Positions 1-23,568 of a stretch of DNA of 23,568 nucleotides are shown piece by piece (positions within the stretch are counted from its first letter, which is position 1; the number at the start of each line of letters is the position of its first letter). The notes below the pieces were generated by a model. The model saw nothing but the letters and a program-made list of their open reading frames with translations. It was not told the origin of the DNA and did not search any database. The DNA comes from Bacteriovoracia bacterium (GTDB lineage Bacteria; Bdellovibrionota; Bacteriovoracia; Bacteriovoracales; Bacteriovoracaceae), in contig JBKHVI010000044.1 of assembly GCA_046570105.1 (NCBI GenBank), forward strand, positions 1-23,568, in the 5' to 3' direction. A program made the position numbers and the translations under genes.

Positions 1-888
1 GCGAATTGCTTCGTTTTCTGTAGCGTTGGGGCCCTCAATATTTTAATCACCAATCCACGGGATATTCCTGGTTTTGTGAAAGAGATGAAGAAGTGGAAGT
101 TCACTGCGATTACTGGTGTGAACACGCTCTTTAATGGTCTCTTGAACAACGCTGAATTTAGAAACCTTGATTTCTCACATCTCAAAGTCGCTTTGGGTGG
201 TGGGATGGCGGTACAAAAAGCCGTGGCCGATCGCTGGCGTGATGTCACCAAACGTCCGCTCATTGAAGCCTATGGTTTGACGGAAACATCTCCTGCCGCC
301 TGTATTAACCCTATGACGATCAAAGAGTATAACGGGTTTATTGGACTGCCGATTCCTTCGACCGAATTAGAAATTAAAGACGAAGCAGGTCAACCGCTGC
401 CCATTGGTGAAGTGGGCGAGCTCTCTATTCGTGGTCCCCAAGTCATGAAGGGCTATTGGATGAAACCGGAAGAAACCGCCAAGGTGATGACGCCAGATGG
501 ATTCTTTCGCACGGGTGATTTAGGCTATATGACTCCAGAAGGTTTTGTAAAAATCGTCGATCGTAAGAAAGACATGATTTTGGTTTCTGGTTTCAATGTT
601 TATCCCAATGAACTTGAAGATGTGATTTGCCAGAACAGTAAAGTGCTCGAGTGTGCCGCGATCGGTGTACCAGATGATAAATCCGGTGAGGCGATCAAAG
701 TCTATATCGTTAAGAAAGATGAATCGCTCACGAAAGAAGAGCTCATTGAGTACTGTCGCACCGGACTCACCTCATACAAAATCCCTCGCTACGTAGAATT
801 TAGAACCGAGCTTCCAAAAACCAACGTCGGTAAAATTCTTAGAAAAGATCTGCGCGAAGAAGCACTTAAGGAGTTCAAGAAATCATGA
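1..888 (+). CDS. fadD: Long-chain fatty acid-CoA ligase, 5'-truncated by the window edge
   Basis: Frame is open from base 1 (ANCFVFCSVGALNILITNPRDIPGFVKE...). Adenylate-forming enzyme motifs YGLTETSP, FFRTGDLG, IVDRKKDMILVSGFNVYPNE and LPKTNVGKILR are present. Confidence 0.93.
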   Translation, partial: ANCFVFCSVGALNILITNPRDIPGFVKEMKKWKFTAITGVNTLFNGLLNNAEFRNLDFSHLKVALGGGMAVQKAVADRWRDVTKRPLIEAYGLTETSPAACINPMTIKEYNGFIGLPIPSTELEIKDEAGQPLPIGEVGELSIRGPQVMKGYWMKPEETAKVMTPDGFFRTGDLGYMTPEGFVKIVDRKKDMILVSGFNVYPNELEDVICQNSKVLECAAIGVPDDKSGEAIKVYIVKKDESLTKEELIEYCRTGLTSYKIPRYVEFRTELPKTNVGKILRKDLREEALKEFKKS

Positions 889-2201
889 ACGTCTTGGTGT
901 TGGAAAATACCGCAGAGTTAGCCGAGTTGATGGGACTCTATCTTTCTTCATTGAGCTCCGCTCAAGTCACTGCCACTCATCGTATTGAGGAAGGCACTAA
1001 GCTAATGAGTGATGGCAAGATCGATGTTTTGATATTGAATCAACAATTCATGGCCGCTGGGCTTGATACGGCCTACAAGAATTGGCGTTTAAAAAACCCG
1101 CAGGCCGCTTTGGTCTTGATCGGGGAGTCTCCCAAAGGGGAGGAAGCAAGTTTCTTTCTTCACTCAGCGCACTTGGTGCAAGAAACGAAAGAGATGCTCA
1201 AGGCCCCTTTTTGGCGCCGTCTTGCAGGTAAGCCCCCCGAACTTCCATTGCCGCTCTCACCCTACTTGGTTTACCGCTTAGGAGTGTGTCCGGCCGATCT
1301 TTTTTTAAAGCTGGGTGAAAATAATTGGGTCAAGCTTTTTCACAAAGGCTCTCCTTTTGGCGAAGAAGAACAAAAGAAATTTGAGAGCAAAAATCTCAAA
1401 GAATTTTACATCCTGGCCGAAGATGTCAATGTCGCGATGGAGCACTTTGAAGATCTACTCAGCTCACTGAAAGCAACGAGTGATTTGCAAAATGTCACAC
1501 TGATCACCGATGCCACTGAATTTATCTTCCATTCGCTTAAAGAAAATAGTTTCAGTGACCCACTTAAAAAAGTCGCGCAAACAGCGATTTCTCAATCTCT
1601 CGCGGTTGTGCGTTCAGAGCCCTCGCTCAAGAGTTTTGTGGATAAGATCTTTCGTCCTGAACATGCCTGGATGGTTCGCCACAGCTTGATCATTACTCAC
1701 ATCGCCTGTGGGCTGGCCACTCAGTTGGGTTGGACGAGCGAGCAGACCTATATCAAAATTGCCACTGCAGCTTTACTCCATGACATGACACTGCCGCGCT
1801 TAGATCAAGATGAAGAAGTGTGGCTCATGAGTGCCAGCGGTGAAAAACTGCGCGAGGGGATGGATCAAGAGATGAAGGCCTTCTTGCAGCATCCGATTGA
1901 TGGTGCCCAGATGATTCGTCGGCATAAATCGATTCCGCCTGACACGGATAAAATTTTGCTTGAGCACCACGAACTCCCCGACGGAACGGGTTTTCCACGT
2001 TCATTAACTGCCACACAAATTAGTCCGCTGGGCTCAGTGTTTATTCTCTCGCATGCCATCGCCACGGTCTTGCTTCACGAACAAAATCCTAAGGACTGGT
2101 CACTGAAATTGATAAAAGACAGACTTGGTGAGGACCGCTGGACTGCGGGACACTTTAAGAAGGCCTGGCAAGCTATGGAGAAAACAGAATTCTTTGCATA
2201 A
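885..2201 (+). CDS. HD-GYP-type phosphohydrolase with a degenerate N-terminal receiver-like domain
   Basis: ALLHD dyad, HPxxG and HHELPDGTGFP (GYP changed to GFP). N-terminus MNVLVLEN...IDVLILNQ is REC-like. ATGA overlap with the fadD stop. Confidence 0.8.
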   Translation: MNVLVLENTAELAELMGLYLSSLSSAQVTATHRIEEGTKLMSDGKIDVLILNQQFMAAGLDTAYKNWRLKNPQAALVLIGESPKGEEASFFLHSAHLVQETKEMLKAPFWRRLAGKPPELPLPLSPYLVYRLGVCPADLFLKLGENNWVKLFHKGSPFGEEEQKKFESKNLKEFYILAEDVNVAMEHFEDLLSSLKATSDLQNVTLITDATEFIFHSLKENSFSDPLKKVAQTAISQSLAVVRSEPSLKSFVDKIFRPEHAWMVRHSLIITHIACGLATQLGWTSEQTYIKIATAALLHDMTLPRLDQDEEVWLMSASGEKLREGMDQEMKAFLQHPIDGAQMIRRHKSIPPDTDKILLEHHELPDGTGFPRSLTATQISPLGSVFILSHAIATVLLHEQNPKDWSLKLIKDRLGEDRWTAGHFKKAWQAMEKTEFFA

Positions 2202-2242
2202 ATTCGTCGGGGCAAAGAAGGCATTTGTCAGAAAAACAATGC

Positions 2243-2272
2243 TTCCCGGATGGCACAAGATTTCTTTAGAAT
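2243..2272 (+). promoter_or_regulatory. Putative sigma70 promoter for the candidate sRNA
   Basis: TTCCCG-N18-TAGAAT. The -10 is good and the -35 is weak. No sizeable plus-strand ORF follows. Confidence 0.35.
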
Positions 2273-2278
2273 CATAAG

Positions 2279-2377
2279 AAGTTCTAAGAAAAGAAAGATC
2301 AAGGATGATTGCACCTGAGAAGGATTTCAGGGTCGCTCTCAGAGCCAAAGAAGCGCCTGTGCAGGGCGCTTTTTTTT
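2279..2377 (+). ncRNA. Candidate CsrA/RsmA-binding small RNA (or structured 3' UTR)
   Basis: Two hairpins with AGGA loops (GATCA-AGGA-TGATT and CCTGAGA-AGGA-TTTCAGG) lie between a -10 box and an intrinsic terminator. Confidence 0.45.
2351..2377 (+). terminator. Rho-independent terminator
   Basis: AAGCGCC-TGTGCAG-GGCGCTT stem-loop whose 3' arm runs into a T8 tract (2370-2377). Confidence 0.85.
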
Positions 2378-2421
2378 GGTCAAAATCAGTGTTAAGACAT
2401 TGTTAACAGGCGATAATGCGA

Positions 2422-2447
2422 TGCACGATAATAAAGATTATCGTGCA
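2422..2447. repeat. Perfect 11-bp inverted repeat
   Basis: TGCACGATAAT-AAAG-ATTATCGTGCA, located just past the stop of the minus-strand 81-aa ORF. Confidence 0.7.
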
Positions 2448-2469
2448 AAAGGGGTCATTTTTAGGGCCT

Positions 2470-2715
2470 TTATGGAGCGAAATCCCGCGCATACTGAGGC
2501 CTTGTTTCTGCCCCGTATGGAATGGTCTTAATTTCGATTTTAAGCGGTTCTTGGGGGTTCCCCAGCGTCTTTAAGCGTTCGGCCAACGGTGGCATTTCGA
2601 GGGCATTTTCATCACTGTTTTCAACTTGGATTCCAAGCTTCGTGAGCTCTACTGAAAGCCACTCAGCGATGGTGCTTTTACCTTCAGCTTTGCCGGCGAA
2701 AATTTTGATAATCAT
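2470..2715 (-). CDS. Small hypothetical protein with a P-loop-like motif
   Basis: 81 aa, with AGGAAGG SD upstream of the ATG. N-terminal strand followed by AGKAEGKST (Walker-A-like). Confidence 0.65.
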   Translation of the reverse strand: MIIKIFAGKAEGKSTIAEWLSVELTKLGIQVENSDENALEMPPLAERLKTLGNPQEPLKIEIKTIPYGAETRPQYARDFAP

Positions 2716-2772
2716 ACAAGGCCCTTCCTGTGCTTATGTCTAAACCATAAGTCGTCAGGAAGGGCCATGTAT
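2714..2772 (-). promoter_or_regulatory. Long hairpin occluding the SD and start codon of the 81-aa ORF
   Basis: 17-bp arms 2714-2730 and 2756-2772 (one mismatch), plus an inner CTTATG/CATAAG stem. Confidence 0.6.
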
Positions 2773-2784
2773 TGTCGGGAAAAT

Positions 2785-3015
2785 CTAAGCAGCTTTAGTG
2801 GCCGGCAAGGCCTGATCGATTAAATCGTTAACGACAGTCTCTGGCAGGCCATCATACGAGGCCGCCTTGAGGATGATTTGTAATTTGGCATTGAGTTTAC
2901 CAATATTCAATCGTGTTCGATGATCAGATTCTGATTCAAGAACCGCTTCATGAATCAGGTCTCGATACTGACTCACAAGGCTTTCTTGAAATTGTTCTGT
3001 AGCAGTTGTGCGCAA
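2785..3015 (-). CDS. Small helical hypothetical protein (76 aa)
   Basis: A strong SD (GAGGAGG) precedes TTG at 3015, favoured over the track's ATG at 3042. Confidence 0.7.
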   Translation of the reverse strand: MRTTATEQFQESLVSQYRDLIHEAVLESESDHRTRLNIGKLNAKLQIILKAASYDGLPETVVNDLIDQALPATKAA

Positions 3016-3184
3016 AATTCCTCCTCGATATTGGTGGGTCATCGAAGTTTAAACCTGGAAAAGTTTCGGCCATAAGAAAAGTTGATAAAAATGCTTCGTC
3101 TCAACGTTTTCAGTGGGGTAGCTTGAGATTAAAAAAATTTCCTCACCCATTTCTCAACACTAACTAGTTAATTGGCCATGAAGA

Positions 3185-3214
3185 TTGGCACCCGCACTTA
3201 TCCTCCCCTACAAT
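3185..3214 (+). promoter_or_regulatory. Putative sigma70 promoter of the moxR operon
   Basis: TTGGCA-N18-TACAAT, followed by an AAGGA SD and ATG at 3238. Confidence 0.45.
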
Positions 3215-3237
3215 AAAATTTAACAAGGATAACAAAA

Positions 3238-4158
3238 ATGCCAGTACTTAGACCCTCCATCCAGTCCCTCTATGAAATGGGACTTAAGACCATGCCAGGC
3301 AAAGGACAAGAGGTTCTACTGGCCCTGACTGCCATCCTGGCGCAAGGCCATGTACTCATCGAAGACGTCCCTGGGATGGGGAAAACCACTTTGGTGAGAT
3401 TTTTAGGACAAGCTTTAGGCCTTCATTTAAAACGTGTGCAATTCACTAACGATCTTCTGCCGGCCGATATTTTAGGCGTGTCGGTTTATCGACCAGAGAC
3501 GCGGGAATTTCATTTTCGTCCAGGTCCAGTTTTTACCACTTTGCTCTTAGCAGACGAACTCAACCGTGCTCCTCCGAAAACTCAATCGGCCTTGTTACAA
3601 GCAATGGAAGAAAAATTCGTCAGCGTTGAAGGAGTCAATCATCAACTTGATCCTTTGTTTACTGTTATGGCGACTCAGAACCCGCGCGGCATGTCTGGAA
3701 CTTTTGCGCTGCCTGAATCACAACTTGATCGCTTCCTTTTGAAATTTCCGATGGGACTTCCCGGTCATGAAGCTGAAAAAACACTTTTACAGGGCCCCCC
3801 TCGTAAGGACTTTATTGATAAATTAGAGGCCATCACCAGTAGCGAGGAAATTAAGTCATGGCAGAGTGCCGTGCAAACCATCACAGCAACAGATGCGCTG
3901 GTTGAGTATATTTTGCGCCTACTCAATGAATCACGTCAGCGACAAGAAACCCGTGCGCTATCACCAAGAGCTGGCATCGATATTCTACGTGCCGCGCGTG
4001 CCTGGGCCTGGGTTAATAATCGTCAGCATGTTTTACCGGAGGATGTGCAATTTATTTTCCCTGCCGTTGTCGGCCACCGTTTACCGATGCAAGAAGCGGG
4101 CTGTGCAGTGGAATATAACTTAGCTCGCGATATTCTCAGTAAAGTGGCCGTTGTTTAA
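3238..4158 (+). CDS. moxR: MoxR-family AAA+ ATPase
   Basis: HVLIEDVPGMGKT (Walker A), RVQFTNDLLPADILG, LLADELNRAPPKTQSALL, ATQNP and LPESQLDRF. Confidence 0.95.
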   Translation: MPVLRPSIQSLYEMGLKTMPGKGQEVLLALTAILAQGHVLIEDVPGMGKTTLVRFLGQALGLHLKRVQFTNDLLPADILGVSVYRPETREFHFRPGPVFTTLLLADELNRAPPKTQSALLQAMEEKFVSVEGVNHQLDPLFTVMATQNPRGMSGTFALPESQLDRFLLKFPMGLPGHEAEKTLLQGPPRKDFIDKLEAITSSEEIKSWQSAVQTITATDALVEYILRLLNESRQRQETRALSPRAGIDILRAARAWAWVNNRQHVLPEDVQFIFPAVVGHRLPMQEAGCAVEYNLARDILSKVAVV

Positions 4159-4161
4159 AAC

Positions 4162-5070
4162 ATGCAACTCCCCCGCTGGATCCATCAACGAGTTCGTCGA
4201 AAACCTCAGGTGTACCTATTGCCCACCACTGAAGGTCTATGGTGGTTAGGGACGATTGGTTTACTGATGATTATGGGTTGGGGTTACACCAATAATTTGT
4301 GTCTCGCTCTGGGAATGATTTTGGCAGCGATGACTGTCGTCTTGTTAATGGAAGCCCACTTTAATTTAGAAGGGCTAAAACTTGATAAAATTATTATCGA
4401 AGATCAATTCTTAGGACGTGCCTCACAAGTTCGCTACAGTTGGAAATCGAAAAAAAAACGGGCACGCCATAAAATTGTTTTATCTTGGGATGGCCCTGGA
4501 CCTGTCGGATCCACCCAATCAAATCCTCCCGCCACTTCGGGAGAAAGCATGACGGAGTGGACTTTTTCAAAGCGTGGATTATGGCAGCATAACCATGTCA
4601 TTTTAAGTTCTCGCTATCCTTTAGGTCTTTTTAGATCCTGGAGCTACCATCCTCAGCCAATTGAAGCATGGGTTTACCCAAAACCCATTGCTGGCAAGCC
4701 TAGTAAGAAAGATGGTAACGAAGGTGTCGGTGAGGCACGAATGATTGAAGCCACTTCTGGAGATGAACCGGGCGATGTACGACGTTACCAAGAAGGAGAC
4801 TCACCGACTCGCGTTGCCTGGAAAGTTTTAGCGCGCGGCCTTGGAGCGCATACCAAAACTTTTTTAACAGAGACCCAAGAGATGCACGACTACCAATGGC
4901 CTTGGGGGGCAGCTGATGAAGAGGCACGCTCCAAACTGGCCTTTGCTATCGAAGCTCATCAGTTGGCACATGAAAACTGGGGCCTCACAGTTCATCAAAC
5001 AAACTTAGGTTTTAACTTTGGAAGACTTCACCATCAAAAATGTTTGCGTGCACTCGCGGTGGCAACATGA
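4162..5070 (+). CDS. DUF58 domain membrane protein
   Basis: N-terminal TM helices, RG...YPLGLF, VYPKP and VRRYQEGDSPTRVAWK. Canonical position after moxR. Confidence 0.88.
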   Translation: MQLPRWIHQRVRRKPQVYLLPTTEGLWWLGTIGLLMIMGWGYTNNLCLALGMILAAMTVVLLMEAHFNLEGLKLDKIIIEDQFLGRASQVRYSWKSKKKRARHKIVLSWDGPGPVGSTQSNPPATSGESMTEWTFSKRGLWQHNHVILSSRYPLGLFRSWSYHPQPIEAWVYPKPIAGKPSKKDGNEGVGEARMIEATSGDEPGDVRRYQEGDSPTRVAWKVLARGLGAHTKTFLTETQEMHDYQWPWGAADEEARSKLAFAIEAHQLAHENWGLTVHQTNLGFNFGRLHHQKCLRALAVAT

Positions 5071-6983
5071 GGCCTTGGCACACCTTTGCCCTCATTTTGG
5101 CGGTCATTTGTTTTTTTGCGTTCGAAGAAATTAGCTGGCCCAGCTATTTGGTCGTTTTCACTTGTCTTGTTTTAAGGCATAAAAAAATATTTCCTCCTGC
5201 ATGGTTTTATAAACTCATTGGCGTTTTAGTCTTTTTGTTTGCCTTCTTAAAACATGGGCTCACTGTTAACCCTGAAATGGGACTGAATCTTCTTTTGTCG
5301 GTAGTCGCACTAAAACTCCTAGAGGCCAAAGAGAGTCGCGACTGGCGGATGCTCACCTTGGGAAGTTTTTTACTATGGTCAACCGCCGCGCTTTTTGTAA
5401 AAACGCCATTATTTTTTATTTGTGCGCTCCTGGGACTGGGCCTTGCTATCAGGGCCCTGGTCATGAGTTTAGAAGAAGAAATGAAAGTCAGTTGGCGTGA
5501 GCTCTCCGTCTGGGTTATGCGAGCTCTTCCCCTTTCCGTCATCCTCTTTATTCTTTTTCCTCGCTTTAGTTCAGGCCTCTGGACTCCCCCTCAACGCCCG
5601 ACCGAAGGAACAGTGGGTTTTAGTGAAGAGACGAGACCCGGTGATGTCGGTGAATTAAGAACCACTGGAGCACTCGCCTTTCACGCCAGCATTTCTCCAC
5701 TGCCTGCGCGCGATAAGCTCTATTGGCGAGGCGTAACCATGACTGGCCATGATGGTTGGAATTGGTTTGTCACTGCCGCCGATGAATATCAATATCCTTT
5801 TGCTGAGGCGGGACGCCTTCCATCTCCTGTTTGGTGGCAGCAAGAAATTATTCATAAAAAAGCTGTTCGCCGAACATTTTCTCTCGATTGGCCCGTGTGG
5901 TGGGAGCATGATGGGAAACAAGCGGAAGCTGGATCACAAGGAACGCTGCGCTTCCCTAGTTATCAATCTTTTCGTCGCTACAAAGCCGTCTCCACCGATA
6001 TTTCACAAAATAATTCTCAATCGGAAAATCTCAGAGAGGCGCTGATTGCACCGAAGAAGCTTCCTAAGGAATTACAGGGAACAAAACCACAAAATTTGAC
6101 CGAAGCGCTGGCAAGACTCGAGCGGTTTTTCACAGAAGAAGGTTTTGTCTATTCGATCACAGCTGGACGCATGACCAGCTTGCCTGATTTTTTTAACAAC
6201 AAACGTGGCTGGTGCGCTCACTATGCCTCGAGCACTGCCCTCATCTTGCGCGCCTGGGGGTTTCCTGCGCGACTGGTATCAGGCTATCTCGGCGGAGAGT
6301 TCAATTCACAAGGAGAGCATTTTACTGTCTCCGAAGATGATGCCCATGTATGGGTAGAAGCATTTTATGAGAATCGCTGGCAACGGATCGATCCAACTGT
6401 GTGGATTATCCCAGAAAGAGTTGAATTAGACGGAGGAGAGTTTTTTCGCAGACGCGAGACAGGGCGCTGGTGGAGTCAACTAAAAGGCCCTGATTGGTGG
6501 CGCAGTTCCAAGATGTGGGTAGATCATATTAATTTTCGCTTCCTGGTCTGGAGCGAAGACTTTGATCGGGAAAAACAGCGCGTATGGGCCGGTGAGATGA
6601 AAATGAATCTCGCCACTTTCTATAGTCTTGGTCTATGGACTCTGTTAGGTGCGATGGTCTTATACTGGGTGTGGGATTTTTATCGGTCTCGTCGCTTACT
6701 CACGCAGCTAGAAATGACGACTCGAATTTGGCAGGACTTTTGTCAAACGTTGAAGCAGCAAGAGATCGATATATCAGCCGATTGGGGACCTCAGAAAACC
6801 TATGAATATTTACTGACTCGAGAATTTGCTAATAAAAAAGAAATTCTCGAATGGCTCAAGTCATGGGAGCAGGAGCTTTATGTTCATCCCACTGACTCTG
6901 GTATCATTGAATTACAAAAAAAATTAAGAGGGCTTCTCTTCCTTGGAATCAGTCGCCTCACTCGCCTCAGGCGCCGCCGCTGA
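5067..6983 (+). CDS. DUF3488/transglutaminase-like membrane protein (TgpA-like)
   Basis: Multi-TM N-terminus, LKLLE, LFPR, YWRG and a Cys-His-Asp triad (GWCAHYA, AHVWVE, IDPT). Start set at the ATGA overlap with DUF58. Confidence 0.88.
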   Translation: MRPWHTFALILAVICFFAFEEISWPSYLVVFTCLVLRHKKIFPPAWFYKLIGVLVFLFAFLKHGLTVNPEMGLNLLLSVVALKLLEAKESRDWRMLTLGSFLLWSTAALFVKTPLFFICALLGLGLAIRALVMSLEEEMKVSWRELSVWVMRALPLSVILFILFPRFSSGLWTPPQRPTEGTVGFSEETRPGDVGELRTTGALAFHASISPLPARDKLYWRGVTMTGHDGWNWFVTAADEYQYPFAEAGRLPSPVWWQQEIIHKKAVRRTFSLDWPVWWEHDGKQAEAGSQGTLRFPSYQSFRRYKAVSTDISQNNSQSENLREALIAPKKLPKELQGTKPQNLTEALARLERFFTEEGFVYSITAGRMTSLPDFFNNKRGWCAHYASSTALILRAWGFPARLVSGYLGGEFNSQGEHFTVSEDDAHVWVEAFYENRWQRIDPTVWIIPERVELDGGEFFRRRETGRWWSQLKGPDWWRSSKMWVDHINFRFLVWSEDFDREKQRVWAGEMKMNLATFYSLGLWTLLGAMVLYWVWDFYRSRRLLTQLEMTTRIWQDFCQTLKQQEIDISADWGPQKTYEYLLTREFANKKEILEWLKSWEQELYVHPTDSGIIELQKKLRGLLFLGISRLTRLRRRR

Positions 6984-8672
6984 CTGCTGCTCTTTTGCTT
7001 CTTGAGCGCGCTTAAATTCCTCTTCTTGCTCCTGCTTTTGCTTCTCTTCCTCTTCCAGTTTCGCCTTTTGCTTATTGAGCATATCTTGCCACTTGGCCTG
7101 GTTGAGATTTTGGAAGTTTTCTAACTCTGCAAGCTTAGCGGCATCGTGATCTTTAAAGAAAACAGAATTCACAAAACGACGAAGGGCCTTCTTTTCAACT
7201 TCGCCGATACAATTAATCAGGGCGTAATAGGCCGGCGGTTTACCCAGCTGCGGATGGTTGGCGACGGTGATGTAGCCTTTAAAGGGCGATTCAAGCCTAA
7301 AGGAGGTGCCTTCTTTAAGTTGGCGTTTGCAAGTAAAGACCAAATCAGATTCTGAAACTTGCACAAGACTAATAACATCATCTATTTCTGCAATAGAAAG
7401 TGGATTCGATTTACGGAGATAAACACGTAACTCCTGATCACCCATCTCTTCGGCGGCTTCATCTTTAATTTTTTTATCCACCATAGAAGCCATCTTTAAG
7501 ACAACTTCAGTTGTGAGCTCTCCATCCATGGCGATGAGCTGTGTATAGCCCATGGAACTTTGCATCTCTTTTGAGGTCACAGGGCCAGCATTAAATACAA
7601 TAATATAGGGTGTAAGCTTAGTTAGTTTCTTTGTGAGAATCTGCGTGAGCTTCTGGACGAAGGCCATATCATTAAGCGGAGGTGGCGGCCCATCATCTGT
7701 GGGTGGCCCGTCTAGGACGATCGCGATCACTTGCGGCTGAAGAGACTGCAACTCATCTACCGGATCTTTCAAATATGGCTGACAACGAATAGCTTGGTTA
7801 AACTTATCCGTTCGTTGCGCTGATTGGTAGAAGGACATATTACGATCAATCACCATTACTCTGACGCTTTTTTTGAATGACCGCTCTTGATTGTCTTTTA
7901 GCCAGGCCTCCAAATACTTTCGTGCTTTATTGACGGCATGATCACGCTCGCCAGTCAGTTCGTTGACTCGATCTTCCGAGTCCCCTTCGCTTGTCACAAC
8001 AGGATCGACCCAGGCAAAGTCTAGATCGAGCGCGCAAGCCGAGTGATAAAGACGAACTTCATTGGTTTTTTTCTTGATTTTCATCAGAGGAGAGGGAATT
8101 TTTTTTCTATCATGCCAAGGATGGCGCACGATAAGTTCTTCTCCTTGCGAATAATCTAGCAAGCTCTCAACGTGAATGCCCTTATGATACACATAACCAA
8201 TTTTACAAAGATGGCGAACTTCTAGTTCTTTATCAATTTTAGCAGTAGCAAATCCATGCTCCTTCACTTGTCCGGGAGTCACTAGAATCATAGCACCGAA
8301 AACAACGTCAAAAAATTCGCCACTTTTAATATGATTGACGTTCACTCCGGCCAAAAAACTTTCTTTATGCTGCTCAGGTGGTGATAGGTAATCATGCAAA
8401 CCCACAATCACTAAAGGCGAACTATGATTGGTGCGCACTAATAAGCGCGCCAAGTGCATGTAGTTATCAGTGTTTTTTGAGAAGTCGACAAAGATGAGTG
8501 CTGGTGAAACTTTAGTGACATGAATGAGCATGGCCTGAATATGTTCAGCGCCTTTATCCTGGCGTTGCTCGATAGCAACGCCAGGATAAAGGCGCTGAAA
8601 CTCAGACAAGAGCGCTTTAAAATAAGCGTTATCACTCCCGAGATAGAGAAGCTTCTTCCCTTCAGTACTCAT
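6924..8672 (-). CDS. Hypothetical signalling protein with receiver-like and PilZ-like domains and a charged C-terminal coil
   Basis: 582-aa ORF. REC-like segments KKLLYLGSD...PALIFVD and RVMVIDRN...PQVIAIVLD. PilZ-like RVYLR...QVSESDL...EKKALRRFV. Confidence 0.6.
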   Translation of the reverse strand: MSTEGKKLLYLGSDNAYFKALLSEFQRLYPGVAIEQRQDKGAEHIQAMLIHVTKVSPALIFVDFSKNTDNYMHLARLLVRTNHSSPLVIVGLHDYLSPPEQHKESFLAGVNVNHIKSGEFFDVVFGAMILVTPGQVKEHGFATAKIDKELEVRHLCKIGYVYHKGIHVESLLDYSQGEELIVRHPWHDRKKIPSPLMKIKKKTNEVRLYHSACALDLDFAWVDPVVTSEGDSEDRVNELTGERDHAVNKARKYLEAWLKDNQERSFKKSVRVMVIDRNMSFYQSAQRTDKFNQAIRCQPYLKDPVDELQSLQPQVIAIVLDGPPTDDGPPPPLNDMAFVQKLTQILTKKLTKLTPYIIVFNAGPVTSKEMQSSMGYTQLIAMDGELTTEVVLKMASMVDKKIKDEAAEEMGDQELRVYLRKSNPLSIAEIDDVISLVQVSESDLVFTCKRQLKEGTSFRLESPFKGYITVANHPQLGKPPAYYALINCIGEVEKKALRRFVNSVFFKDHDAAKLAELENFQNLNQAKWQDMLNKQKAKLEEEEKQKQEQEEEFKRAQEAKEQQSAAAPEASEATDSKEEKPS

Positions 8673-8678
8673 ACTAAA

Positions 8679-8687
8679 ATGATAGCA
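8679..8687 (-). promoter_or_regulatory. Extended -10 promoter, probably giving a leaderless mRNA
   Basis: TG-C-TATCAT-N6-ATG(8672) with no SD. Confidence 0.5.
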
Positions 8688-8716
8688 TAACTAAAATAAA
8701 ATCTATGAATATTTGC

Positions 8717-9352
8717 CTAACTTCGCAGAGTTCGCAAATAATTGAGATAGTCTTGATCTTGCGGATTTTGGTGGAGTGGCAACTTATCTAGCAGGTGATT
8801 TAGATAACCTTTACCATCTACCGATTCCCACTGCTCTTCTCCGTATAAGCTCACCCTTCTTTTGGCATTAATTCCAAGCACCAGAATTTGGTAAAACTGC
8901 CCGTCCTCATTGAGGATTTCCTCGTGTTCAAGTCCCCAGTTTTCACTCTGCAAATAGCTTCTCACTTTCAATTGATCACGATGAGGTGAAAGGACGATGC
9001 GAGAATGAGAAAGTGTCTTTAGATGCCGTAAACCTTGCAACATCCCCTGCCCGCCGAACCCGGCCATAAGAAAAGTATTTTCATCTTTGGTGACGGTTAT
9101 TTCATCAGCTCTTTTCTGGTGGATTTCAAAAGGAACAAGGCTGGGAATATCCGCATTTAAAAAGTTTTTTAGTCGTTCCACCACTAAGGGAGCAGGATCT
9201 ACGAAATGAACGCGTTTAAAATGACTTTCCGCCCTCGCCCAGCGGCCAACGAGTCCATGGTCACAGCCAATATCCCAAAGCTCCTCACCTTCTCCGGCGA
9301 GAGTCAGGAGGCGCTGTAATCTGATAGATAAAGGTGGAAGTTTAGAACTCAT
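8717..9352 (-). CDS. trmK: tRNA (adenine22-N1)-methyltransferase
   Basis: LSIRL, WDIGCDHG, MAGFGG and EDGQFYQIL motifs. Start reassigned to MSSKLPP at 9352, overlapping the upstream gene's end. Confidence 0.82.
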   Translation of the reverse strand: MSSKLPPLSIRLQRLLTLAGEGEELWDIGCDHGLVGRWARAESHFKRVHFVDPAPLVVERLKNFLNADIPSLVPFEIHQKRADEITVTKDENTFLMAGFGGQGMLQGLRHLKTLSHSRIVLSPHRDQLKVRSYLQSENWGLEHEEILNEDGQFYQILVLGINAKRRVSLYGEEQWESVDGKGYLNHLLDKLPLHQNPQDQDYLNYLRTLRS

Positions 9353-9761
9353 AATGCTGACCATACTTGGCGTCGTTCTCTTCTGTGAAGAACTTGCGCA
9401 CAAAATATTGTCCAGCACGGATAGTAGCGATAAAGCCATGACTTTCCAGAGAGCGGATCGAGTGAATCACATCATCTTGACTGACATGCAAAAGCCTAGC
9501 GAGTTCAAAATAAGCATTCAAAGGACCGATGCCATGACCGCGGTAAAGGTTTGGTCGGCACCATACTTGTCGATAAAGCAACATCAGGAGTGAAATCTCA
9601 GTTCGCGTCAGCTTAAACTGCGGCAAGATTTCATCAAAAAACACATCTGGGATTTCACTTAAGGTAGGAGTTTCAGTCACGACTTCACGCTCAGGCGCGC
9701 TGTTATCGTCCTTTTGCTCTTTTGACTTGTACATGGAGAGAATAGATCGAATGTCTTCCAC
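9342..9761 (-). CDS. Winged-helix DNA-binding protein resembling replication-initiator/DnaD N-terminal domains
   Basis: GGAGG SD with GTG start. Pattern IPDVFFDEIL..LTRTEISLLMLLYR...ELARLLHVSQDDVIHSIRSLESHGFI. Confidence 0.65.
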   Translation of the reverse strand: MEDIRSILSMYKSKEQKDDNSAPEREVVTETPTLSEIPDVFFDEILPQFKLTRTEISLLMLLYRQVWCRPNLYRGHGIGPLNAYFELARLLHVSQDDVIHSIRSLESHGFIATIRAGQYFVRKFFTEENDAKYGQHYEF

Positions 9762-9842
9762 AAAGCCTCCATGAATATTATTGAATTAAGAGGGTCTTAA
9801 AACAAGTGGCCGGCCTTTTTTTTCTCTTTTTATCTGTTTTGC

Positions 9843-9870
9843 TCAAGTAATGCCGCATTCTAGCCGACAG
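9843..9870 (+). promoter_or_regulatory. Possible sigma28 (FliA)-type promoter
   Basis: TCAAG-N15-GCCGACAG upstream of a GGAG SD and ATG at 9888. Imperfect match to TAAA-N15-GCCGATAA. Confidence 0.3.
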
Positions 9871-9887
9871 GTTTAGTCGGAGACCAG

Positions 9888-11297
9888 ATGTATATGAAAA
9901 CTCTGACTGCTTGGTTTTATTCAGTACTACTCACCGCTTGCACTCAGCTGCCTGGTGGCCCCTCTCGTGAGATCGCTTCCATTGATCAAAACTTAGCGCG
10001 TATGTCGGTCGAAGATATTCAGCAAGAGATGCAACAAAAGTTTCTACAAATCGAATACACCACTCTCTCGGCCTATGAAGGTCTGGGACAATTTGATGAG
10101 CATCTCAACCAAACACCAGGACTCTTGGAAGATAACCCGCATTATCCAGGTCTACTTGCTGCTCGTATTATGATTGAAGAATTACAAGATGAAATCATTG
10201 ATCTAAGGGATCAATTTTATCTGGCGGCCTTGTCGCCTGCTCTTAGTATTGAAGAGCGCTTAAAAAGTATTGATCTCCTGCGAGCCACGCTACCTCCGAC
10301 GAAAACTGAGCTTGATAAATTGATCCACAACCATTTGCACCAGTCTCTGGTGGATTTTACTCGTCAGATATTGATGGACTTGGCCTCAGTAGAAGAGAAG
10401 GTTATTCGCAAATCATTAGAAAATCTCTACCAACAATTAGGCCTTGTTTGGGGCCCACTTGCCCCCAAAGATATTATGGCAATTGGTGATTGGCGCGAGA
10501 TTACGCAGAAAGCTTTTGAGCGCAATAAAACGAATCCTGATTGGCAAATGGCACGCAGAAATTACGAACATCGCGCTCATGAGATGCGCACTAATCTAAA
10601 AACGGCCTTTAGTAATAAAAACAATAAGGCCTTTTTCCCGTCAGCGACTAAGGCAGGCAATATTATTGGTACAGAGTTTCCTGCGAAAGTGTGGTCACTC
10701 ACATACGATGATGGTCCAGGCGCTCAAACCAGCCGTAAGATCCTCTCTCATCTTACACTTCACAAACTCAAAGCGACATTCTTTCAGTTAACTAGGAATG
10801 CCAAGACACTCAAAGGTGTCTCAAAAGAAATTCGTGATGCTGGGATGGAAATCGCCTCGCACTCTTACACCCATCAACAGACACCCAAGCTCACTCAGGA
10901 ACAGCGCGATCGTGAAATCCGAGTGGCAGCGCTTGATTTAGCTGAACTCCACGAGAGAGAAATAAAATTCTATCGCCTTCCCTATGGCGCCGGTGTTTCC
11001 ACTCCCGATATTCGTGAGCGCATTGCCAAGGCGAATTTGATTCATGTTTTCTGGAGTATTGATACGCTTGACTGGATGGCGCAGGCCCCTTCCGAGATTG
11101 TCGCTCGTACTCTCAAACAAATGAAAGCTTCTAAAAATGATGCCGGTGTTATTCTTTTTCACGACATCCATGAACGCACCGTCATCGCTTCAGAAGAAGT
11201 CATGCGCTACCTCAAAGAAGATTCACGACGAGTTTGTCTCTTAGATGAAATTGTCGAAGCGATCAACAAAGGCGAAGTGCCTTGTCCCGCTCAATAG
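9888..11297 (+). CDS. Lipoprotein polysaccharide (peptidoglycan GlcNAc) deacetylase, CE4/NodB family
   Basis: Lipobox LLTAC and all five CE4 motifs: TYDDGP, HSYTH, RLPYG, DTLDW, ILFHD. Long helical N-terminal domain. Confidence 0.92.
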   Translation: MYMKTLTAWFYSVLLTACTQLPGGPSREIASIDQNLARMSVEDIQQEMQQKFLQIEYTTLSAYEGLGQFDEHLNQTPGLLEDNPHYPGLLAARIMIEELQDEIIDLRDQFYLAALSPALSIEERLKSIDLLRATLPPTKTELDKLIHNHLHQSLVDFTRQILMDLASVEEKVIRKSLENLYQQLGLVWGPLAPKDIMAIGDWREITQKAFERNKTNPDWQMARRNYEHRAHEMRTNLKTAFSNKNNKAFFPSATKAGNIIGTEFPAKVWSLTYDDGPGAQTSRKILSHLTLHKLKATFFQLTRNAKTLKGVSKEIRDAGMEIASHSYTHQQTPKLTQEQRDREIRVAALDLAELHEREIKFYRLPYGAGVSTPDIRERIAKANLIHVFWSIDTLDWMAQAPSEIVARTLKQMKASKNDAGVILFHDIHERTVIASEEVMRYLKEDSRRVCLLDEIVEAINKGEVPCPAQ

Positions 11298-11587
11298 TTT
11301 TCCTACTTTTAATAAGCTGCCAAACTCATCAACCTAAAGTTGATATCTGGAGCGCTGGGGAACTCTTAAGAGACCTGCAAGACAAAGGTGAAACTCTACC
11401 TTGTGTCGCTGACCCTGCACTTTATCTAAGAGTGCTCTGGCCTAAGCTTGATAAATCACCCATGCCTAAAGATCATTCTTGTATAAAAGAGCGCACCAAA
11501 TGTATTGAAGAAGCAAAAAAAGAATTTTGTGAGAGTGAACTCTTAGAAGAAATTGAACTAGAAAAAGAGCAATTTAAGATTCCCTAG
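11282..11587 (+). CDS. Small Cys-rich putative lipoprotein
   Basis: Hydrophobic signal ending LLISC, with four further Cys. Overlaps the deacetylase stop. Confidence 0.6.
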   Translation: MSRSIVFLLLISCQTHQPKVDIWSAGELLRDLQDKGETLPCVADPALYLRVLWPKLDKSPMPKDHSCIKERTKCIEEAKKEFCESELLEEIELEKEQFKIP

Positions 11588-11592
11588 GGATA

Positions 11593-11760
11593 AGATTTCG
11601 AATTCACCCGTCTCATCCTGGCGCAAAGAACTGATTAAATAATTAGACTAATGCCAGGATGAATCAAGCTTTAACCGCAGTAAGCACGAGGCGTCCTCAA
11701 GTTAATTTTCACTTTTGAAGTAAATCTATGCTTCGGACTTAACGGGTGAATTCGGAATCT
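11593..11760. repeat. Structured dispersed element, copy 1 (168 bp; ncRNA or non-autonomous mobile element)
   Basis: 19-bp terminal IR (11593-11611 / 11742-11760, one G-T), internal hairpins, and homology to the reverse complement of 17989-18155. Flanked by direct repeat TAAGATTCCCTA. Confidence 0.85.
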
Positions 11761-12532
11761 AAGATTCCCTAAACTCTTTCATCTTTGCCAATCCAGCACT
11801 CAATCCCTGCTTGATATAATCGCCACAGACTTTTTTCCAAGTCGTGAGTACGGCTTCTGTGACTCCCCCTTTCGAGGCCACCTGGGAAATCTTGGTGAGC
11901 ATATCTTCTTTGGCGTCTAATTTTTTTAAGGTTCCTTTGAAGGCTTCGATTAAAATCTTTCGTGCCAGCTCGGGATCGCCGCCATTTTGGGCCGCAAATT
12001 CTCCCGCATCATGGATCCATTGATACAGATAAGCAGGCGCACAGCCACTATGAAGAGTGTAGAGATCAATATGTTCTTCCGTCATTAGGGGCGCGAGTCC
12101 CAGTCCATTTAATCTTTTCTGCCACAAACCGATTTCAGCGGGCGATAAACCTTGTTGGCCCCACAAGACCACTCCATCTCCAGTCGCCACACCGAGATTG
12201 GGCATTAAGCGGACAACTTTCAGACATGGAGTTGCTGCAAGAAATTTCTTGATCTGAGTCGCTGCTAAGAGCGAAATCAAAATGGTATCAGCTTTTAAGT
12301 GTGACTTTAACAGTGTCAGACCTTCTGCCAGTTTTTGTGGCTTAAAACCCAACATGACGGCATCAAACTCATCACCACTTTGCCAGACGCTCCCATCGAG
12401 TTCACGAGATAATTCCTGTGCCTTACTCATGGTTGGATTCCAGCACAAAAACTCTATTTGAGGATCTGAGGTTTTAAGTCCTCGTGCCATGGCGCGTGCC
12501 ATATTGCCACATCCCCAAATAAGCATCTTCAT
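11759..12532 (-). CDS. proC: Pyrroline-5-carboxylate reductase
   Basis: IWGCGNMA Rossmann motif, LGFKPQ, VRLMPN, SGCAPAY and VASKGGVT. Start at MKMLIW overlaps the putA stop (ATGA). Confidence 0.92.
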   Translation of the reverse strand: MKMLIWGCGNMARAMARGLKTSDPQIEFLCWNPTMSKAQELSRELDGSVWQSGDEFDAVMLGFKPQKLAEGLTLLKSHLKADTILISLLAATQIKKFLAATPCLKVVRLMPNLGVATGDGVVLWGQQGLSPAEIGLWQKRLNGLGLAPLMTEEHIDLYTLHSGCAPAYLYQWIHDAGEFAAQNGGDPELARKILIEAFKGTLKKLDAKEDMLTKISQVASKGGVTEAVLTTWKKVCGDYIKQGLSAGLAKMKEFRES

Positions 12533-15500
12533 AGGCCAATCTCCAAAGGCGCTCCATGTCTCATGGTATTTACCGCAAATGAGCGCACCCATAAATATTG
12601 ATCAAGCCAAGCACTCCAAAGTCCCAGTGGTGGATGCTCGCCATCATGATAGAGAGCACGCATGGTGATATCGAGTGAGCCAGTGGGTAGAGACATCGCC
12701 AACATTTTCTCACGGAACTCACCGCTACCTGCAACATAGACCACATTGATAAGGGGATTTGCGAGGATCGCCTGCAATTCATTTTTTCCGGTGAAATAAA
12801 CTTCCAGGTTAGGTTTAGCAAAACCGGCCTGCCAAGCTAATTCACAGAGACCTTTCCACACACTGTAGCTTTTGCTGTTCGTGCAGATGATGGCCATACC
12901 TGAGCCGCTCGCCAAAGCCGAGAGCCACTGAATTAATAAGGCCATGCTTACGGCTTCCTCACCTGTAATGATGAGCGAGACTTCACGCGGAAGATCTTTT
13001 TGATCGTAACTGAGTTGACCGGGAATTCTTAAATTTGGATGAATGCTGCTGAGATGCTGGGGAATACCTACCGATCCCCATTCAACAAAACTCTTGAGCT
13101 GACGTTTCTGCGCTTCATCTACCGTTTGCGTAAGAGATTCAAAATGCGAGAGCACTTTATGAGCTAATTTCTCCCAACGTAAAGTGCGGCCTTGAACTGA
13201 TAGTAAGCTGGCGCGTGGAAGCTCAAAGCGATACCCGCTCCCCTCTTCCCAAGCTGCATTGCTAGTAACAGATTCAAGTTCACCCGTGGTGTAAAACTGC
13301 GCCATATAGTCTCGGCCACCGGCCTTAGGTCCAGTACCTGAAAGTTTGAAGCCACCAAAAGGTTCAATCGCTACGCGCGCGCCCGTGTTCGGTCGATTGA
13401 CGTAGAGATTACCGCATTTCAATTCACGCACGAGGTAATCAATATCATCTTGTGACTGGCCGTAAATTCCGCCCGTCAAACCATACTCAGTTGAATTGAA
13501 AAGCTTAACCGCTTCATCTAAAGAGCGATAAGGAACAATATGAATCACTGGACCAAAGATTTCTCTTTGCGCCCAAGATTCCGGATGCATCGCTCGCTCC
13601 ATAGGTAACTCAATCATGACAGGCCCTACGATATGACCCTCATGAGCTTCAGTCGAGCGATCTACCCACACTTTACCACCATAGGTTTCTGCTTCAGTTG
13701 TCGCCTGACGAACGGCTTCACGAATACGGAATTTATCCGTCTCAGTCACAACCGGATTCACCAAGACATGACCTAAAGTTGAAGGCCCGGCAGGCAAATC
13801 CTTAACCGCCTTCACCAGGCGAGCAAGTAGTGCATCTTTTACTTCCGCATCTACCAGAACGCGTGAGCAGGCCGAACATTTCTGACCGGCGTGTCCGAAA
13901 GCGGCATATAAAATGCCGGATACTGTTTCATCTTGTTCGCAATTATTCGTCACCACGATGGCATTTTTCCCACCCATTTCAGTGATCACTTTCTTAGGAA
14001 GAAATTTTTCAGTGATGGGATGCTTCACCGCTTGAACCGAAGCGGTTTGATAAATCCATTGGCCCACACCTTTTGAGCCAGTGAAAACGATTGATGAAAC
14101 AAAAGGACTTTGCACTAAAGGTGCTCCCACTTTTTCACCATCACCCGTCACAAAGACGAGAGCCGTTTTTGGGACACCTGCAGAATACAGTAGCTCAACT
14201 AATTCGCGTGCAATCAAAGGAGTCTGCTCGGCCGGCTTTAAGATAACAGCATTACCAGCAATTAAAGGGGCCACCGCCATTCCACAAGGGATCGCGAGGG
14301 GAAAATTCCAAGGAGCAATCACCGCAGTCACACCGCGAGGTTGAGCCGATTTTAATTCGGCCGACCAACGCAAATCTTCCCGCACATAAAAATTCAAGAA
14401 ATCAATCGCTTCGTCCACATCCGCCAGCGCCTCACTCCACGCCTTGCCTGCCTCAAAAACAATCAAAGCGGCCAAACGATTGCGCTCTTGCCACATCCGA
14501 TCAGCGGCTTTCAAAATCACACCCAATCGATAGGAGCGCGGTTTTTCCGTCCAGCTATTCCCGTTTTTCATCCCTTGATAAAGATCTTGGGCGTGCTTGA
14601 TGGCCTCGGCGGGAGTTAACTCATCAATGACTCCAACTAAGAGAGAGGGATGTGAGTTACAATTAATTTTTAATCCCGGCGCATTTTTAAACTGCTCTTG
14701 TTTCGCCTCAACCTCAGTTCTAAAAGTCTTAAGTGCCGCCAAGAACTGATCGAGTTCATGCTTCACATAAAGTCGAACCGGTGTGCAATTTTTGAATCCC
14801 GAATCCAAGGCGGTTTCTAATTCATCTCGCACCAACTCGCCTTGTGCTTGTTTTGTTTCATGCACTGTTAACGGAGCGCCAAAGGCATCTTTTTTGTTAT
14901 GCGAGCGCATGATGGTAAGAATACCGACTTGTGAAGAGTTCTCCATAATACGACGAACGAGATAGGCCATTCCCACCAGCAAATTACCAATCGGCATGTA
15001 ATTTCGTGTCGGCCATCCCATGCGGGCCAGCCCATGTGAGAGCGCTTCATAAGTCATGTGTAGACACTGATGCTCAATCACCGGAGCTTCTGGATAATGC
15101 AATTGGCGAAGGGCCTCAGCAAAACAGTGGTCTTGTAAATTATGCGAGCCGAGTGCCAATTGAAGTTCCGCTGGATGGGCCAGTGTCATCGCTGCCAATT
15201 GGCGGAAATGCAGATCAGACTCTTCTTTGTTTAAAAATTGCGGAGCATGATGAGAATGCGCAGTCGCCTCGATCGTCTCAGCATCCCAGTAGGCGCCTTT
15301 TACCAAACGAATTGGCATACGCACGCCACGTTCACGCGCCAAAGCAATAATATCTCTTAAATGAGTCGCACCATCACGCAAATAGGCCTGGAGAACAATG
15401 CCAGTATCACTCCAGCCATGCAATTCTGGGGTCTCTAGCAATACCTGACGATAAATTTTCAATACTAAATCACGGTAGTGATAGTGTTCCGCATCGATAT

Positions 15501-16677
15501 TGATAAATACTTGTTCACGACGGGCCTCGACCAAAATCTGGCGTAAACGAGGGGCCACTAAATTATAAGTGTATTCGTATGCGTGAGGTTTAAAGTCATG
15601 AGAGAGCGCTGACACTTTAATCGATACATGGGCCTTATTAATACCTGCACCGTTGCGCTCACCTGGTTGCACATGAATTTTTAAACCATGAACAATTGCT
15701 AAAACTCGTTTTAAATATTCGTCGGCCTCCCCTTCAGAAACCACCAACTCACCCAATTGATCCAGTGTCGCTTCACGACGTGAATCATGCAGCGACTGAA
15801 GAGTCTTATCTGAAGTGGCAATGGATTCACCGGCAATAAAACGCTTCGCCATTTTTTTTACTAGTGCACGCACGACAAAGGCCAGCATACCTGCGGGAAT
15901 CACTCTCACCGCCATCAAACCAAACTTTAATCCCACCACATACGGCCGTGGCAGTGGACGAGTGCCACCGAGCGAAACGCCACGCTGACGAAGCCGGCGA
16001 TCATCAGACAATAATCGGCGCAGTGATTCGATCAGGTTGCGCTTAACTTCAAAACCTTGCTGGTCGTGATCAAGTGAGGGAAGCAGGGCCAAAAATTTGA
16101 GTAAGTGAATACGAATCAAGGCGAACTGGGCCGTTAACCCTAATCCCCAATCGGAAACTCTCTCAAACAGAGTTGGGCGATAAGACTGCACATGGCGAAC
16201 GAGATGACGTAATTTTTCTTTGGTCAGCTCTTCCACTGTCGCCCAGCGCTCCACTTGGCGCCAGTCAGGAAGTTTTTCTGTACTCGTAACCCACTCCCAC
16301 TCTGTTGGGAAATGACGTGAGTCCAGTGTACTCATGGCACGGGCATGGTCACGCAACTCTTGCGCTACAATCCCTTCCCGCTCGCAGGCATCGAGCAATA
16401 ATAATTCGCGCGCCAAACGACGAGAGCCAGCGAGAATTTTTTTCTCTGAAGCAATGACTGCAAATAAAACAGGAAAACCCGCCACGTTGACTTCACGTCG
16501 CATGGAGGGGCCTGGCGTTTGCTGACTCCACTGTTCAATAAAGTGACTCAACTCTGCACAAGGTTTATTCACATGAATTAACAGCGCTTGATAATCCGAC
16601 GGACATATCAGCGTGAAACCACCCGGCAATGGGTGCTGAACGAGTGAATAAACTTCCGCCACGTGGGGCGCAGACAT
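12529..16677 (-). CDS. putA: Bifunctional proline dehydrogenase / glutamate-semialdehyde dehydrogenase
   Basis: PRODH motifs SIKVSAL, NIDAE, RLVKGAYWD and YLVRRIMEN. ALDH motifs APWNFPLAI, FTGS, EMGGKNA, GQKCSAC and EIFGPV. AGGAGG SD before ATG 16677. Confidence 0.95.
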   Translation of the reverse strand: MSAPHVAEVYSLVQHPLPGGFTLICPSDYQALLIHVNKPCAELSHFIEQWSQQTPGPSMRREVNVAGFPVLFAVIASEKKILAGSRRLARELLLLDACEREGIVAQELRDHARAMSTLDSRHFPTEWEWVTSTEKLPDWRQVERWATVEELTKEKLRHLVRHVQSYRPTLFERVSDWGLGLTAQFALIRIHLLKFLALLPSLDHDQQGFEVKRNLIESLRRLLSDDRRLRQRGVSLGGTRPLPRPYVVGLKFGLMAVRVIPAGMLAFVVRALVKKMAKRFIAGESIATSDKTLQSLHDSRREATLDQLGELVVSEGEADEYLKRVLAIVHGLKIHVQPGERNGAGINKAHVSIKVSALSHDFKPHAYEYTYNLVAPRLRQILVEARREQVFINIDAEHYHYRDLVLKIYRQVLLETPELHGWSDTGIVLQAYLRDGATHLRDIIALARERGVRMPIRLVKGAYWDAETIEATAHSHHAPQFLNKEESDLHFRQLAAMTLAHPAELQLALGSHNLQDHCFAEALRQLHYPEAPVIEHQCLHMTYEALSHGLARMGWPTRNYMPIGNLLVGMAYLVRRIMENSSQVGILTIMRSHNKKDAFGAPLTVHETKQAQGELVRDELETALDSGFKNCTPVRLYVKHELDQFLAALKTFRTEVEAKQEQFKNAPGLKINCNSHPSLLVGVIDELTPAEAIKHAQDLYQGMKNGNSWTEKPRSYRLGVILKAADRMWQERNRLAALIVFEAGKAWSEALADVDEAIDFLNFYVREDLRWSAELKSAQPRGVTAVIAPWNFPLAIPCGMAVAPLIAGNAVILKPAEQTPLIARELVELLYSAGVPKTALVFVTGDGEKVGAPLVQSPFVSSIVFTGSKGVGQWIYQTASVQAVKHPITEKFLPKKVITEMGGKNAIVVTNNCEQDETVSGILYAAFGHAGQKCSACSRVLVDAEVKDALLARLVKAVKDLPAGPSTLGHVLVNPVVTETDKFRIREAVRQATTEAETYGGKVWVDRSTEAHEGHIVGPVMIELPMERAMHPESWAQREIFGPVIHIVPYRSLDEAVKLFNSTEYGLTGGIYGQSQDDIDYLVRELKCGNLYVNRPNTGARVAIEPFGGFKLSGTGPKAGGRDYMAQFYTTGELESVTSNAAWEEGSGYRFELPRASLLSVQGRTLRWEKLAHKVLSHFESLTQTVDEAQKRQLKSFVEWGSVGIPQHLSSIHPNLRIPGQLSYDQKDLPREVSLIITGEEAVSMALLIQWLSALASGSGMAIICTNSKSYSVWKGLCELAWQAGFAKPNLEVYFTGKNELQAILANPLINVVYVAGSGEFREKMLAMSLPTGSLDITMRALYHDGEHPPLGLWSAWLDQYLWVRSFAVNTMRHGAPLEIGL

Positions 16678-16743
16678 GGTTGGCCTCCTGAGAATTTCAA
16701 AGGCCTTTAGTCTACTCGGGCGCCCGGTTGTTCGCAAAGACGT

Positions 16744-16773
16744 TTGACGCTAGAAGTGCCTTAAGTCTAACAT
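16744..16773 (+). promoter_or_regulatory. Putative sigma70 promoter, probably leaderless transcript
   Basis: TTGACG-N18-TAACAT-N6-GTG(16780) with no SD. Confidence 0.5.
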
Positions 16774-16779
16774 CTAAGT

Positions 16780-17970
16780 GTGAAGTCACTTTTCGCTCTA
16801 ATTTTGTGTACTCTTTTCACAACGCATCCTTCTGCGGCGCAGAGCTATACCCAAGCTGATCTAGAGGCGTTGGAGAAAGAACAAAGCTATAGCGAGTTCT
16901 TTGCCCATGCTCTCGATGTTCGTCCGACTGAACGCACTGAATACTGGCAAACCATGGTGCAAAACATGGGAGAGGGCTATCTCAAGTCCTTGCTCAAAAA
17001 AAATCGCTTAGATGAAGCTGATTTTCAACAGATGGAGCGCCTCGCTGGCTGGAAGGCCTTAGCGAGCTTTGAATTTTTTAGAATTAAACGCCAAGAAGTG
17101 GCGACTCGCTGGTTCACACAATGCTTCCAAGAAAACTCAACACCCGAATCATCCTGCTGGAAAGACTTCGTGGCTTTTTGGGAAATCGACCGTCAAGAAC
17201 CTGACATGGCGCCACGACTGCTTACGCTCCTCACTCCTTATTTAGGAAAGAGTGGTGATCCCAGCAATCCCCTTCACCGAGCGCGCCTGACAGTGAATGC
17301 TTATTTTATTCTAAAACCACTGCTCATTTCACCGGTGGCCGAACTTCAATGCAAAAAGCCTGAGCTGCAAGATATTCTGTGGCAGAAACTTAATAATGAG
17401 TGGGAGCTCAATCTCAAACAGAAAAGCTTCACCGCCTTTCTTAAGGAGCTGGCCCATGAAAGTTGTTGGCAGGCCTTGCACCCCAGAATTCATCAATTGT
17501 GGACAACAGGTGCGGCCCCGCAAGATTTAAGTTTGGGTTATCTTTTTTTGAAGTCACAAGGGGCACTCACTGAAAATGAGCGTGACCTGTTTTACTTAAG
17601 CTACTTGCTGAATTCTCCGGCACGCGGTGAAACTTTTAATCTTGCTTGGGCGAGGATCCAAGAGCTCGGCAAGAAACCTCTACTTCGTGAAGAATTGCTT
17701 GCGACATTAAAGAAATGGTCACCGCTTCCTGGCGAATTATTCAATGACCTTGACCTCATTAAGCGTCGAGCGGTTTCTCGTCATCTGCAACGCCACTTCC
17801 CGGAATACCTGGATCATTACGCTCATGTCTGTGTGGACTTCTTTGGGGGCAAGAAACGCTTTCCCAAGGGCAGCCCTGCCCTTCAGTGTCGTTCGCTCTT
17901 CGATCTAGCAGCGAGCGAAAAAGACCTTCTACCGGATGCTTTGATTCAAACCTTCAAGGCTTCGCTTTGA
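16780..17970 (+). CDS. Secreted helical hypothetical protein
   Basis: 396-aa ORF with a Sec signal peptide (MKSLFALILCTLFTTHPSAA) and several Cys that could form disulfides. Confidence 0.8.
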   Translation: MKSLFALILCTLFTTHPSAAQSYTQADLEALEKEQSYSEFFAHALDVRPTERTEYWQTMVQNMGEGYLKSLLKKNRLDEADFQQMERLAGWKALASFEFFRIKRQEVATRWFTQCFQENSTPESSCWKDFVAFWEIDRQEPDMAPRLLTLLTPYLGKSGDPSNPLHRARLTVNAYFILKPLLISPVAELQCKKPELQDILWQKLNNEWELNLKQKSFTAFLKELAHESCWQALHPRIHQLWTTGAAPQDLSLGYLFLKSQGALTENERDLFYLSYLLNSPARGETFNLAWARIQELGKKPLLREELLATLKKWSPLPGELFNDLDLIKRRAVSRHLQRHFPEYLDHYAHVCVDFFGGKKRFPKGSPALQCRSLFDLAASEKDLLPDALIQTFKASL

Positions 17971-17988
17971 TTTTATCTCTTGTCTGAC

Positions 17989-18155
17989 AAATCTCATTTC
18001 ACCCATGAAGCCCGAATCAAAGTTTCAACTTACATAGAAGTCACTACTAGAGGGCGCCTCGAGCTTCCTACTTCTTCAGCTTGATTCATTCTGGCATTGA
18101 TTATCGAGTCTTAAAAAGATTCGTGCGCCAGAATGAGATGGGTGAAATGAGATTT
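17989..18155. repeat. Structured dispersed element, copy 2 (167 bp, inverted relative to copy 1)
   Basis: Perfect 18-bp terminal IR AAATCTCATTTCACCCAT / ATGGGTGAAATGAGATTT, with the same internal hairpins as copy 1 carrying compensatory changes. Confidence 0.85.
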
Positions 18156-18172
18156 CTATTTCGTCGACCATC

Positions 18173-18219
18173 GCCGCCTCTCGCCTCCTGGCTCCGGCGG
18201 CATACCGTCCATCCTGGAC
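18173..18219 (-). repeat. GC-rich REP-like hairpin cluster with GGA loops
   Basis: On the minus strand, GTCCA-GGA-TGGAC is followed by GCCGCC...GCC-AGGA-GGC...GGCGGC. Confidence 0.5.
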
Positions 18220-18221
18220 AT

Positions 18222-18252
18222 AAAATAAAAAGGGACCCCGAAGGATCCCTTT
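18222..18252 (-). terminator. Rho-independent terminator of the SWIB gene (possibly bidirectional)
   Basis: Minus strand reads AAAGGGATCC-TTCG-GGGTCCCTTTTTATTTT. Confidence 0.9.
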
Positions 18253-18277
18253 CTTATTAAAACAATCTACGTAGAGA

Positions 18278-18685
18278 TTACTTCAAGTGGTTAGAAACGA
18301 GCTTAGTCATTTCGAACATTGAAACAGTCTTCTTGCCGCCGAAAACAGCTTTTAGCTTGTCGTCAGCATTGATGTTACGCTTGTTTTTTGCATCTTGAAG
18401 ATTGTGCTTCTTGATGTAAACCCAGATCTTCTTCACAACTTCAGTGCGTGGAAGAGCTGTTGCGCCTACGATTTCAGCCAAAGCTGCAGAAGGAGTCAAA
18501 GCCTTCATGAAAGCTGGGTTTGGCTTACGAGCAGTTTTCTTCTTAGGAGCAGCTACTTTCTTAGTAGTTGCTTTCTTAGCTGTTGCTTTCTTAGCAGTAG
18601 CTTTTTTAGCAGCTGGCTTCTTAGCCGTTGCTTTCTTAGCTGTTGCTTTTTTAGCAGTAGCTTTCTTTGTTGTTTTCTTAGCCAT
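18278..18685 (-). CDS. Histone-H1-like Lys/Ala-rich protein fused to a SWIB/MDM2 domain
   Basis: GGAGG SD and ATG at 18685. (AKKAT)n repeats are followed by PSAALAEIVG..LPRTEVVKKIWVYIKKHNLQD..NKRNINADDKLKAVFG. Confidence 0.92.
   Translation of the reverse strand: MAKKTTKKATAKKATAKKATAKKPAAKKATAKKATAKKATTKKVAAPKKKTARKPNPAFMKALTPSAALAEIVGATALPRTEVVKKIWVYIKKHNLQDAKNKRNINADDKLKAVFGGKKTVSMFEMTKLVSNHLK
18545..18680 (-). repeat. Degenerate 15-bp coding tandem repeat
   Basis: Variants of GCTAAGAAAGCAACA encoding AKKAT pentapeptides. Confidence 0.8.
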
Positions 18686-18755
18686 GTGACTTTCCTCCGT
18701 CAAATTGAGTCCCAAAGGGTACTCGTGGTTGTTATCATACTTAGGTCGAAACCTA

Positions 18756-19205
18756 TTAACTCACTATTTTTTCCCATTCGACAATAGCGTTACTGTCACC
18801 CAAGCTATTGCCCGTCTTACGGTAGCCATGAGATTCATTCAACGCAATCATTCTAAAGTTATCTACTGGACAGTAATTCACAACACGTTTGAGTTGTAAA
18901 CGTCCCGCCTCGCGTTCGTAAAAGTCTTTAATACGATGACTAAAGCCATTGCCCTGAAAGGCCAGCTTAATAGGGGTATTCTTCGTGAAGAGAGCCTCTT
19001 TATCATTCTTCATGAATAAAGCGGCCACAGTATCGTTCCCAAAAGTGACAGAGTAGAGTTTCCATCCGCCCTTCATTTCGCGACGGATATTATCAATGTT
19101 CCATTGGAGATCACGTGAATCAGTAAAAACTTGGATATCGAAGTTCGAGATCCCAATGATCTCATCTTCTTTTTTTACTTCTTTAAATACCAAGTTTTTT
19201 TCCAA
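18756..19205 (-). CDS. GNAT-family acetyltransferase-like protein
   Basis: Motif A FQGNGFS and motif B DNFRMIALNESHGYRKTG. Confidence 0.75.
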   Translation of the reverse strand: MEKNLVFKEVKKEDEIIGISNFDIQVFTDSRDLQWNIDNIRREMKGGWKLYSVTFGNDTVAALFMKNDKEALFTKNTPIKLAFQGNGFSHRIKDFYEREAGRLQLKRVVNYCPVDNFRMIALNESHGYRKTGNSLGDSNAIVEWEKIVS

Positions 19206-19246
19206 GCATTCTCTCTAGGTAACAGTGCAACTCATTCTTGGATTTG

Positions 19247-19276
19247 ATTCTATAGATAAGTTTTTCACTTTATCAA
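19247..19276 (-). promoter_or_regulatory. Putative sigma70 promoter for the GNAT (-SWIB) unit
   Basis: TTGATA-N18-TAGAAT on the minus strand. Confidence 0.55.
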
Positions 19277-19295
19277 ACAATTTTTTTAGGGGGGG

Positions 19296-19952
19296 TCAGT
19301 GGGAAAACGGCTCTGGCACGAGATTAAGGCGTGGTTCTCGGAAGGTTTCAGCGAGACTCATCTGCAGCCAATCGAGCAATGCCCCCTCAGGAATCGTGCC
19401 AGAATTGAGTGCTATATAAAGGGTGAATTCTTCCACATCCAGGAGCTCAATCTCACCACCATTTTTATAAAATCCACTTAAGCGTTCAGAGGAGAAAAAC
19501 GCTTTAAGCTCTCGAATCTTCTCGGACAAATTGAGTTTCTCAAAGCTTTTCCCAGAGGGAAAACTAAAATCCGTAAGCACTCTCCCCGACTTAAAACTGT
19601 GCTCAATCTGTCCCAGAAGTTGGCCCCACATCTGGGGTAAAATTCCCATCTCTTCGGGTGAAAAAGCTGGCTCAGAATTACGATCTCTGAGCCACGCCTC
19701 AGCTTCTCGCAAGGTCATTTCTTTTATTTTCTGCCACGATTTATTTTTTAATAAATGCCCCATGGCCTCTAAAATAACCCGTTCTCCCTCTGTCCAAGGG
19801 CCCTGATAACCCCATTCTTCGAAATTTTCTCGGCCCTTCCAGGCCACCACACGACCGTCATTACTATGACACTTTTGCCAATCGGAGGGGATTTCAGACA
19901 AAGAAAATTGTGTTTTTGTGAGGATATTCTGTGCTCGTAATGACCATTTCAT
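19296..19952 (-). CDS. Hypothetical protein with degenerate NifU-like domains
   Basis: C-terminal GGEIELLDVEEFTLYIALNSG is NifU_C-like but lacks CxxC. Start placed at MKWSLR (19952) to avoid overlap with thiN. Confidence 0.55.
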   Translation of the reverse strand: MKWSLRAQNILTKTQFSLSEIPSDWQKCHSNDGRVVAWKGRENFEEWGYQGPWTEGERVILEAMGHLLKNKSWQKIKEMTLREAEAWLRDRNSEPAFSPEEMGILPQMWGQLLGQIEHSFKSGRVLTDFSFPSGKSFEKLNLSEKIRELKAFFSSERLSGFYKNGGEIELLDVEEFTLYIALNSGTIPEGALLDWLQMSLAETFREPRLNLVPEPFSH

Positions 19953-19975
19953 AGCAAAGAGGATAAGATGGTGTG

Positions 19976-20593
19976 ATGTCATTGTGGAAGCAGAAATTAT
20001 CACTTACTCGCCAAGTTCTCCTCGTGGGACCCATGGCCTTGCAATTTCCTGATGCAAATCTGCGCCGTGATAAAATCTTAATCGGTGTCGACGGTGGTGT
20101 CTGGAGTGAGCATCTCTCTTTATATGATGTTACTCTCGGTGATGGTGATTCACTTAGATCTCCCGTGAAACTGGATCATCATTTTTCCAGTGATAAAAAT
20201 GAAAGTGACTTAAGCCTTGCCCTTAAGCTTTTGCCACCAGACCTGATCTCAGTTGAGCTGTGGGGTTTTTGGGGCGGGCGCGACGATCATCAATGGGTGA
20301 ATCTAGGAGAAGTCTTTCATTGGATGAATCACAGCGCCCTGGTGACAATTCATCGTCCCGACAAAGCACCGATTCGGCTTTACCCTGCAGGTGTGCACAA
20401 GATGACCACTCATCACACTTTCACTCTCCTCTCACTTGAAGATGCGCACTTTAGTATTCAAGGCCATTGCCGCTGGCCACTTCCTCGCACCCAAGTAGCT
20501 AAACTCTCCTCCCATTTGCTTTCAAATCAAGGCCAGGGAGAAATGACCATCGAATGTGATCACAAGTTTTTTTGTTTTGAGGAGGCCCCATGA
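19976..20593 (+). CDS. thiN: Thiamine pyrophosphokinase
   Basis: IGVDGG, GDGDS, DKNESDLSLAL, GFWGGRDDH and LSN motifs. Confidence 0.88.
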   Translation: MSLWKQKLSLTRQVLLVGPMALQFPDANLRRDKILIGVDGGVWSEHLSLYDVTLGDGDSLRSPVKLDHHFSSDKNESDLSLALKLLPPDLISVELWGFWGGRDDHQWVNLGEVFHWMNHSALVTIHRPDKAPIRLYPAGVHKMTTHHTFTLLSLEDAHFSIQGHCRWPLPRTQVAKLSSHLLSNQGQGEMTIECDHKFFCFEEAP

Positions 20594-21261
20594 GACCTCG
20601 TCATCACGGCCTAGATACTCTGCGCGGAGTGGCCGTCTTATTAATGATGATTTTTCATCTGGTCTATGACTTCTGGCTCTTTGGTTTACTCGATGATCAC
20701 TACAAGCAAGGTTTCTGGCACGCTCTACCGCGCTTTATTGTCTTTCTCTTCTTGTGGTGTGTGGGAACTTCCCTGGAACTCACACATGGGGAGGGCGTGC
20801 GCTGGAAAAGTTTCTGGCAACGCTTAGGAAAACTGGCAGGCATTGCTCTCCTTATAAGTAGTGTGACTTATATTCTTTTCCCGAAAACTTGGATTTATTT
20901 CGGCACCATTCATTGCATCGCTACCGTCAGTCTTTTGGCGCTCCCCTTTTTCTATCTGCGCTGGGCCCGTATTCCGGTGCTACTTGCTATTCTATACGGC
21001 CAATATTTTGCAGGATTTGATATTCGATGGATGGGCAGTCACTTCCCGCGACTCTCAATGGATTTTATTCCCGCCTATCCCTGGTTCTGGGTCACTCTCC
21101 TTGGTATGATCACCGGGCCCTGGCTACTCTCTAAATGGCAAGCAACGGCCAATCCACCGCTAGAATTTCTAGGCAAGCATGCGCTCAAAATCTATTTACT
21201 GCACCAGCCACTGTTTTATGGTTTGGCCGCGCTTGTTGCTTGGTGGCAAAAGCTAGATTAA
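20590..21261 (+). CDS. DUF1624 / HGSNAT-like membrane acyltransferase
   Basis: LDTLRGVAVLLMMIFH, FGTIHCI, DFIPAYPW and LGKHALKIYLLHQP. Multiple TM helices. Confidence 0.85.
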   Translation: MRPRHHGLDTLRGVAVLLMMIFHLVYDFWLFGLLDDHYKQGFWHALPRFIVFLFLWCVGTSLELTHGEGVRWKSFWQRLGKLAGIALLISSVTYILFPKTWIYFGTIHCIATVSLLALPFFYLRWARIPVLLAILYGQYFAGFDIRWMGSHFPRLSMDFIPAYPWFWVTLLGMITGPWLLSKWQATANPPLEFLGKHALKIYLLHQPLFYGLAALVAWWQKLD

Positions 21262-21324
21262 TGCTGATTCAAACGGCCGCATAAATCGACAAGGCCCTGT
21301 GGCCTGTGGCACAGTCTTGTCTCT

Positions 21325-22944
21325 ATGATAAATACCTTTTTCATCTACTTTCATAAAACTGAAAAAATGCTGGGCCACGTGAAGTTCGCGGTCGCCATCA
21401 TTGCCATTTTTGCCATCTATCTGACTTATGGCACTTTTATGGAGTCCTATCACGGCACTGATTACGCCAATCGTTTGGTGTATAAGTCATGGCCTTTTAT
21501 GGGCGTGCAGTTTTTGATGTTTTTAAGCATCCTAGTCGCCACTCTCCAGCGCCTTCCCATGAAGAAGCATCTCTATGGCTTCTACGTCATTCACTTAGGG
21601 CTTATCACACTTTTCTTAGGATCATTTGTCACTTATCAAGCAGGAGTCGATGGCAATCTCACGCTAGCGCCTACTGCGCCTGCCAGTGAGGTGATGCTCA
21701 ATACTGATCAATTAAAGCTGCAATTCACGCAAGACCAGAAAGAGCTCACCCTTGAGCTGCCTTATTCCGCCGGACCGCGCACGATTAATTACCAGTGGGA
21801 AGACATCAAGATTTTACGCTTCTTACCTTTTGCTGATGAAGTCCTTGCCTGGGAAGAAGACAAAATGGCGGACACCACACGTCTGCACTCTGGGGAATAC
21901 CTTCTTAAAAATGACAACTTTTCGGAAAATCTGACCTTGAGTCTCCATCCTAAAGCGGATTTTGAAAGCACCACACAACTGGGTCCTTTGAATGTGCACT
22001 ACATGCCAGAACTCTTGGCGAAATGTTTTGGTGAACCCTCATATGATGGCCTGTTGATTTGGGATGCTCGCGAGGGCCGCTGTTTTGCCCCGAACAAGTC
22101 ACATCTGCAAAAGAGAGCGGGCCTCTCGGGCAAGAATCTTTTGATTATTAAAGAAGCGGGGGAGGAGCTGCGCTTTCTCCCCGATCTCTCTCCCCTACCA
22201 GTCGATAAAGATTTAAAACTGGTAGAGAACTCTCCCTTTCGCATCTTTAGTCGCAAGCTTTTCCAAGACAAGCCTCACCTCTTCTTGTTCGGCCGTTTTG
22301 TGAGCTACTTTGATCGCGAAAATTCCAAGTGGGTGGTGCATCCCCTGGAAAAAGATCCGGTGGATCTGCCGTGGATGGGTTTTGCTATCACTTTACTCAA
22401 CCATCAGGGTTCAAAATATCCGGTCAGACGCCCTGAGGCGGTCACTCCCTTACAAGATAACGGTCAGCTCATCAAAGGTGGGCTCAAGGCGGTAGAGGTC
22501 TCTGTGGGCCCCACACGTTTTTGGGTCACGAGCCAGCGAGCGATGTCGATGGAGAGAAAACAGGGTCCGGTGGTTTTTCAATTGGGACGTAAAAGTTTGA
22601 AGCTCCCCTTTGAGATTACCTTAGATAAATTCAAAATGGATATGGACCCAGGCACCAACAATCCTGCCAGCTATGAAAGTTTTGTTTCTTTGTTTAAAGG
22701 CAATGCCGGCTCACAGAAACATCATGTCTTTATGAACAATCCCATGAAACATGAGTCTTTCACTTTTTATCAGGCCTCGTATTTTGAAGCTCAGCCACAA
22801 GTTTATGGCTCAGTCTTCAGTGTGAACTATGATCCAGGACGAGCGTGGAAATATATCGGCTCCCTTCTTCTTGTCCTTGGTTCGATCTGGCATTTTGTCC
22901 TTCGTCGCAAACCCCAACGCCCCCAAGAGGCCATGCATGCTTAA
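21325..22944 (+). CDS. resB: Cytochrome c biogenesis system II protein ResB/CcsB
   Basis: Three N-terminal TMs with YGTFMES, VYKSWPF and IHLG, a large periplasmic domain, then MNNPM..FTFYQASY, SVNYDPG and a final TM. Exact start uncertain. Confidence 0.85.
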   Translation: MINTFFIYFHKTEKMLGHVKFAVAIIAIFAIYLTYGTFMESYHGTDYANRLVYKSWPFMGVQFLMFLSILVATLQRLPMKKHLYGFYVIHLGLITLFLGSFVTYQAGVDGNLTLAPTAPASEVMLNTDQLKLQFTQDQKELTLELPYSAGPRTINYQWEDIKILRFLPFADEVLAWEEDKMADTTRLHSGEYLLKNDNFSENLTLSLHPKADFESTTQLGPLNVHYMPELLAKCFGEPSYDGLLIWDAREGRCFAPNKSHLQKRAGLSGKNLLIIKEAGEELRFLPDLSPLPVDKDLKLVENSPFRIFSRKLFQDKPHLFLFGRFVSYFDRENSKWVVHPLEKDPVDLPWMGFAITLLNHQGSKYPVRRPEAVTPLQDNGQLIKGGLKAVEVSVGPTRFWVTSQRAMSMERKQGPVVFQLGRKSLKLPFEITLDKFKMDMDPGTNNPASYESFVSLFKGNAGSQKHHVFMNNPMKHESFTFYQASYFEAQPQVYGSVFSVNYDPGRAWKYIGSLLLVLGSIWHFVLRRKPQRPQEAMHA

Positions 22945-23568
22945 ATTCATTCTTCTTGCCCTATTCATCTCTACTCAGGCGCTGGGCCAGACGCTGTGTC
23001 CACCTGAACTTGAAAAGATGCCGACTCAGGCCGGCGGGAGAGTGAAACCTCTTTTGATCGTGGCAGAAGAAACGCTGCGTTTTGTGACGGGAAAAGCAAA
23101 ATTTGAAAACGAACCCTCAACAGTCACTTTCTGTCGCCTCTCTTTTGATGGCATGGGCATCCCTTCAAAGCTTGATCTCCCGATTAAAATTGAGCATACC
23201 GACGTTAAAAAACTCGTTGGAATGACTGACGCCGAAGACAGCATGGCCTATTCAAAACTCGCTCCTCAAACCGAGGCCCTTCGCATCGCTTACGCTGCTC
23301 AAAAAGAGAACAACGCTTATAAGAAAGAAATCAATAAGGTGATGTCGCGCCTGCAGATTGTGGATCAAACCAAGGCCGGAATTATTTGGACTCTCCCTGA
23401 ATTCACGCAAGGAAAAGTGAACTGGCTTCCATTGACTGAGTTTTTAACTGAGCAAAAAGTTTCAGAACTTAAAAACACACACGCTGACCCGTTTGTGGCG
23501 CTCTATCGCCTCACAAAAGAGGAATACCTCAAAACTCAGGGTGACGGCTTCATGCTGGAGTACAGCTA
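22937..23568 (+). CDS. ccsA: Cytochrome c biogenesis protein CcsA/ResC, N-terminal part, 3'-truncated (absent from the ORF track)
   Basis: Hand translation MLKFILLALFISTQALGQ...QAGGRVKPL...LEYS is open to the window end. The GRxKP motif and position after resB support the call. The diagnostic WWD domain lies outside the window. Confidence 0.7.
   Translation, partial: MLKFILLALFISTQALGQTLCPPELEKMPTQAGGRVKPLLIVAEETLRFVTGKAKFENEPSTVTFCRLSFDGMGIPSKLDLPIKIEHTDVKKLVGMTDAEDSMAYSKLAPQTEALRIAYAAQKENNAYKKEINKVMSRLQIVDQTKAGIIWTLPEFTQGKVNWLPLTEFLTEQKVSELKNTHADPFVALYRLTKEEYLKTQGDGFMLEYS

What the first reader, a model, noticed from the sequence alone, without database searches (positions are those of the whole stretch)
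11593..18155. Two diverged copies of a ~168-nt covarying structured element with a retron msr-msd-like layout and no RT nearby
Seen: 11593-11760 (+) aligns with the reverse complement of 17989-18155 in four collinear blocks: TTCACCCrTCTCATyCTGGCGCA (21/23), AATGCCAGrATGAATCAAGCT (20/21), AAGCwCGAGGCGyCCTCwAGT (18/21) and TTCGGrCTTmAyGGGTGAA (16/19). Stem differences are compensatory: CACCCGT/ACGGGTG versus CACCCAT/ATGGGTG, and TCATCCTGGC/GCCAGGATGA versus TCATTCTGGC/GCCAGAATGA. The outer halves of the 18-19-bp closing stems differ in sequence yet still pair, and loops vary freely. Both copies share a closing stem, three short hairpins (ACTT..AAGT, GAGG..CCTC, GCT..AGC) and one ~50-nt long hairpin with a conserved base and variable tip. 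Both sit between convergent genes. Established: retron ncRNAs have a1/a2 inverted repeats enclosing short msr hairpins, then a long msd hairpin, with a priming G at the stem end. Read as copy 2 (+) or copy 1 (-), the order matches. Copy 2 has an unpaired G (18007) directly after the stem; copy 1 has T there and a G three bases later. Inference: this is an undescribed multicopy ncRNA or ssDNA element family under structural selection, possibly orphan retron-like templates served in trans or a SINE-like retroelement. Ordinary MITEs conserve terminal sequence rather than pairing alone. G-U pairs occur in both orientations, so the active strand is unresolved.
Basis: partly seen in the sequence, partly recalled or inferred. 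Interest (0 to 1): 0.9.

Follow-up and report, generated by a model that had tools for sequence, protein, structure and literature searches.

The report
Folded repeat from endless mini-transposons
The two look-alike stretches are not retron templates but old copies of a small jumping-DNA family of predatory bacteria that lack their transposon ends, while the folded core is still kept intact by selection for a job not yet known.

Summary
In detail: the two stretches are 2 of 32 full copies in this Bacteriovoracaceae genome, folding into a covarying three-way junction. The retron reading fails: no RT in this genome or in G160 (100% complete, young copies), and a G follows the stem in only 4 of 32 copies. 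In relatives the same core sits inside 23-24-bp terminal inverted repeats (TIRs), some with 8-10-bp target duplications. The same TIRs bound ~1.04-kb insertion sequences with an IS1-like DDE-fold transposase, three of them in this genome. Only TIR-bearing copies are young. Copy 1's site is empty in a relative and shows a 12-bp duplication. So these are most likely MITE copies that lost their TIRs. Unusual points: the core is foreign to the IS, rides in two unrelated TIR shells, and stays under purifying selection when immobile (motifs 2% diverged, synonymous sites 39%). A tandem GA/GA motif points to one strand; 21 of 30 copies lie between convergent genes. Function is untested; a 3'-end RNA structure is my best guess. 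The scan probably noted this family earlier on another piece of this genome (e1-8057891).

The parts
11575..11586 (+). Left copy of a 12-bp direct repeat; end of the upstream 101-aa ORF. Present once at the empty site of G007, where the two convergent gene ends overlap
11587..11759 (-). Copy 1, the piece between the direct repeats (173 nt), without TIRs; subfamily A (ATCCTGG hairpin). The likely functional strand is minus
11593..11611 (.). Copy 1 closing stem P1, left arm (pairs with 11742-11760)
11613..11662 (.). Copy 1 long hairpin P2: conserved 9-bp base, 2-nt bulge, variable fixed-length tip
11691..11738 (-). Copy 1 arm P3: 4-bp covarying helix (11693-11696 with 11735-11738), capped on the minus strand by GA/GA, enclosing a variable ~30-nt loop
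11742..11760 (.). Copy 1 closing stem P1, right arm
11760..11771 (+). Right copy of the 12-bp direct repeat; end of proC on the minus strand
17989..18155 (+). Copy 2, without TIRs; subfamily B (ATTCTGG hairpin). P1 17989-18006 with 18138-18155; P3 18010-18015 with 18050-18055; P2 18086-18136. The orthologous site in G007 keeps little beyond one P1 arm
18159..18226 (+). A separate ~60-nt repeat family (11-12 copies in the genome) abutting copy 2; not part of the core
11282..11587 (+). 101-aa ORF with no Pfam match; its stop codon is completed by the first base of copy 1
11759..12592 (-). proC-like pyrroline-5-carboxylate reductase; its stop codon is completed by the last base of copy 1
16780..17970 (+). 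396-aa ORF with no Pfam match, ending 18 nt before copy 2
18278..18715 (-). SWIB/MDM2-domain protein gene, convergent on copy 2

Best explanation
The two stretches are old copies of a MITE (non-autonomous DNA transposon) that have lost their TIRs, and whose interior is a ~165-nt folded cassette. Step 1 (shown by sequence): full-length members are 214-238 bp, with TIRs of the type AACTGNCC-N8-TGGTGTT and in some cases 8-10-bp target duplications. The TIRs match those of ~1.04-kb IS elements encoding a Zn-finger/HTH/DDE-fold transposase related to IS1. Step 2 (inferred, not assayed): that transposase moved the MITEs in trans; copies accumulated at 3' ends of genes, mostly between convergent genes. 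Step 3 (inferred, about 0.7): the TIRs were later deleted or eroded, fixing the copies in place. Step 4 (shown): the core stayed under purifying selection for both pairing and motif sequence. Step 5 (inferred, about 0.45): it works as a folded single strand at the 3' end of transcripts. The strand-neutral Watson-Crick stems P1 and P2 would cap both convergent mRNAs against 3' exonucleases, and the GA/GA-capped P3 arm on one strand would form a specific RNA motif or protein-binding site. Template switching may help keep the P1 arms perfect.
For: TIR-bearing copies in G003, G006, G007, G185, G195, G196, G244. Three IS copies with the same TIR type in this genome, TIRs visible in 31 of 33 IS loci across the family. 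Transposase: NF033558 IS1 family E 6.5e-9, below the cut-off; model pLDDT 78 whose best matches are the ISCth4 transposase and integrases; invariant D119/D120, D198, N244. Target duplications in 7 of 26 TIR-bearing copies, null 0.3%. Nearest-neighbour identity above 90% in 12 of 27 TIR-bearing copies; at most 82.8% in 52 bare copies. Bare and TIR-bearing copies intermix on the tree, at least 6 changes. One site is shared by a TIR-bearing G006 copy and an eroded G000 copy. Partial TIR remnants in L046 and L049. Copy 1 has an empty site in G007 with a 12-bp duplication, which could be an 8-bp duplication plus terminal TA on each side (inference). Selection in five orthologous bare pairs: 4 changes in 214 motif sites, 50 in 292 loop sites, 1847 in 4705 four-fold sites. 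21 of 30 copies between convergent genes against 17.5% background. GA/GA in 69 of 77 parsed copies.
Against: TIR scores are bimodal with few intermediates, and G000 flanks keep only a faint trace (8 of 64 above the null 95th percentile, p 0.03). In six bare copies the direct repeats lie 3-14 nt from the stem anchor, against 30-52 nt to the left TIR end in full elements, so both TIRs must have been removed almost entirely in each. Bare-copy repeats (9-16 bp with up to one mismatch) run longer than 8-10 bp. The tree does not give the direction of change; starred branches force only 1 change. G160 carries the core in a different TIR shell and has no match to the first transposase. The transposase has Asn where a DDE Glu is expected (recalled expectation) and its activity is untested. 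No expression data. The core has no terminator-like U tract by the simple scan, and flush genes read either strand equally often (16 and 16). Four of 9 changed P1 pairs between G000 and G007 were not compensated.
Confidence: 0.6

Rival explanations
1. The bare core is itself the mobile unit. It inserts with a longer, variable duplication through another enzyme: an HUH (Y1) transposase acting on the folded single strand, or reverse transcription of a transcript whose TIR stem was trimmed by RNase III. IS ends captured it secondarily, more than once.
For: The core is absent from 33 IS interiors (best E 0.14). It occurs in a second TIR shell that belongs to a 367-aa transposase only 20-22% identical to the first, while 0 of 16 other short elements with that shell match the core. 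Direct repeats of 10-13 bp hug 5 of 32 bare copies, null 0.2%. The genome has 11 Y1-type loci, one with a half copy at its stop. RNase III cleavage at MITE TIRs is reported for Correia elements (PMC10969869, passages read).
Against: No young bare copies in any genome examined. No RT match in G000. The half copy flanks only 1 of the 11 Y1 loci and not its 92%-identical paralogue. Capture by a second shell needs no mobility of the bare form.
Confidence: 0.15
2. Same MITE origin, but the retained function is at the DNA level: four TCC/GGA half-sites at near-fixed spacing (about 40, 37 and 40 bp) bind a host protein, or the element extrudes as a cruciform or three-way junction where convergent transcription changes supercoiling.
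For: No strand bias in wobble pairs (G-T 29, A-C 32, p 0.8). Loop lengths are fixed while loop sequence is near random (hairpin loop 31-33 nt, identity 45% against 29% expected). Both arms have the same spacing. Convergent location.
Against: Copy-specific compensations in the 4-bp P3 helix (several pair types) need base pairing, which duplex protein sites do not. GA/GA conservation is strand-specific.
Confidence: 0.2
3. Neutral MITE debris: the arms stay paired only because template switching corrects imperfect inverted repeats.
For: Template switching perfects inverted repeats in bacteria (PMC5941160, passages read). P1 is 96% Watson-Crick (833 of 864 cells). A perfect 26-bp repeat inside a gene of this window looks like such an event. 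Copies do get lost or collapse to P1-only hairpins.
Against: Template switching explains pairing, not sequence conservation: motifs, including unpaired bases, diverge 2% against 39% at synonymous sites. It does not explain GA/GA or fixed loop lengths.
Confidence: 0.08
4. Orphan retron msr-msd templates served in trans.
For: An outer stem enclosing a short arm and then a long hairpin, on the strand that GA/GA also favours. G195 encodes two RTs.
Against: No RT in G000 or in G160; the G195 RTs are not beside a copy. G after the stem in 4 of 32 copies, C in 32 of 32 on the other strand. TIRs and target duplications explain the spread. Retrons encode msr, msd and RT in one cassette with a conserved priming G (PMC6868368, passages read).
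Confidence: 0.02

Closest known systems
Bacterial MITEs, e.g. Chunjie (Geobacter), Nezha (cyanobacteria), Correia/NEMIS (Neisseria), QMITE2 (Coxiella); PMC3184786 and PMC10969869, passages read
   Same: TIRs shared with a cognate IS, target duplications, no ORF, about 200-240 bp, stable fold, filled and empty sites. Truncated copies lacking TIRs and direct repeats are described for QMITE2.
   Different: The interior is not derived from the cognate IS, occurs in two unrelated TIR shells, and stays under measured purifying selection with covariation after the TIRs are gone. All 32 full copies in this genome lack intact TIRs.
bcr1 repeat of the Bacillus cereus group (PMC3184786, passages read; lead from note e1-8057891)
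   Same: About 155 bp, patchy between strains, compensatory changes keep a closing stem with two arms.
   Different: bcr1 has 5-bp direct repeats and is shown to be transcribed. Here the duplications are 8-10 bp, a cognate IS is identified, transcription is untested, and the second arm is a 4-bp helix with GA/GA. No sequence comparison with bcr1 was run.
IS1 family insertion sequences (NCBIfam NF033558)
   Same: About 1 kb, Zn finger, HTH and RNase H-like fold, 8-10-bp duplications, TG at positions 6-7 of the end if the end starts two bases before AACTG minus one (TAAACTG).
   Different: Scores 31-48 bits against a cut-off of 100; ends are not GGnnnTG (motif cited in PMC6807381, passage read); Asn at the putative third catalytic position; single ORF.
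REP/BIME/REPIN with RAYT, and SPRITE of pneumococcus (REP details recalled; SPRITE from PMC3184786)
   Same: Hairpin repeats enriched just after stop codons of convergent genes.
   Different: Longer three-way fold; no copies flank the two RAYT-like genes here; linked to a DDE-fold IS instead.
Retron msr-msd (PMC6868368, passages read)
   Same: Superficial order: closing stem, short arm, long hairpin.
   Different: No linked RT, no conserved priming G, multicopy and dispersed, TIR-bearing relatives.

Membership tests
Retron ncRNA | RT gene in the same cassette | tested here: not met
   No RT beside any copy; no PF00078 match in G000 (87.8% complete) or in 4 of 5 relatives
Retron ncRNA | Conserved priming G after the 5' arm of the closing stem | tested here: not met
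   G in 4 of 32 on one strand; C in 32 of 32 on the other
Retron ncRNA | Self-complementary ends enclosing msr and msd | tested here: met
   P1 of 11-21 bp in all 32 copies; not specific to retrons
Retron ncRNA | msDNA product | not testable with these tools
   needs extraction
MITE | TIRs at both ends | tested here: inconclusive
   Met in full-length relatives; not met in the two window copies or any of the 32 G000 copies
MITE | TIRs shared with an autonomous IS | tested here: met
   second shell
MITE | Target site duplication with empty orthologous site | tested here: met
   Copy 1; 7 of 26 TIR-bearing copies; 5 of 32 bare copies. Not seen for copy 2
MITE | Short, non-coding, dispersed multicopy | tested here: met
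MITE | Mobilised in trans by the cognate transposase | not testable with these tools
   Only indirect: young TIR-bearing copies
IS1 family (partner IS) | Transposase reaches the NF033558 cut-off | tested here: not met
   31-36 bits and 47.8 bits against 100; no Pfam match
IS1 family (partner IS) | DDE/RNase H fold with N-terminal Zn finger and HTH | tested here: met
   third catalytic residue appears to be Asn
IS1 family (partner IS) | GGnnnTG ends | tested here: not met
   Ends read TAAACTG, TTAACTG and similar
REP/RAYT | Copies flank a RAYT or Y1 gene | tested here: not met
   One half copy at 1 of 11 Y1 loci, none at the two RAYT-like loci
Known Rfam family | Match at or near gathering score | tested here: not met
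   Best overlap with a copy 22 bits against 90; none on the element in 13 more loci
Guide or bridge RNA | Variable loops match target or flanking DNA | tested here: not met
   Own-flank and genome-wide matches equal to controls
K-turn | Tandem GA plus 3-nt bulge plus canonical stem | tested here: not met
   GA/GA present, but no pairing above null at bulge 3

The most novel reading that the evidence does not exclude
The core is an independent structured RNA module, with a GA/GA-capped arm conserved even where the long hairpin has changed sequence. It has been picked up by two unrelated IS1-like transposon shells, and the bare copies were inserted from a processed transcript rather than eroded in place. 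That would be a SINE-like element in bacteria with a double life as DNA-transposon cargo.
Probability: 0.08. Interest if true: 0.85.

Novelty: new variant of a known kind. Interest (0 to 1): 0.45.

Why it matters
It links a covarying repeat to its probable transposase, which such repeats usually lack, so mobility can be assayed directly. It offers a full series in one clade: young TIR-bearing copies, aged ones, bare cores and collapsed stems. That makes the domestication of MITE interiors measurable. The conserved fold is a candidate new RNA motif spread by transposons. It also points to two IS1-related transposase groups that miss the Pfam and NCBIfam cut-offs. It is not a new retron or retroelement on present evidence.

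Tried and rejected
Rfam: no match on the element. tRNA or ribozyme identity: not seen in Rfam; a likeness of GUCC/GGAC to hammerhead stem II is recalled only, and the catalytic core is absent. Viral contigs, phages, plasmids: no match. RT searches. Y1/RAYT linkage rejected as incidental. Origin from the IS interior rejected. Guide-like loops rejected. K-turn rejected. P1 arms copied from local flanks: only 2 of 32 copies with a match of 9 or more, p 0.10 overall, so not general. Strand by folding energy (17 against 15) and by wobble pairs was uninformative. Promoter and terminator scan around copy 1: none. Expression: no RNA holder listed; the one run laid was contigs of unknown kind. Single-sequence fold failed (pLDDT 37). 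A recalled CsrA motif pattern found nothing; this is not a valid test of absence. Dropped rows: the G126 hit L067 (E 3.8e-5, matched on both strands, no nhmmer hit), duplicate loci, partial copies, and 2 G185 copies my motif parser could not read. Right-side distances are wrong in several rows and were not used. Genome searches with the RNA model scored only 18 candidates per genome, so copy numbers in relatives are lower bounds and absences mean 'not found in those searched'. Literature searches found no description of this family or IS; the library lacks most subscription journals, ISfinder could not be searched, and supplements were not read.
Full report
Observation. The two stretches align as described: the four blocks give 21/23, 20/21, 18/21 and 16/19, and the whole gives 117 identities, 46 mismatches and 10 gaps. 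Both fold far better than shuffles on either strand (z -5.4 to -8.7). They are 2 of 32 full-length and 4 partial copies in the 3.0-Mb genome; the reversed-genome decoy gives at best E 3.5. Cores are 52-81% identical in pairs, mean 67%. Rfam has nothing on them.

Structure. The supported fold is a three-way junction. P1 is a closing stem of 11-21 bp whose sequence varies between copies. P2 is a hairpin with a conserved 9-bp base, a 2-nt bulge and a variable tip of fixed length (31-33 nt). P3 is a 4-bp long-range helix, GTCC/GGAC. On the plain 32-copy alignment, 90% of cells pair and 22 of 32 tested pairs change on both sides; slid controls reach at most 47%. On 72 copies from eight genomes, 28 of 30 pairs do so, though that alignment was fitted to the model. 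Wobble pairs show no strand bias (G-T 29, A-C 32). On the copy 1 (-) / copy 2 (+) strand, P3 is followed by GA on both sides in 69 of 77 parsed copies. From my own knowledge this is the signature of tandem sheared G-A pairs, and it is the only strand clue found. A K-turn is not supported.

Retron test. There is no PF00078 match in this genome (87.8% complete), nor in G160 (100%), G185, G003 or G006; G195 has two RTs, not beside copies. The base after the 5' arm is G in 4 of 32 copies on one strand and C in 32 of 32 on the other. Retrons need a conserved priming G and an RT in the same cassette (PMC6868368, passages). The retron reading is rejected.

Distribution. All 28 genome-collection matches are titled Bacteriovoracia or its families; viral contigs gave none. 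Covariance-model searches found the family in 5 of 151 and 8 of 151 genomes of the family and order, in two genera once one doubtful hit is dropped, and in none but G000 of 151 across the phylum. These searches score few candidates per genome.

What it is. In G003, G006, G007, G185, G195, G196 and G244, many copies extend into 23-24-bp TIRs, giving elements of 214-238 bp. The same TIRs bound ~1.04-kb elements, three of them in this genome (C3:76583-77619, C11:56858-57937, C38:27616-28700). They encode a 291-294-aa protein found in 84 of 201 family genomes. It scores weakly to the IS1 model (E 6.5e-9, below cut-off) and has no Pfam match. Its model (pLDDT 78) matches the ISCth4 transposase and integrases best. 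Seven of 26 TIR-bearing copies keep an 8-10-bp duplication, null 0.3%. Twelve of 27 TIR-bearing copies have a neighbour above 90% identity in their genome; none of 52 bare copies exceeds 82.8%. So recent copying is seen only with TIRs. On the tree, copy 1 groups weakly with G007 copies whose TIR resembles the C38 IS, and copy 2 with G006/G003 copies whose TIR resembles the C3/C11 IS (supports 86 and 82).

The two sites. Copy 1's site is empty in G007, where the two convergent gene ends overlap; the filled site duplicates 12 bp, and the insert supplies the last base of both stop codons. I infer an 8-bp duplication plus terminal TA dinucleotides, preserved because both repeats are coding. A related strain in run X1 covers copy 1 in one gap-free contig. 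At copy 2's site G007 keeps little more than one P1 arm, so copy 2 predates the split. A G006 TIR-bearing copy shares its insertion point with an eroded partial G000 copy, and other sites show cores collapsed to P1 alone.

What is unusual. First, the core is not IS-derived: no match in 33 IS loci. Second, G160 carries it in a different TIR shell. That shell belongs to a ~1.26-kb IS whose 367-aa transposase is 20-22% identical to the first and also scores weakly to IS1. None of 16 other short elements with that shell match the core. In G160 the P2 sequence differs but still pairs, while P3 is kept. Third, bare copies are under purifying selection. In five G000/G007 orthologous pairs the motifs differ at 4 of 214 sites, the loops at 50 of 292, and four-fold sites of nearby genes at 1847 of 4705. 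P1 changes are compensated in 5 of 9 cases there, 4 of 5 in a G006 pair and 7 of 7 in a G003 pair. Fourth, 21 of 30 scorable copies lie between convergent ORFs against 17.5% expected, most within tens of bases of a stop codon (crude ORF calls).

Open point on origin. TIR scores are bimodal, with few intermediates, and in six bare copies the direct repeats sit 3-14 nt from the stem anchor against 30-52 nt in full elements. Loss of both TIRs by deletion is plausible given the age of the copies and the variable leftover spacers, but independent movement of the bare core is not excluded.

Mechanism and odds. MITE cargo of IS1-like transposases: about 0.85. Bare copies as TIR-loss remnants: about 0.7. 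Retained function as a folded 3'-end RNA structure: about 0.45; as a DNA-level protein array or cruciform: about 0.2; none: under 0.1. No expression data were available. The loops are not guides.

Comparison and novelty. It works like bcr1, SPRITE and other folded MITE-like repeats (PMC3184786 and PMC10969869, passages only); TIR-less truncated MITEs are known (QMITE2). The family, its partner IS groups, the two-shell carriage and the measured selection on bare copies were not found in ten literature searches. An earlier scan note on another piece of this genome (e1-8057891) seems to describe the same family; I saw only its summary and do not count it as evidence. Verdict: new variant of a known kind, interest 0.45.

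Noticed in passing
window 8544-8599: Perfect 26-bp inverted repeat with a 4-nt loop inside a coding region, the longest such repeat in the genome. Relatives encode different residues on one arm and a related strain in run X1 differs at 5 bases and 2 indels in that arm: a recent template switch or an assembly artefact.
   Followed up: partly
window 18159-18226; also G000 C28, C60, C12, C62, C55, C21, C103, C113, C7: Second repeat family of about 60 nt, 11-12 copies, usually just before a terminator-like hairpin. Stems vary while ATCCT/CTCCT loops are kept; the opposite strand reads AGGAT/AGGAG in loops, like CsrA/Rsm binding sites (recalled). Also seen in relatives lacking the core.
   Followed up: partly
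G000 C14, C62 (two), C4, C59, C63, C2, C33, C72: Nine dispersed ~200-aa Y1 HUH proteins with a GGRRPGAGRK-type N-terminus and a shared upstream ACATATGCC motif, without obvious flanking hairpins; plus two RAYT-like genes on C1 and C8.
   Followed up: partly
G000 C3:76583-77619, C11:56858-57937, C38:27616-28700; L358; L359: Two IS1-related transposase groups below Pfam and NCBIfam cut-offs; the first has invariant D119/D120, D198 and N244 and occurs in 84 of 201 family genomes.
   Followed up: yes
L360-L375: Many 235-264-bp MITEs with the second TIR type and varied interiors in genus g36; the narrow length range suggests a preferred end-to-end spacing.
   Followed up: no
G000 C22:19622-19789; L108; L078; L104: Copies follow the same helicase-like gene in four genomes of two genera: bare in three, TIR-bearing and young in G195. 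Either an old site that seeded later copies or a hotspot.
   Followed up: partly
G000 C1:104437-104598 and L134: The same convergent junction holds copies in opposite orientations in G000 and G006, pointing to independent insertions.
   Followed up: no
window 18533-18682: 15-bp tandem repeats encoding a Lys/Ala-rich histone-like tail on the SWIB-domain protein.
   Followed up: no
window 12529-16737: PutA-like proline dehydrogenase/aldehyde dehydrogenase fusion of 1402 aa directly upstream of proC.
   Followed up: no
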